Positions 1-64,000 of a DNA stretch of 64,000 nucleotides are shown here, piece after piece. The DNA is from Octopus sinensis. Taxonomy: Eukaryota. Positions within the stretch are counted from its first letter, which is position 1. Each line of letters starts with the position of its first letter. The translations under genes were made by a program, and so were the position numbers. The notes beneath the pieces are model-generated. The model saw nothing but the letters and a program-made list of their open reading frames with translations. It had not been told where the DNA came from and made no database searches. The stretch lies in contig NC_043000.1 of the NCBI RefSeq assembly GCF_006345805.1, positions 53,506,001-53,570,000 on the forward strand, read 5' to 3'.

Positions 1-54
1 ATACCACTAAGCATTTTGCCTGGCATGCTACCATTTCTGCCTGCTCGCTGCCTT
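1..54 (-). mobile_element. SINE family 2, 5' head fragment
   Basis: Reverse complement resembles the head of the copies at 38663-38876 and 47803-48000. Confidence 0.5.
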
Positions 55-300
55 CTTAAAGTAAAATAATGTCACATTGGATAAAGGTGAAATAGTCATA
101 CATTTGAACACCTTCAGTTATTGGTCTGTCTGATAAGAGCTGCCTTGAGACTAAACAACTACAAAGATAACAAAGTTGAATTCAACTATAATTTTAGTCA
201 AAAAGTATATTATAGTTCTCCTTCATAACATCAATTGCAATTAGGTTGTGGTTGATGATATTAAGTAAACCCGGAATAATTAGCTTTATTTTTCAATATA

Positions 301-735
301 CAGGGTGTCTGGGTTAAATTTGACAGTTTGCAGAAAAAGAAAAGAAAGTACAATATCCCATCCAAAAATAAAATTATTTAAAAAAAATCAAAACATTAAT
401 AACTAGATTATGGTTGGGAAATAACACTTTACCCAAAACAACTGCTTTCAGCTTCCACCATTACCTCAAGATGGCTCTGGAACTTGGCATATGCATTCCT
501 CACTGAGTCTGGGAAGAATTTCAAGCACCTTCTTGATCTTGGCCATCAGCTCAGCCTTGGAGCTGCAAGCAGAATAGTTAGTGTCTTTCTCAACCATGCC
601 CTGCATATAGTAATCCATGAGATTACAATCAAGAAAAAATGGGAGGAGAGAAATTGGGCTGGTGAAGTTATAGAAATTCTGTAACAACCATTTTTGTTTA
701 CTTTTTCTAGAGGTATGGCAAGGACCCAAATCCTG
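301..735 (-). mobile_element. Tc1/mariner transposon 3' remnant (transposase C-terminus plus one terminus)
   Basis: ORF 466-729 reads PCHTSRKS...DCNLMDYYMQGMVEKDTN...KAELMAKIK, matching the Tc1/mariner C-terminus (PCHTS...SPDCNPMDY); TIR-like CAGGGTGTC at 301 follows TA. Confidence 0.75.
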
Positions 736-1398
736 CTTTTACACATGTATATATATATATATTATTTGATAAAATGAATGGTTTACACCTGGTAGCTTAC
801 TGGTAAAGCATGGTTACTTTCAGTATTTGTTATGTATATGGTAAATGAGAGACTGAAGATGGAATATATGAGATATTTTATTATTAACCATGACAATCGT
901 TTTGACATATCTAGAATCAATCCCTCATGGATGGGACACTTAACAACTAGTTCAGGAGCATCTCGTTGTGCAGATGTGTCTCAGCAGGTGATAAGTACAT
1001 GCAACTCATTAAAATAACAGTTCTGTAATGTATATTCTCATTTCCTAAAAAGAAAAGCAACAAAACAAAGGAAATATTTTCATTTATATAGAAGCTCGAA
1101 AATAAAATCACAGGTGCAAGAAAGAAACAAAGACGTGATACAGTGAGAAAAATTATTAGAAATAACTGTTAACAGATATGGATGTATAAATGCCCTCACA
1201 CAAGCTGCATGGCACATTCACACAAACATCTGTGAAAATGTAAGCATACACACATGAGAGGTTTGATGCACTCACGATCACAAAGCGAGTTAAATAGCTA
1301 CTTGCTGTTTATAAGTAAGGGGAGGTTAAAGCTAAACATAGTTCATCCATACCTTAGAGTAAATCATGTTAACAGTTGCTCAAATCATTCCTATTGCA

Positions 1399-1836
1399 TT
1401 ATACAAAAGTACATTTATATGCATGTAGCCATCTTGAGAATCTTTCAGAAATTCTATTATTGATCTTTTTTGTCCAGAGAATAGACAGGGATTCCTTGGA
1501 GCAGAGTTGGCATCTCCTGGAAATTAAATTGTATGGTTTTTCATGCCTTACTATGGACCAAGTTATGTTGTACTTAATTCTATCTTCTTTCAGTCACCAT
1601 ACAAAATCGGCAAAAGATGTTGAATGTCTCTTATTGAGTGTCTTGAAGCTGATGACATGGTTGCGATAACAATTCTTAAATAAATCAGCCTTCTGCTCAA
1701 TGTAAACATACAGTCCTCCCCTTGTGTACCCAGTACATTTATATAGAAGATTTGTACTCATACAGAGGTTCATCAATGGGCATTGTGCATGACCATTTAT
1801 CATATTTCTTTGTATATATGGCAATTCGGACTTCAT
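1399..1836 (-). pseudogene. Penelope-like retroelement GIY-YIG endonuclease remnant
   Basis: ORF 1594-1836 (CPLMNLCMSTNLLYKC...YVYIEQKADLFKNCYRNHVISFK...HSTSFADFVW) continues past an in-frame TGA as LKEDRIKYNITWSIVRHEKPYNLISRRCQLCSKESLSIL...RWLHAYK, the typical PLE endonuclease layout (CPL..C, Y-x-G, F-K-x-R-Y-x-N-H, W-x-I, C-x-L-C). Confidence 0.8.
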
Positions 1837-2030
1837 GTTCCGACGTTGTTACCGTGTTAGCTATATTATAAGCATTTCTACTATTACAATTTGGCTATAA
1901 TTGTGGTTTACATTTTCTTTGTTGGTATTTAGATGCATGTGTTCACTAGATCCAGTTGGAGGGTTATTGAACTGTTGTTGCATTTTACTATTGTCCATGC
2001 AGTGCATGAGCTACTCTAAATTAGCAGAGT

Positions 2031-2425
2031 TACTCTTTACTCTTTACTCTTTTACTTGTTTCAGTCATTTGACTGCAGCCATGCTGGAGCACCGCCTTTA
2101 GTCGAGCAAATCGATCCCAGGACTTATTCTTTGGAAGCCTAGTACTTATTCTGTCGGTCGCTTTTGCCAAACTGCTTCGTTACGGGGACGTAAACACACC
2201 AGCATCGGTTGTCAAGCAATGTTGGGGAGACACACAAACATATGCACACACAAACATATATATATATATATACATATTTACATATATACGATGTGCTTCT
2301 TTCAGTTTCCGTCTACCAGATCCACTTACAAGAATTTGGTCGGCCTGAGGCTACAGTAGAAGACACTTGTCCAAGGTGCCACACAGCTGGTAAGTAAGCT
2401 ACTTACCACACAGCTACTCCTGCAC
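2031..2425 (-). mobile_element. SINE family 1 (tRNA-derived head, internal TA/TG microsatellite), internal deletion in head
   Basis: Matches other copies in the window (e.g. 3895-4288); (TACTCTT)n tail on the plus strand. Confidence 0.85.
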
Positions 2426-2757
2426 TGATAAAAATTAGCATGATACCGATTAGATTTAGGAAAACATTTGTCCAAAGCAGTGAAAAATTTTCCAGCAATT
2501 TTCATTGAAACAAGCAAACTGAAAGTTAGGTTGAGCCAGAGGACATCTTGATCTCTATATCTGTTGTTAGGCTTATTTGATCGAGTGAACTGTACCAGAT
2601 TGGAACAATTTACAATGTTATGAACAGTTGTATTATTATTTCGCATGTATCAATGAGTTTTTGTTGATAGTTCTTTATCTTGACCTGTATTCTCTTTTTG
2701 GCCTGTATTCTCTATCTGAGTGAGTTCTCATACCACGACGCTGTAATGGTGTATGTA

Positions 2758-2794
<37 letters not shown>

Positions 2795-3083
2795 ATATAC
2801 AACAGGCATCTTTCACTTTTAGTCTACCAAATCCACTCACAAGGTTTTGGTCAGTCCAAGTTATAGTAGAAATGAGAAGAAACATTGCAGAACTGTTATT
2901 TTAATGATTTGTATCCATTTATCACACAATCAGGCATATTTGCATTGCTGGATGTGCCTGAACCAGTTGTTAAGTGTCCTATTCCTGAGGGATTGATGCA
3001 ATATATGTCAAAACAATTGTTGTGATTAATAAATAAAAATTCTCATATATTCCATCTTTCATTTACCATATATATATTTATGA

Positions 3084-3114
<31 letters not shown>

Positions 3115-3894
3115 ATATATATATATATATATGTAGCAAGCATATTGTCTACCTGGCTATTCAGCTTGAATTATATCAAGTGGGTGTATTTTGGCATTGT
3201 CAATATTTGATCACGTGATCAGGGTTGGACTGAATCCATTGCAAAAACTGAATAGTCTAAACTAGCCAATTGGTGTTTGAGCAACAGTTTTTATCCCAGC
3301 ACAGAAAAATTTTCTTCTTGCCCACCACTCATTATATAAGGAATGCTCCCTCGCTTTAAAGAGCAGAGAGGAGATCACAAGCCAAGCAGACTTCTTGTTT
3401 ATTTTTCCTGTTGCTGATGCTGCAAAACCAAGCCATGAACATGCTGCAGAATTTCACCTATGACTCAACTTCCACTATTCCAGATATGGTTTGTTAAAAT
3501 TTACAAACCAGTTACTTCTCAATATGTAAGACATTTGTAATGTAACAGTTGCAATAAAGAACAGTCATATTGAATTTACCTGATTCTTCATGTCATTAGT
3601 TTATTTACGGTAACTCCAGGTACACAGACTAGACCACTTAGTGCTTAACCAAACACAGCTACATCAAGATGAATCAGCGTTCTGACTTCAACAACAGTAG
3701 TTATTAAAATATATGGCAAATGCCATACACACATATGAGTGTGTGTGTATATGTATGTATATATATTTATAATATTCTTCAGATATATTGACTCAAATAT
3801 ATATTTTTTAACCTTTTAAAACAAGCCTTCTGTAGTTTTTTCACTTTTTACTATTTTCTATATATATATATATATATATATACATATATATATA

Positions 3895-4288
3895 GGCGCA
3901 GGAGTGGTTGTGTGGTAAGTAGCTTGCTAATCAACCACATGGTTCCGGGTGCAGTCTCACTGTGTGGCATCTTGGGCAAGTGTCTTCTGCTATAGCCCTG
4001 GGCCAACCAATGCCTTGTGAGTGGATTTGGTAGACGGAAACTGAAAGAAGCCCGTCGTATATATGTATGTGTGTGCATGTGTTTGTGTGTCCATGTTTGT
4101 CTCCCTAGCATTGCTTGACAACCGATGATGGTGTGTTTGCATCCCCGTCACTTAGCGGTTCGGCAAAAGAGACCGATAGAATAAATACTTGGCTTAAAAA
4201 GAATAAGTCCCGGGGTCGATTTGCTCGACTAAAGGTGGTGCTCCAGCATGGTCGCAGTCAAATGACTGAAACAAGTAAAAGAGAGAGT
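3895..4288 (+). mobile_element. SINE family 1, full length
   Basis: GGCGCAGGAGTGGTTGTGTGGTAAG head with A-box-like and B-box-like (GGGTGCAGTCTC) motifs, central microsatellite, GAAACAAGTAAAAGAG tail. Confidence 0.9.
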
Positions 4289-4333
4289 ATATATATATAT
4301 ATATTTATATATATACATACATATATATTTACA

Positions 4334-4493
4334 ACATGCTTCTTTCAGTTTCCATTTTCCAAATACACTCACAAGATTTTAGTCAGCCAAGACTATAGTA
4401 GAAGAAAGTTGCTCAAGGTGCCACACAGTGGGACTGAACCCAGAACCATGTGGTTGGGAAGCAAGCTTCTTACCACACAGCCACGCCTATGCC
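4334..4493 (-). mobile_element. SINE family 1, 5' half
   Basis: Reverse complement of head through GAAAGAAGC, ending in a TA tract. Confidence 0.8.
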
Positions 4494-4499
4494 TATATA

Positions 4500-4930
4500 T
4501 ATAACACTCCAAAGAAGCTCCACCACTTTGCCCCCATGAGGCCCAGCACAATGATTTTCTTATTCTGTTTGATGATACTTGTCTCACTAATATGAGATAG
4601 CTGTATGTTGTTAGTTTTAAGAAATTTACCATTCTTTCTGTCACTTTAGTAGGTTCTAGTGACATGCATTACAAGATGACTAACTATTTTGACAGCAAAT
4701 TTTATGTCAAAGTATCTTTCTCCAAGAAGAGCTAATTCTCCATGGGTTTGTCAAAATTAATAGCAACATTGTCTAATTTGAGAAATCTGTTTACCCCTTT
4801 GATGGGTCCCTGACAGTTATGACAATTCACTTGGGAGTAATAATAATTAGGGGATGATTCCACACACCTTACAACTCTAGGAAACCTGAACTGGAACTGT
4901 ATCACTAAATGCAGTTTCATCTCATATTCA
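4500..4930 (-). pseudogene. Possible decayed CR1/L2-like LINE reverse transcriptase fragment (duplicated at 6360-6790)
   Basis: Minus-strand translations LDNVAINFDKP and MVNFLKLTTYSYLILVRQVSSNRI loosely resemble LINE RT motifs (D-F-x-K-A-F-D; W-I-x-N-F-L); weak. Confidence 0.3.
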
Positions 4931-5714
4931 GGACATTTTACATATATATAAATATATATATATATATATAATATATATATATATATATGTAGCAAGCATA
5001 TTGTCTACCTGGCTATTCAGCTTGAATTATATCAAGTGGGTGTATTTTGGCATTGTCAATATTTGATCACGTGATCAGGGTTGGACTGAATCCATTGCAA
5101 AAACTGAATAGTCTAAACTAGCCAATTGGTGTTTGAGCAACAGTTTTTATCCCAGCACAGAAAAATTTTCTTCTTGCCCACCAATCATTATATAAGGAAT
5201 GCTCCCTCGCTTTAAAGAGCAGAGAGGAGATCACAAGCCAAGCAGACTTCTTGTTTATTTTTCCTGTTGCTGATGCTGCAAAACCAAGCCATGAACATGC
5301 TGCAGAATTTCACCTATGACTCAACTTCCACTATTCCAGATATGGTTTGTTAAAATTTACAAACCAGTTACTTCTCAATATGTAAGACATTTGTAATGTA
5401 ACAGTTGCAATAAAGAACAGTCATATTGAATTTACCTGATTCTTCATGTCATTAGTTTATTTACGGTAACTCCAGGTACACAGACTAGACCACTTAGTGC
5501 TTAACCAAACACAGCTACATCAAGATGAATCAGCGTTCTGACTTCAACAACAGTAGTTATTAAAATATATGGCAAATGCCATACACACATATGAGTGTGT
5601 GTGTATATGTATGTATATATATTTATAATATTCTTCAGATATATTGACTCAAATATATATTTTTTAACCTTTTAAAACAAGCCTTCTGTAGTTTTTTCAC
5701 TTTTTACTATTTTC

Positions 5715-5746
<32 letters not shown>

Positions 5747-5754
5747 TATATAGG

Positions 5755-6148
5755 CGCAGGAGTGGTTGTGTGGTAAGTAGCTTGCTAATCAACCACATGG
5801 TTCCGGGTGCAGTCTCACTGTGTGGCATCTTGGGCAAGTGTCTTCTGCTATAGCCCTGGGCCAACCAATGCCTTGTGAGTGGATTTGGTAGACGGAAACT
5901 GAAAGAAGCCCGTCGTATATATGTATGTGTGTGCATGTGTTTGTGTGTCCATGTTTGTCTCCCTAGCATTGCTTGACAACCGATGATGGTGTGTTTGCAT
6001 CCCCGTCACTTAGCGGTTCGGCAAAAGAGACCGATAGAATAAATACTTGGCTTAAAAAGAATAAGTCCCGGGGTCGATTTGCTCGACTAAAGGTGGTGCT
6101 CCAGCATGGTCGCAGTCAAATGACTGAAACAAGTAAAAGAGAGAGTAT
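5755..6148 (+). mobile_element. SINE family 1, copy within duplicated unit
   Basis: Essentially identical to 3895-4288. Confidence 0.9.
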
Positions 6149-6193
6149 ATATATATATATATTTATATATATATACATACATATATATTTACA

Positions 6194-6353
6194 ACATGCT
6201 TCTTTCAGTTTCCATTTTCCAAATACACTCACAAGATTTTAGTCAGCCAAGACTATAGTAGAAGAAAGTTGCTCAAGGTGCCACACAGTGGGACTGAACC
6301 CAGAACCATGTGGTTGGGAAGCAAGCTTCTTACCACACAGCCACGCCTATGCC
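6194..6353 (-). mobile_element. SINE family 1, 5' half (duplicated copy)
   Basis: Identical to 4334-4493. Confidence 0.8.
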
Positions 6354-6801
6354 TATATATATAACACTCCAAAGAAGCTCCACCACTTTGCCCCCATGAG
6401 GCCCAGCACAATGATTTTCTTATTCTGTTTGATGATACTTGTCTCACTAATATGAGATAGCTGTATGTTGTTAGTTTTAAGAAATTTACCATTCTTTCTG
6501 TCACTTTAGTAGGTTCTAGTGACATGCATTACAAGATGACTAACTATTTTGACAGCAAATTTTATGTCAAAGTATCTTTCTCCAAGAAGAGCTAATTCTC
6601 CATGGGTTTGTCAAAATTAATAGCAACATTGTCTAATTTGAGAAATCTGTTTACCCCTTTGATGGGTCCCTGACAGTTATGACAATTCACTTGGGAGTAA
6701 TAATAATTAGGGGATGATTCCACACACCTTACAACTCTAGGAAACCTGAACTGGAACTGTATCACTAAATGCAGTTTCATCTCATATTCAGGACATTTTA
6801 C

Positions 6802-6842
<41 letters not shown>

Positions 6843-6993
6843 CAAAATAAGAAAATGGAGGAATAGATTCCTTACAATCATCAATTTATTAACTAATTAA
6901 ATCGGAACATCCAAATCCAACAGAGTAAATCAGAATAAAACAATATGCATCAATAAGTAAGATAATACCATAAAAATAATACATATAAAATGG

Positions 6994-7121
6994 ATCTTAC
7001 AGCTGTTTCAGCCTGCAGATAAGGGTATCTCATTATGCCTATATTAATTAGATGTATTGAGGTAATATGCAGTTAAAAATGAGTTACTTATATATATATA
7101 TCTCAAGGCCTCATCAGAGAT
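6994..7121 (-). ncRNA. Type I hammerhead ribozyme motif, core intact
   Basis: Minus strand reads AUCU-CUGAUGA-GGCCU-(91 nt)-AGGCU-GAAA-C-AGCU-G-UA-AGAU: helix I AUCU/AGAU, helix II GGCCU/AGGCU, palindromic helix III, GUA cleavage triplet. Confidence 0.7.
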
Positions 7122-7357
7122 TATAAAGTACAATTATGAAGATATAAAATGCAAATATAAATATGAAGAAAAGTACACGTAAACAAGAATATGCATATAT
7201 ATATATAAGTGTATATACACATACATATACATATATATAAGTATATACATAATAATATACATACACATAAGTTTACAGTTAATCAAATATATATACTGGA
7301 GTATACATATATATCCACATCAAAGGGTCATATAGCACTGCGTATATGTGCATATTT

Positions 7358-7400
<43 letters not shown>

Positions 7401-7899
7401 GAGGGAATATTATTCCTAACTTACAGGGAAAAATTCAATTCAGAAATACTAAGTCAAATTTCACAAAATATGATATATATAACTGGAAAAAACACCTTTT
7501 ATCAATTCAATAATGAAAACTTAAATTATACCATTTACAAAATTTACATATTATAGAAAGGTTAAATATAAGATAGAACATATAACGATGATTAAGTAAT
7601 GTGCATTACTTAATCATAGTTATATGTTTTATTTAAACTTTCTATAATATGTAATTTTTCTAAATGGTATAATTTAATTTTTCATTATTGAATTTATAAA
7701 ATGTGTTTTTTTTTCTAATTCATATATATATATATATATACATACACACACACATAAAAAACAGTAAAGAAAACAGAAATAAGTGAGAGAACAATAGACA
7801 AGGTGTATTAGTTTGATGCTCATGGAAAATAACAGACGTGTTTGGTATTTTGAGCCTACACACACACAGAAACACACACACACATATATGTATATATAA

Positions 7900-8760
7900 A
7901 TGAAGTGCATTCAAAAGTATGCAACTTTATTTGTCCCCCTCCCCCCAAAAAAAACTAGTGCTGCATGGACAAAATACTTTGAGTGAGAGATGACACCACC
8001 CATTCCTGCATACATGTAAAAGTCTTCACGCTGGTAGACCATGTTAGCTCCTGGCTGTTACATCTAGAGTTCAAATGTTTAATGTGCAATCATTGGATTT
8101 TTGTTTTATGCAAAATGACCAAATACATCAAGCAGAGATTATCAATCCATGTATCATCACTAGTGATGATGGCCTTCATAGTCTAGTTTGTGGTTTGCAT
8201 AGTCCTGCATGTTCTGCGCAATTTCCATGTAAAGTTCTTTCTGCTGCTCCATCAGCACCTTGTGGACGAACTTCACTGGCACTCTCTGCATGTGCAAATC
8301 ATCCAGTTAAATGGAATGCATTGATCCTCTATTCCTTCCTAATTCATGAGCAATTTCTTGGATTGTTACACGATGGTCTTCCATGATCATTCACGGAACT
8401 TACTCAGTCAACTCCTCATTTTGGTTTGTGGATCGCCTGCTTGAAAGTGCCTCACTCTCCGCAGAGGTGTTGCCATATTTAAAGCAGTTGTAATACTCCA
8501 TGATCTGACGTTTGTTCATGGCATCATTACCCACTGTACCTTTTGGGTGGTTTGAGCTTGAATATCTCCAAGCTTTTGGGAAAATTCCATGTGACATCTC
8601 TGCTCAATGTTTTTGGTGTAAACAAAAATCCAATGAGTTCACACTGCACAAAAAGACTAACAGTAGGAAGATAATCCAACTATAAAAATCTGACGAAAAT
8701 AAGTCCCCATCCAATTCACACAAGCATGGGAAAATGGTCACTAAATGACCAAAAGAAACT
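7900..8760 (-). mobile_element. Mariner-like element, internally deleted and decayed
   Basis: Minus frames give GNDAMNKRQIMEYYNCFKYGNTSAESEA...NQNEELTE (HTH region) and KAIITSDDTWID (TGDETW motif). Confidence 0.8.
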
Positions 8761-9094
8761 ATACATGAATACATACCTACACACACACACACACACGCTC
8801 TCTCACACACACACACACATGCTCTCTCTCACACATGCATCGGCTTAGCAGCGCGCATCGGCTTAGCAGCGCGCGCTCCGTTGCGGGTTCGTTTAAGTGA
8901 GAAGTGGAAGAAACGGAACCTCCTGCTTAGTGCGCGAGTAGACGGGGTTGCTGCGCCAGCATGCAGCACCCCTGTCGAACGTAACTTTCTGTACCGCCGA
9001 CGAGTCGTCGCTCGTCGGCGTCCGGCTCGGGCCCCGGTCTCGCGGAGCGACGTACAAACTCTGAGTGGAACACCGCGACTGCCTGTTGTCGAAG

Positions 9095-9300
9095 CGGCGC
9101 CTCGTGAACGGATCGAGGGCGAGGAGCGTGTCCCTATCTACTGTCTAGCGAATGCAGAGCCGAGGGTACGGGCTTGAAGAAGTTCTCGGTATCGAGCGCG
9201 GGTAAACGGCGGGAGTAACTTGGACTCTCTTCAGTGAACGGATCGAAGGCGACGAGGATATTGCCGCTGTCCCTATCTACTACTGTCTAGCGATAAGCAG
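9095..9300 (+). pseudogene. Rearranged 28S (LSU) rRNA domain IV fragments
   Basis: 9195-9220 AGCGCGGGTAAACGGCGGGAGTAACT equals the conserved eukaryotic LSU sequence as recalled, followed by GACTCTCTT; 9129-9176 matches TGTCCCTATCTACTATCTAGCGAAACCACAGCCAAGGGAACGGGCTTG with about 6 mismatches in 48; second copy at 9267-9293. Confidence 0.8.
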
Positions 9301-9496
9301 AGCTGAGTTACGACGAAGACCACGAGTGTGTGTGTCCGTGTGTTATCCACGCGCATCGAAGCGGCGATTTCACTTGAGAGAGTTCTCGGTCGAGTGCACG
9401 AGTCGAAAGAGTTATGCGGCCGGTCGATTGCCGGGGAGTAAGTCTGAGTTACGACGAAGACCACGAGTGTGTGTGTCCGTGTGTTATCGACGCGAG

Positions 9497-11578
9497 CGAC
9501 GCGGTCCGACCCGTAAGTCGAAGGAATCAGACCCGCATGCTTGCGGGTCGGCCCCGGCTGGATAGTCACGCTCTAGGTGACCGTCGCACCCCAAGGGGGT
9601 CAGGACTATATTGAGGGCTTGCAGTCGGCAGGTGGGTGTCTCCGGAACCGTTCGGAAGGATGCCAGAGACGTCAGCCTACGACGCCGTCAGGCCGGCGGG
9701 CGGCGGGAGGCCTGCGCCGGTCGCCCGTTGCTCCGCCGCCCTACCGTGCCCGAAATCGAAAGAACGAACCCAAGCTCGCGTCGTGGCCCACGTACGCGTG
9801 GACGCAGCCGCTAGCGATGCCGGAAGGCGTTCGCGAGATGCACGCGCTCGATACGGCGACGCGGTCCGTCCCGTAAAATCCTGAAAGATGACAAACTGCG
9901 GCTAGCGCGATGTAGCGGCAGGCCTGCGCAAGGCCTGCGCCGGTCGCCCGCGTCTCCGCCGCCGAACCGTGCGTGGAATCGAAAGCACGAAACTAAGCGG
10001 GCGGTGTCGGCCACGTACGCGTGGACCTAGCCGCGACCGATGTTGCGAGGTACGGGCGTTCGATACGGCGACGCGGTCCATCTCGTAAATTCCCGAAAGA
10101 TGACAAACTGCGGCCGCCTTCGCCCGCGCCTCCGCCGCGCTACCGCGAGGCTGAAGCGCGGCTCGAGCAAAGCTTGCGCTCTCGACAACGTACACGTGGA
10201 CGTAGGCGCGATCGATGCCGTCAGTCGCCGGGAGTGCGTGGCGATATGCACCGGGTAAAAACAGCGACGTGGTCCGACCCGTGAGTTAAGGAGGTGCTCG
10301 GACCGTAAGCAAACGGATCGGCCCCGGCTGGATAGTCACGCCTCTAGGTGACCGTCGCACCCCAAGGGGGTCAAGACTATGTTGAGGGCTTGCAGTCGGC
10401 AGGTTTATGCCTCGGGGACCGTTCGGCAGGATGCCAGAGACGTCAGCCTGCGACGCCGTCAGCCCGGCGGGTGGCCGCCGCCTTCGCGCCGCCTCGCTTT
10501 CTCCCGTTCGTCCACGAGCCGCGGGGCCGTTAGCGGCAGACCCGCGCCCGTCGCCCGTTCCTCCGCCGCGCTGCCGTGCCCGAAACCGAAAGAACGAACC
10601 CACGCTCACGGTACGGCCCACGGACGCGTGGACGTAGCCGCCACCGATGCCGGAAGGCGTTCACGAGATGCACGCCGTCGATACGGCGACGCGGTCCGTC
10701 CCGTAAAAACCCGAAAGATGGCAAACTGCGGCTAGCACGGTCGCCCGTTGCTCCGCCGCCCTAACGTGCCCGAAATCGAAAGAACGAACTTGAGCGTGCG
10801 GTCTCGCCCACGTACGCGTGGACGTAGCCGCGACCGATGTCGCGAGGTGCGGGCGTTCGATGCGGCGACGCGGCCCGTCCCGTAAATTCCCGAAAGATGA
10901 CAAACTGCGGCCAGTGCAGGCAACGGCCGATAGCGGCGACCATGCGCCCGCCTTCTACCGCCTTCGTCCGCAGTACCGCCGCGCTACCGCGAGGTTCAAG
11001 CGGGGCTTAAGCGAAACCTGCGCTCTCGCCCACGTACACGTGGACGTAGGCGCGATCGATGCCGTCAGTCTCCGGGAGTGCGTGGCGATATGCACCGGGC
11101 AAAAACAGCGACGTGGTCCGACCCGTGAGTTACGGAGGTGCTCGGACCGTAAGCAAACGGATCGGCCCCGGCTGGATAGTCACGCCTCTAGGTGACCGTC
11201 GCACCCCAAGGGGGTCAAGACTATACTGAGGGCTTACAGTCGGCAGGTGGATGTCTCCGGGACCGTTCGGCAGGATGCCAGAGACGTCAGCCTACGACGC
11301 CGTCAGCCCGGCGGGCGGCCGCCGCCTTCGCGCCGCCTCGCTTTCTCCCGTTCCTCCACGCCCCGCGGGGCCGTTAGCGGCAGGCCTGCGCCTGTCGCCC
11401 GTTGCTCTGCCGCGCTACTGTGCCCGAAATCGAAAGAACGAACCCGAGCTCGCGTCATGGCCCACGTACGCGTGGACGTAGCCGCCAGCGATGCCGGAAG
11501 GCATTCACGAGATGCACGTGCTCGATACGGCGACGCGGTCCGTCCCGTAAAATCCCGAAAGATGACAAACTGCGGCTA
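9497..11578 (+). repeat. Higher-order tandem array: ~770-845 bp units, each one conserved block plus three ~180-240 bp subrepeats
   Basis: TCGGCCCCGGCTGGATAGTC at 9548, 10318, 11162; CGACG(C/T)GG(T/C)CC at 9497, 9857, 10069, 10265, 10687, 10866, 11109, 11531; CGTAC(G/A)CGTGGAC-like motif in each subrepeat; third unit truncated. Confidence 0.95.
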
Positions 11579-12918
11579 TATGTGTGTGTGTGTAATTATT
11601 AGTGACAGAAGCAACATTATTAACAAAAGGCAATCCGACTTAATTTGGGTATATTGTTAGAGCACGGAATTCTGCAATATTTACCTTGAGAGGTCCTCTC
11701 ATACACATATTTATAGTACTGGCAGGTGAGAATTGATTGCTACAGGCGCTGACACTGCCAGTTCATGTGATTTCGATGTGCCCTGTCACCTCAGTAGAAG
11801 ACATCCTGTAGCTGCATACAGCCAAATCTGACTGCCAGTGATATATATTGCCTGAATTGAACAACCTTGTATTTAATATGAAACAAATAGCATTTCTTCA
11901 CTGAAACTTTGATTAGATTTCTATCTTCCCCAATTAAAATCAGGTATATAAGATATATATATGTATGTATATATGTAATAGTGTGTATGTGTGTGTATAT
12001 GTGCATGTGTGTATGTGTGTTTGTATGTGTGTGTGTGTGTGTATGTGTGTATGTGTGTGTCTGTGTGTGTGTGTATATATGGTGCAGTTTTATGCAAAGA
12101 TTTTGCTTATCAACTTTCACTCATTATACAGTAATCAACCTAAGGCCAATTTATAAGAAGACACTTCCCCAAAGTGACTGATGAGCAGAGCAATAAAACT
12201 TGGAAACATATGCTTGTGAAGTGAAACCTTTAAACTCACAGTGAGGTCCCTGAATATATACAAAATTTAATAAAAACTTCATGGTTTTAAAAGGTTGATG
12301 ATTTGAAACACTAATGAGCTAGCCGTATTTACATTACCGTATTTCCATAACTTTAGAGAAAAAGCTGATTTTAATCAATAATCAAGTGATTTTGTGTTAT
12401 CTTAAAATAATATGACATCTGAATCATATTCTATATCGATATCTCTTATAAAGAAGATTTTTAAATGAATTATAAAGACTAGTCTGATAAAATGTTGATT
12501 GACTTTCAATCGATTTGCTCCAAAAAATAAAAATAGTCATAAAGAAGGGGTAAAAAAAAAAAAAGAAAACATCTTTCAGACAGATCAAAAACTGATTATT
12601 GAGCTGAAAGCTTCTGCTGAAGTTACTACAAATACAAGTTAGATATGACTGGGGGAAATACTAGATTGCTATATTCAATATATTATGTAATTTTCTTTTA
12701 GATTCTCTGGTTAATTTCATATTTTCCTGGCTTTGATTTTTGCATTTCATTCTTTGAATATGTTTGGCAAGATACATACCAGTAATTTGCTGTTAAAATA
12801 AGATTAACATAACTTTCCACTTATAAATTTCACCTTATATATAGAGAGATAAAATTAAAGTTGACACAGATTCTAAAAGACTTCAGTTACATTTCACTGT
12901 ATTTCCTCATACCTCAAA

Positions 12919-13080
12919 GGCACAGGCATAGCTATATGGTTAGATGTTTGCTTTGCAGCCATATGGCTCCAAGTTCAATCTCATTGTGTGGAACCTTGGG
13001 CTGGTGTTTTTTTACTATAGCGCTAGTTTAACCAAAGACCTGCTAGTGGATTTGGTAGACAGAAACTGAAAGAAGCCTAT
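12919..13080 (+). mobile_element. SINE family 1, 5' half, diverged
   Basis: Head through GAAACTGAAAGAAGCC. Confidence 0.7.
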
Positions 13081-13094
13081 TATGCATGCGTATA

Positions 13095-13754
13095 TATGAG
13101 GGGATCTCAAAAATTATTTATACTTTCTTCCTAACATATCTTTATTATCGTCACATGTGTTTATACTTGGCAGTATTGTGGTCACATGATCGAAGTTTGA
13201 GACTGATCACGCCCTTTTTCTTTCTGCCTTTACAGTGAAAACATGGCTTCTCCACTAGTAATGTGTGCCAAAGAAGAACAAAGAGTAAAAGAGTGCAACT
13301 TTGAGCAGAATAGTCATGGGAGATGAAACTTGGGTCCATCATTGTGAAGCAGAATGCAAAAGACTGAATATGGCTTGCCAGTTATGAAGAAATCCAAGAC
13401 TCAGTCTTTCATGGGAAAGATGATGCTAAATCTTTTTTAGGACTCAAAAGGGCCTATACTGGGAGACTACCTTGAAAGGAGGTGTATGATTAACAGTACA
13501 AGATACAGTACTTTGCTGGCCAACAAACTGAAGCCAGAAAATCACACCAAATGCTGAAACCTATTGTTGAAGAAAGTTTTCTTGTTGCATGACAATGCAT
13601 GCCCACACGCAGCCACAAGCTATTGGATCGCTGGACCAAGTGCATTGAAAATGAAGGAAACTATATAGAAAAATGATATACTCAATTATACCCTACTTTT
13701 GTGTAAATACATTGATAAAACAAGTGAGCTTATGAGTGTTGATTCCCACTCATA
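13095..13754 (+). mobile_element. Internally deleted mariner-like element
   Basis: MASPLVMCAKEEQR start, RIVMGDETWVHH, LLHDNACPH and RWTKCIENEGNYIEK pieces; imperfect TIRs (TATGAGGGG.../...TTCCCACTCATA). Confidence 0.8.
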
Positions 13755-15133
13755 TATATATATGATTTCTCATATTTTACCCTTACATCTCCACATGTAT
13801 TTTATATTCTTTTTTCGTAACATATTTCTACTATATATATATATATAAATTAGAGATTAAACCACTATTATGGAACTCAAACAGTGATAGACATAAACCA
13901 AAACATAAAGAACAAATAAAATATATTTTTATAAAACATATCACTAGATCGCAAAAAGTATAAAAATGAATAAACAATGTATAAGGAAAAAAATTACGTG
14001 CATTTCATGGCTACAATTAAATTCGAATTACAATTAAATTTAAATTTAATTGAAATGAATTCAATTTAAATAAATAAGCAAATAGAGATAAACAATATTT
14101 ATTTAAAAAATAAATAGAATAATAATTTTTCTTATAGAAGAAACTCCATTAACTAAATTTGAAACTTTAAACATTAGGATTATTTCCTACAACACATTTA
14201 TTATGTTAAATATTTGATATTTAAGGTAAAAAAAAAGAGTAAATAGATAGAAATAGGTATTTATCTGAGAAGATATAATTTAGCTTAAAAAACATTACAT
14301 TTAATTAAAAGCCCTTCGAGGTGGTGCTGCAGTATAGCCACAGACTAATAATTGAAATAAGCAAAAGGTTAAAGACGTACCTCAAAGAAGAAGAGTGTAC
14401 AAGTGTTTACATTAATTAGACTACAATCTATAGTCCAGACATTGCTAAATGATTGAGAAATTTCATTTATAGTTCTGAGTTCTGGGTTATGATCAGAATG
14501 AATGTTTCCTTAGGTAAGTCCATTTGACAATAGTCTCAGTTCGATCCTAGCCTTGAGAGAAGCACAATAGACAAATCTGGGAGGAAGTCTTCTTCTTACT
14601 CTACACCAGTAATTGAAAGGCTCAGACTTGTTACATACTGTGTCAGGCAGATTCTCCCAGAAGATTATACCAGGGTAGAAGTGCCCATGTAATATTCAGC
14701 TTCTTACAATACAAATGAATGAAAAAGTAGTTTCATTGATTGATCATGAGACTGCTCGTTATTGAAACCAATGTATGATTCATTTACTTTTAATATATTT
14801 TCTAATTAAACTATAGTTATTACCTATCTTTTTAATATGGTGAATAGTATTGTATATAATACCCTACTACATTTTAGACCAAGCAAGCTTTTGTGAAAAT
14901 TAATATTACTTTCCTTTGTACAGCATTCGCTCTTTGTTAACTTATGTAAGGTCACCTAATCTCACGAGGTTTATTAATAACTGGTGTATCCATATCGCCA
15001 ATAATAAAGGCAAATATGTTTGCATTATATAATGTATTAAAATAGTTATTATATGATATATTGAAAATAGTAATAGTAAAGTCAAAACATAGAAAACATG
15101 TAATATACACTGCATCGAACAATTTTTGTCATT

Positions 15134-15214
15134 GTCATCATCATCATCATCATCATCATCATAATAATAATGATGATGATGATGATGATGATGATGACGA
15201 TGATGATGATGATG

Positions 15215-15263
<49 letters not shown>

Positions 15264-15290
15264 GAAGAAGAAGAAGAAGAAGAAGAAGAA
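15134..15290. repeat. Compound trinucleotide microsatellite (CAT)n(AAT)n(GAT)n(AAT)n(AAG)n
   Basis: Seen directly. Confidence 0.95.
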
Positions 15291-15776
15291 AATTCTAACT
15301 GGGCCCCACCTGCATGGTCATGCACTGTTTTTCTTGATATGAGATCACCATGTCGTGCACATATGGTTGTGATGCATGTGCTTAGTGTACCCTTATCAGA
15401 TGGGTAGTCATGATGAGTATACTGGGCTTCGTATATTTTACCCCAGCGTTATACGCTGTTCTCTCACTCAATAATAATAATAATCATCGTCATCATAATA
15501 TTCATCATTTTAACACCCACTTTTTCATGCTCAGATGAGTCTGATAGAGTTTACTGAGGTAGATTTTCTCTAGCATAGCTGAATGCCATTCCTGTTGCCA
15601 ACCCTCACTTGTTTCCAAGCAATGTTATTTTTGTCTATGGCAGGACGTGTTTATGCAGAATATTGAATATAAATCACAGATATTGTATAATAACAACACT
15701 CGAAACTATTATGGAATGTCAAGATAAAGAAACATGCATTCACACAAACACACACACACATTTATACATGCATACA

Positions 15777-16191
15777 TACTCTTTTACGCTTTTACTTGTT
15801 TCAGTCATTTGACTGTGACCATGCTGGAGCACCGCCTTTAATTGAGCAACTCGATCCCGGGAAATATTCTTTGTAAGCCTAGTACTTATTCTATCAGTCT
15901 CTTTTTGCCGAACCGCTAAGTGACGGGGACATAAACACACCAGCATCGGTTGTCAAGTGATGTTGGGGGGACAGACACAGACATACAAACATACATACAC
16001 ATACATATATATATATATACATATATATGACGGGCTTCTTTTCAGTTTCCATCTACCAAATCCACTCACAAGGCTTTGGTCAGCCCAAGGCTATAGCAGA
16101 AGACACTTGCCCAAGGTGCCACGCAGTGGGACTGAACCCGGAACCATGTGGTTGGTAAACAAGCTACTTACCACACAGCCACTCCTGCGCC
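15777..16191 (-). mobile_element. SINE family 1, full length
   Basis: Complete reverse-complement copy ending ...ACTCCTGCGCC. Confidence 0.9.
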
Positions 16192-16589
16192 TATATATGC
16201 TTACATTCATATATATTTTTCTCCCGATATTAGACATGTGAAGTAATAAACAAATGGATGGAAGGACATTCTAAATGCATTGAATGCACAGATGTACAGA
16301 GAAGAAATACAGGTCACAAATTCCTCATCAGTTATCAGCCAGGGCATTGAGTACAATTTCATGCAATTATCAAGAATATTGTATCCACCACAGGGGCAAC
16401 TAGCAACAGAATTTGCTGGAGAAGTAACCAAAATATATATAACAAGATGAACAACAAGGAAGAACGGTGGACAAAAAAATGAAATAAATAAACAGAATAT
16501 GGTCTTAGGGCCAGGTGAAGACAACAGAAAAATAATTATACATATACAACAAGAAATTAATAATAATACAACAAAAATTAATAATCATG

Positions 16590-16996
16590 GGCGTAGGAGT
16601 GACTGTGTGGTAAGTAGCTTGCTTACCAACCACATGGTTCTGGGTTCAGTCCCACTGTGTGGCACCTTGGGCAAGTGTCATCTACTATAGCCTCGGGCCA
16701 ACCAAAGCCTTGTGAGTAGATTTGGTAGATGGAAATTGAAAGAAGCCTGTCGTACATATGTATGTATATATGTGTGTATGTGTGTGTGTGTGAATATGTT
16801 TGTGCCCCCAACATCGCTTTACAACCGATGTTGGTGTGTTTACATCATCCGTAACTTAGCGGTTGAGCTAAAGAGACCAATAGAATAAGTACTAGGCTTA
16901 TGAAGATTAAGTCCTGGGGTCGATTTGCTTGACTAAAGGTGGTGCTCCAGCAAGGCCGCAGTCAAATGACTGAAACACGTAAAAGAATAAAAGAAT
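16590..16996 (+). mobile_element. SINE family 1, full length
   Basis: GGCGTAGGAGTGACTGTGTGGTAAG head to GAAACACGTAAAAG tail. Confidence 0.9.
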
Positions 16997-17239
16997 ACAT
17001 ACACAATAACAAAAAAAAAGTCATGCACTAGCAGACAAACAAGAGTGGAGTAATGCAAAAGAGAAGGAAAACTGTTCTACAGGACTAAAAACAAACAAGA
17101 GGAAGGTAGAGTGGAGCTCAGAGAAGTATGACCACTAAGAGTGAAGGCAATGTAAAACAGAATGACACAGCCTTAGATCATGACCAGTGAAGTGCTAGTG
17201 AGAAGAGGAGGAACAGTCAGATGGACTAGAGAACAACAA

Positions 17240-17271
<32 letters not shown>

Positions 17272-19089
17272 CAGGAGTGGCACAGCAGGAAAGAAAGAAA
17301 GACAGTGAAAGAGAGAGAAAAATGGAAGGTGAAAGAGAGGCAAATAAAGGAAAGAGACAGACTAGAGTTGCATTCGCCTGGCCCCAAGGTCATATTCTGT
17401 ATATTTATTTCATCTTTTTTTTGTCCCTCATTCCCTCCTTGTCGTCCGTCTTGGTTGCTTCCCCAGCAAGTTCTCTTGCTGGTTGCTTCTGAGGTGGTTG
17501 CAATATTATTGATAATGGCATGAAATGGTGCTCGGCCCCCCAACCAACAACTGATGAGGAATTTGTGACTCGCATTTGTTCTCCATTGATCTGCGCATCT
17601 GTGCATTCAGTGCATTTAGTATGTCTTTCCATCCACTTTTTTATTACTATAAATGTTTGACTTCTGAAAATATTATTCACATATTATACACTCCTTATTT
17701 TTCACACACACACACATATATATATACATGTGCATACATGCATATATATGCAAAATGTATTTCTTTCAGTTTCCATATACCAAGTTACTCTCTGGGTCTA
17801 TAATAGGAAACCTTTGCCTATGGTGTCATGCAGTGGGATTGAATCCAAACCATATAGTTGGGAGCAAACATCTTAACCGCATAGCCGCAAGTTCACATAT
17901 AATTTGAAAATATACATTCAAAATAGCTGCCTACATCACTGCTTAGTTTAGAAATTCACTTTCTAACTACATGATTTTGTAATATAATACCTCAATAATA
18001 TATTTGTGTGACCCATGTTAGCATGGAAAAGCAGATATAAGAACAAATGAACAATGAAGGACATACATACATACATATATACATACATACATACATACAT
18101 ACATACATACATACATACATACATACATAATTGTATATACACATGCATGCACACACGCACACGTGCCTGTATGCACAGACACACACAAATGCATACATAC
18201 ATGTTCAAACTATAGTCATGGAAAACACTTTCAATATGATGGGTTTTATTTTTGTTCAGCATGGAAAGTATGAATTCACAATGGCATTTATTATAAGAGT
18301 GATTTTTAAATAAATGTCCCAAGAATCATTGGGATAATAACATCAACTTATATGTAGAGCTTAAATTATCACAGTTGTTGTTGCTACTGCTGTTGTTATT
18401 GTTTAGTCCCAAATCAACCCAAGTGAAAGAAATGTATAATTACTAGCATACTAAAAAAAATTCTTTATTCATTTTCAAGCTCACATATAATCTTGTCTAC
18501 TTTCTCACACTTTTTTGTTAAAATAGTGGAGGTATTTATTTGAGAGAGATTAGGCTGTTCTTTTTCACAGGTTAAGTTACCCTGTAATTTCTTGTCAGCT
18601 CAAGAAGATTAGGTTTTAATATAATCCATCCAAGATAATTTTTTAACAATGAAACTCTCTCACCCTATTTCTGAATAAGCATTTCACTGTCTTAACTTTT
18701 GTTGAATGAGTATATATGCATAATTCTGATAGTGCAGAAACAAAACTAAAACATATTATATACTAATCCTGACTTGATAACATAAATACAATACATAGAA
18801 AATGCATGTGTTTTATTTTACTCTGAAGAAATTTTATGTTAAATGTTCTCATATATTTAATTGAAGGAGGATTCGTATGTTGAGGTACTTAAGGCAATAA
18901 GGAAATATTTATTGAATTTTCATGAATATAGTCTTTAGAACATTTCTATTTTGAGTGAGATACAACTTTTACTAAATGATGTAAATTAGATTTGTGTAAA
19001 TACTTAATTATCCTAATATTAGATTCAATTATATACATTACACATATTTCATTTTGTGGGTATATGAAATCTGTATGTCTGTGAATTTG

Positions 19090-19199
19090 CGTGTGGACAC
19101 ATGTCTGTGAGTGTGTGTGTGTGTGGTGTGTGTGTGTGTATGTGTGTATGTGTGTATGTGCGTGTGTTTGTGTGTGTGTGTGTGTGTGTGCGCGCGCGC

Positions 19200-19240
<41 letters not shown>
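19090..19240. repeat. (TG)n/(CG)n microsatellite
   Basis: Seen directly. Confidence 0.9.
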
Positions 19241-19629
19241 GTGCATGTGTAGATATGAGAGTAAGAAAGAGATGTTGGCTATAGGGAGACACCTCTTCCT
19301 CTCTCTCTAACACATTTCAACTTAGAAATATCTATACTGACAGAAGCCATATTAATGTATAGATTGTGGAAAGTAAATGAACTTTCTAAGAAATAAGATA
19401 GCCTTAGTATGGCTTTGGTGAATAGGAAAAATATCAATTAAAAATAATATTGAATTTTTGTAGTGTATATAATCTTTATAATTTACAGAGAATAATAAAA
19501 TAAAAATCAATAGTCTAGTACCTTGTTTAGGGCAGAAGTAAGATATTTTTCTTTATTTAGTTTATCGTTTGTAATGAATGGGTTCTCTTGAAACCAAGAG
19601 TTCTATACACCTAATACTAGCCATATTAC

Positions 19630-19702
19630 CACGAGTCAGTTGATAAGGTTTGTTGTAAGGACATGTCATCTGTATTGGCAAGATAGGCAGTGCTTAATGA
19701 GT
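19630..19702 (-). CDS. Candidate isolated 73 nt internal exon of an unidentified host gene
   Basis: Minus strand has a long pyrimidine-rich tract ending TTTTAG, one open frame (DSLSTAYLANTDDMSLQQTLSTDSW) and a GTAATA donor; no homology recognised. Confidence 0.25.
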
Positions 19703-22233
19703 CTAAAACTAAATGTGTTTATTAATTACAAAAATAAAAAGAAAAAGAAAAAAGAAACAAATTATTTGAATTTATTGTAAAAGTGTAAATTTAATGCATG
19801 AAAATCACTGTAAAATTCAGTCAATTGGGAATATTTTTATCTTAGACTGGCAACACTTCCCTCTCTTTAGTTCAATTCAAGGATATTGTATTATGTTATA
19901 AATGCATTAATAATTCTGTCTTTCATTTAAGAATGTAAAGTGTCATAATGATATTGTTACCAACAAGTTTGTCCAGCATGTTACTAATCATGTTATTCAC
20001 AGAAGGAGGATTTAAATGTTGACGAAATAGTGTTGAGATATTTCGAGCAAAGAGAAAATATTTATTTAATTTTCATCAATATAGACTTTAGAACATTTCT
20101 ATTATGAAAATTATTGACAGAAATAAGTAATTAGATTTACTTATATTTTTGAAGATAATGATGCTTAGACTCCAAAGGAGTTTCTGATCAAGAATGTAAT
20201 CAAGCTGTAGCTATCCCATTCTAAATTTTTTTAAGATGTAGCGTATCTCTATTTACATTATCAACAGTGTCCCACTTTGTTATTATTGTTGTTTTTTCAG
20301 CCTTAGCTCAGCCTTGATCAACCAGAAGTGTAATCAAAGACATTTCTGGCACAATAACTCATCTTTTCCTAATATTAAGAGAAACCAAGGTCAACCTATC
20401 CAGCTGTCCTTTCCAAGATGGTGAAATATGATTTGAGGAAGAATTGGCTGCTATTTATTACAGCTCAAATAACCATGCAGATGCTCATTTTTACCTCATC
20501 ATCCCTTGAGGGGAGGTCCTAATTGTTAATTCTTGTGGGTCCAGCAATAACATAGACATTACCTCATTATCTTGAATGGTGATTCTGTAGAATCAAGATG
20601 TATATAAATGCCAACTGCTCAAAACTTGATATGTTCAGCAAATGCTAAACTTTATATCTTGTTGGAAATTATGCTTTATAAATGATGGCTACTGAACTGA
20701 CAGTAATATTTACATTCAATTAACTTGCCTTATAAATCAACTGATTTCTTTAGCTACATATTCTGGGTGTTTTTGAAGTTATTGCATGAAGGTTAATTAT
20801 TAATCATCTGCAAAAGAAACATTATTTGTACATATATCAATAAACATGTTTTTCCATAGTCACTACAGCACAGTTTTGAACTAGAAGCATCAGAATGATC
20901 ATTATTTTTACATTAATCATTAATCATAACTGCTCCATTTGTTGTTTGTTCCAGAGATTAACTGCATTCAATGATCCATTGTTGTAAGTGTGCCAAGAAG
21001 TAGTGTTTTTACCAGTTAGGACAGCTTAAGAAGGAATAAAAAAAATTTTGTAAAATGGTCTCACAATTACCATACATCAAAACAGAACTATCACCCAACT
21101 GCTTCTTGTGCTAATAACAGCATTGAGTGAATCTGTGACTGAGTTGTGTTGAACAGACTGGTGACTTTTGATGAAATGACAAATTAAATGCAAAATTATT
21201 CATAGGTTAGCCTCTGAAATAATCCACAAAAGACTTGGTCATGGTTAATATAATAACAATGACAACTTAACTGATGTTTCAAATTCAAACCTGCATTGTA
21301 TTGACTAAAGAGAGATGAGGTCTAGTTAAGCATACACAATTAATTTTCTGCCAATAGGAATAAATTATAAGTGCAATGCTGATAATTAATTACTTTTCTT
21401 TGGAGCCAGCACAATGATGGGTATCCAAATTTGGCATAATAATAGTAACTTAATTCAAATTTGAAGTTCAGACCTGCACTGTAGTGGAGAGAGGAAGAGA
21501 AAGAGGGGGAGAGAAAAGAAGGGCACTAAATCAAGTGATGTCTGGGCAGTGAATTTTCCTGCTAATAAGAAAACTTTATAATAAATACTTTGCGGATAAT
21601 TAATGGCCCAGTATCATACATTACATTTGGGTTAACAATAACAACCTTGCTCAGAGTTTCCCAACAGACAAAATACTAATTCAATACATTTCTGATTCTG
21701 AAAGTGACAAATGGTTTTTCCTCTGCCGCTCCCTACAACAAATACCAAACAAGATGTTTTTGATACTATACATTGTCAAAAGGTCTCTTTATTTTCTTTG
21801 TAACTGGTCTTTGTCAAGTAATATCTTCATCACATGTTTCCCATTAACTACTCTGTCTCTTTGATTCTTCCCTCTACCTGCTGTGTGGTTCAGAAGCTCA
21901 CTTTGCAACCAATGGTTTTTAGGTTCAGTCCCACTGTGCATCATCTTTAGTGTCTTCTACTAAAGCTCCAGTTTAACCAATGCCTTGACAATGACTTTGA
22001 TAGATGGAAACTGTGTGGAAGCCCTTTGTGTATATACACATATATCTATCTGTGTGTCTCTCTGTGCTTGTTGTTTATCATTCCCTACCACTGCTTGTTG
22101 GGTGATGTTGATTCTTTTCATGACACCTATAACTTAGCAGTTCAATAAAAAACAAGACCAATAGAAAAAGTATCCGTCTTAAATAAAACAAAGAAAATCA
22201 TAAGCCTTGAGGTGGCACACTAATATAACCACA

Positions 22234-22615
22234 GGCTTAGGAATGGCTGTGTTGTAAGGAGCTTGCTTATGAATCACATGGTTCCAGGTTCAGTACCACT
22301 GCTTGGCACCTTGGGCAGGTGTCTTCTACAATAGCCTCTGACTGACCAAAGCCTTGTGAGTGGATTTGGTAGATGGAAATTGAAAGAATATATGTATATG
22401 TGTGTGTGTGTCTGTGTTTGTCCCTCTAGCATTGCTTGACGACCGATGCTGGTGTGTTTACGTCCCCGTAACTAAGCGGTTCGGCAAAAGAGCCCAATAG
22501 AATAAGTACTAGGCTTACAAAGAATAAGTCCTGGGGTCGATTTGCTCGACTAAAGGTGGTGCTCCAGCATGGCCACAATCAAACGACTGAAACAGTCCAA
22601 TCTGAAACAAGTAAA
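22234..22615 (+). mobile_element. SINE family 1; a more decayed copy precedes it at ~21880-22200
   Basis: Similarity to other copies. Confidence 0.85.
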
Positions 22616-23299
22616 TGATGGAAGATAAAAGCTAATATGAACTTGGTAAAATTTATGCTTAAACTATAATTTATTCCATGCTTTCTAAATCGATACAATT
22701 TTGGACAGGTAGAATTACTTTTTAAATATTGTTTTAAAATGACATACTTTCTAAGATAAGTTTCTTTAAATAGCATACATTCATTGTAATATCTTAAAGA
22801 AAAAAAAAAGCTTGTTTGTAACAGAAAAGAATAATTTTAACTAAATTCATCAGAATTTTAGAATTAGCATATTAGCAAACATTCTTTTCTGTTTTAAATA
22901 TAAATTTTTATACCAATAAAATTAGATGGTTTCAGAAAATTATTTCATTTTTGAAAACCTGTTAAGAATCATGCTTAGTGACAGTTTAGAAAACGTTGCA
23001 CTGGAATCTATAATTAAGAAAACTATTTAAATATTCTTCATTCAAAACTTTCATACATTTATGATTCTTATATTTTTTTTTCCTTTTGTTATCTTTGAGC
23101 TCTTCCATATGAATATTAACGGCAGTCATTTTAGTCTTTCAATTAATTCTTTAGCCTTAAAGCTAATTTTAATTATCCAGCACCATTACTTACATTAAAA
23201 TGAAAGTAACATTTTGATTTAACATTAATAATACTATATTTCAAGTATGTAATTACTACTGTAGGACAGGGCCTGAAATTAAAATAAATATTAGTATGA

Positions 23300-23329
23300 A
23301 TTTGAAAGAAACACACACACACGAGCGCG

Positions 23330-23362
<33 letters not shown>

Positions 23363-23570
23363 ACACACGCACACACGCACACACACATGCACACACGCAC
23401 ACAAACACACACACATGGAACATGGACAGAAATTAAAGTCAAATATTAATAGGAAATTGAACGAAATACACACACAAACACATTCACACAAACACACACA
23501 CTCACGCATATACACACATGCATGCACGCACACACACACGCGCGCGCACGCACACACACACACACACATG
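23300..23570. repeat. Two adjacent (CA)n/(CG)n microsatellite blocks
   Basis: Seen directly. Confidence 0.9.
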
Positions 23571-26537
23571 TTGCTATAAAGGGAATATTTTAAAGTTTTA
23601 TGTTTGCAAATAGCTAATATAATTATTTATATTTGATTTAATATTGAAATTTTTTTTAACACAAACTCTCTTGGTGATCAGAAAATTAGTGGAATTTCTT
23701 AAAAGTTTTATTTGTTTTCTATATTTTTCTCTGTTATATCTCAATGGTCTAACAAATTTACATAGTTCGTGTAAGAATAATTAAGAATAATTAAGTGCAA
23801 TTATATATGGCAAAAATCTAGCTCAGTTATTAAAACTAGAAAATTTTATTAGCAAGGTGATATGAGATGTACATTCATGTTATGAGGAAAAAATTAAATC
23901 GAAATTAGAGCAATGGTACAATAAAAATATTGATATTTTCTATGTATGTTTAAATTATAGGTTACTTTATTTTGAAACTTGTAAATTTCTTCAAATTCAA
24001 ATTGATATAAAGTATTATATCTCATTGTCTATTTTGTAAGTTTGTTCCTAATTTTCTTTATAATCCATTTTAAACACTAAGTGATGTTGACAAAGAATAA
24101 TAGATGATGCATTTGGAAGTTCAGGGAAAAAAATGATTAGGTAAAGCCAATCAAATTTTAGAAAAAATATGTATTTTAATTTCACTTGTCCATGGAAACT
24201 CAGTATAATTAAAAAGTCTATGGTTAATGATACATAACTAAATTTTTCTCAAAGTATAATCTATTATCATTAAAAAATTCAATTAAATATTAAAAAAATA
24301 TGGAGCATCTTTAAATTAATACATGATCTTGAAAAGGCCTTAGATTAAATTGCCTGAGTGTAAAATTTATAATGTGTATACAAATATGGAACAGCACTAG
24401 TTGTTATATTTTATCTCATAGAAACCTCTCAAACAGACATGTTTTGGTTAAAAAAAAGACGTCTTTTCCGAGAATGCTTGTGGATCACTAGATATATTAT
24501 TTCAATTCAATTTGGTCTCCTAAACCTGAATATCTCAGATATTCTAAGCCAAGTTGAAAATGCTTGTTGAAGAAGCTATACTAATTCTAACATCATTAAT
24601 ATTCATACAAATCGGTAAAAGCTTTGTTTACTGGCTTCTAAGCTAGATCAGGCATTTTCTTAACATCTAAGTATTTGTAACTAAGAAGAAATAATCTGGT
24701 CAAAACACCATATCAGATAATCTGCAAGTATTCTGTGCAAACTCTTGTGTTTATAACACATAGGTCTTATTGAAAGGTTTAACTGAGGGAAAATATTACA
24801 TCTACTGCCATTTCACATTTATATACAAATTATGTAATTTATACTCACTGGTATTGGAACACCTTTCTTTATAGATTTATTCAGTCAGGTCTCATGTAGG
24901 GCTAAACAACATGCTACTAAAAATAAATAAAATAATTCAAAAGCATTATTATCTATATGGTGTCCCATATTTAGTAAGAATCATAGCATGTTAAAGACTG
25001 TCCCAAATTTAGATTTGAATTACTAGATTTCTTTTAAAAGTTGAAAAATTTAATAAGACTAATATGGAATTACTGATATGCAAATGGATCCTTTCTTGGT
25101 TTCGTCAACATTAATCAATGTTGTAGTTGTTTGAGAAACTGAACTATTTATCTACTGAAAAAAATACAGTAACTGAGTAATCCATCAATCCATATATCAT
25201 TAACTTAATTCTGAGCACAATTAGCATTACACCATGAGACTAAAGTGACTCTTTAAATTATTGGTGCAATCCATCGAACAGACTACCAAATATTTGTTTC
25301 TATCTCAATTATAAAGCTTGGATCATCTTGAAGCTATATGTAAATGTTTTTGCTGATGTGTAACACAATGCAGTTGAACACAGAGCCTCATAACCATGAA
25401 GCAAGCTTGTTAAGTGCTTGCATATGCATGCAACATAAGAAAACCTACTCTCATGGAATGATTTTAAAAGTTAAGATTATTTCCAATGGCTAGAATTTCC
25501 CTTTAGACAACAGTTAAACAAAACTACAGGTCTCATTTAAACTGTTCACCTTCCAATTAGCAAGCTTTGTAAAAGGATTTTACTTGAAAAAACAAATATT
25601 TAGAGTTAGAATTAGTGAGTGGAAAATGAAACCGTAAACCAATGAGAATGAGTAAGCCTCTTTACAACTGCTCAACAAGCAAATTAACAGAAGCATATGA
25701 GTATTGGATTAAACATTTTGTGGATGTTTGTTTTGACTTCATTCATTCTGAACTCGAAACTCACAGTGGTCAACTTTGCCAGAAATCTTTCCAAGTTTGG
25801 TAAATAAGATACTAGGATGAAGGACTGTTAGATTATCAGATGAATAGATTATCTGTTAGATTAACAGGTAGGATTCTTAAATTGTCAGATGGGAATCCTT
25901 GTAGTATCTATTCTGGTTCTGTATGTTGTCAGTTCAGAAACCTGCTATGATGACCATTATACATCTCCCAGATAGACTAATAAAAGTATTTAAAGCATCA
26001 GGCCCAAATGAGTTTACATCATTTTGAGTCGAGATAATCTAATGGCACAAAGTGCCCTATAGATAAGGATTATGTTTGTGCTACTTATGATGATGATGAT
26101 GATGGTGTCAGTGGCATTGATGATGCAAAAAAAGACAACAAAGAGGTTGATCATGATTGAAATGGCAGCTAAACTGATGACGAGAACAACAATCCCAATG
26201 TCAGTGGTGATAACAATCATAAACGACCACAACAGCAATGACAATGATGACGATCATGATACTTACCAAAACAATGACAATAACAGTTACAATGATGACG
26301 ATGAGAATTATCAGCCAAATCTTCCCTAAAACTTCACCATCTTGAAGAGGAAAGACACACTGGATCATATTCTCCTTGAAAGTAACATAGAAGAGTCATG
26401 GCTGGAAAGCCTTCCATCATAGGTTTGCTTGCTCGAGTTTGATTTGGCCCTAAACAACAACAATGGCAGCAGCAATAATAACAACCACAAAAGCAAAAAC
26501 AACAGCAACAAGAAAGCTCATGATAGAAAATTAGTTA

Positions 26538-26935
26538 GGCACAGAAGTGGCTGCGTGGTAAGTAGCTTGCTTACCAACCACATGGTTCCGGGTTCAGTCC
26601 CACTGCATGGCACCTTGGGCAAGTGTCTTCTACTATAGCTTCGGGCTGATCAAAGTCTTGTGAGTGGATTTGGTAGACGGAGACTGAAAGAAGCCCGTCA
26701 TATATATGTATATGTATATTTATATGTGTGTGTTTTTGTGTCTGTGTTTGTTCCCCCCAACATCACTTGACAACCAATGCTGGTGTGTTTACATCCCTGT
26801 AACCAAGCAGTTCGGCAGATGAGACCGATAGAATAAGTACTAGGCTTACAAAGAATAAGTCCTGGGGTCGATTTCCTCGACTAAAGGCGGTGCTCCAGCA
26901 TGGCCACAGTCAAATGACTGAAACAAGTAAAAGGG
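26538..26935 (+). mobile_element. SINE family 1, full length
   Basis: Similarity to other copies. Confidence 0.9.
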
Positions 26936-27241
26936 TAAGTGAATTCTCATTGATGGGAAAAAGGTTAAAATAAGATATAAAAGTATAGGAACTGGTTTTG
27001 TGAAGGTAAATGAACTGATGGATTCATTTTAGCATATTAGTGATAGAATTAATTAAGATTTTTCTTTGAAAACTTCTAACATGTACTACTCTAATAAGGA
27101 AATCTGGAACACAATATTGATAAGCATGTCTGTATAGTTAAGAGGATCACAATTATGTAATTTTAGGTTAGAACCCACTGTGCACTACCTTGAATAAGCA
27201 ACTTCAACTATAGAACTATAGTTGTGAGTTAATCCTCCTCC

Positions 27242-27540
27242 ACATCATCATCATTCAACGTCCATTTTCCATGCTGGTATGGGTTGGACGGTTTGACTGA
27301 GGTCTGGAGAACCAGTGGCTGCACTAGGCTCCAATCTGATCTGGATGCCCTTCCTAATGCCAACCACTCCGAGAGTGTAGTGGGTGCTTTTTATGTGCCA
27401 CCAGCACAGGAGCCAGTCAGACGGGCCTGGCATCGATCACGTTCAGATAGTGCTTTTTATATGCCACCGGCATGGGTGTCCTGTTGCGGGGGAGGTACTG
27501 GCATTAATTCATGCTTTTTACGTGTCACCGGCACTTCATT
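27242..27540 (-). mobile_element. RTE-type LINE 3' end (truncated) with (GAT)n tail
   Basis: CATCATCAT...CGTCCATTTTCCATGCTGGTATGGGTTGGACGG matches the reverse complement of the 3' end of the RTE copy at 40440-41435. Confidence 0.8.
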
Positions 27541-27816
27541 TTAGGGTCCATTTTTCTAAGCTTCAATGGATCACATATAGCACATAAATGAAGATATTCT
27601 ATGGCTTGTAATGCTTTCGCAAAAGGCTGGAAATGAAAAGCACTGGTTGTATGACAGTGTCACTCATTTACATCTATCATGCAATCTCAAGATAAGGAGA
27701 TGCAAACAAACACACATATACTGACAGACACACACATACACATACTCAAACACCCACAAACATATATACATATATCTACACACACACACACACATGCATA
27801 TATATATATATAATAT

Positions 27817-27861
<45 letters not shown>

Positions 27862-27943
27862 GTCATGCTGACTACCTGATAAAAATCATTAACATGATTT
27901 TTATTTTTATATTCCTTGTGAAGTAATAAATATATATATATAT

Positions 27944-28322
27944 TCTTTTATTCTTTTACTTGTTTCACTCATTTGACTGAGGTCATGCTGAAGCACTGCC
28001 TTTAGTCAAACAAATCAACCCCAGGTCATATTCTTTCTAAGCCTAGTACTTAGTCTATCGGTCTCTTTTGTTGAACCACTAAGCTACAGGGATGTAGACA
28101 CACCAACATCAGTTGTCAAGTGATGGTGGGGGGACAAACACAGACACACAAATACATATATATACATATATATACAATGGGCTTCTTTTAGTTTCTGTCT
28201 ACCAAATTTACACACAAGGCTTTGGTTGGCCCAAACAGAAGACACTTGACCAAAGTGCCACATAGTGGGACTGAACCCAGAACCATGTTGGGAAGCAAGC
28301 TTCTTACCACACAGCCACTCCT
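27944..28322 (-). mobile_element. SINE family 1, full length
   Basis: Similarity to other copies. Confidence 0.85.
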
Positions 28323-28329
28323 ATATATC

Positions 28330-29248
28330 ATCATCATCATCATCATCATTTAGCGTCCGCTTTCCATGCTAGCATGGGTTGGACGGTTCAACTGGGGTCT
28401 GTGAAGCCAGAAGGCTGCATCAAGCCCAGTCTTATCTGGCAGTGTTTCTACGGCTGGATGCCCTTCCTAACGCCAACCACTCCGTGAGTGTAGTGGGTGC
28501 TTTTTACGTGCCACCCGCACAGGTGCCAGGTGGAGCTGGCAAACGGCCATGGACGGATGGTGCTTTTTACGTGCCACTGGCACGAGGCCAGTCGGGGCGG
28601 CGCTGGCAACGGTCACGAACAGATGGTGGTACCAGATGAGTCTGGCAAATGGCCACGAACGGATGGTACTTTTGACATGCCACCGGCATGACGCCAGTCT
28701 GGGCGGCGCTGGCAACGGCCACTTTTGGATGGTTCTCTTACGTGTCACCGGCACTGGTAACTCAGCTGCAATTTCCATTGATCGATTTCGATTCTGATCC
28801 TCACTTGCCCCAACAGGTCTTCCCAAGTAGAGTTTTGTGTCCCAAGAAGGGAAGGTATGCATACGTGGGCTGGCTACATCCCATGTAGAAGGCCACGGGT
28901 TATGGTCTCACTTGTCCGGCCGGGTCTTCTCGTGCACAGCATACTTCCAGAGGTCTCGGTCTCTAGTCATTTCCTCAGTGAGACCTTTTGGATGGTTCTC
29001 TTACGTGCCACCGGCACTGGTAACTCAGCTGCAATTTCCATTGATCGATTTCGATTCTGATCCTCACTTGCCCCAACAGGTCTTCACAAGTAGAGTTTTG
29101 TGTCCCAAGAAGGGAAGGTATGCATACGTGGGCTGGCTACATCCCATGTAGAAGGCCACGGGTTATGGTCTCACTTGTCCTGCCGGGTCTTCTCGTGCAC
29201 AGCATACTTCCAGAGGTCTCGGTCTTTAGTCATTTCCTCAGTGAGACC
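28330..29248 (-). mobile_element. 5'-truncated RTE-type LINE with a 263 bp tandem duplication
   Basis: (GAT)n tail, 3' UTR minisatellite, ORF2 end (GLTEEMTRDRDLWKYAVHEKTR); 28722-28984 repeated at 28985-29247. Confidence 0.85.
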
Positions 29249-29999
29249 TTATATATATATATAATCTCATTGACCAACATTTCTGCTGAATTGCTGTACT
29301 TGAGAAGACACATCAAGTTTAGTGAAATTGTGTTTGTGCCCAGTGCCAGAGACATATGAAAAGCAATCATACTGGTGATACATAAAAGGCGAAAATATCA
29401 CATTTGAAGATGCTTTCTTTCTTTCTTGTTTACTGTTATTTTTGAGGCAAGACAAATATGTAGCAACATGGGTGAAAAAAAAAACGATTTAGGATACACC
29501 TAATATTGTATAAACATAGAAAAAAGAAAAAAACTGTTCAACTAACTGTTAAAAATGAGAAAAGAAAGTTATTTAAAGGTAGTTTCTTATTGAAATAGAA
29601 GAGATATTCCACTGAAAGGTTTTTCAACAGAAGCTGATTGCCATTCTCTGAATATGGTTGAAAGGAATGTCGCTTCAATAGCTACTCGATGCTGAAGTAT
29701 TATTTTCTTGTAAAAATGCAACAAATTCTTCTTAAAAATCTGATTAACCTGAAAATGTGGTGAAAAATAAATCCAAACAAGGAAGTTTGGTGACATACTC
29801 ATGCAAAGAAGATAAAATGAATGCTTGTAAAAAAGTGGAAGAACTACTGTTTAGATTAGTATATACATATATTAATATATATGTATACATATATGTGTGT
29901 GCATGTGTATGTACACACATATATATGCATACATACACACACACATACACACACACACACACATACACACACATACACACACATACACACACATATGTA

Positions 30000-30245
30000 T
30001 TGGGCTGGTGTATAATCATTGCGGTTTTTTTCAACAAATTTTATTCAACAAAAATAATAACAACATGTAACAAAAACATCTTTAAATGATTATTCCGGAG
30101 CATATTCATCATCTACTTCAGGTACTGCTTCCCATTTGCTTGGCAGATTGTCTGACCGTCATTTAAAGATGTTTTTCTTAAATATTGATATTGTTTTTTT
30201 GTTGAATTTGTTGAAAAAAGCTGCAATAATTATGCACCAACACAA
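30000..30245. mobile_element. Mariner-derived MITE
   Basis: ~45 bp imperfect TIRs TTGGGCTGGTGTATAATCATTGCGGTTTTTTTCAACAAATT / AATTTGTTGAAAAAAGCTGCAATAATTATGCACCAACACAA; TA at left. Confidence 0.8.
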
Positions 30246-30337
30246 TGTGTGTGCATGTGTGTGTGTGTGTATAATTATTTATCTATCAATCCATGTACCA
30301 ATCTCCCTCTCTGTCTCTCTCCCCACCTCTCTCTCTC

Positions 30338-30369
<32 letters not shown>

Positions 30370-30391
30370 CATAGATACACACATGCATATA

Positions 30392-31660
30392 TTAAGCCAT
30401 CCCATAAACAATGCGTTTTTTATACTTCTTTTATTTTTCAAAATTTAAGATAAACAATGTTCTTTTTTAATCTAAAATATATTCTCCATTATTTTCTACA
30501 ATGCTCTTCCATCTATCTCATAGACTTGCTAGGCTCCACTTCCAAATTTACTTGTCCGTGATGAAAAATACTACTCCACTACTGTTCTAACCTTGTCTAC
30601 AAAATGATTTTGAAGACTGCAGAATAAATGATAGTCAGCTGGGGCAATGTCCAGCGAATATGTGTGGAGCATCGTTTCCAATTCAAACAGCTCCAGCCTT
30701 TGGAATGTCATCCTCACTGTATGTGGCTGAGCATTATCCTGATGGAAGAACACCTTTCGCCTTGAAACCAAAGATGGTCGTTTTTCTTCTAACGTTGATT
30801 TAATCCACTCAAGCTGCTTGCAGTAGATCTCCTTTGTTAGCTTTTGGTGTGGGTTTAAAAGTTTAAAGTGGTCTAAACATTTCATATCCCCCTCACCACA
30901 AAACAGATAACAACATCTTACATGGGTGAAGATCTTCTTTAGCCTGGAGTGCCAGTGTTTCTCCTTTCCCTACCCACTGTCTTTGGCGCTTCATATTTTT
31001 ACAGAAAACCCAATTCTCATCACTAGTCACTATTTGGTCCAAAAAAGATGCTTTCATGAGACGTGACATCAAAGAACAGCACACATTCACACTCTGAATA
31101 CAATTAGACACAGAAAGTTTGCGAGGAACCCATTGACCCAATTTGCTGACTTTTCTGATGGCAAGCAGGTGTTGATGAATGGTTGAATGCTAAACTCCAA
31201 GTTTCTCTGCTAGTTCCTCAACAGTTATAATGACATTTTGTTCCACCAGGGCTTTCAGGATGCCCTTATTGAGCTCTACAGATCTTCCAAGAAGAGGCTC
31301 ATCTTCTAGGATGTAGTTTCTAGCTTGGAATTTCTGGAACCCCCATTGATAGTGACTTACGCTTATTGTCCGATCCCTATATACTGCATTAATATTCCTC
31401 ACACTTTCCATTGCATTGTTGCCTTCATTGAAATCATAAAGTAAAATATGTGGAATATGCTTCTTTGTCACTTCTGTTATAGCTTTGAAGAAAACAGCTG
31501 TTAAAATTGAACTGCACTCTTCAAAACTTGCACTAAGAATAAGTATGAGGTAAAATTTCTACCTGCTTTTATAGCAAGTTGATGCAGGTAATTTATCCCA
31601 TCCCCCTCTGACTTTTAGTTCATGAATAGAAAAATCTCCATTATTTATGGGATGACCCAA
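30392..31660 (-). mobile_element. Full-length decayed mariner (Hsmar1/Mos1-like transposase pseudogene)
   Basis: TIRs TTAAGCCATCCCATAAACAATG / CATTATTTATGGGATGACCCAA flanked by TA; ORF pieces with GQWVPRKL, IVTSDENWV, FFHQDNAQPH, YSLDIAPADYHLF. Confidence 0.92.
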
Positions 31661-31863
31661 TATATACACACATTCACAAAACAAAGTTGGCCACTTTTCA
31701 CTGTTGTTATGTTTGTCAGATTACAAACAAGTGTAAGATCCGATGCTAAGAGGTAAAAAAGAAAGCTTGTACAATGATGATGATGATGTAGAGGAGGAGA
31801 TGGGGGGAGGAGGGGAGGAGAGGCACCACCACTATGAACAGCATTATTGTGACCGTATAAGCA

Positions 31864-31910
<47 letters not shown>

Positions 31911-32503
31911 ACATGCAAAGGTTATCCTTAACTAAAGATTATTTCAGAGAATGAGGCAAAATACAAACTACATGGGGCTGCCTAACTAAGGAGTAGAGAA
32001 TTAGAGGAAATTGAATGAGAGTGAGAGAGAGAAGAGAGAGAAGAGAGAGAGCAAGGGGGGAGAGAGAGAAGGAGAGGGAGGTAGAGAGAGAAGGAGAGAG
32101 GAGGAGAGTAACTGTGTTTGTTTACATTTATTCATACAGAACATTTAGCTCATGATTGAGGTAAAAGTGTACATTGTCAGATTTATACCTGTTCATGAAG
32201 AATTTGTACTGTTCCAAACCAAATATTAGATGTGTTTAGACTGGAATGGCTTGGATTTCTGGATTTCTGGATTTCCCTGTTTTCTAGAGACAGTTTAAAT
32301 ATATACTTAAAATATAAAATAAACAATGAAAAATAAAGAACTAATTTTTGTATTTGTATTTAACAGATACAAATTAATACATTTCTAATGCATGATCTGT
32401 TTGATATCTATAAATCCATCACTGTACCATGTATACACATAATGTTTAGAGGATGAAAATTATATGAGGAATAGGTAAAGAACATAACTTCATTTAACTG
32501 ATA

Positions 32504-32723
32504 TACAACAGGTGATGAAATGTTCCTGGATTTGGGTAAAAGAAAATACAGGAGGAGCAGTTAGTTATGATTTTATTCAACATATTCCTCTCTGAGATTC
32601 ACACGTATATTACAATGGTCCTTCAGTTTTTCTAAGCCCTGTAGAAAAACTTGGAAGGTTGGGCCTCCAGCCAGACCTTTCACAATACCCTTACAGCCAG
32701 GAACTTTTCAGCGGCCCCTCATA
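32504..32723. mobile_element. Mariner-type MITE
   Basis: Imperfect TIRs GGTGATGAAATGTTCCTGG / CCAGGAACTTTTCAGCGGCCCCTCATA with TA ends. Confidence 0.7.
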
Positions 32724-32924
32724 GGTACAAATTAATATATTTCTAAAGCAGAGCATATTTAACTCTTTGGCATTTAAACTAGCCATATCAAGCCCAAAGA
32801 TAATATTATATTTGTTTTATGTTCAAACTGTTCAGATCCAACCTCTCACCCTCACCCTACAATGTCATTCTAAAATTAAAGAATTGAAATCTTGAAGATT
32901 ATTTCAAAAGAACATGAATAAATA

Positions 32925-33030
32925 AGCCTTCATCAGGTGTCTTGCGAAAATTTCAAACTAGATGAGGACAAATATCTGTCAAATGTAAATAATGTACATA
33001 ATTCCTCATCTCTTAAATATATAACTGTAA
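32925..33030. mobile_element. Fragments of the tRNA-headed hammerhead element family, one piece inverted
   Basis: GCCTTCATCAGGTGTCTTG (minus orientation) joined to GATGAGGACAAATATCTGTCAAATGTAAATAATG (plus orientation), both matching 39421-39546. Confidence 0.65.
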
Positions 33031-34644
33031 TAGAATAAGTACCAGACTTTTAAAACAAAGTACTGGGAGTTCAACTAAAAATCTTCAAAACAGTGCTCCA
33101 GCATGACCATTTTCCAGTGACTGAAACAAATAAAAATAAAATGAAATGGAGGTCTGGTTCTCTTCTCATAAGAGTTTTGTACCATTCTTTAAAGAGACAG
33201 TACCAAAGTCACATGTTAAATTTCATTGGTTGTTCTGTATGCTTTCTGTAGTTTTTGTAGTTTAACCTTTGGTCTACTCAGATCATACTAACCTACCATC
33301 AAAAGCATTCCAGCCATGGCCTTTCAGTCTTATTTTCAGACAGTATTATCCAATATAACCTGTCTTGTTCATAATACTGAGTTACGATTTGAGGAAAATT
33401 TGGTTACTATATCAAGCAGGCCAAGTAAGTGCTTAGAGACTGCCATCCTTTAGCTAAATTAACATCTGTAGTTGATAATGTTTCACGTTAATGACTTAGT
33501 GTCAAAGTGTCTTTCCTTTAAGAAACAGAGATCTTGATTTTGTTAATTACATCTCATTTATTTATTTCTCTTCTCATTTTTTATATACGCAACATTCTAG
33601 TTTATATTTTTCTCCTTTCTGGTTGATACTGAGAATTTGATCAATGGTATTATATTTTAACAAAATAAAAAAAGGTTCTAACCATATCTTTTGTTTTATT
33701 CATGAGTGGCTCTATTTCACTAAATGATGGATAAGATAAGACTATCAACATTTTATGGCTATGGAATATCTAATTCTTGGTTTTGTTTTAATTTTTCTAA
33801 TCATTTTAGTTTTTCTTTTTAAAAGCCTTTGTTTTTTCATATAAAAAATTTTAAACATATTTCAAGAATGTGTATTTATTATATTTTCTACTTTAAATAT
33901 ATGCTTATTTTCCAAAATAACCCCAAGCCATCTGTGCTCAAACAGATCTATAACCAAAAAGCATTCTAGTCATAATTATCTTGCATTTTCAAATATATTT
34001 TATCTCCAAGATTTAAGATATGAAAGAGATTCGACTGCTATTTCTAGGAAGTCAAGTGCTACCAGGAAATTTCCAAGTTGATTAATAAGAAAATAGTTAG
34101 TTTTGCAAGTTTAAGTGATGTTCGAATTTATTTTCCATGATTCTAGTGTGTGACAAAATATATATGCAATGGTAGATTCCTCTCTTAAAGACATTGTGAG
34201 CTCATGAAGAAATAGTATATGTAATCTGTGTGGGGGGTGTTTTGAAATCATGATTTTTTCTTACAAATCAAAACATTTAAAACAGAAATAATATTTATAT
34301 TTTAAACTTTTAGCATTTAAACTAGTCATATTGGGCCAAAATATTCTACTTATGTTCTGCATCTGGCCTCTCACAACTACACATTCTGAAAATAAACAAT
34401 CACTTCATTGAAATCTTGAGGCTATGGGATAATGCAGTATTAATTCAAAACAATGTGAATAAATAAGCATTATATTTGATGGAGTACTCTGATTGCTATA
34501 GAGTGAAATGCATTTTCAAAACAATCATTCACATATTTAAAATACAAATCAGATATATTTTACCAATGAGCAGAAAGCACAAGTTATAATGTGTCAGGGC
34601 CCAATATAAATTCTCTTGTATAATTCCTTGCTTCCTTTAATAAT

Positions 34645-34855
34645 GGTTTCAAATTTTGGCATAAGACTACCAATTTTCAGGGAGAGGGTAAGTTGATTAT
34701 ACCAATGACAGTGTTCAACTGGTACTTGTTTGCCTAATCCTGAAAGTATGAAGGGTAAAACCGGCCTTGGTGGAATTTGAACTCAGAACATAGAGAGCTG
34801 AAAGAAATACCTCTAAGCATTTTACCTGACATGGTAACAATTTTACCAGCTCATT
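34645..34855 (-). mobile_element. SINE family 2
   Basis: Similarity to 38663-38876 and the reverse complement of 47803-48000. Confidence 0.7.
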
Positions 34856-37552
34856 GATTTCTTGCCTCCTATAATAATAGCGATAAAAATTTGATATGGG
34901 TGTACTAATTCATACAAATGCCTAAAAAGAAGCACTACTCAATGGGATACTATCAGAAAATATGATAATAATCCACTATAGAAAATTAGCCACATTAGTT
35001 GTAAAGCTTCCTTGCAAAACATGATGTGTGGGTCAGTTATAAAACACCATTCAGTGAAAGAGGTACTAAACCACAAATACAAAAACTACTAGTCTAAAGA
35101 GTCTAAAGTAAAATTATATTTCAACTTCATGAACCAGTTTAGCTAATGAAGAATTTAAGTTTCATAGCATGAAATAAAATGGGCATGACAAATAAAGTGG
35201 TTTATTCAAGGATACAATACAATAGTTTTCATTATATTTCATTCCTGAGCATTGAGTTCAATAACCAGTTGGTTTTGCATATCAAAGCTGTTATATGGCT
35301 TTTCATTTTTAATTCAAATTAACTTTCAAACATTACATCATTCGTGTTTAGAATCTAGTTTAAAACTATTCAGTTAAATCTCTCTATATCTGAGAAGTAG
35401 CTTCAATCTTGGCATATAATTAAACGCAACATAACTGCTATATTTTCTTCTTATCTTCATTTTATTATCTTGTTTTAAAACTCATCACATCTTTGGATGT
35501 AATGACGTACAGAAGATACCTACATAGAAGATACCTTTATAGAAAGCTCAACTTCTAAAGAATATCAGTGAAAGAATTGAACAAAAAAATAATAATAAGT
35601 CACAAATTATTTCTTCATTATCAATGAGTAGGTGGCATGAAATATTTTGATCTAATATGAATGCAATAAAAGTTTTCTGGTCATCATTTCATAATAAGAT
35701 TATCTATCTATTCACATAAGAAGGCTTTCAAAGCAGATATTATTTTTCAGAAATTACAGCACAAAATTATTTAAGAATCTGCAATGAATAGCAAGTTCTA
35801 ATAAGATCCAAAATGCCAAAATATATTAAAAGTTTTGCTTCAGGTTTACATTTACGAATGTTTGAAATACTCTATAACTGAAGATGTAATTTAATTTATG
35901 TGAGATAAGATAGATCTCTAAAAAGCTATTAACAAAGACTTCATGTTATTTGATCTTTTGATCCCAGCGCAGTTTAGCTATAAAGAAAAGTTTATAAACT
36001 GCAAAACATTTACAAACTACGGTATTTCTAAATTACAAGTTAGATATAATTCTTGAAAAAAAAAAATCTTTGAAATTTAGCAGTTGTTCTGAATATATTC
36101 TCAAATATATTAGAATGAAAAATTAGATAACATGATATCTATGTTTCCTTGCTCATTTAGGGGTAAAATTAATTCATAGAAAGCCCAAATTACCTGTTAT
36201 ATTTTAGAAATATGCAATTAATAATACCAACAAGATATATGCTGAAAACTGGTTATCAACAGGATAAACAACCTCAACTAATGCTAACATTGTGGATGGA
36301 TTTGATGGTTAACTTATTCATTGAATCTCTCTCTCTCTCTCTCAGGCAGAAGAGAGTAATAACATTGGGTTATTTAATCTCTGAAAATATAAAAACTATT
36401 TATATATTTGTTTTATAGGTCTATGTCTCTACCTCTCTCTCTTTCTTCTTATCTCTTTCCCCTCTCTCTCTTCCTATCTCTCTCCCCTTTCCCTCTCTGT
36501 TTGTATAAGCACATACGTACACATATGATTATTGTGTACATAGTAATAAACAAAATCTTTTATCAATATCCTTCTTTTGCCCAATTTCTATGGGTAAAAC
36601 CTAGAGATCAACCAGCCCTTAAGTTAGATTAACACCATAACATTCATGCTCACATAGGCATATTTGGAGAAATATTTTTCTCATTCATACATTACATATA
36701 TGTGTGTGTGTGTGTGTATTTATGCATGTATCTATGTGTATATATATGTATGTGTGTATATATATATATGTATGTATGCATTTATGTATGCATATATATA
36801 TATATACACACACACACATACACAAATATATATATACATATGATGATGATGATGTGCATGTAATTATATATATATATATGTATATATACACACATACAAA
36901 CATGCCTCTATGATTTTCTCTTTTACTTCCTTTCTTGTGGTGGGTAGGGCCATACAAATGGAGTGACTATAATCAAGTGACTTCCTAGCAATATATTACT
37001 GATGCTTGTATTATTGACCCTTGAGGGATGAAATTGAAATTGGTTCCTGTGAGATCTTTTACTCAGAAGCTTGAGTCATGTGTATCACTGATGTAGACAC
37101 TTCAAACATTTTAATCACTGCAGATTTCACTGCATTATTGTCATATATAAATATTGCATGTTGGATATGAACTGCTTTCCAAATACATTCATTTATGTTT
37201 TCTTTATTTTCTTCCTGCAGTTGAGAGGCAATAATTGTAAATGCCAACTTGTTATTGCATTTGAGGTTACAGCTATTATTGTTGTTGTTTAAATTCAGAT
37301 TATCCCTTTTCAAACTGATTTATAATCAAAGATGATCCTACTGTAACCCTCACTTCCTTTTTCAGACTTAGTGTGCCCAGGAATATAATATCTAATATGG
37401 ATTTCCCTTTTTAAGAAAGAGTTTGATTTGACTTGATTTGAAAGGGATTTGACTGCTATGTCTAGAAGTTTAGTGATTTACACTTGGCTTTAGAAACCTC
37501 TAGCAGAGCCCACTTTGCTATGATCATTCTGGTCATATCTCCAATCAGGAGA

Positions 37553-37990
37553 TACTTGTACTTGTACTTGTGATGGCATTCACCCAGGACGGTTGAGCTG
37601 GCTTCTTCTCTGTTTCTAACAGCATCATGAACCATGGCGGCCCACACTCGATGGTCCTGTGCGAGATCACTGGAGATAGCAAGCCATTCACGGTTCCAAC
37701 TGCGCAGACCAACTATGCGTGGACCTGAGAGTTCAGAGAAGTTCTCATTTATCGTTGTTGTGCAGGTCTTCAGCTGCCTGCCCGCACCTTTGTGCCAGCT
37801 GGGAAGTGGAGGTGGGAGGAGGACATCGCGAATCAGCTTACTCTCTGGACACCGGGCCGCATGACCAAACCACCTTATGTGCCGTTGTAGAAGCACTGAA
37901 GGGCAGGGCCAGAGATTCAAGTGACGACGAAGACTGGCTGTAGTTTTAGAAGCCCTGAAACAGATTATGGGCAGTGTTCTTTGTCCTCTC
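37553..37990 (-). mobile_element. RTE-clade LINE 3' fragment with (CAAGTA)n tail
   Basis: ORF 37462-37992 contains LLQRHIRWFGHAAR...RQLKT...LAQDHRVWAAMV, typical of an RTE ORF2 C-terminus. Confidence 0.85.
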
Positions 37991-38074
37991 ATGAAGTTGT
38001 TATAAAATATGTAAAGAGCAGATATTTTAAGGTTACATTTAGTTTGAAAATAATTGAAGAATTTTATACTTGGT

Positions 38075-38345
38075 CACAGGTATAGTTGTGTGGTTACACA
38101 GCTTGCTTTGCAACCACATGGTTTTGGGTTCAGTACCACTGCACAGCAACTTAAATGAGTGTCTTATACTATATCTCAAAGCTGATCAATGCCTTGTTTG
38201 TGAATTTGGTAGATGGAAAATGTTTGAGACCCTGTTGTGTGTGTGTGCATGTGTGTGTGTGTGTTTTCGCCCAAGGGACTAAAAATCTTTCAACATAGTG
38301 CCCCAGCATGGCCACAGTTCAATGACTGAATCAAGTAAAAGATAA
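38075..38345 (+). mobile_element. SINE family 1, diverged with internal deletion
   Basis: Similarity to other copies. Confidence 0.75.
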
Positions 38346-38662
38346 AGATTAAAAATGATGACTTAGCAATTTTATTGGAGCATTGGATAAAATGCTTTGT
38401 GGTATATGCTCCTACCCTCTGTGCCCCGAGTTCAAATACAAGTGGAGGTCAAGTGTGGCTTTGGTTCTTTCAAGGTTGATAATTCAAGTAACTACTCAGG
38501 GCAGTGGATTAGCAGAATTATACGTCTCTTAGTAACTCTTAAAGCTCTATCTGTGTGTCACTCAAATTGTGCTTCTTATCACATCCTCCATATGGTTCAA
38601 AACAGGGTTTCAGGACCTCTGTAAGTGTGATATGCTCTCACTATCAGATGAAGTGAAATACT

Positions 38663-38876
38663 GATTTCAAATTTTGATTCAAGGCCAGGAAGTTTGGAGA
38701 AGGGGTAAGTCTATTTCATTGACCCCAATCCTCTACTGGTATTTATTTCATCAACCCTGAAAGGATAAAAGGCAAAGTCAACCTTAGTGGCATTTGAACT
38801 CAGAACATAAAGATTGGAAAAATGCCGCTAAACATTTTTACCCAGCATGCTAAAAATTCTGCCAGCTTGCTGCCTT
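38663..38876 (-). mobile_element. SINE family 2
   Basis: Contains the reverse complement of the central GACTTTGCCTTTTATCCTTTCAGGGTTGATGAAATAAATACCAG segment and head. Confidence 0.8.
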
Positions 38877-38994
38877 GATGAAGTGATAAATTGATGGAAA
38901 TAAAATATTAGTTACATCACTATCCATAAACAAAAAATCGAAAATCTGCACCAAGATAAGATAGACATATGGTTACAATACAAAACCAGTATTT

Positions 38995-39297
38995 CAGTTC
39001 TATATTTAAGAAATGAGGAATTATGTATATTATTTACATTATTTACAATTGATGGATATTTGTCCTCATCTTGTTTATTGTTAACACAACGTTTCAGCTG
39101 ATATACCCTCCAGCCTTCATCAGGAATCTAGGGGAAATTTCGAACCTGGGTTCTTATTCCTAAGGTATTTTTCGATGTTGTTGTTGTTGTTGTTATTATT
39201 ATTATTATTATTCAGGCTGGCCACTACCTGGAATCGAACTCGGAATCTTATGGTTAGTAGCCCATGCTCTTAACAACAACGCCATATGCCTGTGGGC
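38995..39297 (-). mobile_element. tRNA-headed short element ending in a hammerhead-containing Penelope-like tail
   Basis: Minus strand: GGCATATGGCGTTGTTGTTAAGAGCATGGGCTACTAACC...GAGTTCGATTCCAGG (tRNA-like A/B boxes), then (AAT)n, then CTGATGAAGGCTG...CAGCTGAAACGTTGTGTT. Confidence 0.75.
39083..39128 (-). ncRNA. Minimal type I hammerhead motif (core intact, helix I weakened)
   Basis: GAUUC-CUGAUGA-A-GGCUG-GAGGGUAUAU-CAGCU-GAAAC-GUU-GUGUU. Confidence 0.6.
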
Positions 39298-39311
39298 TTT
39301 CCAGGTAGTGA

Positions 39312-39373
<62 letters not shown>

Positions 39374-39546
39374 TAATAATAATAATAAATACAAGAACAA
39401 CATCAAAAAATACCTTAGAAATGAGAACCCAAGTTCAAAATTTCCTCAAGACACCTGATGAAGGCTGGAGGGCATATCAGCCAAAACGTTGTGTTAACAA
39501 CAAACAAGATGAGGACAAATATCCGTCAATTGTAAATAATGTAAAT
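39298..39546 (+). mobile_element. Inverted, 5'-truncated second copy of the same element
   Basis: Reverse complement of 39030-39230; begins within the B-box region (TTCCAGGTAGTGACCTGAAT). Confidence 0.8.
39450..39495 (+). ncRNA. Minimal type I hammerhead motif (helix I intact, G12 changed to A)
   Basis: GACAC-CUGAUGA-A-GGCUG-GAGGGCAUAU-CAGCC-AAAAC-GUU-GUGUU. Confidence 0.55.
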
Positions 39547-39660
39547 AAAACCAATATTTGTTTATTACACAGGAAAAGCTACATACATTTTTATTTATAG
39601 TGGGTTGAAGCCATAATTATCTCAGTCTACAATTATAGTAGCTGTAATATCCACATTGCT

Positions 39661-39918
39661 TTAATCCTTTAGCATTCAAGTTACTCTGTTAAATCCAGTG
39701 CTTATTAGTTCAATTGTTTTTAATTAGTCATGCATTATCATGTAGCTTCGAGATTTTGATGCTGTGATTATTTTTGGAATGACATTGGAGGCTAAGTGTG
39801 AGAGGCTGAATCTGTCTGGTTTGAACATAAAACAGGTAGAATATTTGGGCCATTTATGAACATAAAACAGGTAGAATATTTGGGCCAGTTATGGTTGGTT
39901 TTAATGTTAAAGGGTCAA
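39661..39918. mobile_element. piggyBac-like MITE (related pieces at ~32760-32900 and ~34300-34505)
   Basis: TTAA-flanked imperfect TIRs TTAATCCTTTAGCATT / AATGTTAAAGGGTCAA; internal ~30 bp direct repeat GAACATAAAACAGGTAGAATATTTGGGCCA. Confidence 0.65.
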
Positions 39919-40439
39919 GAAGGTATTAAATCAAACCCAATACTCAAGCAGTAATTTATTTTATTTCATTTCACCTTTAAAGGATGAAAGGAATAGCTGA
40001 CCACTCTTGGATTTGTAACCAGAAGGTAAATGACTAAGATGAAATGTGAGAAGTATTTTGTAGGTGCTGTTGATACTCCAAGACTGGCACTTCATCAACC
40101 CAGAAGGGTAAGTAATTATGATAACTTTCGATGAAATGTGACTCACAATGTAAAGGGACATAACACTATGCTTGCAAAGTATTTCATCTGATATTATTAA
40201 TTTTGTAAGTCATTTTCTATCATTTTTTAATGAAAAGGGCAGGGGTGAGATGGTAAAAATTTAACGATTCCCCTAATTCATATTTTAATACCTCGCCACA
40301 CAGAGTAGAAATCAGATGTTCAGATAAGCAACTCTGTTTTCCAACCTAGCAAACATATAGAACCTCTTTTACGGTGCAAATTAAAATTACTTTATTATTT
40401 CATTTCATTATCTATGTAAACACAGTTTTGTCTTCCATG

Positions 40440-41435
40440 GTGTCAAAGGGCCTCTCACTCAGAGTAAAAGGTAGACTATATGACACATGTGTGCAAATAG
40501 CTATATGGCAGTGAAACATGGGCCGTGATTGCCGAGGAAATTCATAAGCTTGCAAGAAATGAAGCTAGTATGCTCTGCTGGATGTGTAATATCAGTATGC
40601 ATGTACGACAGAGTGTAAGCACCCTGAGAGAAAAGTTGGACCTAAGAAGCATCAGATGTGGTGTGCAAGAGAGACAGCTGTGCTGGTTTGGTCATGTGTT
40701 GCATATGGATGATGACAGCTGTGAGAAAAAGTGTCACCCGAGAAGTAGAGGGAACCTGTAGAAGAGGTAGGCTCAGGAAGACTTGGGATGAGGTGGTGAA
40801 GCATGAATTTCAAATGTTGGGCCTCTTGGAGGCAATGACGAATGACCAAGATCTTTGGAGATACACTGTGCTTGAGAAGACCCAGTAGGCCAAGTGAGAC
40901 CATAACCAGGACCTATGCCAGTGCAGCATAACTGGCCCATTTAAGAGTACCCTTTAATCATTGGGCAATAAACTGTGCCTGCAAAGATCTATTGAATCAA
41001 GTGAAGTTGCAAGTACCATCTGACTGGCACCTGAACTGGTGGCATGTAGAAAGTACTATTTGAGCATGGTCGATGCCAATGCTGCCTGACTGGTCCCATG
41101 CTGGTGGCACGTAAGAAGCACCATTCAAGCATGGTCATTGCCAGTCCCAGCTGAGTGGCTCTGATGCTGGTGGTATGTAAAAAGCACCATTCAAGCATGG
41201 TCGATGCCATTACTGCCTGACTGGCCTTCATGCCAGTGGCACATAAAAATCACCCACTACACTCTCAAAGTGGTTGGTGTTAGGAAGGGCATCCAGCTGT
41301 AGAAACACTGCCAGATCAGACTGGAACCTGGTACAGCCTTCTAGCTTGCCAGTCCTCAGTCAAACTGTCCAACCTATGCCAGCATGGAAAGCAGATGTTA
41401 AACAACAATGATGATGATAATGATGATGATGATAA
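40440..41435 (+). mobile_element. RTE-clade LINE 3' part (ORF2 C-terminus, 3' UTR, (GAT)n tail)
   Basis: YGSETWA...RNEASMLCWMCN...WFGHVLHMDDD...GRLRKTWDEVVK...DLWRYTVLEKTQ across frameshifts. Confidence 0.92.
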
Positions 41436-41786
41436 TAATGACTACTACTTTTTTTTTTATAAAACTTTGAAACATAGGCACAAGGCTTTAAATGAAGAAG
41501 ATGGTTTTAGTCATTTATATCGACTGCAGAACTCAATGGGCACATTATTTTATGGATCATATAAGGATCAAAGCATAGCTGAACTAGGTGGGAATTGAAT
41601 AAAAAATACAAAGAAGCAGGAAAGACACAGCAAGATATTTTAATGTTTCTTCAAATCATGCTGCTATTAATAAGTTAATATTGATAAAGTTAACTGATAG
41701 CATGTTGTTTACAAAAACAAACACATTAACTCTAAATATTGGAAAGTAACTAATCTTGCTTTGGAAATGCATCTAAAGCTGTCACA

Positions 41787-42201
41787 TACTCTTTTTTTAC
41801 TCTTTTTACTTGTTTCAGTCATTTGACTGTGGCCATGCTGGAGCACCGCCTTTAGTCGAGCAACTCGACCCCGGGACTTATTTTTTGTAAGCCCAGTACT
41901 TATTCTATCAGTCTCTTTTGCCGAACCGCTTAGTGACGGGGACATAAGCACACCAGCATCAGTTGTCAAGCAATGCTAGGGGAACAAACACAGACACACA
42001 AACATATTCACACACACTTATATATATATACATATATACGACAGGCTTCTTTCAGTTTCCGTCTACCAAATCCACTCACAAGGCATTTGTCGGCCCGGGG
42101 CTATAGCAGAAGACACTTGCCCAAGATGCCACGCAGTGGGACTGAACCCGGAACCATGTGGTTGGTTAGCAAGCTACTTACCAAACAGCCACTCTTGCGC
42201 C
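41787..42201 (-). mobile_element. SINE family 1, full length
   Basis: Similarity to other copies. Confidence 0.9.
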
Positions 42202-43479
42202 TATACTGATAATGTTCTGATTCAATCCGTACTTTATTCATATTTAATGAATTTTTATCAGTTGTTAAGGCATGTATCCTAGTAGTTAGAGGGCTGTGAT
42301 CATAATCGTAAGGGCAAGGGTTCGATTCCTGGACAAGGCAGCACATTCACTGGATTGCATATTGACTGGGCAGTTCTTGTACAAAGTACTTCAATTCACA
42401 TCGCTCCAGTTTATTCATCTGTAATGAGTACCACCTGGGCACTAAGCATACTATATGTTCTGCTGAGTGATTGATGACCTGGTACTCCGTTGGTTATGAG
42501 AACCAGTATTCCATTTGATTTCATCAATGGAACAGCCTGATCATGAAAATAACAGGCAAGGGACTGATCACTCCACAATTAGACATACACTAAATGTAGT
42601 GTCTGTGATTCAGCATGGCACAGAATATGACAATACTGGCCATTTTGAATTACAGATACATTCATGGACCTTAGGATCACGAGCTGAATACCCTAAACAC
42701 TAAGACACATACCTGAGTGAAGGTTAAAGGGATAGAGAAGGTGACTAGCTTATGACTACATAATCAACTAACACAATTAGCAAATGCATGGCATATGCTA
42801 CCAATTACATTGTCTCACTAGCTGCACTTTAAAAATTCTGGGCTGTTTCCTCCTGACTTTATTCAAACCATATCTACATTTTTGACTGCTATTACCTATT
42901 CACAATTTATTTTTCACATAATTAATGATAATTTTAAATAATTAAAATTTCTTGGCTTACTACATTAAGTATGATAAGGCTGAATTTTCTTTTAATATTA
43001 AGTCATAGATTTTACGTAATCAAAAAGAGTAAACATGCATCTAAATTTAACTTCCTATCACCTTCACAGAGTATTTTAGTTAAAACAACACAAATCTTAT
43101 GTAAACTGATACTTAAAAAAAGCTGATAAAATGAAATTTAATTTCAATTTTTCCATATATTTTCAAAAGATTTCTTATTGAATCAGCGCATCTTTTATAT
43201 TTCTTTGCTTTCTTCAGGTATATTAAATTTGTGATTATTTTATATATTTAAAACATTTAACTGTAGATTTTCATGCTCAGAGCAAAACATTTTAAATAGT
43301 TTCAACTTTTATAACGTTTTCTACATTAAACAGTTTTCAATTCTCTCTCCCTTTGAACTATGGTTTCTTATAACTCCTTATTAATTCTATAAAATGTAGA
43401 TACCATTTGTGTAATGCTATTATAAATTCCTTCTCTCTTTTTTTCTCCTCTATCTCATATATGCACGTGTATAAATACA

Positions 43480-43485
43480 AATTAC

Positions 43486-43583
<98 letters not shown>

Positions 43584-43801
43584 CATGATAAATATATATG
43601 ACATATATGCATAATATATATGTATGATATTTGAATACATATATATATATATATATGTATGTATGTATGTACATATGTATCTGTATGCATAGATATATGT
43701 ATATGTATACATATACATACATATACATACATATATATATATGATGTATGTATGTATGTACATATGTATCTGTATGCATAGATATATGTATATGTATACA
43801 T

Positions 43802-43842
<41 letters not shown>

Positions 43843-43885
43843 CATGTATATATATATATATATACATACATATACATATACTTAT

Positions 43886-43948
<63 letters not shown>

Positions 43949-44130
43949 TACATACACACACTCAGGCACACACACACATATATATATACACATACATACA
44001 TATATATTTAAATATACACATATATATGCATACATATATACAGAGGGGCAATTATGTGGATAAACAAATTAGATACATCAAATATATGAATAGATAGATA
44101 AATATATATATAAATATATATATATATAGA
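43480..44130. repeat. Long compound (TA)n/(TATG)n/(CATA)n low-complexity tract
   Basis: Seen directly; source of several spurious YIYI ORFs. Confidence 0.95.
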
Positions 44131-44308
44131 TAAGCGGTACAACAAGGCACCAATATTTACTGGAAAATAGCAATCGATACAAATACGACGCTATTGTATA
44201 GTTTCACTGCGTATTTACTTGCAAAGTCGTGTGTGTGCAACAAACAGGAAAAATTTGTCTTATCTCTAGGAAGAACATTCGATAAATGGACAACCTATAA
44301 TCGGATAA

Positions 44309-44377
44309 TGCAATACCGGTTTCTAACTCGTCAAATATGTTTGACAATGTAAATTTGATCAGTCTTCATCAGCTGCA
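44309..44377 (-). ncRNA. Hammerhead-like motif with imperfect helix II closure
   Basis: UGCAG-CUGAUGA-A-GACU...AGUU-A-GAAA-C-CG-G-UA-UUGCA. Confidence 0.45.
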
Positions 44378-44834
44378 TTTACCTAGAAAATATTTCAAAT
44401 GTTGCTACATCAATGCCAGAATACTTGCCTGTATGCCTATCCATTAACAGAACGAGAGCAGTGAAGGACCTTTCAATGAAAATAATAATGCAATACAAAT
44501 GTATTACTTTCCAGTAAAATAAAGCCCTTTGTGGAAACAAACATGTTTGTGCATGAGAAAAATATTACCTTGCTTGAAAATAAGTAATAGTTAATGACAA
44601 GAAGTTCATCTGGCCTTAAAAAATGTCCTTCATCTGACCCATGCAAGCATGGAAAAATATACAGATGCTAAAGCAATAATCATGTATTGACTATGGTATT
44701 CATAACTCTGTGTGTGTATTGTTGTTTGTGAACTTAAATACAGTTTAGTCTGGGGAGTATTATAGCAGGAAACTGTGGTCCTTCAGTAACTTATGTAGTT
44801 CCACAACAAGTAAATAAGAAATATATATAATATA

Positions 44835-44868
<34 letters not shown>

Positions 44869-44877
44869 AGAGTATAT

Positions 44878-44909
<32 letters not shown>

Positions 44910-44911
<2 letters not shown>

Positions 44912-45275
44912 CTCTTTTACTTGTTTTGGTCATTTGACTGCAGCCATGCTGGAGCACCACCTTTAGTCCAGCAAATCGACCCCAGGACTTATTTTTTGTC
45001 AGCTTAGTACTTATTCTATTGGTCTCTTTTGCTGAACCACTAAGTTACTGGGACATAAACACACCAGCATCAGTTGTCAAGCAATGTTGGGGGTACAAAC
45101 GTAGATGCACAAACACACACACACATATCTATACATATACATATATACAATGGGCGTCTTTCAGTTTCCATCTACCAAATCCACTCACAAGGCTTTGGTT
45201 GGCCTGAGGCTATAGTAGAAGACACTTGCCCAAGGTGCCATGCAGTGGGACTGAACACACAGCCACTCCTGCGCC
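44910..45275 (-). mobile_element. SINE family 1, head partly deleted
   Basis: Similarity to other copies. Confidence 0.85.
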
Positions 45276-45295
45276 TATATATTTTATATATAAGA

Positions 45296-45345
<50 letters not shown>

Positions 45346-46959
45346 CAGAGAGAGAGAGAGAAAGGGAAACTGAGAGATAAATAAAGATAGATAGATAGAT
45401 AGATAGATATGCAAAGATATATTACATATTTATAAATCATGAGTTAAAATCTTTTTGAGAAATTCTATTCATTTAGAAGAAAGAGCACTACTCTCAGCCC
45501 AGTACCTGGCCCCAAATAACAGTTTTAAAATCAAAATAGGAAAATTATAATGTGCAATAGGTTAACATCCTATTTGGAGCAAATTTAACTTCTCAACTTT
45601 ATAGACTCTGGTCTTTATCATTATCTTGCTTATTTTTATAGTCTCTTGGCAAATATATTGGTGATATCAATAAATCTTCATTGCAATATAATATTTAATT
45701 CAATGTAAATAGACTGGATGGCAGTTCAATCCACTAACATTTGAATTATAGATAATTTCCTTTTTTCTTGTTTTGTTTTGTTAGTAAGATATCTTAGCTA
45801 TTATCACAAACACAAAAAGTATTTTAAACAAACTTAGTCACAATTCTTTATCTAAGAATAAATCACTTCTTTATTGACTTTTGGCATCTTGATTTTATAG
45901 GTTTTCATCAGTAACAATTTCATAAGAATAAGATTTTATTATTTGGCTGCTCCATCTGCATCCTTTAACCATATCAATGTCCCTCCCGACCAGATGAACT
46001 GAAATGCAGTAACATTATATGCACTCAGACATAGAGAATACATTTTGTGATTGGATAGGCTTCAGAATGGGAAGCATGTACTTTTGGATTATGCAAAATC
46101 AAGCATTTACTGCTATTTATCACAGTATTGATTGATTGACTGCTTTGTGAAAGTATTGCATCCTTATAATAGGATATTGATTGTTAGAGATATAGTATTT
46201 CTAATGACACTTTGGCTTCATTCTAAGATGGAACTTATTGTGACAGCTATTACACTCACCTACGGAAATAGGTATTTGATACTTTTAAAATTAATCAAAG
46301 TTGACAGTTTGCCATTCTCTGATTTTTCTTAACCTTATTGAACATAATCTCCATTACTTACATTGTACTGGATTATATCTACTTAAGTAATCTGCCGTGT
46401 AGACAGCATAATTTTATCATTGCTATGTTTGCTGCAGGAATATCATTCTTCTGTAGTATATATCATTAAACAATATCAATACTGTAAAGAAATTGTTTTT
46501 ACTGTTACTTTGAATAAACCAGAAACTACTTTGTCTTTGTAGTACAACTTGTGCCACTCAAGAACAAAAACTCTAACTTATGGTAAAGAGAGCAGTAGAA
46601 GTAGAACCAACAAACTATAAACGCTTCATCATTGTTACCATCGTTGCATCATCATCTTGGTTAAATAGAATATACATTTGGGCTATTGCCTAGTATCAGT
46701 CACTGAACTACTGTTACATTGGCATACCATGCCTACAGGATATAGCTGATTATATTGAACCCACGGCTAATTAATTAATTAAGTCAGATAATTTCAAGTT
46801 TAACATAGGCATACTTACAATTTTAACCTTACTACAAAATGTAAGCATATCTACATACACACACACATCTGTGGGCAGAAAATGTTTTGAGAACTACTGT
46901 GGTTAATTTCATCTTGTTTTGGCTAATATTGACTTTATACCTGCATTAAGCATTGTCTA

Positions 46960-47450
46960 TCCTTTAACATCCATATTTACGCCTTTCTTTTCACTCTTAC
47001 ACCATCAAAAATGTCTTGTAATTTCTCGTTGTTGTCTGCCACTAATGCTACATATATAATCATCATATCTTATATTATTCATGTTCATATTTTTGACTGT
47101 GAGTTCCTCAGTCTTACTGAATTTTCTGCATATATACTCAACATGGATATTAAATGGGTATGATGATAACATACATCCTTTTTTCACACCTCTTTTGATC
47201 TCTACATGTGCTGACAATTCCTGGTTTATTTTGATGTTTGCATTTTGGTTCCAATATAACATACAGATGCTACTATATTTTCCTTCTAAGCTTGCTTGTG
47301 ATGATCTCTCTGTGGTGTATATGAATAAATGCTTTGGTATAATCTATGAAGTAAATAGATAGATCTTTTTGCACTTGCATTTTCTTTTGTACTAGAATAT
47401 TGAAGCAGAATATAATATCTCTTGCACCACTGTTGGCCCTAATCCAACGT
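46960..47450 (-). pseudogene. RTE-clade reverse transcriptase core remnant
   Basis: RDIIFCFNILVQK...FIDYTKAF...LYWNQNA...IKRGVKKGCMLSSYPFNI...NNIRYDD (RT motifs DYxKAFD, GVRQGC, YADD). Confidence 0.85.
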
Positions 47451-47499
47451 GCACCTCACAGAATTTTGTGTTTATTTTGCTTTTTATTTTTCTGAGTGA

Positions 47500-47690
47500 G
47501 ACTAAGAAGAGAACAAGAGTCCATTGAAGACATTTGTGGATTGATGGCATCAAAGAATGTATTGGAAACAAGAGCCTCACTGATTGTATGCATACAGTAC
47601 AACACAGAGGAAGCTGGAAAGTCTTGGCAAGGTGGCCCCTGCACACAGGGGAAGCATCTGTTGGATAGCTGACCTAAATTGAATTTCACC
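47500..47690 (+). mobile_element. RTE-clade LINE ORF2 C-terminal remnant
   Basis: HLWIDGIKECIGNKSLTDCMHTVQHRGSWK resembles an RTE C-terminus. Confidence 0.55.
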
Positions 47691-47802
47691 AATAAGATCA
47701 ATGATATGAATTTTCTAGAAATAAAGTGTGTGTAGTTTGGAAGTGGATGTTTTGTTATAAGCAAAAATGTTTGCAAATATTTTAATATTATTCGATCTTC
47801 TT

Positions 47803-48000
47803 AAGGTGGTGAGCTGGCAGAATCATTAGCACTCTAGAAAAAGTTCTTAGTAGTATTTTGTCTGAGTTTAAATTCCACTGGAGTTAACTTTGCTTTTAAA
47901 CCTTCTGGAGTTAATAAAATAAGTAGCAGTTGTGCACTGGGTTGATTTAATTGACTTACCTGGCCTCTGAAAAAGCTGGCCTTGAGCCAAAATTTGGAAC
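47803..48000 (+). mobile_element. SINE family 2
   Basis: GGTGGTGAGCTGGCAGAATCATTAGCAC head plus central domain. Confidence 0.8.
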
Positions 48001-48316
48001 TGATATTATCAGATCTCCTCAGGAAAGCATATTCTACTCAGTTGGAAAAACTAAGTATGATTAATGCACAAGCACAATTAATGAGTGATGCTAATTATGA
48101 ATGTTAAAAATATGACTGTAAATGCATATTAGCAATATGCATTCTGTATATTAAGTACAGTGTAGTAGTGCTTCACATATACAATTTAGTGATTTAAAAT
48201 GACTTCAGTTGATACTGATTATCCATGTAATTGGTGGACAAAAACTCACTCTATAATGCACAAAACCTTAAACCATCAAGCATGATCGAGTAACTGAAAT
48301 CTTTAAATAATATTAG

Positions 48317-48530
48317 TTTCAAATTTTGGCACAAGGCCAGTACTTTCAGAAAAGGGGCTAAGTCAACTAGTTAGATCAACCCCAGTGCTCAACTGGTATT
48401 TATTTTATCAACCCTGAAAACATGAAAGTCAATGTCAACCACAGTAACATTTGAACTCAGAATGAAAACTCAAATGAAATACTGCAATGTATCTTGCCTG
48501 GCATGTTAAGAATTCTGTGAGCTTGCTGAC
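48317..48530 (-). mobile_element. SINE family 2
   Basis: Reverse complement similarity to 47803-48000. Confidence 0.8.
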
Positions 48531-49089
48531 TTATTTTTGGATAATTTTGAAAATACTCTAAGAAAGTCAAGCAATACTTATAAAACCAAATACAGAAAGA
48601 AATGGTCATGTTCCGGTTTTATTAGAGCTCCTCTGCAAAACAAGATGTTAAATACGATAACAATTATGACAGTAAAAAATAAATCAATCTCTGATTATTC
48701 AATTTAAAGTAATTACATGAGAAAATTGGTTTTGTATTTCATTCTTCCAAAATCAATAAAATAGTAGTAAGCAAGAGAAATGCTAGAATTGATTAAAATG
48801 ACTTATATATTGTGAAAAGTGTTTTGTCTTGGGCTAATATAAGAAATCATTTGAGGCAGGAGATGGAGCAGAGGTATTAGAAATATAATATGTATTCAGG
48901 AATCTATATTCTTTTTCTGAAGTTTTGTGAACATATATCAATATTAGAAATCAATATTAGATATAATTATAACGTTTTTCAATTTGTTTATCATAATTTT
49001 TGCAGCAATAAACTGTTCTGCATATGTCTGAGGTATATTCAGTGTTATTTGCATATAAATATGCTTATTGTTGCTTAGTCTCAGATCTG

Positions 49090-49505
49090 TTCCCAATCAC
49101 ATGGTACCATGTTCAGTACCACTGTATGGTACTTTGCGCATGTGTCTTCTACTATAGCTCTGGGCCTACCAAAACTTTGTGAGTGGATTTGGTAGACAGA
49201 ACCTGAAAGAAGTCTGTCATCCATTGTGTCTGTGTGTGTGTGTGTGTGTGTGTATGTGTGTGTTTGTGTGTGTGTGTGTGTGTGCGTGTGTGTGTTGTTG
49301 TTGTTGTTGGTTCCCACTACTGCTTGACAACCAGTGTTGGTTGTGTTTACATCCTTGTAACTTAACAGCTTTGCAAATAAGACTAATAGAATAAATACCA
49401 GACTCTAAATAAATGAATACTGAGATCTATGTGTTTGACTAAAATCCTTCAAGGTAGCACCCCAGCATGGCCACAATCCAATGACTGAAACAAGTCAAAG
49501 ATAAT
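49090..49505 (+). mobile_element. SINE family 1, 5' truncated and diverged
   Basis: Similarity to other copies. Confidence 0.8.
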
Positions 49506-50504
49506 ATAAAAACATTAAAACCATTTTTAATTATCATGAATCTAGAACTACATTATGCAAATTCGCCTTCAGTTATGAAAACAACTAAGTGAAATTTGGC
49601 TGCTATTTTTAATAATTTAAATGTTCACACAGAATACACAGGAGCAATTTTTTTAGCTTGCATGTGCATGATGCTGAAGGTTCTATGCTGAAAACATTCA
49701 GTTCTCTGTAATACTAGTTTTGTTACAATATGCAATCAAGTAGACACATAGAATGTTAAAGTTTTGTGCTTTGCTTTTGATATTAGAATATATCAATTCT
49801 CAAGCTGTAAAATATTATATTCCATAATTTTTAAATACCTAATACTGCAAAAAAAAAAGAAAAAAAAGTTATTTTCAACTTCAATTAATGTTTGAACTCA
49901 GAATGTTTGCTGCCTGGTTTTTTAGATCTCGTGATATAAAATCTGTGGCGATATTTATTTTAGAAGATATTAAAATGGCAGTTTTATACTGAAATTAATG
50001 TGCCACGTAAAGTAAATTAAATGCTATCAAAGACAATCTTATATTATATATACAGTTAATCTGTAGTTCCTTTAGTTTCTTAGTGATGTGTTAATATAAC
50101 CTCAGTTTAAACATTCGACATACAAAGCAATATTTGTCAGAATCAAAAGACTTAATGTAACATAGCTGATTTGAAAGTGGAAATAAAATGTTCATGGTAT
50201 TCTAGCTGAATTAAAACTTCAATATCTCCAAACAGATGTGGTTGAAAGGTTTTTAGGACAGAACTTTTCCTCTGAAGTCAGGCTGTCATCAACTTCTTCA
50301 ATAATCAGTAGAAGAGGAGGAAAGTTAGAATAGCGAGTAAATTATATGAAAGATTAGTAAGAGTCATGAAATTGGTTTGGTTAAATGGGTCTAGTCAAAC
50401 TATACAACAACAACTGAGAAAAGGCTCTATCATTATATTTACCATACAATAATAAAAGTAACTAAACCTATTAAACTATTGCTTTCATTAAAGAAGGCTT
50501 TTTC

Positions 50505-51010
50505 ATCATTCATCATCATCATCATCATCATCATTTAGCGTCCGTTTTCCATGCTAGCATGGGTTGGACGGTTCAACTGGGGTCTGGGGAGCCCGAAGGC
50601 TGCACCAGGCCAGTCAGATCTGGCAGTGTTTCTACAGCTGGATGCCCTTCCTAACGCCAACCACTCCGAGAGTGTAGTGGGTGATTTTATGTGCCACCGA
50701 CACAGGTGCCAGACGAGGCTGGCGAACGGCCACGCTCGGATGGTGTTTTTATGTGCCACCGACACAGGTGCCAGACGAGGCTGGCAGACGGCCACGCTCG
50801 GATGGTGTTTTTATGTGCCACTGACACAGGTGCCAGATGAGGCTGGCGGGCGGCCACGATCGGATGGTGTTTGTTACGTCCCCAAAGCACGGAGGCCAGT
50901 CTATGCGGTACTGGCTATGGCCACGTTCGGATGATTTTCTTGTGTGCCACCGGCACTGGTACCAGAAAGATACAAATTCCATTGATGTTCATCTATTTTG
51001 ATTTGTTTTG
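50505..51010 (-). mobile_element. RTE-type LINE 3' UTR with three 62 bp tandem repeats
   Basis: (CAT)n tail; TTTATGTGCCAC units at 50686, 50748, 50810. Confidence 0.85.
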
Positions 51011-51039
51011 ATTTGATTTTTAATAAACATTTTTTTTAT

Positions 51040-51235
51040 TTTCCACATGTTTTAGTCATTGGACTGCAGCCATGGTGGGGCACTGTCTTAAAGGGTTTAC
51101 TCACACAGATTAACCTCAGTACCTACTTTTTTAAAGCCTGATACTTATTCCATCAGTCTCTTTGGTGAACTGCTAAGTAATGAGAATGTAAACAAACCAA
51201 CGCTGGTTGTCAAGCAGTTGTATGGGTAATAGACA
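51040..51235 (-). mobile_element. SINE family 1, 3' half
   Basis: Similarity to the tail half of other copies; stops at a microsatellite. Confidence 0.7.
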
Positions 51236-51407
51236 CATCCATCCATTCATCAATCCATCCATTCATCCATTCATCCATCTATCTATCCATCCATCCATCC
51301 ATTCATACATACATACATACATACATACGTACATACGTACATACATACATACATACATATATACATATATATATATAAATAAATATATAAATGGCATATA
51401 TGCATCA

Positions 51408-51446
<39 letters not shown>

Positions 51447-51766
51447 TATATGCTCCAGTAAAAGGCATCAGTTGAGTACTGAGTGGTAATAAGAACTTGG
51501 GATGACAACGGAATAAAACGTTTTGTTATGAACTTCAAAAAAAATTGCATTTCCTTTCCAAAGCTCCTATAAAGCTAAAGGGTGATACTCAAGTACTTAT
51601 GTATGAGTGTATTGCACCTTATAACAGAAATAACTGTAAACTAATGAAGTTAATTACATAATTGTTATTTCTTTGTCATCCCTATTTTATACAGATATCT
51701 GTGTGTGTGTATAAACACACATACACACACGCACAAATATATATAGCAAACAAGTAATAAGGATAT

Positions 51767-52012
51767 CCAGGTATCAGTGCATTACAGCTGTTTCAGGTAG
51801 CTCCATTTAATTGATCAGTGCAAACATTACATCAATTTGAAATAAATCACTTTCCTCAGATGAGTTCAAGCATATAGATTTCCAACATACAGGCTACTCC
51901 ATTATAATTATTTTAGCATCTGAGGATAGCGATTTATTTCAAATTGATGCAATGTTTGCATTGATCGATTAAATGGAGTGACTTGAAACAGCCGTAATGC
52001 ACTGATACCTGG
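51767..52012. repeat. 96 bp inverted repeat (51767-51862 / 51917-52012) with hammerhead-like half-motifs
   Basis: Arms differ at 9 of 96 positions; each contains CUGAGGA...GAAACAGC(U/C)GUA-AUGC. Confidence 0.85.
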
Positions 52013-52116
52013 ACATTCTTGCTACTTATTTGCTTTTTATTCACCAAACTTCGAGCTGTGTGGACAATACTGGACAAATTTGGTGCCTCAACTTAAGTAA
52101 GTAATTCAACTGAATC

Positions 52117-52197
<81 letters not shown>

Positions 52198-52253
52198 TAT
52201 ACATATATATATACATATATATATACATGTATGTGTGTATGTATGTATGTATG

Positions 52254-52287
<34 letters not shown>

Positions 52288-52295
52288 TATATACA

Positions 52296-52458
52296 ATTGT
52301 CTTCTTTCAGTTTCCATTTGCCAAATCCACTCACAAGAGTTTGCTTGGTCTGGGGCTATATTAGTAGACACCTAGCCAAGGTGTTGTGTAGTGGGGCTAG
52401 ATTTCAAGGCTATATAGTTCAGAAGCAAGCTTCTTAACCACACAGCCACTCCTGCACC
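52296..52458 (-). mobile_element. SINE family 1, 5' half
   Basis: Head ...CACAGCCACTCCTGCACC on the plus strand. Confidence 0.75.
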
Positions 52459-52954
52459 CATCATGTAATTTTATTATTATGATAATCCTTAATTTTTTTT
52501 CACTACTTGAGTTGGCAGAAATTGTAGTGTTTACCTAAATGTTTTAATGTATTTTGCAATTTGAACCTGTATGCTGTGAGATCAGATGCTAGTAAGGTCA
52601 AATTTGGCTTTCCCACCCCATCACCATAAACTAATGAATTAAGTATCAAACATATCTTAGCATTGATAAAATTGATATTATTCCTGTTCTACAAATGCAT
52701 ATATGGACAAATATGCAGAGTTATTAGTGAGTCAGAAAGAATTGTCTCAGGATATTTGTTCTGGGTTCCCTGTGGACTGATTTCAATTCTCATGAAATTC
52801 ATGTTTTCATTTCTTCCATTTAGGGCCAATGAATAAAATACCAGACAAACATGACACATTAATGAAATTATTTGAGTGTCAGATAATTTGTATGTAGTGA
52901 CCCTCTGTCACTTGGGTTCAATCTCACCAATTACCAGATCATCACCCACCACAC

Positions 52955-52987
<33 letters not shown>

Positions 52988-53014
52988 TGTATGTATGTAT
53001 GTATGTATGTATGT

Positions 53015-53500
53015 ATGTCAGGTCACTTTCAAGTGCTACTGGTAACATGTAACCCAGTTCAACCTGTTGCATGGTCGGGTTGTCGGCGACTAAACCGGCA
53101 ACCCCACCAAGCTTGCTTGGTGAGGAGGGTGTTTATTGGACACCCTGCGGGATGAAAAACTAAACCCGTCAAAGGGCGGAGGAACTCTTGAGAGTCAATA
53201 GCCATCCAATAAATATCTTAAGGCTGTATCATGCGCGGGGACATAGAAATAATCGGACTGAATACCCGATCCAGCGGTTAAACCATTGGGAGTGAAGGAC
53301 TCCTAGCCTTTGTTAGGGCATCCTTCTAGGAGAAGGTAACTCAGGTAACTGGGATAACTCCGACATAAAACCTGCAGCTCAGTGGTTACTGATGATGTTG
53401 ACTTGTTCTTCTTTTCGGATTATGACTGCTGTTGCTTAGTGAGTGGGATTGACTCAGTGCACAGCCTTTCCTCACTTTAAAAAAAATCTTCTTGCACAGG
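53015..53500 (+). mobile_element. Probable RTE-clade LINE 5' UTR fragment
   Basis: GC-richer segment with GGCGACTAAA and AGGGCATCCTTCTAGGAGAAGGTAACTC motifs recalled from RTE 5' regions. Confidence 0.5.
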
Positions 53501-54112
53501 CATTGCACAATAACAACATTGATTAAGCTTCGTGCAATGACCATACTCGATAACGAGGGGGAAGCCACCATATGTATGTATACATACATATACTTATGCA
53601 TGTATATGAGTATGTACTATGTCAGATACTTATGTATATATAAACATATATATGTAGACAGGTAGGTATGAATGTATGTACATGTGTACATATGTATGTG
53701 TGTACATGTGTATATGTGTATATATGTTAAATAGCCATGCATGCACGTAGGCACTATAACCATAGCTCATGAGAGATACTAAATGGTGAGTGTGTACATC
53801 TGTTGGTGTGGCAGTTGGTACTAAGACTTTAAGCTACTGTGAATGAAATAAAGTGGAAAATCAGCTTCTAATATACAACATACTGGAATTATAAAATATT
53901 AACCATGTGCTATTTTGTGAAAATCTATGTTTTAGTAATGATTAAACTCATCAGCCAGTGTAGAGTAAAGAAAAATACCCACAAAAATAAGCAATACAGA
54001 ACAGCTGTTGACATTCCCATTTGGTTGGTGTATAAATAAATGAAGAATGGACAAAAGAACCAAGTGCCAACTTCACATATCACCAACAATTGGTATTTCT
54101 ATTTTTGAAGAT

Positions 54113-54325
54113 AGCAAGTTGGCAGAATCATGACCACACTGTAAAAAAATGTTCAATGGTATTATTACAGACAATTACAATCTGAGTTCGAATAGCACCA
54201 GGATCGACTTTGCCTTTCATTTTTTTTCAGGGTCAATAAAATAAGTACCAGTTGAACACTGGGGTCAATGTAATCAAATTAACCACCTCCCCAAAATTGC
54301 AAGCCTTGTACCAAAATCTGAAACC
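54113..54325 (+). mobile_element. SINE family 2
   Basis: GATCGACTTTGCCTTTCAT...GGGTCAATAAAATAAGTACCAG central domain. Confidence 0.8.
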
Positions 54326-55037
54326 AATATTTCTATTTCTAGGGACTGGTGTTGGTGTGTATTTGCTTCTCGCCCATATGGTCTGGATTGCAGTCCTGCT
54401 GGGTGGTACCTTGATCATGTGTCTTTTACAATCAATGCCTTGTGGGCATGTATCATAGACAGAAACTAAGGAAACCTGCCGTGTGCATATGTGAGTGTGT
54501 ACATATACTTTTGTCTCCTTAACTTGACATCATGTGGTAGTTGTAAATGAATGTCACTGTCATACAAGCAGGGTCATTCGTTTCTAATATTCTGTGAAAG
54601 TATTTGACCAGAATGAAATATGATCTCACTTTGAAACTGGCAAAGGTTGGCGAGAGAAAGGGCATCCAGTTGTAGAACATCTGACTTCATTAAACTCTGT
54701 TAGACCCATGCAACCATGGAAAAGTGGATGATGATGATGATGTGAATGGGTACATGCTTCACAATCATTATATTGGTTACTTTCAAACATAAATATTTAC
54801 ATTTCTTCCATGGCTAACAATACTTCACCTTCAGTTCAATTACGTGTAAATAATTATAGTAACATCTTGACTCTTGCCTAGCTTTGGGCCTTCAACTCCT
54901 GCTGAAGTTGTATTGTGTGTGTGTGTGTGGGGGGGGGGCTGTAATGACATATGGCAGCATATCATTCACATGTTTAGATCTTGGGAAGTCCATCATTGTA
55001 ACTGATTTTTGAGATAGATAGAGAGAAAGAGAGAAAG

Positions 55038-55071
<34 letters not shown>

Positions 55072-55587
55072 CAATCAACCCCAGTAAGGACCACTGGTGC
55101 TTTATTGGCTCTGACTATTTAATTACTATATCTCACTTACTATAAACAGTGACATATGAGTCAACGAGCAAGCATCACTGAAATTGACCATCTGATATTG
55201 ACCATCCAAAAGTTGATAAGGACTGATCATGACCGGCAGTTGAAGAATAATAACAAGAAACATGAACTAGTGCAGTGTTTTATGAAGCAAAAATTCCTTT
55301 TGCTATTGTTTAGACGCATTTCAATTGTGATTAAACAGAAATATAATGAAGGGCATTACAACCCTAACTATTATTTTCCTTTAAGGGCTTCTAGGGATAT
55401 ATTTTCCTTCCCTTCTTTGGCACTAATTGGGCAAGAGTTTAATCAAGCAAATTGTCCTCCAGACTAAATTTTTCTAGTTCTTTTTGTCAAACAGCTTAGT
55501 TAATAGACTTACGTAACCAGTCATCGAGCAGTTGGAAAGGAACATAAACATGCACACATTCACAATCATATGATGGGCTGCTGTATA

Positions 55588-56948
55588 TTGGGTAATCCCA
55601 TTTCAATTGTATGAGCTAAATGTCGGAGGGGGATGGGATAAACTACCTGCATCAACTTGCTATACAAGCAAATAGTAATTTTACCTTGTACTTATTCTGA
55701 GTGTAAATTTTGAAGAGTGCAGTTCGATTTTAACAGCTATTTTTTTTTTCGAAGCTATAATGGAAATGGCAAAGGAACATATTCAGCATATTTTGACTTA
55801 TGAGTTCAATAAAGGCAACAGCACAACAGAAAGTGCGATGAATATTAATGCAATATATGGGGATTGGAACATAAGTGTAAGCCAGTATCAACAATGGTTC
55901 CAGAAATTCCAAGCTGGAAACTACAGCCAAGAAGATGAGCCTCATCCTGGAAGATCTGTAGTGCTCAATGAGGTTGTCCTGTAAGCCCTGGCAGAACAAA
56001 ATGCCATTGTAACTGTTGAGGAGCTAGCAGAGAAGTTTGGATTTGGTCATTCAACCATTCATCTGTGTGCTGTCGGAAAAGTCAATGGGTTCATATCAAA
56101 CTTTACAAGTCTAATTGTGTAGAGAGAGTGAATATGTGCTCTCTTTTGCTGTCACTTCTCACGAATGAACATTTTTGGATTAAATAGTGACTGGTGATGA
56201 GAAATGGGTTCTCTATAAAAATGTCAAGTGCCAAAGATTGTGGGTGGGGACAGGAGAAACACCAGTAAACCCAGGCTGAAGAATGTCTTCACCTATGTAA
56301 GGTGTTGTTATCTGTTTGGTTGGATGTGAAAGGTTTAGTCCACTTTAAACTTTTAAACTCAAACCAAACAATAACAAAGGAGATCTACTGTGAGCAGCTT
56401 AAGTCAGCACTAGAAGAAAAATGATCATCTTTTGTTTCAAGGTGAAAGGTGTTCTTTCATCAGGATAATGCTTGGCCACATACAATGAGGATGACATTCC
56501 AGAGACTGGAGCAGTTTCAATGGGAAACGATGCCTCACCCACCATATTCTCCATCTGATTATAATTTATTACACAGTTTTCAAAATCATTTGGACGGAAA
56601 ATATATGAATTTTGTAGATGAGGCCAGTACAGTAGCGGAGGAGTATTTTTCATAATGGCAAATAAATTTTGGAAGAGAGACCTTGCAAGTCTACCAGATA
56701 GATGGAAAAGCATTGTAAATAAAGGTTGCAAGAAGCAACGAAAATTTTAGGAAAATAAAATATGAAATAAGTGGAAATATTACTGGTAAGTGTGTTACAT
56801 TATAAAGCACAAAAAGAAAATGACTCTCCCCAGACACAAGAGAAGGAGAGTATATTCTAGTTTAAAAAAGAATCTTGTTCATCTTAATTTTTTAAAACAA
56901 AAATAAATTTGGAAAATTATAAACTGCATTATTTATGGTATGACCCAG
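55588..56948 (+). mobile_element. Full-length decayed mariner, same family as 30392-31660
   Basis: TIRs TTGGGTAATCCCAT / TTATTTATGGTATGACCCAG with TA flanks; MEMAKEHIQHILTYEFNKG, IVTGDEKWV, FFHQDNAWPH, PHPPYSP pieces. Confidence 0.92.
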
Positions 56949-57657
56949 TAGTTTCTTCAAACTAAATACATACTAAAGTTATTGATCAACCTGAGATTAC
57001 AATAGAAAACAGTTGCTCTTGAACATGAAAGTATAACTGAACATGAAAATACATACTTGCAATCTGTACTTCTTAATCACACAGCTATGTGAACTTTCAT
57101 TTTTGTTAATGCAGTTATTGGTGAATTAAAAGCTATTTAGATGCTAGTTCTCATAGGTCAAATAACAACATAGACACTCTTTCATTTACACACCTTCTGG
57201 TATTTTTGTGTCATCGTAACTTATAATTTTCTATGTTTATGTTCTCATAATTCTGAGAGATTATACTATAAACAGCAATAAATAGATTTTATGGCAGTCT
57301 CCAAAACTGATGTTAGAAATGTGGTTAGGAAGCTTGCTTTTCAGCTATGTGGTTCCCTGTTTGATCCCACCATGAAACACTGGTTGGTGTCAGAGTGGAT
57401 CTTAGTAGATGGAAATTGTCCAAAACTCAGCATCATCATTAAACGATAATGATGATGAAGATATATACATATATTTATTTATTTATTTATGTCATTATTC
57501 AGTTTTATTTCAAGATTTCTTGCCAAAATAAGCTACAAGGATATCCTCTGGATATCCTTGTTTTTTATTTTGATTTTAATCACCTTACTTTGAAATTGTA
57601 TGGATAATATCACTAAATTCTGGTGCCTCAACTTAAGAACCATATTCATCTGAATCT

Positions 57658-57701
<44 letters not shown>

Positions 57702-57720
57702 TATATATATATATAAATAG

Positions 57721-57752
<32 letters not shown>

Positions 57753-57789
57753 ATATATATATATATATACATACATACATATATACATA

Positions 57790-58160
57790 CATGGTTCCAG
57801 GTTCAGTCCCACTGTGTGGCACCTTGGGCAAGTGTCTTCTACTATAACCTTGGGCCAACCAAAGTCTTGCGATTGGATTTGGTAGACAGAAACTGAAAGA
57901 AGTCTATCATATATATCTGTGTGGTGTGTGTGTGTGTGTGTGTGTGTGTTTGTGTGTGTCTGTTTGTCCCCGCACCATTGCTTGACAATCAATGTTGGTG
58001 CGTTTATATCCCTGTAAATTAGCTGTTTGGCAAAAAAGATCGATAGAATAAGTACTAAGCTTACAAAGAACAAGTTCTGGAGTTGATTTGTTCAACTAAA
58101 GGCAGTGCTCCAGTATGGCCACATTCAAATGACTGAAAAAAATGAAAGAGTAAAAGAATA
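57790..58160 (+). mobile_element. SINE family 1, head truncated at a TA tract
   Basis: Similarity to other copies. Confidence 0.85.
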
Positions 58161-58176
58161 TATATATATATATATG

Positions 58177-58352
58177 GATTTCAATTTTGGTACAAGTCAA
58201 GTAATCTTGTAGGGTTGTAAATTACATCGATCTCAGTGCTCAACTGGTGTTATTTTATCAAATAGGAAATTTCAACTCCGAATACAATGACAGATGAAGT
58301 ACCAGTATGCATTTTGCTTGGCATGCTAACAATTCTACCAGCTCACTGTCTT
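58177..58352 (-). mobile_element. SINE family 2, diverged
   Basis: Similarity to 48317-48530. Confidence 0.65.
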
Positions 58353-58354
58353 AA

Positions 58355-58390
<36 letters not shown>

Positions 58391-58399
58391 AGACGTCAC

Positions 58400-58702
58400 T
58401 CTTTTCAAGCCTAGCCAGGTTCATGGGCCACAGTTTCCCAGTTTCTGTGACGTATGTGTTCCCCCCCAGCTGGACGGGATGCCAGTCCATCGCAGCATTA
58501 CTCAAGAAACAAGAAGAGAGAGTGAGAGAAAGTTGTGGTGAAAGAGTACAACAGGGGTCACCACTTTCTCCCTGCTGGAGCCTCGTGGAGCTTTTAGGTG
58601 TTTTCGCTCAAAAAACACACACAATGCCTGGTCTGGGAATCGAAACTGCAATCCTCCAACTGTGAGTCCACTGCCCTAACCACTGGGCCATTGTGCCTCC
58701 AC
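58400..58702 (-). mobile_element. SINE family 3 (tRNA-derived head)
   Basis: Minus strand GGAGGCACAATGGCCCAGTGGTTAGGGCAGTGGACTCACAG...GTTTCGATTCCCAG has A and B boxes. Confidence 0.75.
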
Positions 58703-58707
58703 AAATG

Positions 58708-58915
58708 TGCCCTTTTAAAGCCTAGTGAGGCCCATGGGCCCAGTTTCCTGGTTTCTATGGTGTATGTGTTCCCCAGCTGGACAGGATGCCAGGCCATTGC
58801 AGCGTTACTCATTTTTGCCAGCTGAGTTGACTGGAGCAACGCAAAATGAAGTATTTTGCTCAAGAACACATCTTACGATCATGATGCTGACACCCTAACC
58901 ACTAAGCAACTCACC
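58708..58915 (-). mobile_element. Related SINE sharing the family 3 3' segment
   Basis: AAGCCTAG...CATGGGCC...GTATGTGTTCCCCAGCTGGAC shared with 58400-58500; different middle body. Confidence 0.6.
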
Positions 58916-59476
58916 TCCACAATATATATATATATATATTGTCATTTTTGTCATCACTATTATCATTTTAATGACCTGCATATGTTTCAGGCAGATCTTC
59001 AATGTCTAGATCCCCTTGCTGTTGTCAACCTTCACCTGTCTCCATGAAAGGTAACTTTACCACATGGCTAGACATGTTCTTGCAGAATATAGAAAATGCT
59101 TGACTCTGCTTGTATCACAGTGACACTCATTTACAACTATCAATGTGGTTTCAAATCCCAACCTGGCTATGCATAATGTTCTTAAGCAAAACAACTTCAT
59201 ATCATGTTGTCCCAGTCCACTCAGCTGTACATGGGTAACCTTGTGATAGATTGGCATACAAGGGTGAGACTCAGAAAAATCTCCTGAATGGAGGAAATGT
59301 GAGTGACATTTTGTATTCAGTGATCAAAATGATTTATAGAACAACCCCTACAGTGAGTCCCATCTGGTTGGGATTAGTTGTTCAACCATATGAAGGTCAT
59401 CGTGTGTATGCATGTGCACTGGTAAGAAAAGCCCCAAAGGAAATCTCGTGCTTTACATAAAAGACCTCTAACCATA

Positions 59477-59870
59477 TCTATTATATATAATCCGTTCTGT
59501 CTGTCTGTGTATGTGTCTTCTAGGATCTTAGGCATACTCCATCCAATTGTGCTCAAATTTGACATGTAGATACCAACGGTATCAGAGTGTGTATAAGTCT
59601 TGAAAAATTTCCAGGTGAGAATGCGATCGATAAAGTGAATAAAATCGTTTTTCTTTGGAATATAAAAATGCCTATCTTTATTTCTTCTTTTGCTGGTGTC
59701 TCAAATTTAGGTTAAATCAGTGTTTCTCAAAGGGGAGGCCTATGGGACGGTCAGACAAGTTGTTTTGGGAAAATTTGGTTTAAATGTTTGACAACTCAGC
59801 ACTGTCCATTGGACGGGGTGCATTTTGCTCGTATATTATATGCTGGGTAAGAACTAAAGTACATTAGTGA
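59477..59870 (+). mobile_element. Possible non-autonomous Helitron-like element
   Basis: Begins TCTATTATATATAA, followed by (TCTG)n and CCAATTGTGCTCAAATTTG, a layout recalled from non-autonomous Helitrons; 3' end unclear. Confidence 0.35.
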
Positions 59871-62380
59871 CTAACCTCGAAACCTCTAAGCAAAGATGAT
59901 TTCGTTAACTAATTGCAATGTAAAATAACACAGAAAATGAAAGAGATGCATGAGAAAGAAACACACACACACACACACACACATGCACACATGCACAGTC
60001 ATGCATACACATGCACACAGCACAGACAAATACAGAGGGGGAGATAGAAAAACAAGGAAATAGAGAGAGACAGACAGACAGAGAACAAGAGAGGCCAAAA
60101 GAAAGTTTACAAATCAGTAAAAGAGAAGGTTCTAGTAAATTAATGGTGTGTGAGAGAGAGAGAGAGAGAGAGGAGGGAAGATAGGAGAGAGTGGGAGGGA
60201 GAGACGGTCAGCCAGTTAGCCACACAGTTAGATAGACGAAGAGAGACAGCGAGACAGAGAAAGAGTGAAAGAGAGTGAGGGAGAAAGGGAGAGAGAGAAC
60301 GGAAATTGTATTAGCCGAAATGGAATCTGAAATTTTACTTTATTACAAATATCTGAAAGTTGCTTTGCTCGTAAAAGTGTCACTTGGATGAAAATCGGTG
60401 TAATTCAAGACACTTGATATAGGAGGTGGCGGTGTGTGTGTTTGTTGCAGGGGAGGTGGTGAAGGAAAAATTATTCTTCAGTCAAGTGTGTAAAAGGAAA
60501 GGTTAAGTAATACCAGTATATCTAAGAACACTTGTGTAATGAAGTATGAAAGATAAAAGTTCACTGAAGAGGAGGGGAAAAATCTCCGTCACAGTTCTTA
60601 TGCACAGATCTCCTACGATACTCTATGATTTTAATCAAAATTTACTCTGATAAATCAGGGAAATCTTTATTAGATAAATCACCATTTGATATAGCATGAA
60701 CAGAAGTGATAATTGAAAAATTATACAGACACACATGTGTGTATTATACAAGTTTATTTAGGCTTATATCAACACACACATGCACACACACACACACAAG
60801 CATACACGCACGCACACATGTGTTCAAGGGGTCAAATACTTTCATTCTCTTATTCTACTTGTTTTGTTCACTCGAATACAGTCATGTGGCGGTAATATTT
60901 CCTTTCCTTTGACTGATACCAGTCATTAGGTTGAGGCCATGCTAGGGCATCATCTTCAAAGGTTTTTAGTCCGTTTTATTGTTTTGACCCTTATACTTTG
61001 TCTGGTATTCTATTCCATCATTCTCAAAGGACTGGAAATTAACAAATGAAAATTGGCGTAAAGGGAGATAATTCATTGGTCTGTAATAATGCAGGGCACC
61101 ATAGTCCAAATGTCGAGGTTCTAAACCCCATCCTTTTAGAAGTACACAAACACACACACATACACACAAGCAAACACACAAACACACACACACATGTACA
61201 TGCATATATACACACATGTATACACAATGTATGAGAATGTGTGTGTGTGTGTCTGCATGCATGAGGGAACAAGTGGGGTTACAGTAAAGAGGCTGTGGTT
61301 TAATGCTAAAAGTTGAGTGGTTAGAATATAAAAGAAAGGACCAGAATGGAACCAGTTATGAATTTTATGCTATGTCGCCCACCGACAACTTCATTGTAAA
61401 GAGATAGAATATGAGTGTTTACAGTGGCTTTATGGTAGTTTTGACTGCTATTTCTAGACATGTAAGGGTTTTTAGCAACCTTCTCCGTTATAAGTGTGAC
61501 ACCCACACAAATACATATTTCCTTGACTTTTCCTCTCTTCACAGAATTCACACGTCTTTCAGTCTTTATATAAATTTAACCTAAAACCTTGCTACTTAGT
61601 TAAAAAAAAAACATTTTCACACTCCTAAATACTTTTCTAGTAAATTTGCACACACATCAATTAGACTTTCCACACTAATTTTACCATCCCATCTGCCTCA
61701 CCAGTACTTTTTCCCCATACACTGACACCTACTCTTCGCTGTTCACACATGATTTCACACCACCCAACCAATGATTATGCATACACATACACAATAATAT
61801 TGCACTCATCCACTAATTGATGCTACTATACTTCCATACTTGTATGTCTCTATACACATACATAGCACCAAACTTACACATATACACCACTCCCCTGACT
61901 GTCCCCTTTCTTCGCTTCTTAACTAACCCCACTGAACAAAATTCCCACCCGGTTTCTAACTTTGCATCTACTTATTTTTTTAGCTTCTTCTTCTTCCTAA
62001 TCACTAACTATTTCTCTTTCTCACTCCTTCTATATCCTTTTCATCTCATAAGAGACTAATTCTGAAATGTTAAGACACTTTCTGTTTCTATTAAACCATT
62101 AAACTAATACCTTGTTTCTAAAGATTTGTTCCTCCTGTGTGACACTTCATTGTACTTATACTCTATATAAATGTATGTGTGTCTCTGTACTTATATATAT
62201 ATATATGTTTTTCGGTGAGTTAAATAAGAGTTTTGACGGTTATTTCCAGCAGGTAGACATACTTAGCATGTCGTCTGATTAATTTTAATCCTTCATCTAT
62301 TTAATGATTTTTTGGGCCGGCAATCACCTATATTATTGATTCTGTTATTATCATTTTTTAATGATAACCGGTGATTGCTC

Positions 62381-62421
62381 TACGCCGAAGACAGGCAAAT
62401 ACCTAGAAACTGCAGTCCGTG
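62381..62421 (+). ncRNA. Degenerate minimal hammerhead motif
   Basis: UACG-CCGAAGA-C-AGG-CAAAUA-CCU-A-GAAA-C-UGCA-G-UC-CGUG; U4 changed to C. Confidence 0.4.
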
Positions 62422-62599
62422 CGTATCACTGAGGTTTACGAGAGAGGGATGACCTCCCTTTACAAATACCATAAGGGCACAGAAAGTGTGCCTAAAGCCA
62501 GCTGGAGACGATGATCTCCTGGGGCTAAAAGCTTCAGTAACACCCACCCTTAGTGGTTAGCCATATTGAGAGGGCTAGTATACTTTACATTTATTAATT

Positions 62600-62960
62600 G
62601 TTACACTAGATAATAACAGAGTCAATAATATCTTCGCAAATATTTTCCTCCTGAATTATTTGCTCCGTATTGAAATTATTTTCACACTGGTGGCTGTCAT
62701 GATTCAGCACAAAATGAGTCAGTTGCAGTACAGACTTCAATGTGATGGGTTGGGGCTTTCTATCATAGTAACCTGTGCTGAGGAAGGTGAAGCTATAATG
62801 CCAGTCTAGAAACTGGTCCATGCAAGTCCAAACAATTGAATGTCTCAGCTTGTTTGTCTGCAGATGGTTGATTTCTGTAGTTATTATCAGTGTTATTTTC
62901 GGTGATTCAAATAAGAGTTTTGTCTGTTTTTCTGGGAGGTAGACACACCCATTATGTCCT
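62600..62960 (-). pseudogene. Possible Penelope-like RT remnant
   Basis: MDQFLD...DRKPQPITLKSVLQLTHFVLNHD loosely resembles PLE RT (MDxxSLY; L-A-E-L-V-L); weak. Confidence 0.3.
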
Positions 62961-63399
62961 TTGATTAATTTTAAAATATATAATTGAATAAGATAGAGTC
63001 AACAAGAAGGAGTGTGGCTGGACAGTTATTTTTAATCACTACACATGTTTCCATACAACATAGTTCTTCATATACAAGAATTTGATTATGCAAAGGTTTA
63101 TCTGTATAATGGCATCCCATTGTATTTCCTCAGGTGATATTCAATTGCTGTCCCCATTAGTTACAAAACCTTCAAATTCAACACTAACATGGCATATAAA
63201 CCTTATATATATATATATCTTCTTGGTTATTTTTGTAAACTATATTCTTATATACCTCATGTTATCCTTGATGCCAAACTTTAATTTCTTCCCTTACTCT
63301 CTCTACCTCTCTTTCAATTCATTTATTTTTCTTTCTTTTTACCATTTAATAGCCACCTCCGTTACCATTCTGTTATTGAATGTTGATACATTCACAGTT

Positions 63400-63900
63400 A
63401 TTTCTGGATATTTAAACTATTAGACTTTAACCCACATGGATTTACACAGGATTGCACCCAAGGACCAGGATCTCAAATCCACAATTCTTTAGTTTAGAGG
63501 TAAAAATCTCCTTGCATCCATATTCAACCTTATCCATTTTATTGAACCTCTGCTCATGTAGAAAATGAACTGTGATTCAGAAAACGTGGTAATCTGATGA
63601 TGCAAGGTTTGCACTGTAGGAGGGTGAGACTGCCCTTGCAATCCCCCAAGTTCCTTGAGTTTGCACTCAGTCACATTGGCAATGTATGCTGCAGTAATGT
63701 CCTTCTGTAGGAATATGCATCTTAGATTCACCAATACCAAGTACCAGCCTTTCAAAGCATCATATGCTCATTGCTGTTGTTGAGCATAAAGGCTAGCATT
63801 CGCAGCATCACCATCTGGGACAATGTCAAAATGCAACATACCCTCAAAATTCCATCACACAGAACATGACCTACTGATCAAACAACCCTTGCTTGGAAAC
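63400..63900 (-). mobile_element. Mariner transposase C-terminal remnant
   Basis: Minus frame AVSPSYSANLASSDYHVF matches YSPDLAPSDYHLF; VMFCVMEF matches the VMLCVWW region. Confidence 0.75.
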
Positions 63901-64000
63901 AGGTCCCGAAGCTTGACTGGAATGAAATCATTCTAATTACTTCTTATTAGAATTATGTATATAGATCCATTTTTCATCCCTAGCTACAATTCAATTCCAA

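Follow-up and report, generated by a model that had tools for sequence, protein, structure and literature searches.

A GC- and CpG-rich island in AT-rich DNA

What is the GC-rich block at positions 8837-11578 of the 64,000-nucleotide stretch analysed here (the window), and how did it come to lie in DNA of so different a composition? This island (2742 bp) has a GC content of 0.643, a CpG o/e of 1.40, and 397 CpGs, whereas the remaining 61 kb of the window have a GC content of 0.346, a CpG o/e of 0.31, and 572 CpGs. Elsewhere in the window, no 500-bp interval has a CpG o/e above 0.74 at a GC content above 0.5, and the GC- and CpG-rich block described in the initial annotation is confirmed in both extent and composition (64% GC and o/e 1.40 versus 35% and 0.31). 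The surrounding window is AT-rich, rich in transposons and microsatellites, and also holds a retrotransposon ORF and, 2 kb from the island, a 1.9-kb tandem duplication with 99.6% identity. The island is flanked by a mariner relic, SINEs, and microsatellites, i.e., by unrelated, non-family DNA on both sides, as looked for in an orphon, and there are no further copies of it in the 64-kb window.

The CpGs of the island are well preserved. Between its internal copies, CpG positions differ merely 1.0-1.6x as often as other positions, compared with 3.9x in a GC-rich dispersed repeat of the same window. Methylation-type CpG decay is present in this neighbouring repeat family and absent in the island, in agreement with the retention of CpGs that had been claimed for it. 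Intact CpGs imply either a recent arrival or a germline-unmethylated state.

28S-derived sequence upstream of the repeats

The Rfam model LSU_rRNA_eukarya aligned on the + strand to 9080-9282 (model positions 2211-2354) and to 9098-9177 (model positions 2310-2388), with weak scores of 15 and 13.7 bits that are far under the gathering threshold of 50. Two stretches of the 28S consensus recur in the island, a 39-mer at 9196-9234 with three mismatches and a 24-mer at 9129-9152 with one; for each, 0 matches are expected in shuffles. The 28S-like fragments noticed initially are thus supported by both alignments and consensus matches, on the strength of which we regard 9098-9282 as genuine, though decayed, 28S sequence from the region of the R2/R1 insertion sites. 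Across the whole window, Rfam gave no match at gathering thresholds and, at E<=1, microsatellite-driven miRNA noise and no additional rRNA pieces; searches of 8830-9105 and 9285-9500 yielded no rRNA-like sequence.

The 28S pieces in 9098-9282 are tandemly duplicated and permuted, with an internal gap of ~32-37 nt. As delineated by Rfam, pattern matches, and a repeat spacing of 130, they form a minisatellite (9098-9302, + strand), the units of which are ~130 bp long and begin at 9104 and 9234. In each of them, 28S model positions 2310-2388 (the R1-site region, TGTCCCTATCTAC...) are followed by model positions ~2232-2272 (the upstream half of the R2 target), and the ~32-37 nt of 28S between CTCTTCAG and TGAACGG are absent. 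The array continues in a more decayed form at 9303-9494 (+ strand), which is recognisable by direct repeats and has no Rfam match. At either end of this part lies a copy of a 51-bp direct repeat (9303-9353 and 9444-9494, 98% identical), and both copies contain short (TG)n tracts (9326-9335 and 9467-9476).

The repeat array is preceded, in cis and in the same orientation, by the 28S-derived sequence. This is the 28S-to-spacer order looked for in rDNA, but the pieces are rearranged and stem from the gene interior, not from the 3' end; no 28S 3' end, ETS, or 18S is attached. Because the pieces are interior, the island is no simple contiguous cut-out of a 28S end plus spacer.

Nested higher-order repeats

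The remainder of the island (9495-11578) is made up of two complete higher-order units of 768 and 844 bp and a third that is cut (2.5 units), with eight subrepeats in total. Spacings between repeat copies are 770/771 and 844 bp, which matches both the number of units and the periods of 770 and 844 bp reported before. Each unit consists of three homologous subrepeats (a, b, and c) of ~180-420 bp, all on the + strand. Unit 1 (9495-10262, 768 bp) comprises a1 (9495-9854), b1 (9855-10066), and c1 (10067-10262); unit 2 (10263-11106, 844 bp) comprises a2 (10263-10684), b2 (10685-10863), and c2 (10864-11106); and the cut unit 3 (11107-11578) comprises a3 (11107-11528) and the first 50 bp of b3 (11529-11578). 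Unit 2 is 87% identical to unit 1 and 93% identical to unit 3.

The initial annotation described each unit as a conserved block plus three subrepeats. Block and subrepeats are indeed present, but in the alignment the block sits inside the a-type subrepeat, the only type that has it, where it replaces ~30 bp. It measures ~200-270 bp, and its best-kept part (10288-10475, + strand) has further copies at ~9520-9704 and ~11132-11319 that are 91-95% identical. Within the block, ACTATATTGAGGG (9605-9617 in copy 1, with equivalents in the two further copies) is what we take to be a candidate Pol I initiator-like motif, and a 24-nt motif is common to eight sites in the repeat array. In architecture, the array resembles an rDNA spacer, with nested tandem subrepeats and a recurring, putatively promoter-like block. 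The long, homogeneous array of many monomers looked for in a satellite was not found: the subrepeats number only eight (2.5 higher-order units) and are 87-93% identical.

Junctions with the flanking DNA

The left flank is a composite (CA)n/(CT)n microsatellite with a 24-bp period (8779-8835; TRF: period 24 x2.3, (AC)20), and its final letters, CACACAT, directly precede the island. The right flank is a short TA(TG)6 run (11579-11593), inverted relative to the left (CA)n; with the (TG)6 at 11581-11592, the opposed (CA)n and (TG)n boundaries proposed initially are found as described. So is the 18-bp tandem duplication at the left edge, which is exact (GCATCGGCTTAGCAGCGC twice, 8837-8872, + strand, 100% identity in a repeat search) and may be a footprint of repair synthesis. 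It is followed by a GC-rich stretch (8873-9097, + strand) without a repeat, RNA-family, or protein-family match. At the right junction, the usual b continuation is ...CTGCGGCTAGC, but b3 reads CTGCGGCTA and then passes into TATGTG. Positions no more than 15 bp away from a (CA/TG)>=5 run make up just 3.3% of the window, so it is improbable that both edges abut such a run by chance (~0.001, assuming that the edges are independent).

Microsatellites at both junctions also fit an assembly error, which counts against a spacer fragment inserted at this locus. In that case, rDNA-spacer reads would have been mis-joined, or used for gap-filling, between two microsatellites, and the locus would contain no island. 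The low chance of two such edges favours this explanation, as do the short (TG)n tracts that the spacer-like sequence itself contains, and the nearly identical tandem duplication 2 kb away could signal local assembly problems. However, there are no Ns, the right (TG)n, at only ~13 bp, is not long enough for overlaps to mislead an assembler, and two independent false joins would be required inside 2.7 kb. Moreover, the truncation of the last repeat unit and the duplication of 18 bp at the left junction resemble repair products, and we consider a misassembly distinctly unlikely.

The option of a mobile unit, also raised initially, finds no support, as TIRs, a TSD, poly(A), and ORFs that match a family are all missing from the island. 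Inverted repeats at its ends are the flanking microsatellites only, the right end is CTAT and not the CTRR of Helitrons, and there is neither a direct repeat of the flanks nor an A-rich tail. Helitron, TIR, and retroposon ends are thus rejected on sequence. Eight island ORFs lack a Pfam family, and the island is single copy in the window. A search for terminal repeats of the mariner relic, meant to show whether the island lies inside the relic, gave only microsatellite matches.

Homologous arrays in Octopus

Among 1.84 billion representatives, the translation of an island ORF matches one cluster only, with XP_029656242.1 from O. sinensis (27.6-kb contig) and CAI9742837.1 and CAJ1099424.1 from O. 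vulgaris. These proteins are annotated (NCBI, ENA) as "serine/arginine repetitive matrix protein 1-like" or hypothetical, and all three models are translations of 77-aa (231-bp) tandem units. In tblastn against the window, they matched the island only, with 52-58% aa identity over whole units and E-values down to 7e-16. The models have identical first and last residues and comprise 2.5, 4.5, and 8.5 units, and are thus homologous arrays in related species with a variable number of subrepeats, a feature looked for in rDNA spacers. Shared ends and varying unit number would be expected of a multi-copy unit with variable subrepeat number. Collapsed rDNA usually ends up on small unplaced contigs; two of the three models are on such contigs (XP_029656242.1 and, on a 78-kb contig, CAJ1099424.1), and one O. 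vulgaris array (CAI9742837.1) is on a 29-Mb chromosome-scale record.

The Octopus arrays and the island represent one repeat family, the 77-aa units aligning end to end with the island subrepeats. The arrays are homogenised two-unit alternations with no a-type block within the annotated ORF, whereas the island, with its three types of subrepeat, contains stop codons in the frame that the Octopus models use. Of the units in the arrays, those at the edges (SRYRLRTRGRTRDRCRK..., ...RRGPSRK) resemble the island units more closely than the homogenised inner ones do. The extent to which island and arrays have diverged points to another octopod species or to an older paralogue. In the collections searched there is no near-identical parent copy, the Octopus homologues being ~55% identical at the translated level. 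Protein-word searches with the island ORFs 10379-10732 (+) and 10289-10660 (-), which are in frames other than that of the Octopus models, found no homologues, and scans of JGI metagenomes with exact 22-mer and 21-mer patterns from the island gave 0 matches. Two ORFs of the window, looked up by exact match in public assemblies, had no record there either. Because the subrepeats are homologous to the 231-bp arrays of O. sinensis and O. vulgaris, we assign the family to the octopod lineage and not to a contaminant. Contamination and HGT are rejected as origins, with the sole homologues in Octopus and 28S pieces of eukaryotic type.

Could the island instead be a functional element of the host locus, either a CpG-island promoter or a real arginine/serine-rich protein gene, as annotated in Octopus? 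The undepleted CpGs and the protein annotations by both NCBI and ENA would agree with this, yet the "protein" is nothing but a 231-bp DNA repeat in translation, and tandem repeats with a CpG o/e of 1.4 are atypical of CpG-island promoters. A protein-coding reading is rejected on account of the stop codons that the island has in the Octopus-model frame, of ORFs of 80-150 aa in all six frames, as 64% GC predicts, and of the lack of a match to a Pfam family. The chance of a functional element of either kind is very slight. We regard the "SRRM1-like" and hypothetical proteins in the two Octopus annotations as a mis-annotated 231-bp DNA repeat, an annotation error that the island exposes.

The homologues also bear on an origin outside the rDNA spacer, in which the repeats would belong to a tandem-repeat or satellite family of octopods, or to the repetitive interior of an uncharacterised transposon, and the 28S-like pieces would be an old captured fragment. 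The O. vulgaris array on a chromosome-scale record is in line with this, and so are the decayed, internal nature of the 28S pieces and the lack of high-copy, near-identical sequence in the protein collections. Such an origin is harder to reconcile with 28S-derived sequence immediately before the array in the expected orientation, and with an extreme GC and CpG excess without decay, which is unusual for a dispersed repeat in a genome where other repeats are CpG-depleted. TE termini and ORFs are missing, and there are just three annotated homologues, two of them on small unplaced contigs. We grant this origin an appreciable, though minor, chance.

A probable captured spacer fragment

On balance, the reading that we favour is a lone fragment of rDNA-spacer type, which end joining captured at a break in a microsatellite and which is either recent or germline-unmethylated. 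This retains much of the rDNA-spacer orphon proposed initially, with 28S sequence upstream of a nested array in the same orientation, a solitary location, and subrepeat homologues in two Octopus species. The module comprises a decayed minisatellite from the 28S interior and 2.5 higher-order repeats, one subrepeat type of which carries the putatively promoter-like block. By analogy with metazoan spacers, in its native array the module may serve as duplicated spacer promoters plus enhancer/terminator subrepeats for RNA polymerase I. The fragment would not be self-mobile; it would have served as filler DNA when a double-strand break in a microsatellite-rich region was repaired. End joining of filler DNA is the most likely route because there is no target-site duplication, a repeat unit is cut mid-way, and one junction has an 18-bp duplication. 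The CpG content would have been kept through recent arrival or the absence of germline methylation. We infer the rDNA linkage of the parent family, the mechanism of insertion, and any Pol I function.

A long shot goes further: the island might be a germline-unmethylated Pol I spacer-promoter/enhancer module outside the nucleolus organiser, possibly with a nucleolus-tethering or NOR-seeding role, or the 28S minisatellite might have arisen as a by-product of R2-type retrotransposition in cephalopod rDNA or act as a decoy for it.

Fragments of rDNA spacers at dispersed sites form a known class, and no principle is changed by this one. A literature search on cephalopod/octopus rDNA spacers and on 28S fragments inside spacers found nothing relevant, and we know of no earlier description of a cephalopod spacer-type module, of which the island would offer, to our knowledge, the first look. 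As a CpG-saturated island in CpG-depleted DNA, it is a natural probe for whether, and how fast, new DNA gets methylated in the octopus germline, and if polymorphic, it would be a dated marker of one break-repair insertion event.

Comparison with known systems

Metazoan rDNA intergenic spacers often combine duplicated spacer promoters with enhancer subrepeats, examples being the 60/81-bp repeats with spacer promoters of Xenopus, the 240-bp repeats of Drosophila, and the A/B/C repeats of Daphnia. Like these spacers, the island has nested tandem repeats that are GC-rich and non-coding, a conserved block once per higher-order unit (the first ~20 nt of which are common with the plain subrepeats), and 28S-derived sequence upstream in the same orientation. 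Unlike them, it has no 28S 3' end, ETS, or 18S, contains mid-gene 28S pieces with their own small tandem array, and stands alone in AT-rich, transposon-filled DNA. Ribosomal intergenic spacers have themselves been described as "filled with transposon remnants" (PMC10319768).

The retained 28S stretch is exactly the target region of R2, R1, and Pokey. The 28S colinearity of the island ends no more than a few nt from the R2 nick site (AAGG/TAGCC; PMC13000458), and the upstream half of the R2 target is kept at 92% identity in the minisatellite. In contrast to these elements, the island lacks an ORF for a reverse transcriptase, endonuclease, or transposase, and neither element termini nor any element sequence between the two 28S halves are present.

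Orphons and IGS-derived repeats outside nucleolus organisers are documented for tomato (an IGS-derived satellite, PMC2679016) and characiform fishes (the As51 satellite linked to 45S rDNA, PMC13170303), and share with the island the presence of spacer-type subrepeats at a non-rDNA site. Unlike IGS-derived satellites, the island has 2.5 higher-order units only and no satellite amplification within the window.

For the preferred route of insertion, rDNA fragments are documented donors at double-strand breaks in yeast (PMC11724301). The island is longer (2.7 kb) than most documented filler inserts, and its putative capture is read from the junctions. It nevertheless resembles such yeast rDNA and NUMT-type inserts in having no target-site duplication, arbitrary ends within the donor repeat, a short duplication at one junction, and a break in microsatellite DNA.

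Composition, edges and coding potential

The island (8837-11578, 2,742 bp) has a GC content of 0.643, a CpG o/e of 1.40 and 397 CpGs, versus 0.346, 0.31 and 572 CpGs in the remaining 61 kb, and across the whole window no 500-bp stretch outside the island exceeds both a GC of 0.5 and a CpG o/e of 0.74. It occurs once in the window. A 57-bp (CA)n/(CT)n composite (8779-8835) directly precedes it and a TA(TG)6 run (11579-11593) directly follows it, and these two tracts form its sole end-to-end inverted repeat. The left start carries an exact 18-bp tandem duplication (8837-8872). The compositional contrast, the opposed microsatellites and the duplication described in the initial annotation were thus all recovered. 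Runs of (CA/TG)≥5 come within 15 bp of just 3.3% of the positions in the window, so the placement of both edges at such runs is not due to chance. An assembly artefact at the microsatellites is nonetheless improbable, as the right-hand tract measures only ~13 bp and two false joins would be required.

Beyond the flanking microsatellites, the island termini have no terminal inverted repeats, and we found no target-site duplication, poly(A) or Helitron ends, which speaks against the mobile unit that had been offered as one option. Each of the six frames has ORFs of 80-150 aa, as 64% GC would predict, and none of eight island ORFs has a Pfam match; we therefore rejected a protein-coding reading. 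That the CpG-rich block is a functional CpG island or a real gene is very improbable.

Rearranged 28S sequence

Against the eukaryotic LSU model of Rfam, 9080-9282 scores 15 bits (E 0.21) over model positions 2211-2354, and 9098-9177 scores 13.7 bits (E 0.13) over 2310-2388; both values are far below the gathering score. Despite these low scores, the core 28S matches are unambiguous: GCGCGGGTAAACGGCGGGAGTAACTATGACTCTCTTAAG is found at 9196-9234 with three mismatches and TGTCCCTAYCTACKATCTAGCGAA at 9129-9152 with one, and neither matched in any of 100 shuffles. The 28S pieces are arranged in tandem units of ~130 bp whose starts are at 9104 and 9234 (direct-repeat set D11), each with model region 2310-2388 placed before ~2232-2272. 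A 51-bp repeat (D9, 98% identical) stands at both ends of a third, more decayed 28S-derived unit (9303-9494). Rfam detected no further rRNA-like sequence in the rest of the island or of the window. The 28S-like fragments noted previously are thus genuine, but they come from the gene interior and are rearranged, which makes the island something other than a simple excerpt of a 28S end plus spacer.

R2 and R1 both have their insertion sites in the retained 28S stretch. The upstream half of this stretch corresponds to the R2 substrate oligonucleotide in PMC13000458, which places the bottom-strand nick between AAGG and TAGCC, and this half of the R2 target is preserved at 36/39 positions in the island. 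Colinearity with 28S ends where CTCTTCAG joins TGAACGG (9196-9240), a few nucleotides from the nick site, and ~32-37 nt of 28S are absent between the two across the unit boundary. R2 activity in the donor rDNA may have left this breakpoint, or the two sites may coincide by chance.

A nested repeat array with Octopus relatives

Eight sites of a 24-nt motif, GGCGACGCGGTCCGNCCCGTAAA (D5), split 9495-11578 into subrepeats of 360, 212 and 196 bp, then 422, 179 and 243 bp, and finally 422 and 50 bp, the last being cut. Alignment resolves three subrepeat types (a, b, and c) in fixed order, which share a core of ...GTCGCCCG..CTCCGCCGC..CCGTGCCCGAAATCGAAAGAACGAAC...CCCACGTACGCGTGGACGTAGCCGC..., and the higher-order units are 87-93% identical. 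In a-type subrepeats, a ~200-270-bp block replaces ~30 bp after the 24-nt motif and is the best-conserved part of the array (91-95% between copies; D3 and D7). The nested organisation with three diverged subrepeats and a conserved block therefore stands, except that the block sits inside the a-type and is not a separate element. Within it, ACTATATTGAGGG presumably resembles the Pol I initiator regions of other eukaryotes and is a candidate lead. The last unit breaks off inside the final b-type subrepeat, where CTGCGGCTAGC is expected and CTGCGGCTA is followed directly by TATGTG.

A protein-word search with two island frames gave no matches, and JGI metagenome scans with two island patterns gave none. 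HMMER with the ORF at 10794-11192 (plus strand) against 1.84 billion representatives returned a single match (E 2.4e-7, five matched stretches), XP_029656242.1, annotated in Octopus sinensis (27,596-bp contig) as "serine/arginine repetitive matrix protein 1-like". It clusters with two O. vulgaris models, CAI9742837.1 (29.19-Mb record) and CAJ1099424.1 (78-kb contig). Each of the three models translates a tandem unit of 77 aa (231 bp) with two alternating subtypes; they begin and end with the same residues and comprise 4.5 (XP_029656242.1), 8.5 (CAI9742837.1) and 2.5 (CAJ1099424.1) units. By tblastn their only matches within the window lie in the island (9697-10176, 10591-10898, and 11365-11581), covering whole units at 52-58% identity with E-values down to 7e-16; read in their frame, the island has stop codons. 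The end units of the Octopus arrays, with edges SRYRLRTRGRTRDRCRK and RRGPSRK versus SRYGPRTRGRSRHRCRK and RRGPSRK in the island, are closer to the island units than the homogenised inner units are, which fits the expectation that array edges escape homogenisation. Judged by this sequence homology, the subrepeat family is a repeat of the octopod lineage, the window belongs to an octopod or a near relative, and the three "proteins", publicly named as above or as "hypothetical", are probably annotation artefacts, translated from a 231-bp GC-rich DNA repeat. We would expect rDNA spacers to show up in assemblies in this way, with identical ends, a varying number of units and a place on small unplaced contigs.

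CpG retention and surroundings

The window is AT-rich, strongly CpG-depleted and full of microsatellites. As an internal control for CpG decay we used its GC-rich (0.50-0.56) dispersed repeat (27243-27470, 28327-29250, 41085-41432, and 50503-50966), which begins (ATC)n TTTAGCGTCC..., has ~62-bp internal tandem repeats and, in the 28.3-kb copy, a 266-bp tandem duplication (28722-28987 / 28985-29250, 98.5%). Its CpG o/e is 0.5-0.74, and its CpG decay is clear: in two copies (89% identical, CpG o/e 0.64), CpG positions differ 3.9 times as often as others. Between the island's own units this ratio is 1.0-1.6, and most changes that set one unit apart are something other than CpG transitions. CpG decay thus acts on other GC-rich repeats of this window and has barely affected the island, which either arrived very recently, with the 7-13% unit differences inherited from a donor array, or is unmethylated in the germline, in agreement with the earlier reading of its retained CpGs.

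On the minus strand, a decayed mariner-type transposase relic (8603 to ~7900) that matches HTH_48 weakly (E 0.021) abuts the left microsatellite; a search for its terminal repeats found none. A second such relic lies at 30571-31471 (minus). A ~300-bp SINE with the core ...CACCTTGGGCAAGTGTCTTCTACTATA...GGATTTGGTAGACAGAAACTGAAAGAAG, which we take to resemble an octopus SINE, occurs at least 15 times, its copies being 75-82% identical (e.g., 12948-13081, 28000-28323, and 57789-58101). A 176-aa ORF (37462-37992, minus) resembles the C-terminal end of ORF2 from a non-LTR retrotransposon and shares 60% identity with an ORF on Logan contig SRR8281668_169648 that has an RVT_1 ORF upstream of it. Two kb left of the island there is a 1.9-kb direct tandem duplication (3084-4977 / 4942-6836, 99.6% identical) with its junction in a (TA)n tract, either a very recent event or a local assembly problem. 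All 124 sub-threshold Rfam "miRNA" matches (mir-297, mir-466, mir-3149, and others) coincide with (TA)n/(CA)n tracts; we dismissed them as noise.

Origin of the island

The 28S-derived sequence and the repeat architecture make the rDNA-spacer character of the island well supported, and a non-rDNA repeat family or a transposon-internal array is unlikely. Together with its solitary location, this spacer character lends partial support to the proposed rDNA-spacer orphon. Its most economical account is break capture: a free rDNA-spacer fragment would have been caught in a microsatellite tract that had undergone a double-strand break and sealed in by end joining, with repair synthesis giving rise to the 18-bp duplication at the left edge. 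Such capture would account for the arbitrary cut in the last subrepeat, the absent target duplication and the left-junction duplication. The island would gain greater importance only if it were a Pol I module, whether active or protected, or, alternatively, if the R2-site breakpoint reflected retrotransposon activity. The origin proposed here would be of an already known kind: rDNA-derived inserts at breaks are documented in yeast (PMC11724301), and spacer-derived repeats outside NORs in plants and fishes (PMC2679016, PMC13170303).
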